A stretch of DNA of 64,000 bases from Hyaloraphidium curvatum SAG 235-1 (lineage: Eukaryota > Fungi > Monoblepharomycota). Below, piece by piece: positions 1 through 64,000 of this stretch. A program made the position numbers and the translations under genes. How positions within the stretch are numbered: position 1 is the stretch's first letter; every line of letters begins with the position of its first letter. Location of the stretch: NCBI GenBank assembly GCA_025558095.1, contig JAIVFI010000010.1, positions 496,001 to 560,000 of the forward strand, written 5' to 3'. The notes under the pieces are model-generated. The model was not told the DNA's origin, searched no databases, and saw only the letters and a list, made by a program, of their open reading frames with translations.

Positions 1-1148
1 CAGAAGAGGGTGCACCAACTCGCTCGACGCAAGCGAAGGCCTTGGAAAGAACGGGGCGCAAACAACGGAGGGCGTTGCGCCCGGGCAGCCGCAGCCGCTC
101 CCCCGCTGCCGCCCAGATGGAGACGATGCCGGCGCGAGCGCCGTGCGGGGCTTTCGCGGGCCCGAGGAACCGGCGCGGGCCTGTGTTTGGGCGAGGATTC
201 GGGGGTTGTTGTGATGGTGAACGCACGTGCTTGAAAGTTGAAGTACATCCGGCGATCTACCATCTCGCATCCTCGACCCCGAACGAGCACCTGGGGAAAC
301 CACGTTGGACAACGTTACGACTGGTTCCCGGTCTACCATGCCGGGATTCGCGCAGGTAGAGCGCGATGCAGCTCAGGCGCAGTCCTCGGTGGATGCGGGT
401 GCGGGATCGAGCGATTTGAGATCCCAGGCCAGGAAGAGCGCGACCCCTCGGGAAGTAGCCTCCGCGATGGCCTCCAATTGCGGCTCAGCGCCCGAGCGAA
501 GTCCGCGCACGGTCGCAGATCCTTCTGCGGTCGCACATTTCTGCTGCGTCGCCACTTCGCGCTGCCCAGAGCTTGAAGATCCAGAGCCCGTAAGCGCCGG
601 AGCCATGGATTCGGCGACGCGTCACGGAAATGCTGCCGCTGACCGGGAACGCGTAGGCAGCCGAGGGGATCGGAGCTTGCAGCACCACCGCGCACTTCCG
701 CACAGCACACATTCTAATGCTGGAGCGATCCCCAATTCGAGGAGGCATTTGTCTAGACTTGCAGGAAATCCTTTGGTGGTCGGACGTTCGATCCCCGGGT
801 GGAGGTGGTGGGCGGTTGCCGGACACGGTGGAAGATCCTGGGTACGAAAGGCATTTTCGAGGCGGATAAGAGAAGCAATGGTTGAGAAATGTATTCCTGC
901 CACGCGGGGAGAAGAGACCAGAATTCGGAGGTGAGCAACAGACTCTCCAACTGAGCTCTCGAACTTAGCTCTCGAACTGACGCATCCTGAAACAGCCATC
1001 ACCAATCGAACACAGCCTCGTTGGCACGAATGCGGTGTCTGGCCCGTCGCTCTTTTGTGTGTCCGGTCGGCGCAACTTGCCGAACGTTGCGGAGGCAACC
1101 AGCCTGCTCGAATCCAGCCTCGCACATCAGACCGCCTCCGTCCTCCGA

Positions 1149-2420
1149 TCACCGGCGGCTTCCGGTTTCCACAAGCCGCACGCGGATCAAGTGATCGCTG
1201 GCCAGGACGCGGAGGCCTTGCCGTTCCCAGGCTTCAAAACGCCCCGTTCCGAGGTTGGTATCGATGTTGTAGCGGATGCTGCGGTCGTCGAGCTCCTTCT
1301 TTGCGCGGATCAGCCTGTCCTTTGCCTTCGTCGTCACGGCGGGATCGATGCAGAGGAAGCGGGACAGCTTCGGCATGGCCTCGATGATACCCTGCAGCCA
1401 CTCCATCTTGAACCCGCGCGAACGGATCTCGAGCCAGCGGAGATGCGGCACTGCACCGGCAGGCAGGGCCTTGAGGGCGGCGTACGCTTGCGCCTCGCCG
1501 CTCCTTCTTCAGCAGGTCGCGAATCTGTCCAAAGAAGAGCTTGCCGGGCTGGAAGAGCCCGTTCTTCAGAGAATCGCCCAGGATCATAGCTTCAAGAGCC
1601 GGCAGCTCGGCAACCTGTCGCAACAGCGTGCAGAGCCCCTCCATGCGGTCGGCATCGATGGGCACAATGAGCTCCAGGCTGACCAGGGCGGCCGGCAGCA
1701 GGCCGACGATGCCGACATCGTAACAAGACGCGAAGCGGACGGTCGAGAGCGAGGCCCACCAACGAACGTGCAGCGACGCAAGCATTCTCAGAAATCCACG
1801 ATTCTTCGCTCGTAGTCAGCGACTGCAGCGGCAGTGCCCGCACGGCGGCCATCTCGAGGGCAGACAGCATCCGCCCGGCGACGTTGAGGCGCCGCAGGCT
1901 CCGGAAACGCGTCAACGCAACGCCGACTTCCCCGGCATCCGGCTCGACCCCGGCTGCAGCACGTGCGGGCGACAGCGGCATCGCAAGCTCGTCGAGATCG
2001 GGCCGCACGAGGGCCAAGACCGTGCCCAGCGCGACGCGTCCCAGCTCGCAGTCTCCCACGTCCAGCATTCGCAGATGTGTGCCGCAAAACTCCAGCAATG
2101 GCGCAAGATCCGTGACGTGGCCGCCGCGGTATGTGACGGAGGACACGGCGCCGCGCGGTACGGGCGCATCCGGTCCGCCGTGCTTCCCGCGCGCCGGTCC
2201 GCACCACGCCACGCAGCGTTCCGCGCCCCGCCCGGTCGGTCGCGTCCACGTGCGCCCACACGGCCGGCCAGGCTGCCGCGAGCAGTGCAGAGTGCACGCG
2301 CAGCAGCACCGCGGCGTCGCGGCGCGGCAGCTCGTCCAGCACCATTCGCAGCACCTCGGGCGGCAGCTCGAGCAGCGGCGGTATCGCGCGCGCCTCCGCT
2401 TCAGTCAGGCGCGATCCCAT
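1149..2420 (-). pseudogene. F-box-like/LRR-like protein, disrupted copy
   Basis: N-terminus LLELPPEVLRMVLDELP is F-box-like, followed by LxxLxL repeats. Split over several ORFs. Versus the right copy it has small deletions near 2196 and 1755 and a net ~160-bp deletion near 1490. Confidence 0.75.
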
Positions 2421-2696
2421 TTGTGCCGGCGATGCAGTGACTTCGCCGAGCAGCGCTTTGACAGCTGCGAAAGCAGCTCCGCGAATGATTACGGGCCTCT
2501 GCCGCGATCACGCCGGACTTCCATGCACTGCTTCAGAGATCGTCTCGGAAAGCCGCTCCTTCGTATCCATTGATAATACAGCCTCGACAACCCAGACTTG
2601 TGCAACACGACGTTGGTAAAGCGGACATCGCATAGATTCTGAAGTAGTGACGGCTTAACTCTATTGTTCTGATCTACATACAGAGATGATCTTGCC

Positions 2697-3845
2697 GGTG
2701 GGCCCAGGGCAGCTGCGCACCCCGGTGCCTCCTAGCCGAAAGGCAGGAGGGTCGAGCGGGCGTGCGCGCTGGGGCCGAAGCCGCAGAGGTCCCCCGCGGA
2801 CCGCCCCCTTACCCATTCTTGCGCGTGCCTGCTGGAAAGGCCGGTTCTTCGCGGGTCCGGAGCAGCTGTGCACCCCGGTGCCTCCTAGCCGAAAGACAGG
2901 AGGGTCGAGCGGGCGTGCGCGCTGGGGCCGAAGCCGCAGAGGTCCCCCGCGGATCACCCTCCTACCCGGTCTTGCTCTTGCCGAGGTCGGGGCGCTGCGC
3001 TGTGTGGAAGGGCGGAAAGTTAGAATGCGGCAAGCCGGCCGCCTTGTGCTTGAGGGCCGAAGGTGGTCGCTTGGAGCCGGTCTCGGACGACTGATTGCCC
3101 GCCGCTCGCCGGCGCGGACAGTCGGGGCTGAGCCCATCGGCCGACTCCACATCCGACACTTGGCCTTGCCGCCTTGCCGCTTGCCTCGGAGCCGGTCTCG
3201 GGCTGCACCGTCCCCACGACGCCGCGCCGGACGCGTGGTGGAGGGTGCCGGGCAGAGCCCGCCGGCCGCAGCCGACCCCACATCCGACACTTGGAGATGC
3301 TGGATTGCTGGATGCCTTGCCACCTCGTCGACGGATGCGGATGCGGTGCGCTGCGCTGCGAGGAGGGTGGTGGTTAGTATGCGGCAAGCTGGCCGCCTCG
3401 TGCTTGAGCTTGACGTTGGCGCTTGGAGTCGACCTTGCGCGCCTTGCTGTTGGGCCCAGGGCAGCTCGCGTCCCCACTGCCGCCCGCGCCTTGCGGCGGG
3501 ACGGATCACCGGGCGACGCTGCTGGGGCCGAAGCCGCAGGGATCCTCCACGGACCACCCCCCTACCCGGTCCTGCCGCCCTGCCGCCCTGGCGTCCGATC
3601 GGCCTGGAGGGAACGCAATATTAGCGCGATATCTCTGCGTTGATGCGTGCGCACCTGCCTTGCCGTGCGCCCCCACGCGTGGACGGCACCCCCCCTCCCG
3701 ACGCCCTCCCAAACAATGGGCCGTGCGCCGCCGCCAGCGCCACCCCGCGGGCGCCCCGCCGCGCACGTGTCCGCCCGTGCACGGGCAACAGCCGGGGGGC
3801 ACGCCGGCCCGGGGCGGCGGGGCGCGGGGGCGGGGGAGGGTGCCG
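2697..3845 (-). ncRNA. Putative modular structured RNA / hairpin array (left copy)
   Basis: Three A modules (two in 153-bp tandem at about 2700-2975, one at about 3450-3580), two B modules and two C hairpins. Reverse complement of the array at 16811-18354. Confidence 0.45.
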
Positions 3846-4347
3846 TTGATTGAGGTCGAAATTGGGCAGGTCTCAGATTCGGATGCCGCCGGCTTATGTA
3901 CTTCTTAACCCAGCTCTACCCTAGCTCATCGCGATGCGGCGAATCGAGTACTCTCCACAGCTAGCTCGCTGCCCGGGCTGCCGCCTCCGGGGGGTCACGC
4001 ATTTGCATTCGCCCTTTTTGGCAGCCGTTTGAGCCCCCGGAACGGGCGCCCCCCGCCCTGGGAGACAGGGCGGGCTCTCCATCGATTGAAGGCGGATTGC
4101 GATATTTGTCTCTGCGCTCATTACCAGCGCTTAGGAGAGTGCGATGCCCGCCCGGCAGCCGCATTGCATTTCAAATGGAAGATGCTCGCTCTGCGATGAC
4201 AGCTCCCGGACTAGCGGACGTACGCGGACAGTTCTCCGACACTGCAGGCCTCATGAACAATCGCTTCATAGTCATAGGTATTACATGATGGCCACGATAG
4301 TCAGCTCGCAATGTCCATGTCCATATGTGCCATAAACAGACCCGAAA

Positions 4348-4650
4348 TCAAGGCCACGAGATGAGGGCGCCGAGAGTAAGCAGCACGGGGACCCATGCCT
4401 CCTCGATCCAGAGCAACCTGCCCGTCGAGCTTGGCCTCGCGCTCGTCGTCGTCAAAACCGCCACTGGCGAGCCCGACGGCGTGGCCGCGGTCGTCGGCGT
4501 CCCCGTAGGAGAAGCGTCTCCGCCGCCGTCGCCCCGCTCGCCCTCGTTGGCTCCTCGGCACCGAAGTCGGCGTCGCTCCCAACCCCGCCGTCGCCATCGG
4601 CACGAAGCTACACTTCTGCTGCTGCAGCCCAAGCGCGGCGACGTTCCGCC
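4348..4650 (-). pseudogene. 3' fragment of a Ser/Thr-rich, possibly GPI-anchored surface protein
   Basis: SPTGTPTTAATPSGSPVAVLTTTSARPSS followed by hydrophobic tail WVPVLLTLGALISWP*; no credible 5' part. Confidence 0.35.
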
Positions 4651-4689
4651 ATCCTCGCCCTGCGCGCCGAGCCGCACCACTGCCGGACA

Positions 4690-4911
4690 ATCAGCAACTG
4701 AACACAGCCTCGATTGCACGAAACCCGGCGCCTCGCCAGTGGCATCTTGTGGCTCGTCGCCGAATGCTCACGGACGGTGGAGGCAAGAGGGATTTCGAAT
4801 GGATGGCTCCCTGCTGTTGGACGCCCAGCAGCGGATCCCGCGGCGGTCAAGCTCATTCTTCGCCCGGATCGGGCAGTCCTTTGCTTTCATCGTCACGGCA
4901 GGATCGACGCA
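4690..4911 (-). pseudogene. Third, diverged fragment of the F-box/LRR gene 3' end
   Basis: Minus strand reads CVDPAVTMKAKDCPIRAKNELDRRGIR versus CIDPAVTTKAKDRLIRAKKELDRRGIR in the right arm; gaacacagcctcg at about 4700 matches about 1008. Confidence 0.75.
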
Positions 4912-4952
4912 TTAGAAGTGAGCGACTTTCAGCAAAGCCTACGGGGCCATTA

Positions 4953-6200
4953 TCAGAAGCGTCTCATCCATTGGCCGTCGAGAAGCTCTTTCCACTTGTA
5001 AACCCAACTGGATGGCCCAAACGTGCGAGTTCCCCATAGTGCGATGGCTGTCCCGTCGCCGCAATTGACAATTTGCAACCAAGATCGTTGCGGCACGTAG
5101 GCTGCGAAAGTGTCGGGCGAGTGGCCTTCGACCGCCCGCAAAACGTTCGCTATCAGCGTCTCGGCTTGACGAACGGCGACAACACCAGACTTCGGCAAAT
5201 CGAGTCTCACGAGAGACCCGTCGGGCTCCCGAACCAGCAGCTGTGCGCAGTCGCCGGCCGCAAAACAGGTGGCCGGGTGAGCCACGCTCGTAAGCGTGCG
5301 GTCGACCGCGACAAACCCCTCGGGAGTCAGAAAGCCCAGCGCAGCAGAGCCTGTCCGTGCCTGATCAGCAAAAAATGGGTGCGGCATGACACCCGTTGCA
5401 AAGACAACAACGTCCGCAGGGATCGTTTTTGGGGTTCCAGCGGCAGAGCACTCCAAGACGCCATCAGAGAGCCGGTGCACCTCGACACCGCACGCAACAG
5501 AGATGCCCAAAGTCCCCAGCTTGTAGCCAATGACACGATGTTCGATCTCGTTGGATCGCGAAAGAACTGTGATGCTGACCTTGCCAGCCAGCGGGCCTCG
5601 GGACCACCGAGCTCGCAGCGCCATAGCCAGCTCGCAGCCCCCTAGCCCGGCTCCAACCACGACGCACGTAAAGACAGTCCGTTCATTGGCTGACAGTTGT
5701 CCAGTCATCGTCTCCTCCCGCATGTCGAGCAAACGCAAAAGTTCCACGAGAGGACGAGTTGGCAACACGCTGCCCAGCGCACCGGGAATATCGTGCAGGC
5801 CACGTGAGCTGCAGCCCACATCGATGCAAACAATATCGTAAGAAAGGTCCTGCACCTGCGGCGGCGCGTGTTCCGAGAGGGTCCCGTCCACGCCATGTCT
5901 TATCCTTGCCGTCCTCGCCGTCGCATCGATCGCCTCAACCGATCCCAGAACAAAGTGGAACAAGACATGGGGATTCGCGGTCGAAAGGAGTTTCGGGATC
6001 CGAATCTCTGCGGAAGCCGCACTCCCGCCCGAAATGCAAGATGGAACGCGTCCCGAGTACAGCACGGATTCGGTGGGGTTGACGAGCGTGACCACGAGGT
6101 CTCGCGGACCTTTTCCCGGTCGCCATCGCGCCAGCGCCTGAACCAGCTGTATATTGGCGTGGCCTGCCCCGAGGACTAGGATGTGGAGCGACGATGACAT
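4953..6200 (-). CDS. FAD-dependent pyridine nucleotide-disulfide oxidoreductase, similar to the N-terminal domain of SelD fusions; intronless
   Basis: Motifs ILVLGAGHA, YSGRVP, YDIVCIDVG, VVVGAGLGGCELA, FAAGDCA, PKSGVVAVRQ, YVPQ, WKELLDGQWMRRF. The ATG at 6200 is preferred because the upstream ORF extension lies inside a MITE. Confidence 0.85.
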   Translation of the reverse strand: MSSSLHILVLGAGHANIQLVQALARWRPGKGPRDLVVTLVNPTESVLYSGRVPSCISGGSAASAEIRIPKLLSTANPHVLFHFVLGSVEAIDATARTARIRHGVDGTLSEHAPPQVQDLSYDIVCIDVGCSSRGLHDIPGALGSVLPTRPLVELLRLLDMREETMTGQLSANERTVFTCVVVGAGLGGCELAMALRARWSRGPLAGKVSITVLSRSNEIEHRVIGYKLGTLGISVACGVEVHRLSDGVLECSAAGTPKTIPADVVVFATGVMPHPFFADQARTGSAALGFLTPEGFVAVDRTLTSVAHPATCFAAGDCAQLLVREPDGSLVRLDLPKSGVVAVRQAETLIANVLRAVEGHSPDTFAAYVPQRSWLQIVNCGDGTAIALWGTRTFGPSSWVYKWKELLDGQWMRRF

Positions 6201-6226
6201 CCGCGGGGACTCGCGTCGCCGCAGAC

Positions 6227-6676
6227 TAGGCTGGCGGGCATCAAAAACATGGGCATGCCATTCATGGGCATGCCCATGGGCACCGATCTCTGATTCCTTG
6301 CCCATCCGTGCCCATCCTTGGGCGGCCGTGGGGGAGCCTGATCTGATGCTTCAACCAGGGGTTTTGGATCACGCCTCATACAAGATGCCTACAAGATCGG
6401 CGAGGACAGATGGCAGGCTAGGCCACAATAGAACTCCACTCAGTCCGAGCCTCAATCTCTTCTTATCGTTGTGCATAGTGTTAGCACAAGTGATGATCGC
6501 TCACGTGTGATCGCCGCTGCGACTCAGTGCCAAAATGTCTTCAATAGGGCCGTGATGAATCACCTTCTGCTACTGGGCACTTGATGGGCATGCCCATTAT
6601 GGTGCCCATGGGCACAGCTTGAGGGGATGGGCATGCCCGTTGGGCACCGGATTTTTGGAGCGTGCCCGCCAGCCTA
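6227..6676. mobile_element. 450-bp non-autonomous hAT-like TIR element (MITE)
   Basis: Perfect 14-bp TIR TAGGCTGGCGGGCA (6227-6240) / TGCCCGCCAGCCTA (6663-6676); 8-bp flanking duplication ccgcagac/ccgcggac (7/8 match); clustered subterminal ATGGGCA/TGCCCAT motifs at both ends. Confidence 0.88.
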
Positions 6677-6701
6677 CCGCGGACTCAATACTAACCATCA
6701 C

Positions 6702-9700
6702 TCAAAACCTGACAAACTCCAGGAACGCAGGTCTAGCTAAGTAGGCCGTGGTGTTGCGAACGAGAACCAGGTTTCTCCATCGGCGACTGCACGAGACCTG
6801 TCAGCCTGGATGCCAGGGACGGTCCAAGAACCGACCTACCTGTTCCCTGTCCCGAAGAGTTCCGCCAAACCCACCAACGAGCATGCTCCGATTGCCTGTC
6901 CCCGCCCTGCGGAAAGCGAGTAGCCACCGGTGGTGATGTAGCCAATCGCTCGGTCATCCGACGGGGTAGTAACCGACTGAACCCTGGAAGCCAAACGTTC
7001 CTCTGCTTCGAACAGTTGCGCCAGCTCCTCGAGTGCATCCAGCGTCGCGGGGGTTCGCTCTGCGTCGCCGGCAACAGCACGCTTTCCGCCCTTGTCCAAA
7101 GCTGCGGCCAGCTCTTCGTACTCGGAATCCGAAGGCCGGTAAATCACGGCGTTCTTGCTGGGGAGGCCCTTTTCGCAGTACTTCAGACGCACTGCTACCA
7201 AGGCGGTGTTCCATAACTGTTTGTCGGCGGGAAGTGTCGACTTCGAAGAATCTGTGTGCACAGCACCTTTGAGGGATGTGCTACACGCCGCAACGACGGC
7301 CTCGAAGAGAGAATCGTCTGCTCCGCTCGCTCTTTGTGTGAGCACTCGCTGAACGACGTTCAACAGCTTCTGGCTGTGTAGCATCCAGGGCGCCGAGTCC
7401 TCGCCGAACATTTCGTGCACGGTCCCGCCATCTGCGCAGGAAGAGTCCTCCTGATTGGCAATCCGAGTCACGCCGGCCCAGTCGGGCAGAAAAGGATGAG
7501 CGACTCCAAGCTTGGCAAAGTTTGTCCGCTTCGCGACCGGGGTCCGCTCCCAGTGAGCACGTTTTTGGTCAGCAACCTTCGAAGCCGAAGCCTGCTGTAC
7601 AGGGTTCCCAACGAAGTCTGTGGGGAAGTAGGGCACGCAGTTCGATTCGAAATGCAAGCTTTGCTGCTCTCGCAGGCCCGACGGCTTGCAGTCCAGGAAT
7701 GCCAAGGATTTCCAGAATGCCATTCCCCACCCGGCGGGAACGACAATGTCCCAGCCGCTTCCAAACGCCCCTTCGCTTGTTTCGACCGCGGCGTCCGGTG
7801 TCGGCCCTAGCTGAAATCCGCGCCGCTGGATCAGGAGGATTGGTATAGCTGCATCCCCTTCCCCGAATCGCAATCTGGTGCCGGGAACAGCGTTCCTCCG
7901 TCTCCGTTCGTTGAGGCTCTTTTCTAAGACCTTTCCTTCGAGAAGCTGCCTTCGCCGTTCGCCAGACCAAATATCCGATGCGGCAACATGCCCAGGCCAG
8001 GATGCCCTGAGGCGCTGCAGAGTCTGTGTCGGAGTTTCGGAGGTTCCGGAAGAAGCTTCGCCCTTCTTGATCTTTTGCGGGAACGTCAGGCGCGGGTCCT
8101 GCACCGTCAGTGCCAGAACAGATCCTTCCAGCAGCGCATCTGTGCGCGAACCCAATGAGCCCAATGAAGTCCACAAGTTCGCAGCGACGGTCGCCGTTCC
8201 CGCCACTCGAAGATCAGGTCCCTCCGATTCCAGATCGCTTCCCTTGCCGACGATTTCCAGCAAGCTCCTCAGAACGAGCGTCGACCGCGGACCGGTGAGC
8301 CTGAAGCGAACGAGCTCTTGTTGCAGGTTTGTTACCGTCACCGCGAAGTTGCCAGGCCGCTGGCCTCCAGTCCGCAATGTGCCAATCGCCACATCTAGGG
8401 AATTCAATGCCCTGTCCAAAGTTGCCGGATGGATCCACAGCCACAGTTGTCGCTCGCGACATCGGATCAAGCGCCGCGCATCATCGTCCATACTCTCTGG
8501 GTCGATAGTGCGTGGCAAACCAGGCACGGGGTTCCGCGTGCTGTTCCATAGAAAGTAAACAGGACCTATGGGCCTCGAAGGAAACCCTCCAGGAGCTTCG
8601 TAGAGCACGGTAGAGCCCTGCCGGGCCCCAGCCGTGTAGACTTTGGAACCCAGTCCCATCGCTTCCGTCGGATCCATAAGCAGCTCCATAACTTTGGCAA
8701 CGTCCTCCCGCGAACCCTTCAGCTCAATGACCGGCCAGTACGACATGTCGTGAACGATGCAGCCAGTCCGCGCATATCTGTACATCGAGCGGCCTGTCTT
8801 TTCGTTCGTGTGTACGGGTATCTTGAAACCCCAGAGCGGATCCATGTGAAAGCGCTTTGCGTGCCACACGTGGGTCTCCAACCACTTGAACTGGCCTGCA
8901 AGGGAGTCAATCACGAACCAGAGGGACGGGAGCTCGCTCGACACCCACCTTGGCGTCGCAGGAATTCCTGGGCGCGAGGCAGCTTGCTTTTCTTCTTGCG
9001 TTTGGGCGGGTTCTTCACCTCCTTTGGCGGGTTCTGATCCTTCTGCGCCTCCCTGATTGCGCGTGGGCGATGTCGAGGAGGGAGGCGCTTGATGTTGTGG
9101 CTCGCCGCGCGGCGTCGAAGTGTGCGCGGGATCGACTGGAAAACTCGCACTGTGCCCGTGAACTCGCTAGAAAGCGCCAATCAGTAGGTGCATTAGTAGC
9201 CGGCTGAAGTCAAGAAGGCCCACGTGCTTTGAGTCAGGGCCTTTTCCATGGCGTCGATTTCATAAGCCCTGGCCTTGACAAAGTCCTGGACGTTGATAGC
9301 TCGGAGGTCTGCGACTGAGTCCCCGAGACGGTATCAATGATGTGCACTAGCAGATACCCATCATCTCGTACGGACCACTGGGACTAGCGTCTGCCGCCAC
9401 CGGTTGCGGCTTTGGAGTAGCGGCATGGAAGCGTGCTGCACGAGCGAAGGGCTGTCAAATGAAGACTCACGCGTCGACAGGCACTGTGCTTGCCTTTCTT
9501 TCTTGCTTTGGAAGTCTTTTCGTCCCTCCAGTCCGCTTTCCGCTTTGTTCCGTGCCCTGCTGGCCCTCCTTTGGGCTCGCGGGTGCCAGCTTCGAGACCC
9601 GGAACTGAGCCATTTCCTCCACCTCCCCCAAACGGCCTTCCAGCAGCGGACGCTTTCGAAAGGTCCGGCAATGCCTGGCTCTTCGAATATCCGGAACCGC

Positions 9701-9722
9701 CCCGCCCTCCCGGAGCCGACAT
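6702..9722 (-). CDS. POP1: RNase P/MRP protein subunit Pop1 (multi-exon)
   Basis: RVFQSIPRTLRRRAASHNIKRLP, WLETHVWHAKRFHM, HDMSY, GWDIVVPAGWGMAFW, IGYITTGGYSLSAGRG; last exon LVLVRNTT..RPAFLEFVRF* ends at 6702. Confidence 0.93.
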
Positions 9723-9865
9723 GGAGAACGCACGTCCCCGTGTGTACACGCGTCGATCAATCAACGCCCGGCGCGGCCACCAGGCGGCCGTCGCTTTTTC
9801 GTCGTTCCATTGTTCTACGTCGACAAAGGGTCTATCTAGGGTATGAAAAAAAGAAAGAGGGTATC

Positions 9866-11022
9866 CTACGAACGATCTTGACCAGCCATCATGCCCCGCG
9901 CTTGCTCGTATACCCCGAGGAAGATGGCGCCTCCCAGCGAGATCCACATCACTCTCGGGCCGAGGCCGCTGAGCAATGCCCCCGGACCTTGCGACCGCAA
10001 AATGGTGGCGAAAGCGCGGCCCGCAGTCGCGTAGCTCGGATCCGACTGCAAGATGACAAGGATCAGGAGGCGAAAGAAAGAGCAAAGGGCGAGTCGGGGC
10101 TTGCCTTGGACGAGAGCATCGTCCTCGTCTTGATCACATCGAGCGGCGTCGTCAAGCCCGCAGCGGTGCCTCCTGCAACCATGCCGCAAAGTCCTGCCTC
10201 CCAAGACGCAATGGCGCGTCCTTTGCGCGCCGCCCAAACGAGCTGAAAAGCGATCACGTCGGCAAGGCTTTGCATGCAGCAGGGACGTTGCTGACCTTTA
10301 GCCGCTCGTAAAGAGGAAACTGGATGCAAGCGAAGGGTATCTGGAGGGAGATGAAGCATGAATGCTGGCACACGGGGGGCTCCAGCGACTAGCAACCTCG
10401 CGAAAGACTGTGATTCCGAAGCCCCGGTAGAACCCCGCGATCCCGGCCGAGGAAAAGATGGAGGAGAGCGCGCTGCCCAGGGATCGGTACTGTCCAGTTT
10501 GCATGCGCTGCTTGACGACCTCGGTTGGAACCCTGATTAGGCAGGCGGCCTTTCGGGAAGTTGGCTTTGGCGGCCTCAGGATGTAAGAAGGCGAACTAAC
10601 CACTTCTCCCCCAGACGCAGCAACCAGGTGGGTGGCCGGACTTTCCGGCCCAAGATTCGGCAGCATATGCGGCAGCTGCCGTTTCAAGAGCTCATAGGAA
10701 GTGAAGAAAAGGCCCGCTGGAAACCGTTGGTGACCGACTCTGTCCGTCTCCCTCGGAACCTGAACCAACCGGAGGGCGCGGATCCTATGAATGCAGAAGA
10801 TAGGCCCGAGTAGACGCCGCGGAAGCCCCCGGCCTTCCAGAAGCCCTGCGGGGACTGGAGACGCGTCTTGAACGTGTCCAGCGGAAAGAGGATGGTGTCG
10901 ACGGCCATCCCGGCCATGGCTCCCGCCTGGTCGTAGTTAAGGCCTTTTGCATAGCAAAGATCCGTTCAAGGACGTACGAGGAGCGCCTGCCGGGATGTCA
11001 GGCCGCCGGGCGCGCCCGACAT
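9866..11022 (-). CDS. SAM5: Mitochondrial S-adenosylmethionine carrier (multi-exon)
   Basis: Three carrier signatures: [48 protein letters not shown]; C-terminal [21 protein letters not shown]. Confidence 0.9.
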
Positions 11023-11164
11023 GTCTTTGTTTACTACGCCTTCGCAGGCGTTCCTGCAATTTCTCCAAACTCCCCGCGCCGAGCAAGCAACATCGAGCAG
11101 AATAAGCATCAATTAAATGGTATGTACATGCACAAAGCCGCTCGCTGTGCTTGACCCCCGGGGA

Positions 11165-12884
11165 TCAGGCGTCGGGCCCGATGCTGGGCTTCGGAACGTT
11201 TTCGTCGACCACCTTATTCGCATCGGGCCCGACGCTGGGCTTCGGAACGTTCTCCTCGTCGACCGCTTTCGTTCCCTGGCCCCGGAAGTGCATCGGTCCG
11301 TTCGGCCCGCAGTACTGCGGCTTCCACCTTTCCAGCATGAAGATGACGACGAACAGGAGCAAGACCGCACAGGAGAAGGCCGCCATGATCCAGAAAGCGA
11401 TGACGAAAAGGGGCGGATCCACGAAGAGCTGCGGCGCGACGATACCTGCGACGTTTCCGAACAACACCGTGACGGCCGTAACGAGTGCTGTGTAAGTAGT
11501 GCCGTAGACGGTGTCGGTTCTCCAACTCATGTAAATCGGAGACATGGACGACAGGCCCGGATTCAGGATGAAAAGCGCCGCGAGCTTGGCTCCCGTCGCA
11601 TTGGCGGGCAATCCGGCGAGCATCGCGTATCCGACCACGGGAAATATGCCCAGAATCATGAGGTGCCAGAAGCGATCCTTGTACCGGTCCGAGGTGTATG
11701 CGGAAACAACGACGGCGATCATGCCGAACACGCCGAGCGGGGCCTGCATGGCGATTGCCGCCGTCGATTGGAATCCGAGCGAGGCAACCACAGCGGGGGC
11801 GTAGAACGTGATTCCATACACGGCCACGGCGATCAGAAAAGCCACTCCCGAGAAAAGGTACGTCAGCGGGTTCTTGGCGACCTCCCACGCTTCGGACTTG
11901 ACCCAGGCGGCACCATGCGCGTCCGAGCCCGCCTCGCCTCGCAGCCGCCACTCGAGAAGCTGCCGTTCGTCGCGCGAAAGCCAGGCTGTGGTATAGGGGT
12001 AGTCGGGCATCCAAAGCCAAGTTGCAACGCCAACGACGACGCTCATGAGGCCCTCAATGATGAAGAGCCACTGCCAGCCGAAGAGACCGCCCTTGCCGTC
12101 CAGCTGCACGATCCCGGCCCCCAGCAGCCCGCCAATGGCAAAGGTGAAGGAGCCGGCGAGGTAGAATGCGCCGATCCTTTTACCACGCTCGGTCCGCCGG
12201 TACCAGAACGTCAGGTAATAGAGCACACCAGGGGACAAGCCAGCCTGCGCATTGCCGTCGTGTCAGTAAACAGACAGCAAAGGAGACTGCAGGTGGACTA
12301 CCTACCTGAGCCACACCGAGGAAGAACCGAGCCGCAAGGAGGCTTGGGTAAGAAGTTGCCGCCGCCATGGCCGCCGCAATGACCCCCCACGCAACGGTCA
12401 TGAGGGCAATCCACCTTGAAGGCGAGAGCATCTTGAGGAAGACGTTGGTCGGAAGCTCGAAGACGATAAAGCCCCAGAAAAAGATGGACGAAATCCACGA
12501 GAACTGCGCAGCATCCAAGCCGATCGTCTGAATCATCGAGTGCCCGACCTCCTTGTTGGACACAGCGGCAGCAGAGACGTTCGTGCGGGTAAGGAAGCTG
12601 ACGAAGAAGAGGCAGAAGACGAGGGGGACAATTCTGGCGTCGACCCGCTGCAGGACAGCCCGCTCGGCAGCCTCGCGCTCGGCCGGAGACAGCTTTGCGA
12701 AGGCAGACGGCCGGAGCGTCCGCCCGAACTCGTCGCGAGCGAGGTCGTCGGCCACCTTGGGCGAACCAAAGAGCCGCGACAGCAGGGACGGCGGAGCCTC
12801 GTTGGCGCTGAGCGGTGTGACAGCAGCTCCGGTGCTCATGGTCGCCTCGGGAGCGGAAACCGCGTTCGATTCAGCCTTGTCCAT
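11165..12884 (-). CDS. MFS transporter, anion:cation symporter (Tna1/Dal5-like) family
   Basis: VDARIVP, SIFFWGFIVFELPTN, ARFFLGVA, PGVLYYLTFWY, GWQWLFIIEG, PDYP..WLS..ER; one intron near 12250-12306; start could lie further upstream. Confidence 0.9.
11168..11270 (-). repeat. Two-copy ~51-bp tandem duplication in the MFS C-terminus
   Basis: Encodes DEENVPKPSVGPDA / VDENVPKPSIGPDA. Confidence 0.85.
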
Positions 12885-13049
12885 GTCTCGTAGAAGCTCG
12901 ATGTGAGATGTGATTGGAGGTGATTCGTTGTTCGAGTCAGTGCAGGTCGGGACCCAAGGACTCGGGCTGGAAGCGACGTCATCTAAATCCAAATGTCTTG
13001 CAGCCCAACACTGATGAAGATTGAAATGGTATAACGATACATCGGAACG

Positions 13050-16000
13050 TCATCCGCTTCTCCCCATCCGGCTTGACAGCACGTTGTAGCGCATTTCGTC
13101 GAGCTTTGCGTGCACCTGGTTGGCGACTTCAATCACGTCCGCAGGGAGGCCAGCAATCCGAGCCACGTTTATCCCGTGACTGTGCTTCACGATGCCAGGT
13201 ACGACACGGTAGTCAAACAGGTACGTTCCGTCCGATCTTTCGTGGAGGGCGGTCCGGAAGCACGCCAGCTTTGGCAAAGACGACGCTCGCCCTGACTCGG
13301 CGGTCTCGAAAACGAGCTCGGCCAGCTCGTGAAGATGGGTGGCGAATAGGGTGTTGCAGCGCGAGTGCTGGAAGCAAAAGGTCAGCAAAGGCGGTCGCCA
13401 AACAGCAAGGACCGGAAACAAACATCGTGCAGGTACTGAATGACTGCGTACGCTAGGCTGATGCCGTCCTTCGTGGACGTTCCGCGGCCCAGCTCATCAA
13501 TGACCGCAAGCGAGCGCTCCGTTGCGTGGTGCAGGATCTCCGCCGCTTCAACCATCTCCACCTGAAGAAACCATCTTGTTCAAGACTGCCAGTGGCAAAT
13601 TGGAGACTCACCATAAAAGTGCTCTGGTTGCTCGCCAAATCGTCCGATGCTCCGATGCGAGTGAAGACACGGTCCACGATGCACAAGTGCGCTGACTGGG
13701 GAGATGTCAGGGACAAGATAACGGCAGCGCAAGTCGGCGCCGTGCTGCACACCTTTGCCGGAACGAAAGATCCGACCTGTGCCAAGATCTGAATGATCGC
13801 GCACTGGCGCAGAAACGTCGATTTGCCGCCCATGTTGGGACCCGTTAGGAACAAGATCTTGGTGGAATCGTCCAGGGAACACGAGTTCGGAACAAAGGTG
13901 CCCTGATTGCGTTCTAACATGGCCGCTTCAACCACCGGGTGACGGCCCTCGCTGATGGCAATAGACGTTCCATGGCGGTCGATTGTGGGGCGGACATATC
14001 CGAAACGCTTTGCCACCTTTGCCAAGCCCCATGCAACGTCCAAATGAGCCAAAGCTGAGCATGATTCGATGATCCTGGAGCCTCGTCGGATGACCTGTTC
14101 GAAAAATTGACGCACGGTGTTGCACCCGACAGCGATCTCCAGCACCGTACCTCGTCGAAAGCTTCAATCATGATCTGCTTCTCGAGCCCGAAACACCGCA
14201 TTTCCAACCGACTAATGTCTCCGTGCAGAGCCGTCCACTCCTTGATCGCAAATTCCCCATCCGCTCGTGACCGTTTCGCCGACGGAAAGGCAGACTGGAA
14301 CTTGGGGGCTTTCTGCTTCCGCACAAACACGAACGGTCCCGCACGCAAGCTGTAGTCTAGCTGCACGTCGCCCCGTCCGAGGCCGGCCATAAGTTCAAGA
14401 GAAACGGTAAGCTTGTCCCTTTCGCTGTAAAGGTCGGCAAGCACGGCACGCTCGTCATCAAGGCTTTTGCTGATACCTGGTGCAACCATTCCAAGCTCAA
14501 ACTTCCGCGGGAGATTGCGCAGAAACGAGCGATCGTCAGACGCATCGCTCGCGCCGTCTTCCGTCCCGAGAGAATCATCGCGTGCAACAAGCGGTTGCAG
14601 CCTCTCGACGAGATCGCTAAAGTCGTGCAGTTTCGACACGAGGTCCGGGCGCACGGCGACGAACTCGGCCGTTCCGAGGAGCTTGTTCCGCAGGCTCGTC
14701 AGCTCCCGCAGCGTCAGCGCAATGACAGCCATATCGTACGGGCCCCCGCGTTCCATCGAGATCCGCCCGAGCGTACGCTCGACGTCCGAGGTCGACCTCA
14801 ACCGATCGGCCACGTAGTTGACCAGCGGATCATTGGCCCGAAGGAAAAACTCGACAAGATCCAATTTCCTCTCAATCTCATCTGCATCCGTCGATGGGCT
14901 TCGAATCTGGGAACGAAGCAACCTTGCTCCGGGTGCAGTCAAAGTTTCATCGAGCACCGAGACGAGGCTCCACGCTTTAGAGCGAGACCCGCTGTCCGAC
15001 TTCAAGGGTTGCAGAAGCTCCAATGATCGGACCGTTGAAGGGTCGAGGCGCATGCATTTGGCGGGGTTGAACTCGTCGATCCCGTGAATCGCCAAGTGCC
15101 GCCCGCCCTGCGCTTCCGCAACGTAGCCGAGGAGGGCTCCGCAAGCCTGAATCTGCAAAGCGTCAAGTTTTTCGATGGATAGATCGGCCTCGGGCCCGAG
15201 ATGCTTTGCCACGAGCTCTTTCGCGTCGTTCAGGCCGAATGCGGAAGCTGGCCGTGCAGTGACAAAGTCCTTTCCTTCGCCCAGCAACCCACACTTCTGC
15301 AACGCGAGTCGTAGTGCCCGCCATTCACGATTCGATTGGTCTGCGAAGGAGTTCGGAACTAGGACTTCGCTTGGCTGCAAGCGAGCAATGTCAAGAGTAA
15401 TGGTCTTCTCGGTCGCTTTGCCGACGGTGAATTGACCAGTCGAGACGTCAATCCAGGCTAGCCCGTACGTTGATCGCAAGGGGCTAGAGCTGGCGGAGAT
15501 CGCTAGCAGGTAATTGCTTTGCTTGGGGTCTAGGAACGCCTCGTCCATCACGACACCGGGAGAGATGGCCTCCGTCAGAGTGCGAGTTATCGTCGCTCTG
15601 GAAGCCGTTGGCGGGGAAAGCGCAGGCGTTTCGGCAACATCTGGACCTTCTGTCGTTTCAGAAGCCTGCGTCACTTGGTCGTACACAGCGACCCTCAGTC
15701 CTGCTTCCAGCAGCTTCCGAATGTTCGCATCACGTGACGCCAGAGGAAAACCGGCCATGCGAGCGGTCTTCGTCTTTCCTTCTCCTTCCTTGGTCGTGAT
15801 CCTGAGGCCCAAGATGGAGCTCGCCTCGTCCAGCATAAGATCGTGCGCGTGCCGCGACTGATCCTGCTTGTCCTTCGGCCGCGAGTATATCTCATAGAAG
15901 TCACCTATCTGGAAGAGAATGACGGAATCCGGATGACGGTCTTGAACGGCAATGAGCTGCTCGAAAATGCTCGGAGCTTTGGCCGGTCCGGCACCGCGAG

Positions 16001-16214
16001 CTCTCCGTCGTTTCGTGGGCAGGGCCTCAGCTGCTCCGTCGGTCGCAAGGCATCGCAAAGACAGCGAGAACGGGCTCCGTTGAGCCAGACAGTCCAGACA
16101 AGACGTCCCAGGAGTCCGAATGGGGCGAAACCACGAAACAGTCATTGAACGCGTCGGTGGCCCAGCAACGCGTCGCAAGGCCCGCATGGCTGTCCAAGGC
16201 AGTAAATTCGCCAT
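13050..16214 (-). CDS. MSH1: Mitochondrial MutS homolog (multi-exon)
   Basis: Arg-rich presequence-like N-terminus; [46 protein letters not shown] motifs. Confidence 0.88.
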
Positions 16215-16810
16215 AGACACGCGACTATAGTCCAACGCAGGCCAGGGGACGGTGCTGCCGGGCGCAACTGGTGTTTTCCCAAACTCCGCCCGCGCGGCCT
16301 GAGGCCGCCAAACGGGCCAACTCCCCTTCAGAACCGTCCCGCCGAAAGAGGCTCAATCGCCCTGGTCACACTGTGAGAGTTGCAATTCGTCGAACCAGCA
16401 AGTGTTCCTTGCGCTCGAGAATGAAAGCTGGCGCCGCGGAAGGGCCGATAAAGCAAGCTGTTATCTGACGCGTGCTCCAGTTTATGAGGAAAACATACTA
16501 GACATCTACAGCACGTCGCGAGAGTCCAATCATTGGCCTCAGAGACAAACAGCCCAACCCGCCCCGAATCGACGAAGCATTCGCACTGTCTCCCAGGGCG
16601 GCGGGGCGACGGTTCCGGGGGTTCGAACGGGTGCCGAAAAGGGCGAATGCAAATCCGCAAACCCCCGGAGGCGGCAGCCCGGGCAGCGAGCTAGCTGTGG
16701 AGAGTACTCGATTCGCCGCATCGCGATGAGCTAGGGTAGAGCTGGTTAGGAAGTACATAAGCCGGCGGCATCCGAATCTGAGACTTGCGCAATTTTGGAC
16801 CTCAATCAAC

Positions 16811-18354
16811 GGCACCCTCCCCCGCCCCCGCGCCGCGCCGCCCCGGACCGGCGTGCCCTCCGGCTGTTGCCCGTGCACGGGCGGACACGTGCGCGGCGGG
16901 GCGCCCGCGGGGCGGCGCTGGCGGCGGCGCACGGCCCATTGTTTGGGAGGGCGTCGGGAGGGGGGGTGCCGTCCACGCGTGGGGACGCACGGCAAGGCAG
17001 GTGCGCATGCATCGACGCAGAGATATGGCGCTAATATTGCGTTCCTTTCAGGCCGATCGGACGCCAGGGCGGCAGGGCGACAGGACCGGGTAGGGGGGTG
17101 GTCCGCGGAGGATCCCTGCGGCTTCGGCCCCAGCAGCGTCGCCCGGTGATCCGCCCCGCCGCAAGGCGCGGGCGGCAGTGGGGACGCGAGCTGCCCCGGG
17201 CCCAACAGCAAGGCGGACAAGGTCGGCTCCCGCAGCAACGTCAACTCAAGCTCGAGGCACAAGGCGGCCAGCTTGCCGCATCCTAACCACCACCCGCCTC
17301 GCAGCGCAGCGCACCGCATCCGCATCCGTCGACGAGGCGGCAAGGCATCCAGCAATCCAGCATCTCCAAGTGTCGGATGTGGGGTCGGCTTCGGCCGGCG
17401 GGCTCTGCCCGGCACCCTCCACCACGCGTCCGGCGCGGCGTCGTGGGGACGGTGCAGCCCGAGACCGGCTCCGAGGCAAGCGGCAAGGCGGCAAGGCCAA
17501 GTGTCGGATGTGGAGTCGGCTTCGGCCGATGGGCTCAGCCCCGACTGTCTGCACCGCGCCGGCGAGCGGCGGGCAATCAGTCGTCCGAGACCGGCTCCAA
17601 GCGACACCTTCAGCCTCAAGCACAAGGCGGCCAGCTGGCCGCACCCTAAGTCCCTTAAGTCCCGCCCTCCCGCGCAGCGCAGTGCATCCGTCGACGAGGC
17701 GGCAAGGCATCCAGCAATCCAGCATCTCCAAGTGTCGGATGTGGGGTCGGCTTCGGCCGGCGGGCTCTGCCCGGCACCCTCCACCACGCGTCCGGCGCGG
17801 CGTCGTGGGGACGGTGCAGCCCGAGACCGGCTCCGAGGCAAGCGGCAAGGCGGCAAGGCCAAGTGTCGGATGTGGAGTCGGCTTCGGCCGATGGGCTCAG
17901 CCCCGACTGTCTGCACCGCGCCGGCGAGCGGCGGGCAATCAGTCGTCCGAGACCGGCTCCAAGCGACACCTTCGGCCTTCAAGCACAAGGCGGCCAGCTG
18001 GCCGCATCCCAACTCCCGTTCTTCCCACAGCGCAGCGCACCGTACAAGCTCGGCTGCTCGACAGAGTCGGCAAGGCGGCAGGACCGGGTAGGGGGGTCCG
18101 CGGAGGATCCCTGCGGCTTCGGCCCCAGCGCGTACGCCCGCTCGACCCTCCTCACGTGCGACGAGGAGGCACCGGGGTGCGCAGCTGCTCCGGACCCGCG
18201 AAGAACGCGGCCTTTCTGGCAGGCACGCGCAAGAATGGGTAAGGGGGCGGTCCGCGAAGGACCTATGCGGCTTCGGCCCCAGCGCGCACGCCCGCTCGAC
18301 CCTCCTGCCTTTCGGCTAGGAGGCACCAGGGTGCGCAGCTGCCCTGGGCCCACC
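16811..18354 (+). ncRNA. Putative modular structured RNA / hairpin array (right copy)
   Basis: Order: leader domain, A1, C, B1, B2, C, B1', B2', C, A2, A3. Compensatory stem changes between modules, cUUCGg and GCAA loops, and G-U pairs on this strand. Confidence 0.5.
17257..18006 (+). repeat. ~362-bp tandem duplication inside the array
   Basis: ccaagtgtcggatgtgg at 17366, 17497, 17728 and 17859; the left arm has only one unit. Confidence 0.9.
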
Positions 18355-18624
18355 GGCAAGATCATCTCCTCATGTAGATAAGAACAATAGAATTAAGCAC
18401 TACTTCAGAATCTATGCGATGTCCGCTTTACCAACGTCGTGTTGCACGAGTCTGGGTTGTCGAGGCTGTATTATCAATGGATACGAAGGAGCGGCGTTCC
18501 CAGACGATCTCCGAAGTGCATGGAAAGTCCGGCGTGATCGCGGCAGAGGCCCGTCATCATTCGCGGAGCTGCTTTCGCAGCTGTCAAAGCGCTGCTCGGC
18601 GAAGTCACTGCATCGCCGGCACAA

Positions 18625-20066
18625 ATGGGATCGCGCCTGACTGAAGCGGAGGCGCGCGCGATACCGCCGCTGCTCGAGCTGCCGCCCGAGGTGCTGCGAA
18701 TGGTGCTGGACGAGCTGCCGCGCCGCGACGCCGCGGTGCTGCTGCGCGTGCACTCTGCACTGCTCGCGGCAGCCTGGCCGGCCGTGTGGGCGCACGTGGA
18801 CGCGACCGACCGGGCGGGGCGCGGAACGCTGCGTGGCGTGGTGCGGACGCTGCGGCGCGCGGGAAGCACGGCGGACCGGATGCGCCCGTACCGCGCGGCG
18901 CCGTGTCCTCCGTCACATACCGCGGCGGCCACGTCACGGATCTTGCGCCATTGCTGGAGTTTTGCGGCACACATCTGCGAATGCTGGACGTGGGAGACTG
19001 CGAGCTGGGACGCGTCGCGCTGGGCACGGTCTTGGCCCTCGTGCGGCCCGATCTCGACGAGCTTGCGATGCCGCTGTCGCCCGCACGTGCTGCAGCCGGG
19101 GTCGAGCCGGATGCCGGGGAAGTCGGCGTTGCGTTGACGCGTTTCCGGAGCCTGCGGCGCCTCAACGTCGCCGGGCGGATGCTGTCTGCCCTCGAGATGG
19201 CCGCCGTGCGGGCACTGCCGCTGCAGTCGCTGACTACGAGCGAAGAATCGTGGATTTCTGAGAATGCTTGCGTCGCTGCACGTTCGTTGGTGGGGCTGGA
19301 CTCGCTCTCGACCGTCCGCTTCGCGTCTTGTTACGATGTCGGCATCGTCGGCCTGCTGCCGGCCGCCCTGGTCAGCCTGGAGCTCATTGTGCCCATCGAT
19401 GCCGACCGCATGGAGGGGCTCTGCACGCTGTTGCGACAGGTTGCCGAGCTGCCGGCTCTTGAAGCTATGATCCTGGGCGATTCTCTGAAGAACGGGCTCT
19501 TCCAGCCCGGCAAGCTCTTCTTTGGGCAGATTGGCAACCTGCTGGAGAAGGAGCGGCGAGGAACGCACGACACACGGCCGCTCAGACACCTGGAACTGCG
19601 CCTGCGACTGCCGGACGGCTACGCCAAAATGCTCTTCGAAATCGCCTTTGCCGGTGCCGCGCGCTCGGGCCCGCTTTCCCTCGAGGTGCTGGTGCTCGTT
19701 GCGGACGGCTGCGTGTTCCAAGACCAAGCGTACGCCGCCCTCAAGGCCCTGCCTGCCGGTGCAGTGCCGCATCTCCGCTGGCTCGAGATCCGTTCGCGCG
19801 GGTTCAAGATGGAGTGGCTGCAGGGTATCATCGAGGCCATGCCGAAGCTGTCCCGCTTCCTCTGCATCGATCCCGCCGTGACGACGAAGGCAAAGGACAG
19901 GCTGATCCGCGCAAAGAAGGAGCTCGACCGCCGCGGCATCCGCTACGACATCGATACCAACCTCGGAACGGGGCGATTCGAAGCCTCGGCGCGGCAAGGC
20001 CTGCGCGTTTTGGCTGGCGATCACTCGGTCCGCGTGCGGCTTGTGGAAACCGGAAGCCGCCGGTGA
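18625..20066 (+). CDS. F-box-like/LRR-like protein (~480 aa) with a single frameshift near 18855
   Basis: F-box-like N-terminus in ORF 18625; LRR-like body (LRMLDVGDC, FRSLRRLNV, LRHLELRL, LRWLEIRS) in ORF 18786..20066. One extra base would join them, so this is either a pseudogene or an assembly indel. Confidence 0.7.
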
Positions 20067-21206
20067 TTGGAGGACGGAGGCGGTCTGAGGTGCGAGGCTT
20101 GCATTACAGCACGCTGTTGCCTCCGCAACTTTCGCCGACCGGACACAACAGAGCGACGGGCCAGACACCCATTCGTGCCAACGAGGCTGTGTTCGATTGG
20201 TGATGGCTGTTTCAGGATGCGTCAGTTCGAGAGCTAAGTTCGAGAGCTCAGTTGGAGAGTCTGTTGCTCACCTCCGAATTCTGGTCTCTTCTCCCCGCGT
20301 GGCAGGAATACATTTCTCAACCATTGCTTCTCTTATCCGCCTCGAAAATGCCTTTCGTACCCAGGATCTTCCACCGTGTCCGGCAACCGCCCACCACCTC
20401 CACCCGGGGATCGAACGTCCGACCACCAAAGGATTTCCTGCAAGTCTAGACAAATGCCTCCTCGAATTGGGGATCGCTCCAGCATTAGAATGTGTGCTGT
20501 GCGGAAGCGAGCGGTGGTGCTGGAAGCTCCAGTCCGTCGGCTGCCTTCGCGCTTCGGGCCACCGGCATCATTTCCGTGTCGCGTCGCCGAAACGATGGCT
20601 CACGACTTTTGGGGCTCTGGAGCTTCAAGTTCTGTTGTGCAGCGCGAGGTAGTGACGCGGCAGTGGATGTGCGACCGGGACAGGGATCAGCGACCGTGCG
20701 CGGACTTCGCTCGAGTGCTGAGCCGCAATTGGCGGTCATGGAGCAGTCTCCCCTTCCGCACCGTCGCGCTCTTCCCCGCGTGGAGGTGCAAACGGCACAA
20801 TCGGCGCTGGCGACCATGAAGGACTGCACTGAGCTGTCCCGCGCTCCATTTGCGGGAATCCCGTCTGCCTTGGGTCGGGAACCGTTCTATTGTGTCCGAT
20901 TCGGGTTTTATTGGCTTCTTCCGGACGTCTCTTGCCCGGGTTTCGACGATGGGATGAGCACGGAGCGTAGCGCGGTGTGTACGCTCAATCCAGGCCTCTC
21001 TCCCATCACACGCCCCGAATCCCGGTCCAAACACCGGACGCCGGTGCCGCTTGCCGCTCCGGAGCCCCGCCGCGCCCCGCCGTGTTCGCAAGCGGAACCG
21101 CGGAGCCGCATTCTGACTAGGCGCTTTCAGGCACTTCCCGGTTCGTATCGTCGCGGGCGAACCGGGCGCCGGTGGCCATTGTTTGGCACTTCATTTCGAG
21201 ACGACT

Positions 21207-22120
21207 ATGGACCGCCTGAGACAGTCCAGAGGTTCAGTCGCCTCACGATTCGAACCACAGCAGCAGACCGTCAACGTGCAACAGCTCTACGGCGTAGGAC
21301 TTGGTTATCACCCTACAGAGGCTCATTGGGACCGCTGGATAGGCCACATCCGGCAGACCCTGCCCAAGCTTCTCCGGCAAGAAAAAAACTTGCAACAGCA
21401 AAAGCGAGTCCTTGATTACTATGTGCTGTTGGAGACGTTTAAGCGGAAACGTCTTTTGGATGCGATAGCATCTCGCAGTCAGCCCTTTGGCAAAAAAGGC
21501 GCAACGTGGGTGCCACAGCACGACCCAACCACAAGCGCGCACACGCCGACCTTCGAATCGGCTTCGCTGGAAGAAGCACTGTCGGGCCTCATCTGCTGGA
21601 CTGAAGAGTTTTCCGCGGTGCCGAGCGAACCTCTGCACGACTCAGCACAATCTTTCATTGAAATCACCAGATACATGGCGATGATGGACCTGATGCTGAC
21701 TGTCTAACTACAACGAATTGCTCGGCTTTTGGTCTGTCTAACACGACGCTTTCCTCAGCGAAGGTCACGTATCGGATTCAGGTCAAAAGCTTGGCAAAAG
21801 TGTCCCTCTTCCCGACGTCGCAGTACCTCGCCATGATTTCGAAAGCTTATTCTGGCGGAAATGAAGAGCAGCACCTCCTCTGGCAAGCACGTGCCTTGGA
21901 GCTTGGTGGCGATGATGGCAACGGCATCACCACCGACGATTTCCACGAGTATGCGATTTCGGCTGAGAAGAACGTGAACGGACTCTTCGAATCCCCGGGT
22001 ATCCGCACCCTCATCCGCAGCATTGGATTTAGGCCTGCCGTCAGGACGATGCTGCTGGCTCTCATGGACTACGCTGAGGAGATACCACTGCCGCAAGCCA
22101 CCGTGACTGAGCTTGAGTGA
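21207..22120 (+). CDS. Hypothetical protein (probably two exons)
   Basis: Two consecutive ORFs with protein-like composition separated by a ctaac..ttcctcag acceptor at about 21758; donor unresolved; no family recognised. Confidence 0.45.
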
Positions 22121-22267
22121 TGTTCGCCTTTCGTTGCATTTTGGACACGTGGATGACTCGCATGTTGCGCATGGTTGTGTGAGAACGTGGCGGGCGAGAC
22201 TTCGCTAAAGCCCCAGCAAGACATTGTAAGAGACGGCACAAAAGTAGAATCGACTTCTATCGTCCAT

Positions 22268-24008
22268 TCAGTGCTTTTGCTGTCCATGCTCAAAGATCAC
22301 CTTCTTGCCCAAGAAGCCGTCGATCTTTGCGTCGTCGTACCGCAGCACGTCCCGCAGCACTTCCCGGGTGTGCTGGCCCAGCAACGGAGGCGGCGACTTG
22401 ATCCTGCAGCTTCGCTTAGCAAATGAGAACAAAGCGACAGTTCGCAGCGCCCACTTGACGGTCGAATCGCTGTAGTGCACCGGAGGTCCCACGAGCTTGA
22501 TCTTTCCCGCCCTCGGATGATCGACCTCCTGGATGAGCTGCCGGTGCTTAATTTGGGGGTGCTGCGGCCGGACGAAGCTCAGTCGAAGCACAAGCGCGGG
22601 CCGCCGAGACGGCCACTCACGTTCATGGTCCGCTCCATGTTGTTGACGGCTCCGTAAGGGATACCGCTCCCCTCCAGGACCTCGCCCCATTCGTCCGTCG
22701 TCTTCTGCGCCAAAATGTCCTCCAGCATCGGGATGAGAACGTCCCGGTTCTTCACCCGCAGCTGGTTGGTGTTGAACCTCGGGTCAGAGGCCAGCTCCGG
22801 CCGGCCCAGTCGCTCCATCAGGACGTGCCACTGCCGCTCGTTCCCCGAAGCGATAATCATGTACGCGTCCTTTGTCCGCAGGGCCTGGTAGGGGACGATG
22901 GTGACGTGGCCGGAACCCCAGCGCGACGCCTCCTTGTTGGCGATGAGGTAGTTGGCGGCGATGTTGGCCAACGAGGCCACCTGAAACAGGGGATGAGCGA
23001 GGCGCCGCAAAGAAGCGTGAACAAGACCCACCTGGCACTCAATGAGGTTTACGTCGATCCACTGGCCGCGGCCCGTCTTTGTCCGGCTCAGAAGCGCGGC
23101 CATAATAGCGCCGTGCGCGTAGAGCCCCGTCGTCAGGTCCGTGATCGCCACGCCGACCTTTACGGGCGGCCGATCGTGCTCGCCGGTGATGTGCATCAAA
23201 CCCGCTTCTCCCTCCACAATCAGGTCGTAACCCGCTCGCTTGGCGTACGGTCCTTCCTGTCCGTAACCTTTGGAAAGGCCGGCCCGTCAACCACCATACA
23301 GTCAAAACAAGGGTTCATTCCCACCAGTCAGCGACACATAAATGAGCCCCGGGTTGATCTTGCTCAGATCGTCGTACCCCAGCCCGTACTTGCTCAGCGT
23401 CCCGGGGATATAGTTCTCAACGAGAACATCGCTCTCCCTCGCCAGCTCCCGGATCAGCTCCTGCCCCTCCTGGAGCTTGAAATCCACCGCCACGCTCTTC
23501 TTGTTCCGGTTCACGCACAGGAAGTAGACCGCCTCGGGCGAACCCCCGTCCAGGACCTGCGGCGCCGAGGGGGGCGCCCAGTGCCGCGTGTCGTCGCCCA
23601 TCTTGGACTCGAGCTTGATTACCTCGGCGCCCAAGTCACCCAGGATCTGCGTGCAGTGCGGGCCTGCGCGTCGTCAGGCCCCCAGAGAGGCGGGGGCGGC
23701 GAGGGACGCCCACCGGCGAGCACACGTGTCATGTCGAGGACGCGGTAGCCCTCGAGAGGGCCGGGAGCTCCCTCCGGCGCCTCGCGGAAATGCGACCGCT
23801 TCCCTGCCGCGGTCGCCAGGGATCGAGAGGGCTGCGAGGCGGGTGCGGAGGGGGATCGCGGCTTCGTCGCGGCGCGGGATTGGCGGCCCGCGGGAGAGGC
23901 GGTCGAGAGGGCGCATCGCTGCGGGGCGGGCGCGGAAAGGCCGGCAGGGAGGAGAACGGGCGCAGGAAAGCGCGGGATCGCGCGGGAGACGGCTCTGGAG
24001 GCAGCCAT
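22268..24008 (-). CDS. Family III CoA-transferase (CaiB/BaiF; succinate-hydroxymethylglutarate CoA-transferase-like), mitochondrial
   Basis: PLEGYRVLDMTRVLAG, GAEVIKLE..GDDTRHW, VNRNKKSVAVD, DVLVENYIPG, PVKVGVAITDLTTG, PPPLLGQHT. Confidence 0.92.
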
Positions 24009-24117
24009 TGCTCGTTTGTTTGGGCGGCGGATCGGATCCACTTCGGGCCGGGCCGATCACTCAGCGCGGCCGCCGAAGCACCGCCGAAGCAGAAAGCCGG
24101 GTATCTCACATTCTCCC

Positions 24118-25837
24118 CTACAGCAACCTCACGCCCAGCGCCAGCAGCATCACCGCAAACCCGTAGCACGCGAGCCCCAGCGCCATCCTCCTCGTCGCCG
24201 CCCCCGCCCTCGCGAACGCCGCCGCCGGCTTGCCCGTCCCCTCGCCCGCCAGCGGCTCCGCCTCGTCGTCCGTGCCGCCGCCCGGGTGATCGTCCTCGCC
24301 TTCCGTGACCTTCCAGTAGAACAGGCCGGGGAGGATGTACTGGATCGTCACGGAGCCGGTGGCGCCGACGATCGAGAGGACCGAGCCGAGGTTGCCGGCG
24401 GCCAGGATCGCCGTGGAGTAGGAAGCGACGAGCAGGGAGACGGAGATGCCGACGAAGCGGGCCTGCGGCATCCGCTGCGCCGCCGCGGCCGGCGCCGCAA
24501 TGGGCGGGGTGCCCGCGGGGGTCGGGAGGGCGGAGGCGGGGGCCGCCGGGGGGAAAAGCACCGTGAGGACCTTGTCGATCGAGGTGCGGGCCGGGTGGGC
24601 CTGGAGGGGGAAGCTGAAGAGGACGAGGAGGGCGAAGCAGAGCTGGCCGATCACGACCGGGGCGCGGTCCGACGGGTACTGCCCGATCAGGTTCGAGCCG
24701 ACCGTGCGGCCGAATGTCAGGTAGCCCGTGATGCCCAGCACGAGGTAGGTGCTGATGGCCGTCGAGATGGCGGCCAGGATGACGAGATTGACGAAGCGCG
24801 GCGCGTTGTCGCTTAACTCGTTGTAGACGGAGAAGATGTTCTGGTGGCAGGTAAAGGCAAAGATAAAGACGGGGAGCGACTTGATGGCCCTGAAGACGCC
24901 GAGCTCCGGGGAAAAGAAGAAGTCAATGTCCTTGCTCGGCACGCCGCCGTTGAGCTGGGCAAACATGAGCACGACCAGGAGGAGCAGGTACAGGACGGCG
25001 AGGAGGGCGGCCGTGCTCGTGTGCCTCAGCGAGTCCAGCTTCCGCAGCATGACCGTGGGGACGACCAGGGGGGTCGAGGCCAGGATCCAGAGGGTCTTTG
25101 AGCGCCACACCGAGTCGGGCGGCAGCGTGTGGCCCACGACCGCGTCGGCAATTTCGGGCAGCTGTGAAGCGGGTGCACCGAGCAAATTAGGTGAGGATCC
25201 GTTGAAGGGGCCAGCGAGCAACCCACCAGGTCGCCCGCGATCACGAGGTAGCTGACGCTGACGCCGAAGCACTTCACCGCGATCGCGGCATCAAAGAACC
25301 CGGCGGCGGCGGGGTACGTGATGCGGCTGAGCGCAAAGAAGCTCGCCCCGCGGGGTCCCGCGCGCCGCGCGCTCTCGGCGAGCAGGTACAGGCCGAAGCC
25401 CGAGCAGGCTCCGGAGAATAGGAGCATAAAGACGCCCGGGAAGAGGCCGAGCGAGGCGATGGCGGAGGGCTGGCGTCGGTCGTCATTGTCGGGAACGCAG
25501 GAATGGCACGGCGGTCCTGTTGCAACCCACCATGGCCAGCATGCCAGCGCCGAGCAGGGTGTTGGTAATGGCTGTTTCGGCGGGCCCGGCACGCGTCAGC
25601 GGAGCGAATCGCGCGTCCCGAGGGCAGAAGCGCACTTATCACGCTGCCGAGCACGGTGCCCGTGGGTAGCGGCACCGCGGGCGGGGTCTGGCGCCTCAGC
25701 AGGGGCTGCACGACCGAGTCCGGCGGCCCGGGGTCCGCGGTGGCGGGGTCCCCGGCGATCGGCTTCCGCACCGCGTCCTTCTCGTCAGCGTCCGGGGACC
25801 TAGCCGGGCCAGCCGAGCCCGGTGCGTCGCCGGGCAT
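24118..25837 (-). CDS. Vacuolar amino acid transporter (Avt5/6/7-like, Aa_trans family)
   Basis: ASFFALSRITYP..FFDAAIAVKCFGVSVSYL, LRKLDSLRHTS, LPVFIFAFTCHQNIFS, VGATGSVTIQYILPG; multi-exon. Confidence 0.9.
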
Positions 25838-26095
25838 TGTGCGGCGGAGGGAACGGAGCGGGACGGCGAACGGGTTCCCGGTGTGCGCGGCGCCTCTGCG
25901 CGGGGCGGAGCGGGGCGCGGAGGCTAATACCGCGGTGGTCCACGGCGCCATGTATCCATTGTCGGAGGCAGGCGACGCGGAAGTGAAGGGGGCCCGAGCT
26001 CTGCTTTTTTGAGACGGGGTGACTTCGCGCGGTCGGGCGGGGGTCGCGGGCGCGAAGGAGAACCAAGAAGCCAGCCCTCCCCCCCGGAGCCCCCG

Positions 26096-26656
26096 ATGGC
26101 GGACGTGGCCCGCCCATTCGGGCTGCCGTCCCCGGCGGGCAGCGCCGAGACGGCGTTCCCGTCGGCGCCCTTCCCCCGCGCCGCGGTGCCGACGCCGCCG
26201 CCCGACTTCCCCGAATCCCGTCGGCCCCCGCGGATGGCCGCCGTCCCGCGCGATGAGAGCCCCGCGCACCCGGCGACGCCGCCGACGGACGTCGAGGACC
26301 CGGCGGTCGGCGCTCGGGACGGGGACGCGGGCGCCCCGCACGCCGCACCGCCCCTTCCGCCCCGCCCCGCGAAGCCGGACGTCGGCATCGACCACTGGAA
26401 CAGGCGCCGCGCGGAATGGACAAAGAACCACGCGCCGCCGGAGCTGCCCCCGCCGCAGGGCCCGCCCTCGTCGCGCTACCCCTTCCTGGACGAGATCACC
26501 CCGCAGCACTTCGATTCCGTCTATTCCTCCCTCGTCACCGCACAGCGCAGATTCACGCGGCCCATGCCGCTCGATTTCGTCACCGCGGTGCTGGTGCACG
26601 GTTGGAAGCGCGAGGGGCTGTTTGCGGACGCCGCAGAGGGCTCGTCGCTCCAATAG
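26096..26656 (+). CDS. Gag1-like clamp (DUF4050) protein
   Basis: GIDHWNRRRAEWT and VYSSLV..RRFTRPMPLDFVTAVLVHGWKREG motifs after a Pro-rich N-terminus. Confidence 0.75.
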   Translation: MADVARPFGLPSPAGSAETAFPSAPFPRAAVPTPPPDFPESRRPPRMAAVPRDESPAHPATPPTDVEDPAVGARDGDAGAPHAAPPLPPRPAKPDVGIDHWNRRRAEWTKNHAPPELPPPQGPPSSRYPFLDEITPQHFDSVYSSLVTAQRRFTRPMPLDFVTAVLVHGWKREGLFADAAEGSSLQ

Positions 26657-26956
26657 TCCGCCGACCGGGGCCCGCGAAATGGACATGGGACAAAGTGGGG
26701 CTCGTGTTCGAAGGCAGCGGTTCCCCGCGGCGGCATCGGCCCGCCGCCGGGTCCGCTTCGGGACACGATCAACTTTGGGAAACGCGGTGCCGGCACCGCG
26801 GTCTGGATCGATTGGCATCTTGTATTGCACACTGGTTTTGTGGCGCGTTTCGTCGCCGGCCCGGGGGGCCCTGGATCTGTAAGCTATCGCACTAGAGCGG
26901 CCTGCTCTTGATCTCGGCGCCAGCCGCGTTCCGTCCCAGACCCGGCTCACGGTGAC

Positions 26957-27668
26957 CTAGCAAAGCGGCTTCGATGGGCCGGTAGCGGCGTGCACAAAGA
27001 GCTGCACGTTCTGCAGCTGCCTGATTTGCCGCTGCAGCTGCCGGATCTTGGCCCACAGCGCAGCCACGGGAAGTGATCGTCGCACCCGGCGCGACGGTCC
27101 GATCTTCACCAGGGTTCGACCAGAACACCGGGGTTTGCGCCCCTTTCCCTTCGTCACAGAGACCTTGGTCATCTCCTTGACAACCATACCCTCCTCTGGG
27201 TAGGGGATGAGCGAGCTGCGGGCCATCGACCAGGGTTACGCACCCGCGATCTCGACGATCTTGGTCGTCGCTTCGGCCGCCGCCCCCGCGACCGGGGCCA
27301 CCTTCGTGCACCCCTTCCGGACGCTTCCGGGCCCCTGCTTGCCGCCGTTGCCTGCATGCAGAATCATCGTCAGCCCGCGCGACGCGTCCGGGCCCCCACG
27401 CCTCACCCCTGGTCATGGCCGGAGGCTGCGTCGCGGCGATGCGCGCGGTGAGGCTCGATTTCGCGACCGCGGTGATCTTGTCTGCCGTCTTCGGTGCTTT
27501 TGACCTCTTTGCATCGGGGACGGGCAGGTTGCGGGGGGGCTTGGAGGCGTGCGCGCGGGCAGGGGTCGGGAAGCGGGAGGGGGCGGGAGTGGTGGACAAG
27601 GCGCGCGCCGGGGCCCGGAAGGCGGGCTTGGGGAAGAGGGAGAGGCTGCCCTGGAGGAAGCGGAGCAT
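26957..27668 (-). CDS. Hypothetical basic protein with mitochondrial presequence-like N-terminus (3 exons)
   Basis: MLRFLQGSLSLF..ARALSTT; two GT..AG introns join the ORFs in frame to ...KIRQLQRQIRQLQ..LC*. Confidence 0.5.
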
Positions 27669-27879
27669 GGCAGACGGCTGTATGCTGGGTGTTCAGAATT
27701 GCTGAACAACGCCTGCTTTCGCGCTGCGTGCGGCGGAGCGTCGATCAGCCTTCTCCTCAAACAGCGCGTTTCGGACGCCCTCTCCCCGCCCTTTCCTTCG
27801 CCCTTGCTGCATTTCCGGTGCTTGGCCGAGCAATCGTTTGCCGGCTGCCCCGCGAGAATCGGCGTTTGCGGCCAGAAGA

Positions 27880-30037
27880 ATGCTTGAACAGTTCGTCGCG
27901 CTCACGCGGACCGGCATAGTGCTCTACTCGGAGCCGGCGGCATCGCCAAAGCCCGATGACCCCGTCGCGCTGCTGCTCCGCGACGTGCTCGCGTCGGCGG
28001 CGGCGCACCCCGCGGGCGGCTCCCGCCCCGTGTTCCGCGCCGGCGGCTTCGAGGTCAAATGGCGCGTCGACAACGAGCTCGACGTCGTCTTTGTCGCGGT
28101 GTACCGCGCGGCGCTGGGCCTCGACCACGTCGACGAGCTGCTCGACAGGGCCGCAAAGGCCTTCGCGCGGCAGTACGGCGCGCGCGTGCGCGACCCCGCC
28201 GGCCTGATCTCGGACGAGGACTACGACTTTGCGGACCGCTTCCGGAAGCTGCGCATCGAGGCCGAGGGCGACAGGGCGCGGCCGCGGCGGGGGCCGCAGC
28301 AGGGGGGTGCGTCGCCGTCGTCGCCGGACGCCCCGGCACCGGACGATGAGGAGGTCGGCGACGATGACGCGGACGCGGACCAGAGGCCGCTGTCGGCCGC
28401 AAACGCGGAGCACCCGGAGGAGGAGGGGCTGCCGGCAAAGCGACTGTCGCCACGGCTGGCAGCGCTGAGGTCGGGCCGGGGCGGGGTGGCACCCAAGGGC
28501 GCGAAAAAGGGGGCAACGCCTCCGGCGAAGCAGACCGGATCGGACTTGGAGTGGGTCGCGCCCGCGTCCGGCAGACGCCGGCCCGCTGACGTCCGTGCAG
28601 CACCGCCGGCTCGGGCAAGAAGAAAAAGGCGCCGAGGACGTGGGACGGGCAGGCGCCAAAGGGCGAGGCCGCCAAGGCGTTAGATTACAGCGGCTCCGAG
28701 GAGGGTACGGTGGACGCGGCAAAGATCGAGGAGCAATGGGTGGGCTCCGCCGACGTCTTCCTTCCGCACGTGACCTCACCGTCGCTGCGCCGTCGCGGAC
28801 CAGATCGACAAGCACTCGCTGGGCCAGCGCAGCCGGGACGGGCTGTACGAGGCGGCCGAGATGGAGGTGGCCGAGGCCGACGAGGACAGCGGGGACGACG
28901 GGGGCGGCAAGCCGGCGCAGGCGTCGGGCGGCATCGTCGGCTTCTTCAAGAGCCTGACGGGCAACCGGACCCTGACCGAGGCGGATCTGGCGCCCGTGAT
29001 GAACCAGATGCGGGAGCACCTGATCAACAAGAACGTGGCCGCGCACATCGCCGCCCAGGTGGTGGACTCTGTCGGGGCCGCCCTGGTCGGCAACAAGGTC
29101 GGCACGTTCAAGCGGGTGGCCACGGTGGTCCGCGAGCAGACCGAGCAGGCGCTGCAGCGCATCCTCACCCCGCGCACCTCGACGGACCTCCTGCGCGACA
29201 TCATGGCCGCGCGCAAGGAGGGCAGGCCGTACAGCATCGTCTTTTGCGGGGTCAACGGGGTCGGCAAGTCGACGAACCTGGCCAAAGTGTGCTTCTGGCT
29301 GCTCCAGAACGGCCTCAAGGTCCTCATCGCGGGCTGCGACACGTTCCGGGCCGGGGCCGTCGAGCAGCTCAAGGTGCACCAGCGCAACCTGAACGCCCTG
29401 TCGCGGGACGGGAGGGTGGACCTGTTCGAAAGGGGCTACGGCAAAGACGCGGCGGGCATCGCCAAGGACGCCATCGCCTTCGGTTCGTCGGGTTGTTGTC
29501 CGCCGCTCGGAGCGCCGGCTCACGTGCCCCGTCTTCCAGCCAAGGCCGGCCACTTTGACGTCGTCCTCATCGACACCGCGGGCCGCATGCAGGACAACGA
29601 GCCCCTCATGCGCGCCCTGGCCAAGCTGGTGACGACCAACAACCCGGACAAGATCGTCTTTGTCGGCGAGGCGCTCGTCGGGAACGAGGCCGTGGACCAG
29701 CTGTCCAAGTTCAACCGCTCCCTGCGCGACTTTTCGGGCGTGCAGGACCCCAGGGAGATTGACGGCATGATTCTGACAAAGTTCGATACCATTGACGACA
29801 AGGTGGGCCGCTGCCGACGAGCGGCAGACTCTGGTTCCGACAGCGCCCCGCGTCCAGGTCGGCGCCGCGATCTCCATGACCTACATAACGGGCAAACCCA
29901 TACTCTTTGTCGGCACCGGCCAGACGTGTAAGTCTCGGCCAAGAAGAGTGCACTTTCGGAAGCTGACCCCCGAGCCCGCAGACACGGACCTCAAGAAGCT
30001 AAGCGTGCACGCCGTCGTCGCGACGCTTCTCAAATAG
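27880..30037 (+). CDS. SRP101: Signal recognition particle receptor alpha subunit
   Basis: MLEQFVALTRTGIVL (SRX domain), PYSIVFCGVNGVGKSTNLAK, DTFRAGAVEQL, DTAGRMQDNEPLM, LTKFDTIDDKVG, PILFVGTGQT. Confidence 0.95.
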
Positions 30038-30214
30038 ATCCAGGCGTCATGCCGCTATGATGGCTCCCCCGACGACCGCTGCCCCAATGACACCTCCAGC
30101 CGTGGCAACTCCGCGACCGAAAACTCTGTCCGTCTGATCCGAGAGAGCTGCGTTCTGCTGGAGGCTTCGGGTCCGTCGGGGTCGCGTCCCAGAATCGCCC
30201 AAGAGACAGACTCA

Positions 30215-30412
30215 CTACTGCATCATTTCCGGAGTCATCGGCTGCGCTGGTTGGAACTCCTCGGGGGTAATAACACAACAGGGGCACAGTTTCTCGAAGA
30301 GGCTCTTCTTCCGCGGAGCTGCTGGGGGTGCCGGCGCGACAGGCGGCGGAGGATAGTAGGGAGGCGGGGGAGCCACAGCGTCAGCCTCTGCGCCGGCTGT
30401 TTTGGCCGCCAT
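30215..30412 (-). CDS. Small Pro-rich protein with a Cys cluster
   Basis: PPPPYYPPPP..KKSLFEKLCPCC; a GTGAGT donor overlaps the stop codon, so the C-terminus is uncertain. Confidence 0.4.
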   Translation of the reverse strand: MAAKTAGAEADAVAPPPPYYPPPPVAPAPPAAPRKKSLFEKLCPCCVITPEEFQPAQPMTPEMMQ

Positions 30413-30652
30413 CAGAGGAACACGGATCAAACACGGATTCTGGGAGGTCGGGCGGGAAGAGGTTCGAGACGCGACTACCCTGAGTGCGACCGACCCACGT
30501 CCGCAGCGCTGGCGCGATTCCGCGAGCTCCCTGCCTTACCCGACTCCACGCTCAACACGGCCCTGGAGATCGAGTCGTCCAATTGGTGCTCTTCTGTCGG
30601 ATCAAGCAGCAGATAAGGACTCTCAAAACGTAGTCATCCTCCCTCCATCGAG

Positions 30653-31759
30653 ATGCCGCCCCGGCGTCCTGCCGAAGAACCTGCGGAGGATGATCGAGCG
30701 ACTCGCCGAGGCGCAACAGCTGCGGCTCGCCGAGCAGTCGCGGGTGGGACAGCGACGGCGGACGAGCTCGAGCGGTACACCCGCGCCATCTCGCGCAATG
30801 TCAGCGTCCGCGCCTCTCTGGGTCAGAGACCGGGCGAGGGTATTCGTACGGCACGAGAGGCGGTGGCGAACGGAACGGCAACCGCGGCGCAGCTCGCGGC
30901 CGTCGGAGCGGCCGATGCGTACAACCTGCAGCGCCGCCTGGATCACGTTCCTCGACGAGTTCAGGAAGCAAGGCCCAGTTCCCGGGCCGGACGGCGTACG
31001 ATGCGGAGTTTCTGGCGAAGCTTTAGGCCGACGTGCAGCACAACTTCGACCTCGATACGCCGTGGGCGCCCACATTCCCGGCACCCCCGCAGACGGCCGC
31101 GGATGCGCGCGTACACGTGCGCGACTACCTGAACCTCGTGTCGACGGACGCCATCAACCAGGCCGTCTGCGTCTGTTGCGGACACTTTCACCATCGGACC
31201 GAGTCCGAGTTCGTGACGCTGGAATGGCTGTCGGCGACCGGAAAGCTACGGATCCCGCAGTCTGTGGCGGATCTGGTGTACTTCCAGGACTTCCCAAACG
31301 ACGAGGAGCGGCAGGGGCTCATCATGGGCATGCTCATTGAGCCACTGGGCCGCCAGGCGGACGGACGCTGGGCTCTTTGCCCCGAGTGCCGAATTCCCCT
31401 CGAAAGTTCCGATCCTTTCTTGCTCCCTCCTTTCGGATATTCGAACGGCTTCTGGAGGGGCGTGGAGCCAGAGTGCCTCAAGGTGCTCACGTTGGCGGAG
31501 CGGATTCTGATTTGCCCTTATCGCGCGAGGTCTGTCTTCAGCTGGTTGGCGATGACATCCTGGCCGAGCTGTCGCCCAGACATCATTTAACCACGCTGCT
31601 GAGGTACGGTCTCATTCGTTTGGGCCTGAACTTCAGCTGACTGCTACCTGTCAGACTCTTCCGAGCCCTCCATCCACGCCTGTCAAGGGCAAGGGCAAGG
31701 GCAAGCGCAAGCCGAACCAAACCGCAACGGGCGCTGCCAAGAAGAACAAGACTACTTGA
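30653..31759 (+). mobile_element. Truncated Helitron-like ORF (DUF6570-type region that normally precedes Rep/helicase)
   Basis: VCVCCG ... LCPECRIPL..LPPFGYSNGFWRGVEPECLKVLTLAERILICPYR matches the C-x2-C..P..NG.W.G..P..L..LT..E..LI pattern; no Rep or Pif1 helicase follows; 3' boundary approximate. Confidence 0.65.
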
Positions 31760-34700
31760 TCTCATTCGACAACTACGCGTACACAACTTCTTTTCCGTTC
31801 TTTCAACAAACACTTCACGAGCCTAAACTTTAACTTCGCGTTTCAACCGTGTAAAGTGCTGTTTAAGGGTGTAGTGTGCAGCGGGTTTGCTCAACTGCTT
31901 CAACGCCAAACATTTGGGGGTCCCCTAACTTTGACCGGTTAAAACCCCGCTTTTTTATTATGAAACCGCTCTTACAAATTTAGGAGCCGACGCGCGCGCT
32001 TCTTAGCTTCACCTCCCTTGGCCATCAGACCCCCCGAAGATACGTGTTGCCTCGTCCGACTCGCGCCTTTCGAGCCAAACGGTTTGGCGCGCGCCTGCGG
32101 ACGCGCCTTGCTTTATCGGAATGATTTGGGGTGATGCTCGGTTGGTCCCTGCGGGCCGTGCTGGCGCCGGGCGCCCGCAGGCCGGTCCGCCGGGGCCGGT
32201 GCCCCGCCAGCACTCGAGCCGTGGTCCCGCGATGTCTTGCCGGGAAACGACTCCCCGATCATGGCGCGCATCTGATTCGGCGGCCCCGCGTGTGGTGCTG
32301 GCAGCCGCCTGCGGTCTCGTTCCAAACAACGCACACCGGAGCGTTCCCCGAGCACCGCGCGCTCCGAAACCGGGCCGGACCACGGCAGGCCGCCGAGGCG
32401 GCCAACCCTGCGCGCGCCCGCGCCCCGCAGTGCCCTGCGGCGCGCCGTGCTCCGGCGCCGGCCGCCGCGCCGCCGTATCCTCACCATCGCCCGGATCCGC
32501 GGAACCAGCGAGGCTCCGCACGGGACGGTTTCCCATGCACCGCGTCGCCGCCGCATCGGGCTGTGCCCTCGGGGCTCGGCGGGGAACGCGCGTCTCCCGC
32601 TCGCTCCCGCACCGACTGCTTAGGTGGACTCTGGACTGTACCCCCAGCGAGTCCGAGCGGTGACGATGTGCATAGCGGCGCGCTGTCGCGGGGAAGGAGC
32701 CACGGGCGGCGTGAGGTTGGACGTGATTCGGCGCCTGGAGACGCAGCTGCCCCCGAGGGGAAGGAGGAGGAGGTGGACGCCGCCGGAACCGAGGCGCGGG
32801 ATTGGTCTCGCTTGGGGTCTCGCTTCATCTGACGGCGGGGGCAGCGGAAGGCTCGTCCCGCGCTGCGAACCCCGGGGAGTTCGACGCCGTGACAATAGCA
32901 GTGCAGATCGGCACTGCCCGGCCACGTCGACGTGGCGACGAGGTGCAAGAGGGCATGTTCGGGACTCGTCGAGCTTTTATTGATCTGAGTGGAGACTTCG
33001 CGCGACCACAGGCTACTGTGCCACATGGCACCGCGTTCGCTTGCGGACGACTGGAAGCATTTGCTCGCAGAGTGGCCGCGGCATCCCATGCCGCGCCCCC
33101 CGCGGAGCTACGCCGCCGTCCCTCTGGAGTGCGGGGTTGGAATCGCGGGGCACCGGAGAAGGGGTGGGCGCCTTGCGTGAACCGCGGAGGCAGATGGCGG
33201 CCTTCGGATCGCCTTTCAGATGGCGCCAACGGAGATGGTTTGCGGGCGGAGCCGAAGAGGAACGCAGTCGACCGCGGCGCCGAGATCAAGGCTCTTTCAC
33301 CACTCGACGACTTTCTGAACGGGCTGGAGCCAGCCCGTTAGCTGCAGCGGAGATGGAGCCCAGCGCAGCTTCATTTGGTTGGAACCTGTTTTGGAAAGAT
33401 GTGCAATCGAAAGAACAAACACTACCATCTCGGAAGTTGATCCAAAGAAGATGAACATCGAAGACACCGTTGTTTCGAGGCCTGGCGACGAAAGCTCTCC
33501 CGCCGATGAACGAAGGCTCTCCCGCCAGATGGCTCCCAGCCTTCTCGTCCCAGAAGGTAACGTCCCCGAACCAACTCCGAATAACTAGAAGGTATCAGAA
33601 ACCTAAATGACCTGCCCAGCGTCACCGTCGGTCCAATGGCCGTTTCCATGGCGTTGCCTGCGCCGTGCACCCGTCCAGGCAGCATCGAAACCATCAGCGG
33701 TTCAGTTTCGCCAGAATGGATCCGTTAGTGTCGCCCAGTAGACATATGCGGCAGCAGAAAGCAACTACGGGGAGGAGACGGCGACCTTGGTGTAGCGAGA
33801 TCCCCCTTCCGCAGCAGAGTTGTTGACGGTCGCCCGCATTTGCCTCGCCTTGTTCCCCTCCAACGACGAGAACAGCATTCCCGCCATTGGCCGGTACCGG
33901 TAACCGACCGCTCTCGATCGATGACCAACAGCCCGGGAGAGCGGCGCCGCCGAGGATTCGCGGCGGGATGCGCACTCAAATCGAACGAGCGACCAGTCTT
34001 CGTCTCTCCCCCCCGCAGGTACTCGGCCGACAAGTCGAGTTTGATTCTGGGCGGGAAGAGAGGCGCCTGCGGCGCCCCAGGTAGGCAGAGACGCCGGCGG
34101 GCACCGACGCGGTCTGGCGGCGAGGTTGTGTTGTCCGAGCGGGCGACACGTGGCCCCGGCGCGTTTCCGGACGAGTCATCGCCGGCCGGCCGCCCCGAGG
34201 CTTGCTGCGCGGTGCCGCCTGTGTTGGAGATACCCACGGACAGCTGGCAGTCCGTTTCTGCCCACCCAACGCCAGACGCCTGGAGCTTTTGCAAGACACT
34301 TTTGTAAGCCTCGCTTTCCCCTGACGGCCGCGATTCGCGCTCACCTCATCGTACCCGCGGCAGAGCTCTCCTGTACCCGCAATCCAGCAATAGATGTCGC
34401 TGTCGCGGGGGCAATTGCCCGCGCGACGCGGCCCTGCACGTGGCTTCGCACGCCTCCACCTCCGAACCGCCCGCTTCCGGGCCCATCGGAGGCGTCTGAG
34501 GCCTCTTCTGCCGGCAACAGCTCGCATGGGAGCAGCGGCGTCCCGATGAGCTAATGACAGCGGGGAGGGTTGGCCGGCGCGCACCCGTCCATCACCCCCG
34601 CTGCTCTCCCCTTTCAAAGACCGCACACGGGAGCCGCGAACACGGCCCTGCGCCCCTTTCCGCAGTTCTTTCGCTCGAGCAGCTACGCACTCTTCGTTTT

Positions 34701-34941
34701 CGCGGCCGCTTGAGGGCCGGACGGCGGCGTCGGCCCCCGGAACCACGGACCGTACTCGTCGCGTACCGCGAGCGGCGCCGTTCACCGTTCTTTCCCGCGA
34801 CGCTACCGGTCTGTCATGGGCAAGCAAGTCACGGCCTAGGAGTCTCGTTTGCAGTCTGAGTCTCGCGAGCTGGTTGCCGCAGCTAGAAAGGTACTCGCTC
34901 GATTGGATCTCTATGTCCATTTCTCACGCAGCCTGCGTCAG

Positions 34942-37501
34942 ATGAGCGAAACCAGGCCTCCGTCCAAGAATCGCATGTCGATTCAAGATCTCGCACGAAT
35001 CCTTGCCAAGAAGGACCGGATCATCAAGCCGGGAGTGGTGTACCCCGGGACGAGAATCCCGTTCCCTACGATCTGCACCCTAGACTACACGGAGTTCGAC
35101 TCGGTTTTCTGGGGCGGGGAGCGCGTCACCAGAGTGTGCCCCTGCTGCTTGAAGGGATGGCATGCATTGAGTGACCACGGCCTCAAGTCTGACAACAGGG
35201 AATGGTTCTTGGTCAAAGAGTCCCCGGCTTTCACCGCCGAGTTCAACAAACACGCAGCCGGGCTCATCGAGGTATCGAATCGCGGCGAGCTTCGTGTCAC
35301 GGCCGAGGGCAAGGACTCGATCACGATCACGCTCGTCTCGCACACCGTCAAGGACGTGTACATCACGGCACAGATACGTGACCGCCGAAACTCGAAACAC
35401 ATTTTGGCGAGCGCCGATGTGCATTGCATTACCTACTACTCGATCGTGGGCCTCGGGTTTTCGAGCGAGATCAGGCCGGGGGGTGGGCCGCGCGACCGTG
35501 TCGACCACGTCGACCAGAACAAGACGGTTTGACAAGCTGTTTCTCTTGCTACGCCTGAGTGCTGATCTCCCTTTCTCATATGCAGAACAATGCGATCGAA
35601 AACTTGCGTGCACTCGACCGTGGACTGAACGCACTGAACTGCAAGCGCTACGAGTTTCAGAACATGCCCCAGGGTGCAGTTGCGGACCGATCCACGTGGC
35701 CTGTTCAGTTCGTTCCCACCCTCGAGGCGAACGCGGGCTTCGCTATGGAGTGGGGTTCCGTCCGGGAAGCTGGAGATGCCAAGGTGCTCTACTCGCAGTT
35801 CGAGAAGGACAAGCGATACCGCGACACGCTTCTCGCCACCGGTTCGCTTGGGCAGGCCGTGAACCCGAAGACCTTGAACTCGAATCAGGTCTGGATCAAG
35901 GACCCGAAAGGGAAGCGCATCGACGGCATCATCCAGTACCTGCCGAACGCGTCGTGCGAGGAAGGAGAGGAGTACGTGCGCCTAACTCTGGGCGACGTCC
36001 GCGACGCCGTGCGCTCGCGAGCCGATCTGCGATCGAAGGAGCGGGACGACGAGGAAGAGCTGGAGGAATTCAAGGCGTACGAGACGATGCAGACCGCAAC
36101 CGAGCTCCTCTCCGAGGTCTACATGTCTACCTACGGCAACTGCATGACGGTCAGTGATCCCGATTGCCTTTGCTTTCCTCACTCACGGGTTTTGCAGCTG
36201 TCTTCCGACAAGCAACCCATGCAGTGGGGAGGGACGAAGAAGGACGACAGGATCCACCGGCTCCGAGTCAAGGTCAAGTGCGAAGACGGCGAAACGTACA
36301 CCGTCCCCTTCACTGCATCTCGCGGTTTCGCGGTTCTTTTCTCCGAACGCGAGGGCGAGCTTGGGCTTGTGCCGTTCTCCGAGCTCGACGTCGACCACGG
36401 CGACAACAGCCACTCCAACAATGCGGCCGTCAACCTGTTCTGGATGTGGCCGAAAGACAACCGCAGGAAGGAAACCAGTGAGTGATAGAATCGGACGATT
36501 CCGCCGGCCTTAATCGCAGCACGGCGGCAGAGAGGAGGTACGCTGACCGCCGGGCGGCTCTCAAGGGTACGCAGCTCCAAGATCGCCGGTTCAACATTGT
36601 TGCTAACCGGTCCGCAGCGGCGGCTGAGCGCAAGGCGGACAAGATCCTCGGCGTCAAGGCGGATCTGCCCAAGGACGGTGCCGCGGCGCCGGCTCTCCCG
36701 AGTGAAGCCGTTCTTCGTCCGGAGGCTCACCCGAAAGGTGAGCTGGGACCCTCGTTTCTGTCGCGCCTGTTAACCTTTCCTTCTCAGCGGAAACGGCGGG
36801 GACGAGCGTTCCGGATGCTGCCTCCGCCCCTGCCACCTTTCCTCCGACTGAGAACTCTTCCTTCCCCGCGAAGCGGTCCCGACCTCAAGGCCTTGAAGGC
36901 AACGGCAGCAGGAGCAACAGCACAGAGCAGGTTTCGGTGAGCCATCTTTTGGCTGGATCTAGTTTCGTCGTGCCTCACAATCTTTCCGAACAGGAACTCG
37001 GTTCTGCGCAGGGTGCGCACGTAGCATTTATGCCAGAGTCTGGTTTCGGATCTCCTCCGCGCAAGAAGCCTTTCGCAATGCCGACAGCCCTCTCGAGCGC
37101 CCCAGTCATCCTGGCTCCGGCGGCATCGGCTCTCCACCAACGGATGGCACCCTTCAGCGTGCCTTCTACGACTGAAGGAGCTCCTCCCGGGCCCAACGAA
37201 AACACTCCGGTGCCTCCTCAACATGTGGGCTTCCTAGCGCTTTCGTGAACGGTGGAGCTCGCGGGTGAAGCAGGTCTCCTAGACTCCGACTCAACAGGAA
37301 CTGGATGGTTATAGGAGCACGATCTCTCGCCTTCAAAGCGAGATAGTGCAAAAGGCCACAGACATCTTGATCCTCAAGAGCAGGAGGCTTCCCCGCGACC
37401 AGGCCAACATCAAGCGGCAGGAGAAGGTTTTGGACAAGATGCAAAGGGAGCTGGAGCTTGCCGAGAAAGACCTGAGGAAGGCAGAACGCAAGGCCCGGTA
37501 G
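34942..37501 (+). CDS. Spliced protein with two tandem NUMOD4-HNH (I-HmuI-like) endonuclease modules and a coiled-coil tail
   Basis: REWFLV..IEVSNRGELR; VDHVDQNKT|NNAIENLRALDRGLNALN formed across intron 35527-35585; second module VYMSTYGN ... VDHGDNSHSNNAAVNLFWMWPKDN. Exons after 36477 are tentative. Confidence 0.75.
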
Positions 37502-37824
37502 CAGCGATCGTGAGGTGCTTTGACGTGGACTGTCGTTGTCGACTGTTTCTGACTTTCCCAGGCTACCTCGAGCTTTCTCGTGGACATGTTGATACCTTTG
37601 TGATGGATACCTTCGACTTATCTTCGGACTCGTCATTGATACCTTCGACCAGATGTTTACCTTCCGGACTTGCGCATGGGGTAGTGCGTGATGTGTAGTA
37701 ATCGTTGTGGCATGGGGCCAATCGAGGTTGTTTTTCCATTCTCATCTCTTGCCTTGACTACAGTAGCACTCTGGATCTCTTTTTTGGCCTCCTCGTCGTT
37801 GTCTGACCCTTCCTCCCTTCGCAG

Positions 37825-38166
37825 ACTGCGCCGGAACGCATCCGTCCTTGAACCGGGACTACGCGATCCAGTTCTACAAGGTCGAACCCGTCGAAAACTC
37901 CCTCTACTGCCGCCACTCGTGCCCCCGCCGCGACGAGCTCCCCGCCGACGCCTGCGGCCGCCGCCGGCCCCCCAAGCAGGAGCGCAGCGGCTGGGGCGAC
38001 GCCACGGGCCTGTGGCTCTACGCCTTCCCCGGCCTCAGCCTCAACTGCTTCAGCCTGGGGTTCTACACCATCAAGGTCGTCCCGCTGTCGCCGGGGAGGA
38101 CGATGCTGGAGAGAGAGATCTTCGTGGGCGTCTATAATAGAGAAGATAAAGAGTCCGTCGATCTCG
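37825..38166 (+). pseudogene. Isolated exon of a Rieske ring-hydroxylating oxygenase (choline monooxygenase-like) catalytic domain
   Basis: After a ctgac..cgcag acceptor it reads (H)CAGTHPSLNRDY..GLWLYAFPGLSLN..YTIKVVPLSPGRTMLEREIF; no Rieske cluster exon upstream and no room for the C-terminus before the PEX7 stop. Confidence 0.65.
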
Positions 38167-38210
38167 TAAACCAATCCTCTGCATCTTTTTCGCAATTCGA
38201 CACATTCAAT

Positions 38211-39445
38211 TCAACGCCTCCGCATCAAGGGCGGCGGTGTAAACACGTGGATGAACTGATCCCAGCTGGCAGTCCCGATCTGCCCCTCCACGTAGAGGTT
38301 AAAGTCCAGGCCGAGCACAAACTCCGTGTGCTGGTCGTGCAAGTAGATCATGGCGTTCTCCTTGCCGGAAATGTCCCACAACCGCATCGTCATGTCGTAC
38401 GACGCCGAGGCGACGAGGTTGCCGTCGTGCGGGCTGCACTTCACCCGCCGCACCGCGTACTCGTGGCCCCGCAGGCACGTAATCTCCCGCTCCGGGAACC
38501 GCAAATCCCACACTTTGATCGTGTGGTCCACCGACGCCGTGACGAGCACGTTCTCGCGGTACTTGTTCCAGTCCAGCGACAGTATCTCGTTGTTGTGCGC
38601 CCGGAACGTCTGCATCGACCGCGGCGCTTTTGCGTCCCAGAGCTTCACGGTGTGGTCGCCGGAGCACGAGGCAAAGATGTCGGGTCCGTAGGGGTTCCAG
38701 ATGGTGGCGTAGATGCAGTGCGTGTGTTCCGCGTAGGTCCGGAGCGAGCGCGGAGCCTGCGGATTCCACTGCGGCGGAGGTTCAGACGGCGCGGAGATTG
38801 CAGCTGGAGCGACAAACCAGCTTGATGGTGTGGTCCCACGATCCGCTGACGAAGGTATCCTTCTTGACCATGTTCCAATTCACGCTGAAAACCTCCCTCG
38901 CGTGCTCATGCCAGTTCTGTATCGGAAAGTCCTGGTCGCCGCCGATGGGAAGTCAGCTACCCGCCGGAACGGCGCGCGTCCAGAACCCCTTCGGGGCCTG
39001 CCAGACGACAACGACGCACCGGCAGCGTCAGGTCCCAGAGCTTGATGCTTCCGTCTCCGCTGCTCGTGACGAGCTGGTTTTCGTGCATCTCCGACCACGC
39101 CACGTCAAAGAGGCCGTCCTGCGTGTCATACCTGTGGAAGACAAACCCATCGAAACCGAAGCCCGAGACAATACGCTGCCTTCACCCACGTCCGCTCCAC
39201 AACCATGCCGCCTCCCGGAGGCATTCCCGGCCGCGGCGGCGGACCACCCGTGGTGTTTAGAACCCAGAGCCTCCCATTGCCGACGATCCCAAAGTTGGCC
39301 GCCGACGCGCAGGCGATCTTGTTCTCGAAAAAAGGCGAGAACGAAAGCTGGACGTGCCAAGTTTGAGTCCACCGGCGGCCGCACTGGGGGCGAGAGGCCC
39401 CACGGAGTAGCCGTTGTAGCCCTCGGTTCGGAACCGCGAGAACAT
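38211..39445 (-). CDS. PEX7: PTS2 receptor, WD40 protein
   Basis: [81 protein letters not shown]. Confidence 0.95.
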
Positions 39446-39622
39446 GACGGCGGACAGATCGCGGCCCGATGGCGGCCGCAGATGCCAAGCAGCTTAGCGA
39501 CGGAGGTTACGCGCCGGAGCCGGCTTCGATGTAGGACGGAACGGCACGGGGACGAGAAGGAAGTTGCGGCAGCACCGGCGTTGCGGCAAACAAGCACATA
39601 CAACCAGGCCGATCAGAAAACG

Positions 39623-42600
39623 ATGTCGCTTGCTTCGCAGCTTGCGAAGCAGATATCGTCGCGGCAGTCCCGCACTGCGGTTGCGCCCGACGATGTCTCC
39701 AAGAACCGGGCCTCGTATCTCTTCGATGCCCGCGTTGCGGCCGACTACGACACCGAGACCATCCGGTCGCTGGGTCTGGACGGCCTTCGGGAGCTCATTC
39801 GTGGCCTTCCGCTTGCAACCGGAAGTGCGAAACCCTCCAGAGGCTTGCCGCAGTTTCAGGATTTCGAGCAGACCCTCTTCGGGGAGTCCTTGCGCGACTA
39901 CGACAGGACGCTTCACGTTGGTTCTGCCGCCCGCGGGTCCGGATTCCTCTGACACTATCCTGGCCGTGTTGCCCGGAACTGCAGTCCAAGGAAGAGAATG
40001 CGAAGCTGGACGAGAGCATTCGGTTGTTCCTCCGCCATGTGAGCCCGTTCTTCCTTTCCAAATCAGCTGCCAAGACCTTGGAGTGGCTCGTAAGGCGGTT
40101 TCGGATTCACGAGCTCAATGTGGACGACGTTGTTAGCTGCATTCTTCCTTACCATGAGGCCAAGCAGTTCGTGCCTATGGTTGCGATCCTGCGGATAGGG
40201 TGGGTTGTTTCTTGCCGTTGGTCGTGGCCGAAACCAACGGGCGGTTCTTTGAGCAGGGACGACAGCCGCTGGAGTTTCCTTCGTTCTGTGCAGCGTTCGG
40301 CGGTACCTTTGGATCGCAGCCACGTAATCCGGCGCTGCCGCACGGACCGCACGCTGCTCGACTTCATTGCGTCTTCGGCAATCACGTCTGCCAGAATTGG
40401 GATCAGGAACCCTGCTTTGGACGCACTTTTCGCCGCCACATCGGTCGGCCTCATGCGCGCCTTTCCCGAAGCTGTCGACGAGAACATGCTCGCGATGCTC
40501 CTGCCTCACGTCCTTGACATGGCGCGCGCAAAGGCCGCCCCGGATTCGCAGGCCGCCGCCCACATCGTGCTCCTTCAGCTTGGGTCGCAGATGACTCTCT
40601 CCGCCGAAGCTGTTGATGGCATGGTCGAGGTCCTTGCGCGGCGATCGAAGGATGTCGACGGCTCGATCGCCGTCCGGACCATTCTTTACCTGTGCCTCAC
40701 GCAGCCGGCCTTGACTCGCCTGTCGGACAGGGCCTTCAAACGCTTGGTGGATTTGGAGCCAGCTCGCATCAGGGCGGTAGCCGCGGAAATGGTGGCAAGC
40801 AAGGTCTCCGAGGTGCAGGCAGTCGACGCCGTCTGCGCGCCACTGGTGTCGCTGCTTCTAGCCAGATTCATCACCGATCCTTTTTGGTCGGATGAAACCT
40901 TCCGCGCTAAGCTTCTGGACCAGCTGAAGAATGGTGCACTTCCCCGCTTTTCGGTCGAAGCTTTTGCGAGGTCGTTCGCGGCCAAGCTTGCGAATGCCGT
41001 CTCCGAAACTGGCGACGGCGGGGAGGTGGAAGGTTTCCGGGACGTAGCGGAAGCCCTCGAATCCAATTGGGGTGCCCAGGCTGCCACCGCGCTCGATGCC
41101 GTCGCCGCCAGCAGCGCCGTACGGCGGTACTTTCGCGGGGATACGGCCAACGGATATTCCGCGCCAGGGAGCACCGCAAATCTTGTCGTGGACCTCAACT
41201 CTGTGGCTAAATCCGTACGGCTTGGTGCTCTGGAGCACCTGCTGAAAGAGCTTGGTCTCGAGGACGGACACCAAGAACCTGGTGACGAAGGGACCTCTCC
41301 AGAATCGGGTCGGGATGGCTTGGCCGAGATTGCTCGTGAGACCGTTCTTCGACGGCTTGCCATCGAGGACGACAAAGATGTGCTTCTGCTGCTCCTGGGT
41401 TGGGACGGGCTCACCTCACTTTTCTCTGGCCATCGCGAGGCCATCTTCGGGCGCGTGCTTCACATTTTCGGCGCAAACGACTCGAAACGTGTTCGCGTGG
41501 CCGCTTTTCGTGCCTTGGCGAGGATTGCCGCGGAAGAGCTCACAGTTGGAACCATCTTGATGCACGTTCTTTCCTCCCTACTGATAACTTCCGAGGTAAT
41601 CGCGTTTGTAGCGTGCTTGTTGGTCGCTGATTCGGTTTGCCAGAATCGGCAGGTCGCATCATCCTTTCTGGAGGCACTTCTGGATGTTTGCGCTTCCTTT
41701 CCGGAGTCTTTGCTTTCAGATCTCACCGAGGGGCTCCGCGAAGGAGCTGAGGTTCTTGGTGAGTCTGCTTCGGACGGAGAACCCAATGGCCTTCGGCTCG
41801 GGCGCAAGCGTTTGGGGGAGTTCAATCGGGTCCTCGTCAACACGGTCTCGCGCAACCTTGCGTCTTCGAGTACGGACAACGTACGGGGCCTGATTGAGTT
41901 CTTTGCTGCCGACGGACCTGGCGACGGTGTCGAACCGGCGAAGATCCTCTTTGCACTTGCGACATTGCAATCCGTGCTAGAGCGCGAGCCTCAAGTGACG
42001 CCGATCGACCTTCGCAGGGCAGCGATGGAAGCGTGTGTCCGAGTGATCAACACGGCCGCGCCGGTCCTCGATTCAGTCACCAAAGACCTTTGGGTGGAAA
42101 GGGGACTTCTGGAAAAGATCCCGAGGCAGGACGTGGATGCGCGAATGGTGGTCGAGTCGAGCTTGGCCTGCATTCGTTCCATTTTGCTATCCACCAGGAA
42201 GCTGTCTTCCGCGATTCTGTGGACGCGCGCCGCTCGAAGCCTCGAGAAACCCGACGGGGAGCTGCATTCTTACGAATCGCTGATACGGACTGCTTTTGAG
42301 GCTTGCGCATCGTCCGCCGTACTTGGACCGTACCAAAAGATACTGGAGGTCCTGTTCAAAGTTCACCTCGGTGCGGATGCCGTTGCTTTTCTGTCATCCT
42401 TTTGGTTCAAAGGCACCGAGACAGAGCCGCGTCTGTTGGATCGTACTCTGCGCATGGCCCTCGCTCTGATCCCGGAAACCGGGGAGCAATCTGTTTTGCT
42501 CGGAATAGTTACTCCGGTTCTGTGCTATCTAGCAAATCGGGACGAGAACGTTCGCGGGTCGGCCCTGTCCCTGCTCGAGGCCACACAAGGGCAGATGGTT

Positions 42601-45600
42601 TCGATCGGACGGGCCCCGCGGACGCGGAAGGGCGCCACGGGCGGCTTCCCAGGCACGGCTTTTGGCGAGATGGTAGTTGCGCTATCGGCACAGAAGGCCG
42701 AGATCGTGGCCGACGGGTCCCGTGCCAGCGAGATCCTTGCGAGGCACTTCAGCGACGAATCGGGTGAACAAAAGGGCAAAGAAGACGTGGTTTCGTGGTT
42801 GATTGCAGCGGCAAGGGAGTCGAATTCGGTTTCGCTTCAGATCGCCCTGCTTCAGCTCCTGGAACGAGTGTCCCTTCGTTCGAAGCTTGCAAGTCTCGCC
42901 CCGTCGCTTCAGGCGCTTCTCGCGGGGCCTGGCACAGCGCTATCTGACGAGAGCGAAGTACTTGCACGCCTGATGCTTCGGAGCGTGGACGCCGAAGAGC
43001 TAAACAGCCCAACTTCGAGGGTGCCGTCGCTGCTATTCGGTACCTTGTCGAAAGGCGCGCTTCCCGGAGCGGCTCGTGGGCACATCCTGGAAGCTGTCGT
43101 TGACCTCCTCCCGCTCGTTTTCCCGGATGTGGCCGAAGAGCGCCAAGGCGATATCGTAGCCCACCTTCTGAATCTCACGGCGCACGCGTCGCAGACTGTG
43201 CTTCAGCATGCTAGGGATGCTTTGCGGTCACTCAACGTCGACGGGCGCACTGTGACCTCCGAGCTCCGACAGTGCATGGCTTCTCTGTTTTCAAGCAAAG
43301 CCGCGGATTCGCCAAGGAAGAAGGCCAAGGTAGCGGCATCCGAGTACGCCGTTGAACCAGGCGCTCGGGATTGGCTATACCTTGTCTCCTTGCTGGAGCA
43401 CGTTCAGTACGGAACTGGTGAAGGTGCTTCAAAAGGCCTCATAGCCGCCCTGTTTGAGCTTTTGGGACACCTGAACGATGCCGCTACAAGCGGCGCCGGG
43501 TCTACAGAATACGCACGTCAGCTGACTTTGGAAGCTGCCCGGCGCTGCCTCGAGTCACACGATCACACGTTCGAACCGGTCGAGGACTCGGTGCTCAGGG
43601 TGGACAACGTCGTGCAATGTCTTCGGTCGTCCGACAACCCTCAGACTCATAGCGAGGTTCTTATGTTGCTCACGACCATCGCCAAGACGCATGCCGAACT
43701 CGTTGTGCACAACATCATGCCCGTGTTCACTTTCCTGGGAACAAACATGCTGCGGCAGGACGACAACTACAGCTTCTTTGTCATTCGTGAGACCATTGCG
43801 ACGCTGGTGCCTCGCCTGGTGGAGGTCGAGGGCGACGTATCGCACTCTGAGGCGGTGTCTCGGGCGAAACCCATCGTGCAGGTCTTCGTCGATGCACTGC
43901 AGCACATTCCCGCACATAGAAGGCTGGATCTTTTCGTTAACCTCGTGGAGGCGCTTGACCCGACCCTTCTGGATCTCGTCTTTGCGCGCTTGCTCGAGAA
44001 GTTTGTGTTGGATTCTTCAAACACCCCGGCGAGTGCTGCTGGCGTGCAACGGGAGAGCTTTGTAGAGTTTGGTTTGCTTTTGGCATCTCGTTTCAGTGTG
44101 GAAGTCAGGCTAGACTCCGCGGTCGGTCTGCTGCGTGCTTTGGACGAACAACCTGCCCGCACCGGTTCTAGCGGAAAGGATAGCTTGACTTCGGCTGCGG
44201 AACCAAGGCCGCTGTCGGACAAACAGCTTCGCCAGTACCGAATGGTCGTGACTGACTTTGTCGGGAGGCTCCTGGCTGGGAAGGAACTCGAACAGCATGC
44301 CTTGAGAGACGTCGAGGTGGCCACTGCCGTGCCGAAGTACGAGCCGAAGCTTCTGGCCATCGTGGAGCTGCTTCTGCTGTTGGTTACCCGTCTCACAGAC
44401 TCAGAGGCCGAGTTCGAGAGCTCCCATCTTGGGAGGTTCTGGAAGGCCCATTTCAAGCTCACGTACACTGTGCTTGCGAAAGTGAACGATCTTTTGTCGA
44501 TTCCCACCTTCCTCAAAATCGTGCGGCAGCTCATGACTCACGAGAGCATTGCCATAAGGAGGAAAGTGGTGGGGATGTTCGGGGAGAAGGTCTTTCCGCC
44601 AAAGTGGGCTTCCGGCAAAGAAACGGTGGCCCTGTTCAAGGCAGCTTTGGAGGAGCTTTTCCACACTGTCAGGAGTGTGTCGGCAGAAGCGGTTGATGAG
44701 GAGCTCTCCACGCTTCGGCGGTCAGCCATCAGGGCGATGAGTTTGCTGGCTGAAAAGCTCCATGGCGAGCATGCCGATCTCTTTGTTGATGCTATCCCTG
44801 CGATCCTTGGGCCGCACGCTCTTGGCAGTTCCGAGGACGACGACGTCGTCGCCTCCATGGATGCTCTGGCGTCGCTTTGGTGGGTGTCTTTCGTCGAGCT
44901 CGGATTGCATCGGCATGTCTGACGCAGTGTTGGCTCCAGTCGAAGCTTGGGTCCGCGGGCTCTTGGCCACCTGCCCAGGTTCATGCCGATGGTCATGTCC
45001 CAGCTTGGCGCCGCAGCGAAGGGCAAACGACGGTCGCTCAGGCGCCCGGGACTGCAGTGCACATTGGCCATTGTCATCATGTTCCCCCAATTCATGGGCC
45101 CCCATGCTGGGGACTTGCTCGACATCCTGTTTACTGGAGATTACGTAGAAGCGAAAGCCGATGACGCCGAGAAGGTGAGTACATGTTTCACCTTCCCCCT
45201 TACCCCCAACCGCTAACTGTCGTGCGAACGCGTTAGGCCCAGGATCTGGCCGAGAAACTGCGCCAGCAATTGTCCAGTGCAATCCCACCGCGATCGCTTA
45301 TACCGGTATTCGCCGCCGAAGTGGACAAGACGATCGGGCGTGGTCGATCATCTCTGGCGGCGCTCTTCCGTTGCGTCAGTACAGCGGTCGCCTCGATGTC
45401 TTCGGACAACCTTGTGGCGACATACAAGGCACTCTTCAAGATTTACGCGCGAGCCTTTGACCTCCGGCGGCTGGCACCCGCCACGTCCGCTTGGGCTGGC
45501 GATCAGATTGATCTCGCGGAAGCAGACATTGCCGCGAGCTTCGTTGCCATGGTGATGAAGCTTAATGAGGGTCTCTTCAAGCCCATGTTCGTCAAGTTGG

Positions 45601-46325
45601 TCGATTGGTCTACGCCGGATTCCACGAAGGCGGCCGCGAGTCTCGCCGAGGGCCGGCAGCTGGTGTTCTACAAGCTCTTGGATGCGCTCTTAGACAGCTT
45701 GAAGGTGATTGCTGCCGACTGTGCGCTTTGTCTGTGGATCTAATTGGCCCATCGACAGACGCTGTTCGTGCCGTATGTGTTCATGGTTGCGGATCAGATG
45801 CTTTCCATCCTGGAAGCCGCCGCCGTGGATGGATCCAGGCAATCTGGACGATGGACATTCGTCGTCTCGTCCTTGGCCAAGTCTTTTCTTCACGACACCG
45901 AGGGATTGTGGAGGCAGGACGGCCGCGCAGACAAGATTATGAAGGCGTTGGTCGACCAATTGGAAGCGGCTGGCGCGCCAAGTTCGCCGGGCTACATTGA
46001 TCGCATGAAGGCGCACGTGGTGCCTTGCGTAGCCGAGTACGCCGTTGCCGCGGGCTCTGAAAGGGCGCACAAGAGCCTGAACCTTGCACTTCTTGCCAAA
46101 TGTCGAAGCAGCACCGCAGAGGTCAGACTTGCGGCCCTTTGGAGCTTGCAGGCGATCTGGGAGAAGCTCGGGGACGAGCTTCTGCCTCATCTGCCTCAGA
46201 CGGTGCCGATTCTTGCCGATTTGTTGGAGGACGATGACCCACTGGTTGAGAGAACGACGCGGGAGCTGGCTCTGCGCATACAGGCCGTCATTGGAGAGGA
46301 CCTGATGACCTACATGACGCGGTGA
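39623..46325 (+). CDS. UTP10: U3 snoRNP HEAT-repeat protein Utp10/HEATR1
   Basis: MSLASQLAKQ, RASYLFD, KTLEWLVRRFRIHE..ILPYHE, HNIMPVFTFLG..RQDDNYS, HIPAHRRL, MVMKLNEGLFKPMF, ADLLEDDDPLVE. Confidence 0.95.
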
Positions 46326-46358
46326 AGCTAATATAGGGAGAACGGGCATGCATCCATG

Positions 46359-48206
46359 CTACTCCTCGGCACCGTTTGCACGTGTACTTCTGTCTGCTCC
46401 GCCCTTGCTATGCTTCTGCTTCGACTTCGACTGAGAAATCACCTGCTTCTTGTGTCCGGCCTTGCGGCGATCGAAGCCTGGGCGTGTATCTATCCGCGCC
46501 CTTGCAGGCGCCCTCTTCTTCAGCAAGCGCTTCAAAAGCTTTGATGGCTTCTCGAGTCGAAGCATCCACTCCGGCACCTCGCAGCCGCTTTCACGCATCA
46601 CGTTGACGATCGACTTCAAGTACGGCGCGTCTTCTTTGGTGAAGAACGTGACGGCCCGACCGCTGCGCCCCGCGCGTCCTGTGCGCCCGATCCTGTGAAT
46701 GTAGCTCTGCACCGTCTGCGGAAAATCGTAGTTCACGACCAGGTTCACGCCCTTGAAGTCGATACCGCGAGCCATGAGTTCCGTGCAAATTAGGACCCAG
46801 AGCGCCCCCGTTCGGAAGCTCTGCACGATGGCGTCCCGCTGCGCCTTTGTCCGTTCCGAATGCATCACGTCTACATTGATTCCCTCAAAAACCAGCTCGT
46901 GGAAAAGCTCCTTGGCGCGATCGATGGACTGAACGAACACCAGGACCGGCGGCTTGAAGCCTTCCTTGATCATGCGCCGTATCTCGAGCAGCTTTCCTTC
47001 CTCGGAGCCAACGAACAGCAGCTTCTGCTCTATGGTCTCCGTGGCCGCGTTTCTGCCGGAAACTCCTGGGTTAGGCCAACGAGCGGCACAAAGAGTCTCG
47101 GCCCGCTCACTTGTGTCCAATAACGACGCGGATGGGATCCTTCATGATCGAGGTTGCCAGCTCTTCCACCGAGGACGGGATGGTGGCGCTGTAGAGCGAG
47201 CGAACCACTTTGGGGTTCGTGCAAGCCGCGAAGATCTCGTCGATTTGATCCAAAAAGCCGAGATCCAACAGCTGGTCCGCCTCGTCGAGCACCAAGTGCC
47301 GGACCTTGTCAAGCTTCAGCGAGTCGTGCTTCAGAGCGTGGACGAGGCGGAGGGGCGTCGCGATGAGGATGTCTGATCCAAGGGGTGTGAGCAGCGAGGT
47401 CGAGCATGGAACGAGCACCGCTGCCCACCAAAGTGACCGAACTGAGCGGTAACCTTGGGATTCTCGAGGTTCGCGATCTGGGTGAGGAGGCATACCCTGA
47501 ACGGCTTCCCTTTGCTCAAATTCTGGAGGTGCCGGTACGTTTGCTGGGCGAGTTCACGAGTTGGCGAGATGATGACGGCCCGGAACCCTTCTTTGGTCGG
47601 TCCCCTGAGGTCGTGCAGGATCGGGAGGAGGAAAGCCAGCGTTTTCCCCGAGCCCGTCGGCGCGCAGGCAATGATCTCCCGCCCGTGTATGGAAATGGTC
47701 GTGGCCTGCATTTGGATTGGCGACGGCTCGGCAAAGTTCGCCGCCGCAACGTTCTTCCGGAGGTAGGCCTTGACTTTGAAGCGCTCAAAGAGCTCCTCAA
47801 ACGAGCGGACCGGATTGGGCACATCGGTGCCGTGAATCCGGATCCGATGACGCCTGCGGAATTCCTCAACGTCCTTCGGCGTGTCCAAAGACGCCTGCGC
47901 TCCCTCCGAGTCCGAAGTCGCTGCGTCACCCTCCACAGGTCCAGAGACTGCTCCATCGTCCACAACGGTGGGCTCCGCGACCTTTGCATCCCCAAAAAAG
48001 TCCAGCTCCGCCGATGCTACCTGCAGGGCCGGCATCGCCGACACGGAAACCTTCGCCCGCTTGCTCGGAGCCTGCGCGGCCGCACGTCACCAGGCGATGT
48101 GGCCGCCCTAACCAGCTTTTGATCCTACCTCGAAAATCGATACATCCTCCTCGAATTTTCTCTTGTTGTAGCTCGCGCCTCTCGAAAGCAGGGCGAATGG
48201 ATCCAT
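46359..48206 (-). CDS. ROK1: DEAD-box rRNA helicase Rok1/DDX52
   Basis: [68 protein letters not shown]. Confidence 0.93.
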
Positions 48207-48290
48207 TGTTTTCGTCGGGCTCCCCCCTGGCGTCGATCATGCGATGAACACAGTGCGAACTGCGCACACCACCCCCGGACCGGCGCAACC

Positions 48291-49342
48291 ATGTCCGAAC
48301 GCAAGGTTATCAACAAATACTTTCCTCCGTACGTTCTCGAGTGTGACGGAGCGTCAAAGGCATCGCGCTCACCCTGTCCGCGACCAGCGACTTCGACCCG
48401 TCGAAGATCGGCCGACGGAAGGGCCCGAAGAATTCGCAGCACAAGGTGCGGCTCATGGCGCCCTTTTCGATGAACTGCCGGACCTGCGGGAACTGGATCG
48501 CAAAGTCGACCAAGTTCAACGCCCGCAAGGAGAACGTCAAGGACATGGACTACCTCGGCATCCGCATCTTTCGCTTCTACATCCGGTGCCCGCGGTGCTC
48601 GGCCGAGATTACCTTCCGCACGGACCCGCAAAACACGGACTATGTTTGCGAGCAGGGCGCTGTCCGCAACTTTGAGCCCTGGAAGGACTCGTCGCTGACG
48701 GAAGACGAGCTGAAGGAGCAGCGCGCCAAGGACGAAGAGAACAACCCCATGAAGGCGCTGGAGAACCGTACCATGGAGTCGAAGCGTGAAATGGACATTC
48801 TCGACGCTTTGGACGAGATTCGGACGAGGAATGCAATGAACGAACGGGTCGATCCCGAGGGTTTGCTGGAAAAGCTCATGGAGAAGAAGCGGAAGGACAC
48901 GGAGGAGGCTTACGCCGTGCTGTTGGAGCAGCTGCTCGACGAGGAAGACGACGCTTATGCGAGGTCGATCTTTGGCGGCGGATCTTCGGTTGGAGAGGCG
49001 CCAGACGAGGCGCCTGCGGCGGCGGTCAAACGGCTGGCGCCCGACGAAGAGGACTCGGACGACGAGGCCGTATTGTCGAGGCTGCGTAGCAAGTTTGGGG
49101 GAGGTGATATTGGGCCGATGGCAGCTTCCAATGGCCATTCGTCGACCAAACCGGCGAATGGTCCCCGCGCGGCTCAGACCCTTGTGGTTGCCAAGAAGCA
49201 GAAGACGGACCTGGGTGTCGTGCCTGCCAAAGCGAATGCGCGAGCCCAGCAGGAGCCCGCCAAATCCGCACCGCCGCCATCCGCTTTGAGCGGTTTGGCT
49301 GTTTACGATGACTCTGACGGAGATTCGGCCTCGGGAAGCTGA
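48291..49342 (+). CDS. YJU2: Splicing factor Yju2/CCDC94
   Basis: MSERKVINKYFP|DFDP, RLMAPFSMNCRTCG..KFNARKE, YIRCPRCSAEITFRTDPQNTDY. Confidence 0.95.
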
Positions 49343-49487
49343 TGGTTTGCATGTTTGCAAATAATGTGACATTCTTTTCGCGAACAGAACATATCTCATT
49401 ACCCTGCCCATACCGTGTCGCAGCCTGCCAACCATGCCCGACTAAACCAGCGCCGACGCACCACCATGTGCGATGGAGATTATCCCC

Positions 49488-51849
49488 TCACAGCCAGCTC
49501 ATCCACGTAAGATCCTGTTGGGCCAAGTTCACCGGATTCGTTGCCTGAGAAATGAGGTCGAGAATGGTCTGGTTCACAGGCACATTGACCTCAATGTTCT
49601 AGAACGGGACGTCAGAAGTGCCAGCACAACACCTGTCGACGAAGGACTGTACCTTTTCCCTCTCGATGCGGCACGAGAGCGCTTCGGCCCGCTTTGTGAC
49701 GAGCTGCACATTCTGCTGCACCAGATCACGGAACTGCGAATCCGACAGCAAACGGAGCACCGGCGATGCCGCCGCGCCCGACTGCCACGAGTTGAGCTCG
49801 TCCCGAATGAAGAGGCTCAAGTAATCGTCCATGTCAAACTCGGGAGTGGTCAGGGAGCGGGCAATGGCCATTAGGGCGCTCGTGAAGACCCCCTCCACGC
49901 CATTCGGGGTCATGAAGGTCTGGAGGTTCGGAGTGAACCTGAACGGAACCTTCTCGGTCGAAACGAGCATCGGCAGGTAGCCATTCTGATTCGTGCTTCC
50001 CGTTGCAAGGACTAGAGACGAGATTAGCAGCTGGTCTCGCGTGTTCAGCGAACGCAACGTACTGGGCGTCATCTCGGTCATCCATATGTTGCCGGTGCGG
50101 GTTGATATGATGAACCGGTGCGGGAAGCGGGGACCAATGCCCATCACCCAGGTCATGAAGGTCACCGCCGCCATCTGCTGCGTGAACTGCTTCCGGATCG
50201 TCCAAAAGTCTTCGTACGAGTCCATCCGCCTGAGCATGTACTGGCGACAAACGAGAATGAGAGATGAATCGGCCCGCTGCTGCGTGTGATGACGTACTCG
50301 TGTCAAGACCGTGTCTGGGCAAATCTTGTTCATGATGTGGTCGACGATCTCCACGCGCATGTTTGTAAGATCCTGTTTCTGTGGGAGCAACCGTTGAGCT
50401 CCACCGAAAAGCGGTGGCGAGCACCGACTCACCGCCTTGCGGCCGGCGGGGTCCTCCCCTCCCGGGGTGTTCTTCAGCATCTCTCGGAGCGTCGTCGTGT
50501 AGTAGATCATGGGCTCATCCTTGTAGATGCCGGTCCGGTCGCAGTGATCCTCGTATATCTCCGACAAGGACTGGTACGAAGGGTCGTCCTGCACCAAGCG
50601 CACTTGATGCGACAGGGGAACAATGAGCGGCAGGTGGAACGACAAGTTGCGTCGCCGTGACTCCTTCTTGCGTTCCAGAACCCTGCATCGACAAGGGTGA
50701 GACAAATAACTCGGGCGATCGCCAAAATGCGGGCGTACGTATTCAGGATTCTGAAGAACTGCATGATGCGCTCCTCGCGCCTCCCCTGCCGGGTCGCCGG
50801 ATTCTGTACCAAGAACGGATGAAGGCTGCCGTCATGCCCGCGTATGGTGAGCCGGCGCAAGCATGAGCCGTGGGCTCTGACGACGTCGACCTCCGGCTGG
50901 AAGCGGTCGATGCAAATGAAGTCGACATTCGCGTCCTTGTGCTGCAATCAAAAAGGTCAGCGCACGGGAGCAATGCACGTAGCGCCTGCGCTCACCAGCA
51001 AGTACTGCCCGGGCACCTCGATGTCTCCGAGCTTCTGGTGCTCGAACTCTATGAGGTAATGGCTGTACTGCTCAAGGTGCTGGCGACGCGGGCGGCTGTC
51101 GAGGAGATGCTCCAATTTGTCCCTCCAATCCCGGAAACGGGCGATAAGCTCGAGCAGGTTTGGCTTGGTCTTGATGAAGTCTTGCTCGAAAGCGCCCTTG
51201 TACTGCGAAGCGTTGGCTTAAGAAAATGAACGGAACGACGCGAAAGCGACCTTACCTTGATGTGGCTCTGGTGGTTCATCCCCTCTGCAAGCCTCGACAG
51301 ATTGGCTTCCATCATCCTAGGCAGAGACCAGTTCTCGTTCTGCACGACTTTAGACATCCAATTCTGCAAAAGGAGAAATCAACCACCGGCAAGATGGATC
51401 GCTGGAGCGGTTTCCGAACCTGCACAGCGTCGTTCAGCAAAGCCGAAATGAGCCGGTACATGTCGTCGTCCGCAGTGGGCTTCAGCCGCTGAATGATTTG
51501 ATCGACCATGGTTTCCATGGAGAGCGCGAGCAGAGGGAAGGCCGTCTTCAGGGCCGACATGATCTCCTCCACATGCTCCCAAGGCTGCCGGCGCTGATTC
51601 AAGGGAGCTTGCGATCCATCCTGGCCAGCTGCCGGGGTGCCTGCAGCAGCGCCCTGTCCGTTTTCTCCCGGCTGCGCGCTTTGGGGAGTTGCGCCGCCTC
51701 CAGCATCTTGGGCATTGCCCTCATTTGCGGGAGTCTGTGCCTGCTGACCTCCGGCCCCCGGCCCCTCGTCGGCGGCCGGCGTCTCTTTCTGATCCACGGA
51801 TTCCTGCTGCGCCCCGGTTGCCTCGGTTCTGGACGGCTCCGCCGTGGTT

Positions 51850-51881
<32 letters not shown>

Positions 51882-54800
51882 CTGGGCCGAGCTCATCGCA
51901 ACCTGCTTCCGAAGCACGGAATACTCTTCCTTCGCCGCCCGCAAATGGAAATGGAGCGCCTGGTCAACGAATTAGAGAACCAATCTCGAGCAGCATCTCA
52001 GCCACGACCAACCTGGGGGAAATGTTTCGCGATGCGCTTGAGCAAGTTCTTGGCGTGCCTCGTCTCCTTGTTCGAAAGCGCCGCGAGCAACTGGGGTATG
52101 AAGGTGATCCAGTACCAAACCGGGACGTCGCCTTTGTAGGCCTCGAAAGCTTTGTACAGAGTCCCCTGGCCATCATCCAAGCTAAGCAGCCAAAGCACCC
52201 TGGCGTTGAACTTGCGCGACTTTGCACTCTTGTAGAGGGCAGACGCATGGAGGTGGCAGTTGATGGCGTTGACGGCGAACTTGACTTCGGCCGGCTGCTC
52301 CTGGAACATGCGATCGTTGTACTCCCCCCAGGAAGCCCACGCCTTCGCCGTGTTGGAGTCGATCTGCACCGCTGATGCGTACGCCTCCGTCGCCTCCGCA
52401 TGAAGGTTGAGGCGCGCAAGGAAGTCCGCCTTGAGCGTGAAGAACTCCGCTTTCTGGGCCGGGATGAAGTACGCCAGGTTCGTGTTGTTGATCACGTCCA
52501 AGCCGGTGGGATACTCGTTGGGAGTTTGGAAGTAGCACTTGGCCTGCTCGCGCAGCTTGTAGAAGGCCTCCTGGATCTCGATGTTGGGCAGCGTGTAGAT
52601 CTTGCTGAGCGACGTGATGCAGACGTCCGTGAGGCCGTGCTTCCGCGCGACGTGCGCGAAGCGGTTGATAATCCAAGCGGTCTCGTGGTATCCTCGGAAG
52701 CCGTACGAGCTCGTGGGACTACCGTTCCCTCCGGCGCCCTGCTGCGTCAACTGCGGAATCAAGGGGATGTAGGCCTTGTTGATGGTCGTGAAGACGTGCT
52801 GGCGCCAAGCAACCAAGTCGCTCCACATGTTGATGTCCTCCCACAGGTTCGGCAGCCGCTCGCGCCAAGTCTGGAGGATTCCCTTCAGCTCCTGGGACTT
52901 TTGCTCGATGTTGGTCGCCGTCGTCGTGTTGAGATTCCCCTGGATGTTTGCCGCCTCGCTGAGCTCAACGTACTGCTGGAACATGTGCAGCAACGGAACG
53001 TGGGAGACGGAAATGATGCGGGGAAGGGAGTACCAATGCCGCAAGGAAAGCTCCATGCCTTGGTCGCACGCCTCCTTGAAGGCCTTCATTCGGTCCGAGT
53101 TCTCGGGGGAGTTGAGGATCAGGAAGGCATCGAACACCTTGCGGCGCGGGGTCGGGGCATCTGCCAGTTCTCCGACAGTACGAAGCAGCCCTTCCCGGTC
53201 GTTGGAGGTCGATTGCCAATCCGAGAGTCTCCAAGCGCACTCCAGCAGGAGGTCGTTCATCTTTTCGTGCTGCGCGAAGTCCGTCAGGAGCTCCCATTGC
53301 TGGAGCTTCTCGGTGCACCGAACCCAGTGCTCCTCCCACAGGTAGTACTCCGATTCGGCAAATGGGGTTACGCCCGTCTTCCCGCGGCTCTGCGCGAGCT
53401 CGTAGAAGTGCTGCGCATGCTGCCAGAGACCACTCTGCTCGTACGAAAGAGCCAGGTTCGTCTCGTTGTAAAGGCAGCGGCGCCGCCAGAGCCCGCAAAA
53501 GTAGTCGTCCTCGCTAAGCGAACCGTAGAGGTCGGCGAGGGCGTCAAGGGTGCTCTCGCGGATCTTGTCCTCCTCCTTCGTGCCGACAAAGCTATTCTTG
53601 GAATCCATCGCCGCCATGTTCTGCAAAATTTCGATTCCCGTGTGCCAAGCGTTGTACGTCCTCGACAGGTACTTGACCAGCTGCGGCGCCAAAGCAACCG
53701 GAGGTAGGCAGCGCGCGAGACCGTCCAAAAGCGTCTGAATCACGTTGGGCCGATGGAACATCTGCTTCATGTGGTAGTCTTTCGACAGGAGCGAGACCAT
53801 CATCTTGATCATGTCGTGGCGCTCCCGCAGCTCGAGGACGTTCCACAGAAGCGGGAACGTGAGCACCCAAAGGCCGTGCGCCATTTCCGCATCTACGTGG
53901 ATGAGCTCCTTCAAAGGAGATAGCAGGCTTTCGAGCTCCAGAATTGCAAGACCCTCAAGGAAAGCCTTGTGCTCGGCCACGACATTCTCGACCACGTGTC
54001 CACCGGTATCCGAGGTTTCCATCCTCTGATCGGCAACGTTCGGTGCCGAAAGCAAAAGCGAAGCAGCGCTGGTGACAGGGACTACCCGGCAAGACGACGA
54101 CACCTGCGACAGTGAGCGATCCTTGACGATGCAGCCGAGCAGCAGGCCCAACGCTTGCTGAATCCAGAAGGTGTCCGCCAAAGACTCCCAGTTCTGAACT
54201 CCGAGAACGTATCGCAGCCTCGTCGATACCGTGCGTGAGATGCTGTTGGTAAAGAGCGTCATGAAGCGGTTGCGAAGCGCCGGGTTCTCGTTCTTTGTGC
54301 CCATCAGAAACGCTTGCTCGAGCTTCACCGTCAGCTCCGTCCTGCTGAACTCAGGGTCCGAGTATATGTCCGCCACGAGCGACAGGTAATCCTCGAGAAG
54401 CCGGCGCTGGTCGGGCCTGGCTTCGAACGACATCATCTTCACCACCAGGGTTGCCTTCTCCTTGATCGTGGGGAAAGATTCGCCGGTCGCGAGTACCCAG
54501 TCGCGGACCATGTTGAGAACGGCTCGCAAAAGCTCCTGGTCGTTCGATCGCTCAATGATGTTGATCATCTCCTTCAGCAAGATCCGCCGGTTGTCCGGTA
54601 CCATATAGGCGGCCCGCTTCTTAAGAAGGTGCAGCAACGAGATGATGACGGGTCCTGATGCTTCGGGTGTTGAAGAACCTGTCGTCTGGCCAGTTTGGCC
54701 GGCATTCGCGGCATTCGGCGTCGGCGCGGGGTGCGGCGGCGTCGGCGCATGGTCCCTGACGAGCTTCTGCAGGAGCTTCGTGAGGGATCCGACGTACTTG

Positions 54801-57800
54801 TCGACCTCGCTTGGCCTGTCGTCGTACATGGCGTGCAGCAGGCTGACCACGGAGCTCGAATTCGCCATGTTCTGCAGCCCGTTCTGTATCACGCCCTCCA
54901 CCAGCTGGTTGAAGGAGGCTATCTCGTTACGTTGTGTCTCCTCGTCCGCGTCCGACAGGGACACGTTGGAAACGATCACGCGGACGATCTTGCTGACCAC
55001 CTTGACGAGCGCAGCCTGCTCCGTCCGAATGACGGGTTCCAAGCACCGCTGCAAAGCGGCGATGTTGCTCACGAAGAACTCCGGAGGCTTCGACTCGATT
55101 ATGGTGTACAGGAGCTCGAGGATGTTGGAGATCATGACGTTCACGTTGGCATTCGGCTCCTGCGCCGTCACTTTCTCCACGGTCGAAAGCTTGAACGAAA
55201 TGTCGGGCCACACGAGAAGGAGGTCCCGGATCAAGTTGGCAATGCGGTACGGGATACCGCGCTTCGACAGAGGCTCCGACAACGTGCACAGGAAACGGGT
55301 ACAATAGGCAAGCGTCATTTCCCGGTGGTGAGACGAGATGCTGCTCGGCTGGAGCGGAGCCATTGCCGCCAAAGCGGGTGTCACCGTCGGCGGTCCGAGA
55401 CTGTCTCCGCCCTCGGAGGCCACGTGCTGCCGCTTGGCCTCGGGGGCCCCGAAGTCGGACGGAGCTCGCCGCTTGTTCGATCCGTCAACGAGGACATCTG
55501 GCGGAGATCCGTCGTCCGTCGGCGCCACGTCGCCGTCGAATGCTTCCTGGAGCCGGCGCCGCTCCCACGAAAGAACGAGCTCCACAAGATCGATCGTCAA
55601 CAAGCGGGTTTCGTTAGTCGTGTTGGTCGTCAGGCCGAGCTTCGGCAAAGACGGTATGATGAGAGGGACGAACAAGTCGCGGTGCTCGTAGAAGAGTTCC
55701 GCGTGACGTATCACCAGCTGGTAGATGCACGTGACCTGCGGCACGTTGTTCGTATCCTCGGTGATGATCTTGCGAGTCCACCTGACCCAGGCCGGGAACC
55801 TCTGGTCGCTGCCCTGCGAGCCCGAAACGCTGGGCCCCGCAGCTTGCGCGTTGCCGACCCGCTTCGGCAACACCGGCACAAGAATGTCCAAAGCCTGGCG
55901 CACCAGGACCCGGCTCTCCGACTGGTGCGATTTCAACAAAGCAACCAAGGCCTGCATGATGATCTTGACGGGCGTCTCGAAAGCCTCGACGAAGCGCGCG
56001 AAAGCGACGTAGGCCGATTGCTTGCAGGTGGGATCGTCCACTTTCGTGCAGCTCCAAACGAATCTCACGGCGTCCTTTTTGTGTTCGCCGATGGACGTGC
56101 TGCCGTGCTGAACAATCAAGGTCGTCACTTGCAGAAGCTCGATCTTCATCGAATCCTCGAGCTGCAGAGCTTCCTGTTCCACAAGGTACGGAACCCAAAG
56201 TGTGGCAGCGAGCTGCCCGACCATCTCCATGTCCATGGTTCCAGCAAACTCCGGCTGGCTGACGGCCACGAGCATCACCGGTACCACAAGCATCCGCATC
56301 GCTGCCACAATCAGCTGCGGCTCAACAGCCCGCTCCTCAAACAGCCGGAGGAATTTGGCGATGACGGTGCGTCTGGATGACACCGGCAGCTTCAGCGCCA
56401 CATCCTCCCACAGAAACTTCTTGAGAAAGGCGAAGTCGATGACGCTCGGGGCAACGAAGGCCTGGATCATGTCAAACAGAACGTCCATGTCCCCCGGTTG
56501 CTTCCTCGAGTAAGCAATGAGAATCTCGAGGATGTACTGGGTTTCCCGGACGCGCTCAATGTCCAAATTCTGCTCCTGCCGAGTCGCGGCTATGCGGCGC
56601 TCCGAGCGCCAGAGCTGGAGGACCTGATCGAGCACGGATCTGGCGGGGAGGGTAAGAGAAGCAGCGAAAGAACGGTTGCGCGATCGCACCGTGACTGGAC
56701 GAGCCATTCGGGATGGAATGAAGCGATCTCCTTGACGATGAGAACTCCCTGGAACTGCAAGTAGTCTGCCTGGTCGGTCTCGTCCGGAGTGACGCGGAAG
56801 GTTTTTGCGAGAAGCTTATCGGCGTTCTTCATGACTTCCAGGCGAAGCGGCCCGGCTGCCTCCGCATGCAGGAGGTCAACAAACAGCCGGTTGTACCGCT
56901 GGTCGCTGAGGCGGTCGTAGAAATAGGCCAGAGCGTCAGTCGAATGGCGGTTCAGGAACTTGATGAGCGGCAATCGAAACGGGCTGGAGATGTAGCGTCG
57001 CAGCTTGCTTTCCAGATCCAGCACCTCGTTCACGAGATCAGGCAGGTAAATGTTGGCGGCTTGCGGGAGCAGCGGAAAGGCTTCCAGAATGGCGACAATG
57101 ATCTTGATCTCGTCAACCTCGCTCAGAGGGCGGTTCGACGCCTCCTCGAGGATCGCGGGGTCGGCCCAAGCCTTAAGGTGATCCAAGAGTTTGCGACCAA
57201 TTTCGTTCTTGAAGTAAGTCGTCAAGAGCTCCAGGAGCCGGGCGAGACCTTCCAAGCCCTGCACTGTTAGCTTCTTGTAGTCCGACAGGTTCACGAGGAT
57301 CGGGCGCAACCCGGCTTGCAAGAGGTCCTTCGGAAGCTTGTGTTGGTGCTGCAGCACCTGCGACAGGCCTTTGTAGGCGATCTCGACGACTTCTGAAGAC
57401 TTCGAGTACAAGGACTTGAAGAAGACGGCGATAATCCGGCTCCGAGCGCCATTCTGCGTCGGAGACATGAGCTCCGAATGCGCCATGGCCGACGACAAAA
57501 GCTTGATGCACACGACCCGCAACTGCGTGAGCTGTTCCGGGAGCTTTTGCGACGGGCCTTTGCTGGTCAGCGCCTGGTCTTCGGCGTCCGCGAGAGCCAG
57601 GGCCTCATGCATTAGGCGCAGAAGTTCTTCGTTGAACTGCAACAGAGGCGGCCTGAGCGACAAGCAATACGTGATCGCGTCAATGTGACCGATTTGCATG
57701 GGCATAGGAAGCGCGCGGAGCGGCTTCGCAAAGATGGGTCCCAGAAGACGGTCCCGAACCGGAAGGAGAAGGTCGGTAACTTCGGTGCCCGTCAGATCCG

Positions 57801-60800
57801 CAAGAAGCTGCAGCGACTCCTGAATTGTTTCGCGAACAACGCTGTTCGTGTTCGGAAGCTCCTGCACGAGCAGGTGGATCAGGTTGTTGACCTTGCCCTG
57901 TCGGTCCTGGACGTCATCGTTCTCCTCCTGCTGGTTGCACACCTTGAGAACGTGGGCGAGGGTGCGTCTCGCTTCGTCCACGTTGCTCATCGACATCTCC
58001 GACGACGTGTCCTTGAGAACGTAGAGCAGCGCCTTCGCAAACTCCAGCTGGTGGTCCACCATCCATTTGACGCCCATCTTGAGGTCCGAAGTGAGCATGG
58101 AGATGCCGTGGCACCCGCCGTTTTTCCGGTACCATTCCTGCTTGAAGCAATAGGAGCAGAAGCGCAGCGCCAGCGAGTGGAAGACGGGCAGCTGCTCCAC
58201 AAGATCTCCGCGTCCGCCGAAAATGCCCAGGCACGTTTCGTGCAGGTACACGAGCGCCTCGCCGCCCTTCTTTCGGACATCCGTGGCCTCGGACGTCATG
58301 ACGTCCACGATCGCCTCGACAAATGCGTCAATGTGGGAAGAGAAGACGTTGTTGCTCACTTCCAGCGAGGAAATGGTGGGCCGCATCGGCGGCTTGAGGC
58401 CCGCCTTCTGCGCCGCAAATTCGGGCACGTGGAGCAGAATGAAATGCTTGCAGATGTTCAGAATGACCGGCCACGCCTTGGCCTCGAGCTCAGGAACGCA
58501 CGCAGCGTAAAAGAGAGCGACGATGACCTGGGTGACGGTCCGATCGTGCGCATCCCTCCTAGCTTTGCTGGGGACTTTGAACCTCGGCTTGCTGTCCCCA
58601 TCAACGCTTTCGACGTTCACCAGCTCGTCGACCAGACTCTGCGCGGGCGCGATGTCCTCCCCGAGATCCATCGCCATCTCGCTATCCTGAATCACGGCGT
58701 CCGCCATGACCCGGGGAGACGATACGCCGTCGCCCGTGCCGACTTTGCTTGTCTCGATGACTGCCACGCTCCTTTGGACGGCTTCCACCAGATTGACCTC
58801 GCTTTCAATGTCGATGATCAGCGGAAGGCAGCTTTGAAGGAGCATGAACGCTTGCTCCTTGTAGTAGGGCAAGTGGGGAAGCTTCTCCTTTGCAACGATG
58901 TGGTTGCCCAGGACCCTAGTCACCAGGTCCAGCATGTCCCCGAGCTGAAGAAGCTGCTCCGTCGAGACGTCGCCTGTCCGCTCGGACAGGGTCAGCCGGA
59001 TGCCAATGTCCACAGCGCTGTCGAGGTTGGACTTGATCGACAAGATCGGTGAGTCCTTCAAGATTCGCCTGTTTCTGCCGCCGAGCTTCCCCAGGATTCG
59101 CATCGTGGTGTGGCTGTGCGTCTGGTTGTACGGCTGCGGCCGCAAATGCTTCCACAGAGCAGCCATAAGGTCGCCGATGACCGGGCTGACGATCGGATCC
59201 AGGAACTCGTGGGTCAGATTGTCAATGCACAGCTCCAAGGTGCGCAGGCCCTGGCTGACAAGCTCCGGGCCGGACTGGAGCGCCAGAACCAGCGGTTTCA
59301 TCAGGAAGTTGAGGTAAGGTAGCAGTGCGCTCAGGCGCACAGGAACCGTCAAACACAGCTCGACAAAGAGCTCCCGCATCTGCTGCTTGTACGCGTTCGA
59401 CAGCAAATTGTTCAAGGATTGGAGCAGCTCCGGCAGGAGCGGCAGCACCTCCTTGTACAGGAGCTCGAATCGGCCACCTCCAATGCTCCGGAACATGGAA
59501 CGCAGCAGCAGGAAGTAGTTGCTGGGTTCTTTGGCCTTGGACGACAGCTTCAGCGACGAGCGGATGATGTTGCTCATGTGCGGCTGCAGGACGACCTCGT
59601 TCTTCTCCGGGAAAACCGTTATCGCCATGAAAATGAGCTTGAACAGACGCAGCATGACCTGCGCCTGGGTGACAGCGGTCGGAGTATCGCCAGAACCGAG
59701 CAGCTCGATCCGATCGACCAAGAAGCGCAAGAGCACGCCGACGAAGTTCGGCGAGATCGCGGCGTTCAGGAGAAAGTAGTGAGGCAGGCCGAGAATGGTG
59801 GGGTTGGCCACCATCTGCTCAAGAAGGAAACCAATCTGGGACGTGATGATCTCCAGGAAGATGGCGGGCTCGACGACGGCAAATATGGCGCCAAAAGCTT
59901 CCAACACCTCCTTCTCCTCCTTTGCGTTGCTGTTTGGCGGGGCGTTCGCCGCTCCTTTCTCCCTATCCGGCGCCGAGGAATCTATGGCGTAGAGGTCGAA
60001 GCACTGGAGTCCGTCGCGGAGAATGCGCAAGAACAGCTGTATCTCGAGTTCTGACAGGCCGCGTACGGCAGCGTTGTATGCATCCTGGTCGGGAACGTTG
60101 GGAGCGGGAGGATTGCACTGCCGGAGGGAGTAGAGGATGCTCTTGATGCCAATGACCAAGTTCTTGAAGAGGAATTTGATCTCTGCAACCCATCACGTCC
60201 AGAGTCAGGAACCCACTTGAGCACCGCATGGCACCGAGGTCCTCACCCTTCACAACATCCTGCGACTGGTCGAACGGTCCTTGGTAGGCCTTGATGGGAT
60301 GCATGTACTCGTACTCGAGGAACATCTCTGGCTCGGGCACGAAGTTGGAAGTCGACTCGAGTCGCTTGCTTGACGACTTCTTCTTCCCGTAGTACTTGGA
60401 GATAAGAGGCAATGCCATGTGAATCGACGTGAACTTGCTCGCGAATGCGTCCAAGATCTTCATCAGCAGCGCTCGCGCTGGGAGTTGCCGGGAAGGTCAA
60501 AACGCGACGAAGAAACAATGACAAGTGATTTGCCCTCACCGTCCTCCTTGGTTTGCAGCATGATGATGCAGTCAATCAGATTCAGGAGGAGTTTGGAGCA
60601 CATTGTTTGGATTTGAGGAGCAAAGCTGAAGTCGTGGAGGTTCCGCGAATACGTGTACACGATCCTCGAGAGCTGCTCTTGAGAAAGCTCCATCCGGACG
60701 TGGTGCAGCAGGTCGGCCAAGAAGCTGTGCGCAAGCGGCCTGCAACGACATCGACGGTCAGCACCTTATTCGGACGCCCGCGACTTGCGGTACCTCAAGG

Positions 60801-62229
60801 TCTCGCGCGAAGTCACGCCGGTCCCCACAAGGACCTTCTCGTTCAAAAGAACGTCGATGTGCCTCACGAAAGAGGACTTGAACTCGCTTGCCCAAAGGTG
60901 GCGCGTGGCGACCAAAAGTTCCTGGAAAGGCGTCAGGCTAGATAAGTACCGCGCATCGCGGACAGGGAAGTGTCTCCATGGATCTGCGAACCTTTCTGAT
61001 GCCAGATGATTCTGGCGGGCAGTCCTTCATGAGCATCACGACAGCATCCGCGATCGCTTGCTGGTGGTCCTTGAGGATCGGCAGAAAGTTCTTCAGGATG
61101 TACGCGACGAAGGACAGCGTCTGGGTGGGGCGGATCAGAGTCCGAAAACGTTGGCACCCGAATCGGCAGGTACCTTGACTTGCATGGCCTTGAACTCTGC
61201 ATAGGCCGCGCGGTTCTTGATGGAGCTGGCGACGCCAACGAAGACTTCACCCCTCGCCGCGGCATCCTCGTGCGCCTGCACCTGAGCAGCTGGTTGCAAT
61301 CCCAGCACCTTGAGTGCGCCGTGTCAGCTCCCAATAGCGCAGCCAGAACACCGCAGGCGCCCCACCCTGATGATCAGCGGGACAAGATCGACGACAGTGT
61401 CATTCACAAACTTCCGGTGGATCTGCAACAGCAGCACCAGGATGATGGGGCACTCCTTGAGGACCTTGAAGCTGTACAAGCTCCTTGCGAGCCTGTGGTC
61501 GCCCTCCTCGGGGTTGTCGCCGCCGGCGCCAGTAGAGATGGGAGACGCGCCCGCATTCTGTTGCGCACCCAAAGCTTAAGAATATCGGGCCTTGCCCCGA
61601 CAACCCAATCCTGCTCACCGTAACATCGAATGCCTCCCGAACGGCCTCGTCCATGTTGCGGTACATGTCCCGGACCACGTCGAAGAACGGCGTCACGAAC
61701 TCCTCCAGGTGATTCTTGTATGCCTTGTGCAGCTCCACGATGATCTTCAGGGCGGTGGAGGCGTTGTCCTCGTCGTCCTCCCGAACAACCTTCATCAGCT
61801 CGGTGAGGAGTTCTGCTGCGCTGGCTTTCAAGGCATCCTGCATCGGGAATCGCTGGATGACGTCCAGAGTCAAGTGCCTCAGTTTCTGAAGCAGAGCGGC
61901 TCTTCAGTTGGGGTCGGGGGAGATTCAGCACGGAACGCACATGCTCGGGGGCATTAGAAAAGAAGGCCGGCGGTGTGGTCTTCAGGATATCCAGGAACGT
62001 CGGAAGCAACGACTGGAGATGGTTTTGGTTGTCCGGCGATTGCAGGACGTCCACGGAGTCCCGTATTTCCTGGACGATGGCGATCTTGGCGGGGAGGTCT
62101 GGCACGTCTTCAGTCCAGTGCGACCTGCAGGGACAGTCGAGCGATCCTACCGGTAGAGGCATCGCCCAGCTTCGCCGCGGCATTGGCCAGATCCGGCCCG
62201 CCGGACTGGGCGACGACCCGGCGGTGCAT
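49488..62229 (-). CDS. TRA1: Transcription-associated PIKK scaffold Tra1/TRRAP (multi-exon)
   Basis: HEAT region ([30 protein letters not shown]), FAT domain ([28 protein letters not shown]), kinase-like region ([21 protein letters not shown]), FATC end DLTWMSWL*. Confidence 0.96.
51850..51885 (-). repeat. CAG/CAA microsatellite (poly-Gln) in TRA1
   Basis: [16 protein letters not shown] in ORF 51312..51944. Confidence 0.85.
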
Positions 62230-62494
62230 GGCCGCCCGAGGCTCCCTCCTGGACGCGTGCGTTCCTCAAGAGTCCCTCTCCCCGGGTCCAGCAACGCGTC
62301 CTATCGTCCTTTGGTCATGTGCCGCGCTGCGACGGCGCCAAAGGGCTCCCAAGGGGTCGTGCGCGGGAGCGCGTTTGTGCAGTTCGCGCGCGGGAGCGAG
62401 CAACCGCGCCTGCCCATCCACCCCACCCAACATCGCGCTCGGAGTGACCGAAGGGTCGCGCGCAGGGCCAATCGTCGGCATCTCAAACCAGGCG

Positions 62495-62853
62495 ATGTCG
62501 GACGAGCGGGACGTCAACCTGTACCTCGCCGCGTGGGCGGCCACCGGCGTGTTCATGCGGTGCTACTCCCTCGCGCTGCAGCGGCGGCCCATCTTCCAAG
62601 GTGGGAGCGATGCCCGCCGCCCCCGCCAATCGCACCGCGCTCTGACCGGAGGCCGCGTCCCCGTCCGCGCCTTGCTCGTCGTGGCGCCCGCGACGCGGCG
62701 GCGGCTGCAGGGCCCGTCACGCACATCGGCCACACCCTGGTGGCTATGGGTTTCGGCGCTGCCTTCAACTCGTATCGCGAGAGGCAGCTCGTGCGCCTGG
62801 AGGCGCAAAAGAACTCTTTGCTGGAGCGACGGAGGGCAAAGGAGGCGGCTTGA
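62495..62853 (+). CDS. Complex I small accessory subunit (fungal 14 kDa / NDUFC2-like), 2 exons
   Basis: WAATGVFMRCYSLALQRRPIF|GPVTH..GFGAAFNSYRERQLVRLEAQKNSLLERR; intron 62601-62710. Confidence 0.7.
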
Positions 62854-62942
62854 GTGTCACCGGACAAGTGACTGGATGGACACGAGACTGACGCCGCCGG
62901 AGGCGATGCTGGCGGAATCGGCTTGTAGGAACCACGGAGCAA

Positions 62943-64000
62943 CTACATCTTTTCTGCTGGCGCCTCGTCCGGATCCCCGCGTGGTGCTTTGGGGGGGAAC
63001 ATGTCCTCACTTCCCCCCAACTCCCGAAAGACATGCCTTGCTATGTCCGAAAGTCCCTCGAGATGGGCTGCAGGTGGAGTATCGGGCACGTAGATAACGG
63101 ACCCTTGGGGCGCGGTCGGACTTCGGTTGAAACGGAAGCGCTGCCTGAAGAACATGAGGAACAACGCCGCGGGCAGCTCCTTGGCAACGGGCGAGACTGC
63201 AAGCACAGTGATGATGTGAAGCTGCACGGGCTTCGCATACTGGAAGTGTACCAACCAGGGTTTCCGAAGCTACCAGTGTCGACGAACTGTCGCACGACGT
63301 CTAAGAGGTCCCCCCGCGCCGTGGCCTCGGCAAGACAAAAGAAGTGCAGCGCATCTGGAAGCAAACAAATCAGGTATTGTTCCGACGGAAAGGCCCCTTC
63401 CGCACATATCCCTGGTGGTGCCGTGTGGTTGCTCGCCGAAACCTGGAGCACCAACACCTTCCCTGCGCCGCTGTCTGCCCTGCCAGGCAGAACAACCAGG
63501 TCAAGCTCGCTGTCCGATTGTAGAGGCCTGTCCGTGAGGACGATGCATCGCGAGACAAAGGTCCTAATGCGCATCTTCAGTTCGGAACAGAAGGGCACGC
63601 AGTTCGAGGAACGCACTCATCACACAACAAAGAGTTGCCGCCTCCCAGATCGGCGTAATCGAGAGAAGCAACGGTGCGCTTGGCGTGGACAATCCGGCCG
63701 CCCGACAGCTCTACGTCGATAGCATGTGTCGCACCGTCTGGGGCCGCGGACAGCCTGCGAACGGGCTGATCGAGCATGTATGTTCCACCGTGAACGGCGC
63801 ACAGTCTGGCGAGCCAAAGCGTCAGGAAGAGCGTACTCTAGGCATCCGCACGTCGACTTGCCGGCTGAAACCCTGCGCCATCTCGCTGCCGCCTCCGTAT
63901 GCAGGGCAAAGAAACGGAGTGGGTCCGTAACGCCCCAACGATTTAAGGTAACGTCTTGTGCCGAGGACACCTTCGCGCACAGAAACTACCGTGTGGCAAC
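62943..64000 (-). CDS. MRS6: Rab escort protein (Rab GGTase component A, GDI/REP family), 5'-partial
   Basis: LKSLGRYGPTPFLCPAYGGGSEMAQGFSR|LCAVHGGTYML across a GC-AG intron; VLQVSASNHTAPPG. Confidence 0.85.

Follow-up and report, generated by a model that had tools for sequence, protein, structure and literature searches.

A tandem array of covarying stem-loop modules in Hyaloraphidium curvatum: a candidate family of structured noncoding RNA genes

Polycistronic precursors of snoRNAs and other small RNAs in fungi and plants carry their units head to tail, in one orientation, behind one promoter and with short spacers, and their copy number changes through duplication. In the Xist A-repeats, the NORAD units, S. 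pombe meiRNA and CsrB/RsmZ, a short motif is repeated between or on stable stem-loops. The large bacterial RNAs GOLLD, ROOL, OLE and HEARO are multi-junction, are supported by covariation and were found by sequence before their function. To our knowledge, there are very few long eukaryotic noncoding RNAs for which a secondary structure is backed by statistically sound covariation. We describe here an array of stem-loop modules that resembles each of these groups in the features just listed, the short repeated motif in this case being GGCAAG. The array lies on the + strand at 16811-18360 of the 64-kb window (the whole stretch of Hyaloraphidium curvatum DNA that was analyzed). In our preferred reading, which we hold with moderate confidence, it belongs to a family of modular noncoding RNA genes, self-contained and lineage-specific, the product of which is likely a protein-binding scaffold or sponge.

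The modules reported in the initial annotation, three of type A, four of type B and three of type C, were all found at the places given for them, in each case on the + strand. Module A copy 1 (17080-17212, subtype i; 135.6 bits with the covariance model R1) is a four-helix junction made up of a closing stem, a first hairpin, a hairpin of GGC-UUCG-GCC and a long arm whose cap is CGCC-GCAA-GGCG. Copies 2 (18078-18206) and 3 (18229-18360) belong to subtype ii; copy 2 has a long arm GCGUAC/GUGCGC with the apex CCUCCUC...GAGGAGG, and copy 3, which ends in the last GGCAAG linker, has the apex CCUCCUGCC-UUUC-GGCUAGGAGG. A short linker hairpin, GCGGCCUUUCUGGCAGGCACGC (18207-18228, +), separates these two copies and recurs between adjacent A modules at other loci. 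Module B1 (17362-17475) is joined through a (GGCAAGGC)n linker to B2 (17493-17601); the fold of module B is multi-branch, with a UUCG hairpin. The second pair, B1' (17724-17837) and B2' (17855-17963), is inside an exact 362-nt tandem duplicate (D1; 17322-17683 and 17684-18045, 100% identity) that constitutes a second B1-B2-C block. Module C copy 1 (17257-17345; repeat family D3) has at 17264-17279 the variant hairpin GCGGCCAGCTTGCCGC / GCGGCCAGCUUGCCGC; CCUAAC comes next (17282-17287), and after it a tail rich in pyrimidines and CGCAGCGCAG (17300-17309). Copies 2 (17620-17707) and 3 (17983-18067) have the hairpin GCGGCCAGCTGGCCGC, at 17627-17642 and 17989-18004, respectively. Another copy of the unit is present in the window on the - strand (2691-4114), within an arm of the inverted duplication. 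Its order is leader, A, C, B1, B2, C, A, A, which is one B1-B2-C block fewer than in the unit at 16811-18360.

The R1 model detected 25 copies of module A genome-wide, all within six loci. A four-helix fold with 29 pairs is common to the 22 distinct copies, which have lengths of 125-152 nt and indels of 1-3 nt. Pairing was preserved in 97.5% of cells, compared with 90.0 ± 0.7 in shuffles (0/500) and 34-54% when the partners were slid, and double-change cells numbered 49 against 16.2 in shuffles (0/500). In a tree-aware count over these copies, which are paralogs of one genome only and in which much of the covariation separates the three A subtypes, both partners changed on 10 branches, in 8 pairs; the null gave 2.3 ± 1.4, with a maximum of 7 in 2000. 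The closing stem, a long-range interaction of strands ~130 nt apart, covaries on independent branches. The apex of the long arm is swapped wholesale between subtypes, yet is always a tetraloop-capped hairpin. Module B was 97.1% paired, against 90.2 in shuffles (0/500), in what is essentially a B1-versus-B2 comparison with fewer sequences, and B1 and B2 covary in the long arm. Thus, in shuffle tests of A and B and in the tree test of A, the covariation that had been claimed for the repeated modules is far above chance.

The stems of module A contain 72 G-U cells and 7 A-C cells, and the pairing of 97.5% obtained when the modules are read as + drops to 87.2% when they are read as -. This asymmetry agrees with an earlier argument from G-U pairs for a sense-strand RNA, and points to an RNA of the + strand and not to a DNA palindrome. 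Hairpins in the modules are capped by UUCG or UGCG (UNCG) and by GCAA or GCGA (GNRA) loops, and UUCG occurs 48 times against 14 for CGAA. Both general marks of a structured RNA were therefore found, namely compensatory change above the phylogeny-aware expectation and wobble pairs on one strand. Taken together, covariation, G-U asymmetry and the UNCG/GNRA caps support the conclusion that the array modules behave as a sense-strand structured RNA under selection. The same data bear on the proposal that the array is a DNA-level repeat without RNA function, that is, a GC-rich minisatellite-like array, a set of promoter or enhancer monomers such as those of the mouse L1 5' UTR or rDNA spacers, or a transposon fragment, with palindromes kept by DNA processes. 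Tandem duplication and variable copy number would fit such a repeat, as would the location of the loci in segmental and inverted duplications. High GC also eases the formation of stems, and the single-sequence folding energy of the modules is not better than that of shuffles (z -0.6 to -1.7), although at 72% GC this measure is uninformative. However, DNA hairpins would not be expected to have 10-fold more G-U than A-C in their stems, nor UUCG and CAAG in a strand-specific way. The covariation of the long-range closing stem on independent branches also counts against such a repeat. There is also no similarity to rDNA spacers, and no transposon features were seen in the unit ends, the Pfam domains of flanking ORFs or the orientation of copies. 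We consider this explanation very improbable.

Immediately 5' to the array, the region 16630-16800 (+) is conserved and, judged by its sequence, promoter-like. It contains, on the + strand, an upstream box GAATGCAA (16645-16652), a telomere-repeat-like box pair CTAGGGTAGAGCTGGTTAGG (16731-16750), a TATA-like element TACATAAG (16754-16761) and an invariant box AATCTGAGACT (16775-16785). In alignments these boxes were conserved or invariant in 7/7 distinct loci, including the distant paralogs L036 and L037 (69-71%). Telomere-repeat-like boxes 5' of a TATA element are similar to Tbf1-type promoters of yeast snoRNA genes, a likeness that would favour the small-RNA precursor considered below. The GC-rich 5' leader domain (16811-16970, +) carries the 15-mer CGGCCCATTGTTTGG at 16932-16946, presented as a hairpin loop. 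This 15-mer has exactly 8 occurrences in the 31.9-Mb genome, in family loci only, and its reversed control has 0; five further matches at one mismatch were judged to be chance. The leader had been described as a domain closed by a long stem. The closing arms are indeed there, but the overall fold drew no covariation support among the array loci and is unproven: the covariation term of the RNAalifold alignment was positive (penalising), and the closing stem pairs almost automatically because a C-run stands against a G-run. An internal hairpin of the leader shows a compensatory change between L036 and L037.

A candidate 51-nt spliceosomal intron is located at 17001-17051 (+; CAG/GTGCGC ... GCTAAT ... 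TTTCAG/G). It is present in 5/5 distinct array loci, with signals that vary but are valid throughout (5' site GTGCGC, GTTGGC or GTAGGC; branch CTAAT or CTGAC; 3' end YAG), and in size and signals it is like the introns that were read in MutS, a neighbouring gene. We infer that this segment may be spliced. At the other end of the array is an A/T-richer 3' flank (18361-18400, +), in which an A-rich element, AGAATTAAGCA, occupies 18388-18399. Alignment revealed an AAUGAA-type element in five other loci, 35-45 nt past the last GGCAAG, and these elements are candidate 3'-end or polyadenylation signals.

The linkers between modules were recorded in the initial annotation as often '(g)caag'. Counts on the + strand were 138 for CAAG and 17 for CTTG, with 27.8 expected, and GGCAAG linkers are enriched about 12-fold, on the + strand only. 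Each copy of module C, at all loci, consists of a hairpin, a CTAAC-like motif, a variable pyrimidine-rich stretch of 18-22 nt and CAG. These sequences raise the question of a spliced host transcript, in which the modules would be excised as intronic RNAs or the RNA would serve as a decoy for the U1/U2 snRNP; the splice signals invoked are GGGUA(A/G)GG at the starts of A modules, GC-type GGCAAGG linkers and the branch-point, pyrimidine tract and CAG of module C. The series of motifs found in every C matches real introns of the genome, GGGTA.G at the start of module A is invariant in 22/22 copies, and both the leader of the array loci and L037 contain short introns of canonical appearance. However, there is no consistent 5' site 40-120 nt upstream of the C-module CAG, whereas the introns of this organism are 50-70 nt, and the CAG was rejected as the end of a short intron for this reason. 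The GUA(A/G)G of module A lies inside a covarying helix, and tandem A-A-A runs occur without intervening 3' splice signals. The A modules were also rejected as introns because no branch site is suitably spaced from the 3' AG. A spliced host transcript of this kind is thus a distinctly improbable source of the array.

When the copies of the unit were compared across the genome, the family was found to have eight or nine members, of which six are array-type loci and two are distant paralogs, with one disrupted copy besides. The distant paralogs (two to three) have the same ends and a different body, and in L036 and L037 the R1 model for module A gave no significant match. Module number differs between loci in whole-module steps, and the left boundaries of the unit copies differ. 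The initial annotation had the array traveling with the downstream F-box gene as a unit, and this view had to be abandoned. The F-box-like gene (18625-20863, +) is outside the RNA unit and is co-duplicated with it only in three 4.3-kb segmental copies; at these three loci the ORF starts 265 nt downstream of the array on the same strand, and there the array may be read through into it or serve in its 5' UTR. Loci L027, L029 and L030 have only about 16473-18400 in common with the studied locus (promoter, leader, array and short 3' flank), and their flanks are unrelated on both sides at the DNA and protein level. L029 and L030 share the 3' flank and nothing further downstream. The next long downstream ORF of L029 is convergent, with a borderline MYND-finger match, and a convergent coding exon was read from the sequence just past the unit in L036. 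Since there are array loci with unrelated flanks, and three more distant relatives besides them, the unit looks like a gene of its own and not like the leader of the F-box gene. The 'F-box/LRR' label is itself weak (Pfam F-box 16.9 bits, below cut-off; Atlas look-alikes 0.89-0.91).

The array might instead be a structured 5' UTR, or an upstream regulatory RNA, of the F-box-like mRNA that controls its translation or stability. The array shares the strand of that gene and ends 265 nt before its ATG at 18625, which would agree with this, as would co-duplication with the gene in three copies, and the short leader intron would also suit a 5'-UTR intron. A leader of 1.5 kb with 72% GC and several junctions would be expected to stop scanning ribosomes, however, and a conserved A-rich 3' element directly follows the array. 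With the unrelated or convergent neighbours of three array loci and L036 also counting against it, we consider a 5' UTR improbable. What had seemed a leader of the F-box gene is thus more probably a gene by itself, a point of relevance to annotation of the genome.

The initial annotation could not match the array to hammerhead, HDV, twister or hairpin ribozymes, tRNA, 5S, SRP or RNase P, and the array matches no described RNA family. With Rfam 15 there were 0 hits in each search: at gathering scores for the whole window, at E<=1 for 16400-18700 and for L036/L037, and at E<=0.1 for L027, L029 and L030. ARAGORN identified no tRNA or tmRNA in 16000-19000, and a tRNA or tRNA-derived SINE was rejected for lack of a cloverleaf that ARAGORN recognises. 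An origin in the rDNA ETS/IGS was likewise rejected: when one SSU rDNA copy of the organism was taken with its flanks, 10 kb to either side, comparison by nhmmer and by blastn (word size 7) returned only chance-level matches of 15-32 nt. With two-anchor exact motif patterns, module A was found in no metagenome, bacterial/archaeal genome or viral contigs and module B in no metagenome contigs; these were scans for exact patterns, and the genome collection comprised bacteria and archaea only. A literature search on the organism and on GGCAAG gave nothing relevant. In the single public sequencing run, read depth is even across genes and the spacers between them and introns are not skipped, so that it looks like genomic DNA.

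Other identities were considered and set aside. For an LTR or other transposon, reading of the unit ends showed no terminal inverted repeats or target-site duplications, copies never occur as direct pairs, there are no same-orientation pairs around an internal region, and the neighbouring ORFs (MutS, F-box-like, alpha/beta-hydrolase and MYND) have no transposon-type Pfam domain. A box C/D snoRNA was rejected because RTGATGA and CTGA are absent from 22/22 A copies, and an H/ACA snoRNA because the 3' ends of A vary (AACAGCAAG, CGGCAAG, CGAAGAAC) and have no conserved ACA box. A protein-coding repeat was rejected as well. At E<=0.1, Pfam matched none of the five long ORFs; neither the module lengths (125-152 nt) nor the module indels (1-3 nt) go in multiples of three, and the same holds for most indels between paralogs. 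The stop-free stretch measures 501 aa, a length reached in 6/300 shuffles and thus only marginally above them. Telomerase RNA was dropped on copy number and lack of a template, and spliced-leader RNA on copy number and lack of a conserved Sm site.

Under our preferred reading, each unit would consist of the upstream region with its TATA-like box, the GC-rich leader (with the candidate intron in array loci), a variable number of autonomously folding modules in one orientation and the AAUGAA-like A-rich 3' element. The predicted transcript would be ~1.6 kb, extending on the + strand from about 16790 to 18400, and RNA polymerase II would probably be the enzyme that makes it. The predicted folds are cloverleaf-like four-way junctions for modules A and B and, for C, a hairpin with a pyrimidine-rich tail, and the (G)GCAAG(G) linkers between them would be single-stranded. 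The repeated presentation of GGCAAG suggests multivalent protein binding. The stable, UNCG/GNRA-capped modules may thus be repeated protein-binding units of a multivalent ribonucleoprotein scaffold or sponge, and could keep 10-30 copies of GGCAAG exposed. Unequal crossing-over would alter module number, with selection preserving each fold.

The RNA is probably either such a multivalent protein-binding scaffold or a small-RNA precursor. As a polycistronic precursor, the transcript would be cut at the GGCAAG linkers or trimmed to the closing stems, giving a new class of 110-135-nt four-way-junction small RNAs as the functional species; snoRNA clusters of fungi and plants are processed in such a way. 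Each module is closed by a stem of its own and folds autonomously, the linkers are short, stereotyped and strongly strand-specific, module number varies by whole modules, and the nearly invariant core of module A, CUGCGGCUUCGGCCCCAGC, suggests a recognition site in each unit. A precursor would, however, leave the leader and the C modules without a role, and there are no C/D or H/ACA boxes and no Rfam match; we judge it rather unlikely. Tentatively, and with the view that it is somewhat unlikely, one may go further and suppose that the array represents a new eukaryotic RNA class of an early-diverging fungal lineage, in which tandem four-way-junction modules form a repeated RNP or give rise to ~130-nt small RNAs, with a function unlike that of described RNPs. 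Titration of a splicing or 3'-end factor by 5'-splice-site-like GGYAAGG motifs would be an example of such a function.

If transcribed, the array would represent a structured RNA family new to science, in a lineage of fungi that has been little studied, and it could bring to light an RNP or a pathway of RNA processing that is likewise new. The module set is a compact, repeated and strongly covarying clean system for which the fold models make explicit predictions; modules of 110-135 nt are small enough for structure determination, and a multi-copy family in one genome supplies natural sequence variants.

Among known systems, the array is also like the mouse L1 5' UTR monomers and rDNA IGS/ETS repeats, which are GC-rich tandem units of variable number upstream of an ORF, but it differs from them in its strand-asymmetric G-U pairing and compensatory change and has no retrotransposon ORFs. 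Like fungal telomerase RNA, it is long (over 1 kb), GC-rich and highly structured, and is a predicted Pol II transcript with splice signals; unlike that RNA, it is found in eight or nine copies with variable modules, and no 1.5-repeat template and no Rfam telomerase hit were seen. It departs from GOLLD, ROOL, OLE and HEARO in being eukaryotic and nuclear, modular and tandem, with an apparent Pol II-type promoter and intron, and in that its covariation comes from paralogs of one genome only. The polycistronic snoRNA precursors differ from the array in their C/D or H/ACA boxes and Rfam matches, and the array in turn is built of 110-135-nt four-way junctions, a long conserved leader and C modules. 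With the Xist A-repeats, NORAD, meiRNA and bacterial CsrB/RsmZ there is no sequence relationship. In contrast to scaffold or sponge RNAs such as the Xist A-repeats and NORAD, the array has structured spacers that themselves covary and hold an invariant core, and it belongs to a multi-copy gene family instead of being a single gene.

The array spans 16811-18354 of the window on the plus strand at 72% GC, between a MutS-family gene (ORF 13914-16235, minus strand, with Pfam MutS_I/II/III) and a weakly F-box-like ORF that starts at 18625 on the plus strand (Pfam F-box score 16.9 bits, under the cut-off; Atlas look-alikes 0.89-0.91). Repeat analysis recovered the modules described in the initial annotation: three copies of module A (17080-17212, 18078-18206 and 18229-18360), four of module B (17362-17475, 17493-17601, 17724-17837 and 17855-17963) and three module C hairpins (17264-17279, 17627-17642 and 17989-18004), all in the same, plus-strand orientation. 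It also found an exact 362-nt tandem duplication (17322-17683 = 17684-18045).

The consensus fold of module A was derived with RNAalifold from 22 distinct copies. It has four helices: a closing stem that pairs GGGU.AGGG with CCCU.GGGCCC, hairpin 1, an invariant GGC-UNCG-GCC hairpin, and a long arm. A nearly invariant core, CUGCGGCUUCGGCCCCAGC, is kept in each A module. The copies form three subtypes; the long-arm stem is GCGUC/GACGC, GCGCAC/GUGCGC or CACGAC/GUCGUG, and the apices are wholly different in sequence yet all are still hairpins with GCAA, GCGA, UUUC or similar caps. Of all cells, 97.5% are paired; column shuffles reached 90.0 ± 0.7 (0/500), and sliding the partners by 1-3 columns lowered the figure to 34-54%. 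Double-change cells numbered 49 versus 16.2 in shuffles (0/500), pairs having a double change 9 versus 6.2 (8/500), and further pair types 31 versus 26.8 (2/500). Because the copies are paralogs, changes were also assigned by parsimony to a maximum-likelihood tree, with a null in which each partner was swapped for an unpaired column of equal variability. There were 10 cases in which both partners changed on one branch, spread over 8 pairs, against 2.3 ± 1.4 in the null (maximum 7 in 2000 trials). In the closing stem, columns 20/151 pair as G-C in ten copies, A-U in ten and G-U in two, with two independent co-changes. The compensatory change originally proposed is thus borne out. Module B, with two subtypes at four loci, folds into a similar multi-branch structure; 97.1% of its cells are paired versus 90.2 (0/500), and six pairs show double changes, from a small effective sample. 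Single-sequence folding energies were no better than those of dinucleotide shuffles, as expected at this GC content, and are therefore uninformative either way.

Module A stems contain 72 G-U cells in 19 pairs versus 7 A-C cells in 4 pairs, and pairing drops to 87.2% when the minus strand is read. Across seven units, UUCG occurs 48 times versus 14 for CGAA, and CAAG 138 times versus 17 for CTTG; GGCAAG was counted 47 times versus 3.9 expected. Neither strand should be favored by a DNA palindrome or by hairpin-templated repair. The asymmetry therefore makes a purely DNA-level repeat unlikely, and these sequence patterns point to selection on a plus-strand RNA, in agreement with the earlier sense-strand reading.

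When the 31.9-Mb genome (55 contigs) was searched, module A was confined to six loci: on contig C10 at ~461.6-463.2 kb (minus), ~483.9-485.3 kb (plus), ~498.7-500.1 kb (minus; window 2691-4114) and ~512.5-514.4 kb (plus; the array studied here), and on C11 at ~637.4-639.4 kb (minus) and ~656.3-657.5 kb (plus). All 25 copies found with a covariance model lie within these loci; the window itself spans C10:496001-560000. Orientations alternate along both contigs, giving three outward-pointing pairs with leaders 12-21 kb apart; this may be a simple outcome of inverted segmental duplication. All structural and comparative evidence comes from this one genome.

Window 16540-20863 is an 89-93% copy of a 4.3-kb segment that forms both arms of a nearby inverted duplication, and array and F-box-like gene occur together in three copies, here and in the two arms. 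For these three segmental copies, the initial proposal that the array travels with the gene holds. It fails for the other array loci, L027, L029 and L030, which have in common with the array studied here only the region from ~16473, 16587 or 16632 to ~18400 and whose flanks are unrelated on both sides at the DNA and translated levels. L029 and L030 are alike for ~45 nt past the last linker, then not at all. The next long ORF downstream in L029 is convergent, with a borderline MYND-finger match. It is possible that the array is a 5' UTR of the F-box-like gene at three loci, but this role leaves the other array loci unexplained.

Rfam gave no match even at permissive thresholds, and no tRNA was found at the locus, in line with the initial annotation, which matched the array to none of the RNA patterns that it considered. 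An rDNA-spacer origin, raised in the same annotation, was rejected, as there was no similarity to 10 kb on each side of one SSU rDNA copy. Also rejected were box C/D or H/ACA snoRNAs (no C/D boxes, no conserved ACA), a transposon (no hallmarks in the unit ends or the flanking ORFs) and a coding repeat: the long ORFs lack Pfam domains, no frame is kept across modules, and the length free of stop codons is only slightly above that of shuffled sequence. Exact two-anchor patterns had no match in metagenome, prokaryote-genome or viral collections for module A, nor in metagenomes for module B; fungal relatives may still carry copies.

Five full-length SSU rRNA genes lie on the minus strand of C1 (34318-36115, 81263-83060, 112954-114751, 180912-182709 and 260152-261949), 32-80 kb apart with no tight tandem array and with flanks of 66-77% GC; the rDNA may be dispersed or have very long spacers, or the spacing may be an effect of the assembly. 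On C4 (569593-579342) the 15-mer GGCAAGGCGCCAAGG occurs four times at exactly 3245-bp spacing, which implies a 3.2-kb tandem repeat of at least four units; blastn showed no similarity between it and the RNA family.

The one public run that covers the stretch, stored as contigs, has an even depth (~180-220) across both genes and spacers, and none of its joints skips an intron; its single clean joint, from 19561 to 19725, is a 163-nt difference between paralogous DNA copies. The run was therefore read as genomic DNA, possibly from the assembly's own sample. These 163 nt of the F-box-like gene, inside the presumed coding region, are missing from both inverted-duplication arms, and a contig of the run also carries the shorter form.

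Conservation within the unit is highest in the ~450 nt that precede the first A module. A search with this region found two more loci at 69-71% identity, L036 (C1 ~992.6-994.2 kb, minus) and L037 (C6 ~474.8-476.4 kb, plus). Both have a different GC-rich body of ~1 kb with many UUCG-capped hairpins, followed by GGCAAG-punctuated sequence, and most of their indels have lengths not divisible by three. L036 also carries, after the body, a tandem pair of units of a further module type and, as we read the sequence, a coding exon in convergent orientation just past the unit. A ninth copy, L043 (C1 ~1,038,030-1,040,420 = L043 531-2917), retains the upstream part and body (91% and 81% identical to L036); its leader is replaced by ~1 kb of unrelated DNA (L043 705-1764), and the copy has probably been disrupted. 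In L037 there are two short introns of canonical appearance, at 3535-3590 (GTGGGT...GGCTGAC...CCCCAG) and 3985-4042 (GTGAGC...CACTGAC...CTCGCAG), that are missing or altered at the corresponding L036 sites, which suggests intron gain or loss inside a non-coding gene family.

The best-supported reading of these sequences is that the array belongs to a lineage-specific family of independent genes for modular non-coding RNAs, with a predicted plus-strand transcript. We favor a multivalent RNP scaffold or sponge, in which 10-30 exposed GGCAAG motifs would lie in alternation with rigid tetraloop-capped four-way junctions; a close rival is a polycistronic precursor that would be processed into small RNAs of ~130 nt. 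The many splice-like motifs, GGGUA(A/G)GG and GGCAAGG among them, could reflect splicing-factor binding or real splicing. All C modules here and in L027-L030 have a CTAAC-like motif, 18-22 nt of variable pyrimidine-rich sequence and then CAG (window 17264-17310, 17627-17680 and 17989-18030, plus strand), the 3' splice region signature of this genome. However, no consistent introns could be assembled inside the array, and no matching 5' site lies at intron distance from a C-module CAG.

From upstream region to 3' element, the unit has the appearance of a complete gene. A candidate 51-nt intron, CAG/GTGCGC...GCTAAT...TTTCAG/G (17001-17051, plus strand), is found at the matching position in all five distinct array loci, with signals that vary yet remain valid (5' site GTTGGC or GTAGGC, branch site CTGAC) and match those of the 55-70-nt introns read in the MutS gene. 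Five of six loci have an A-rich AAUGAA-type element, a putative 3'-end signal, 35-45 nt past the last GGCAAG; the array studied here has the A-rich AGAATTAAGCA (18388-18399, plus strand). Conserved or invariant in all seven distinct sequences, on the plus strand, are the leader 15-mer CGGCCCATTGTTTGG (16932-16946) and, in the putative promoter, GAATGCAA (16645-16652), a pair of boxes like telomere repeats, CTAGGKTAGAGCTRGGTTAG (16731-16750), a TATA-like element, TACATAAG (16754-16761; variants TATATAAG, TACATATAAGG and TATATCAG), and AATCTGAGACT (16775-16785). The leader 15-mer has exactly eight copies genome-wide, at family loci only (reversed control, 0), and its one-mismatch matches in the genome are unrelated to the family. 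The telomere-like boxes (TAGGGT / GGGTTAG) lie just upstream of the TATA-like element, in a matching position at every family locus, and are reminiscent of the Tbf1/telo-box sites in promoters of snoRNA and ribosomal-protein genes.
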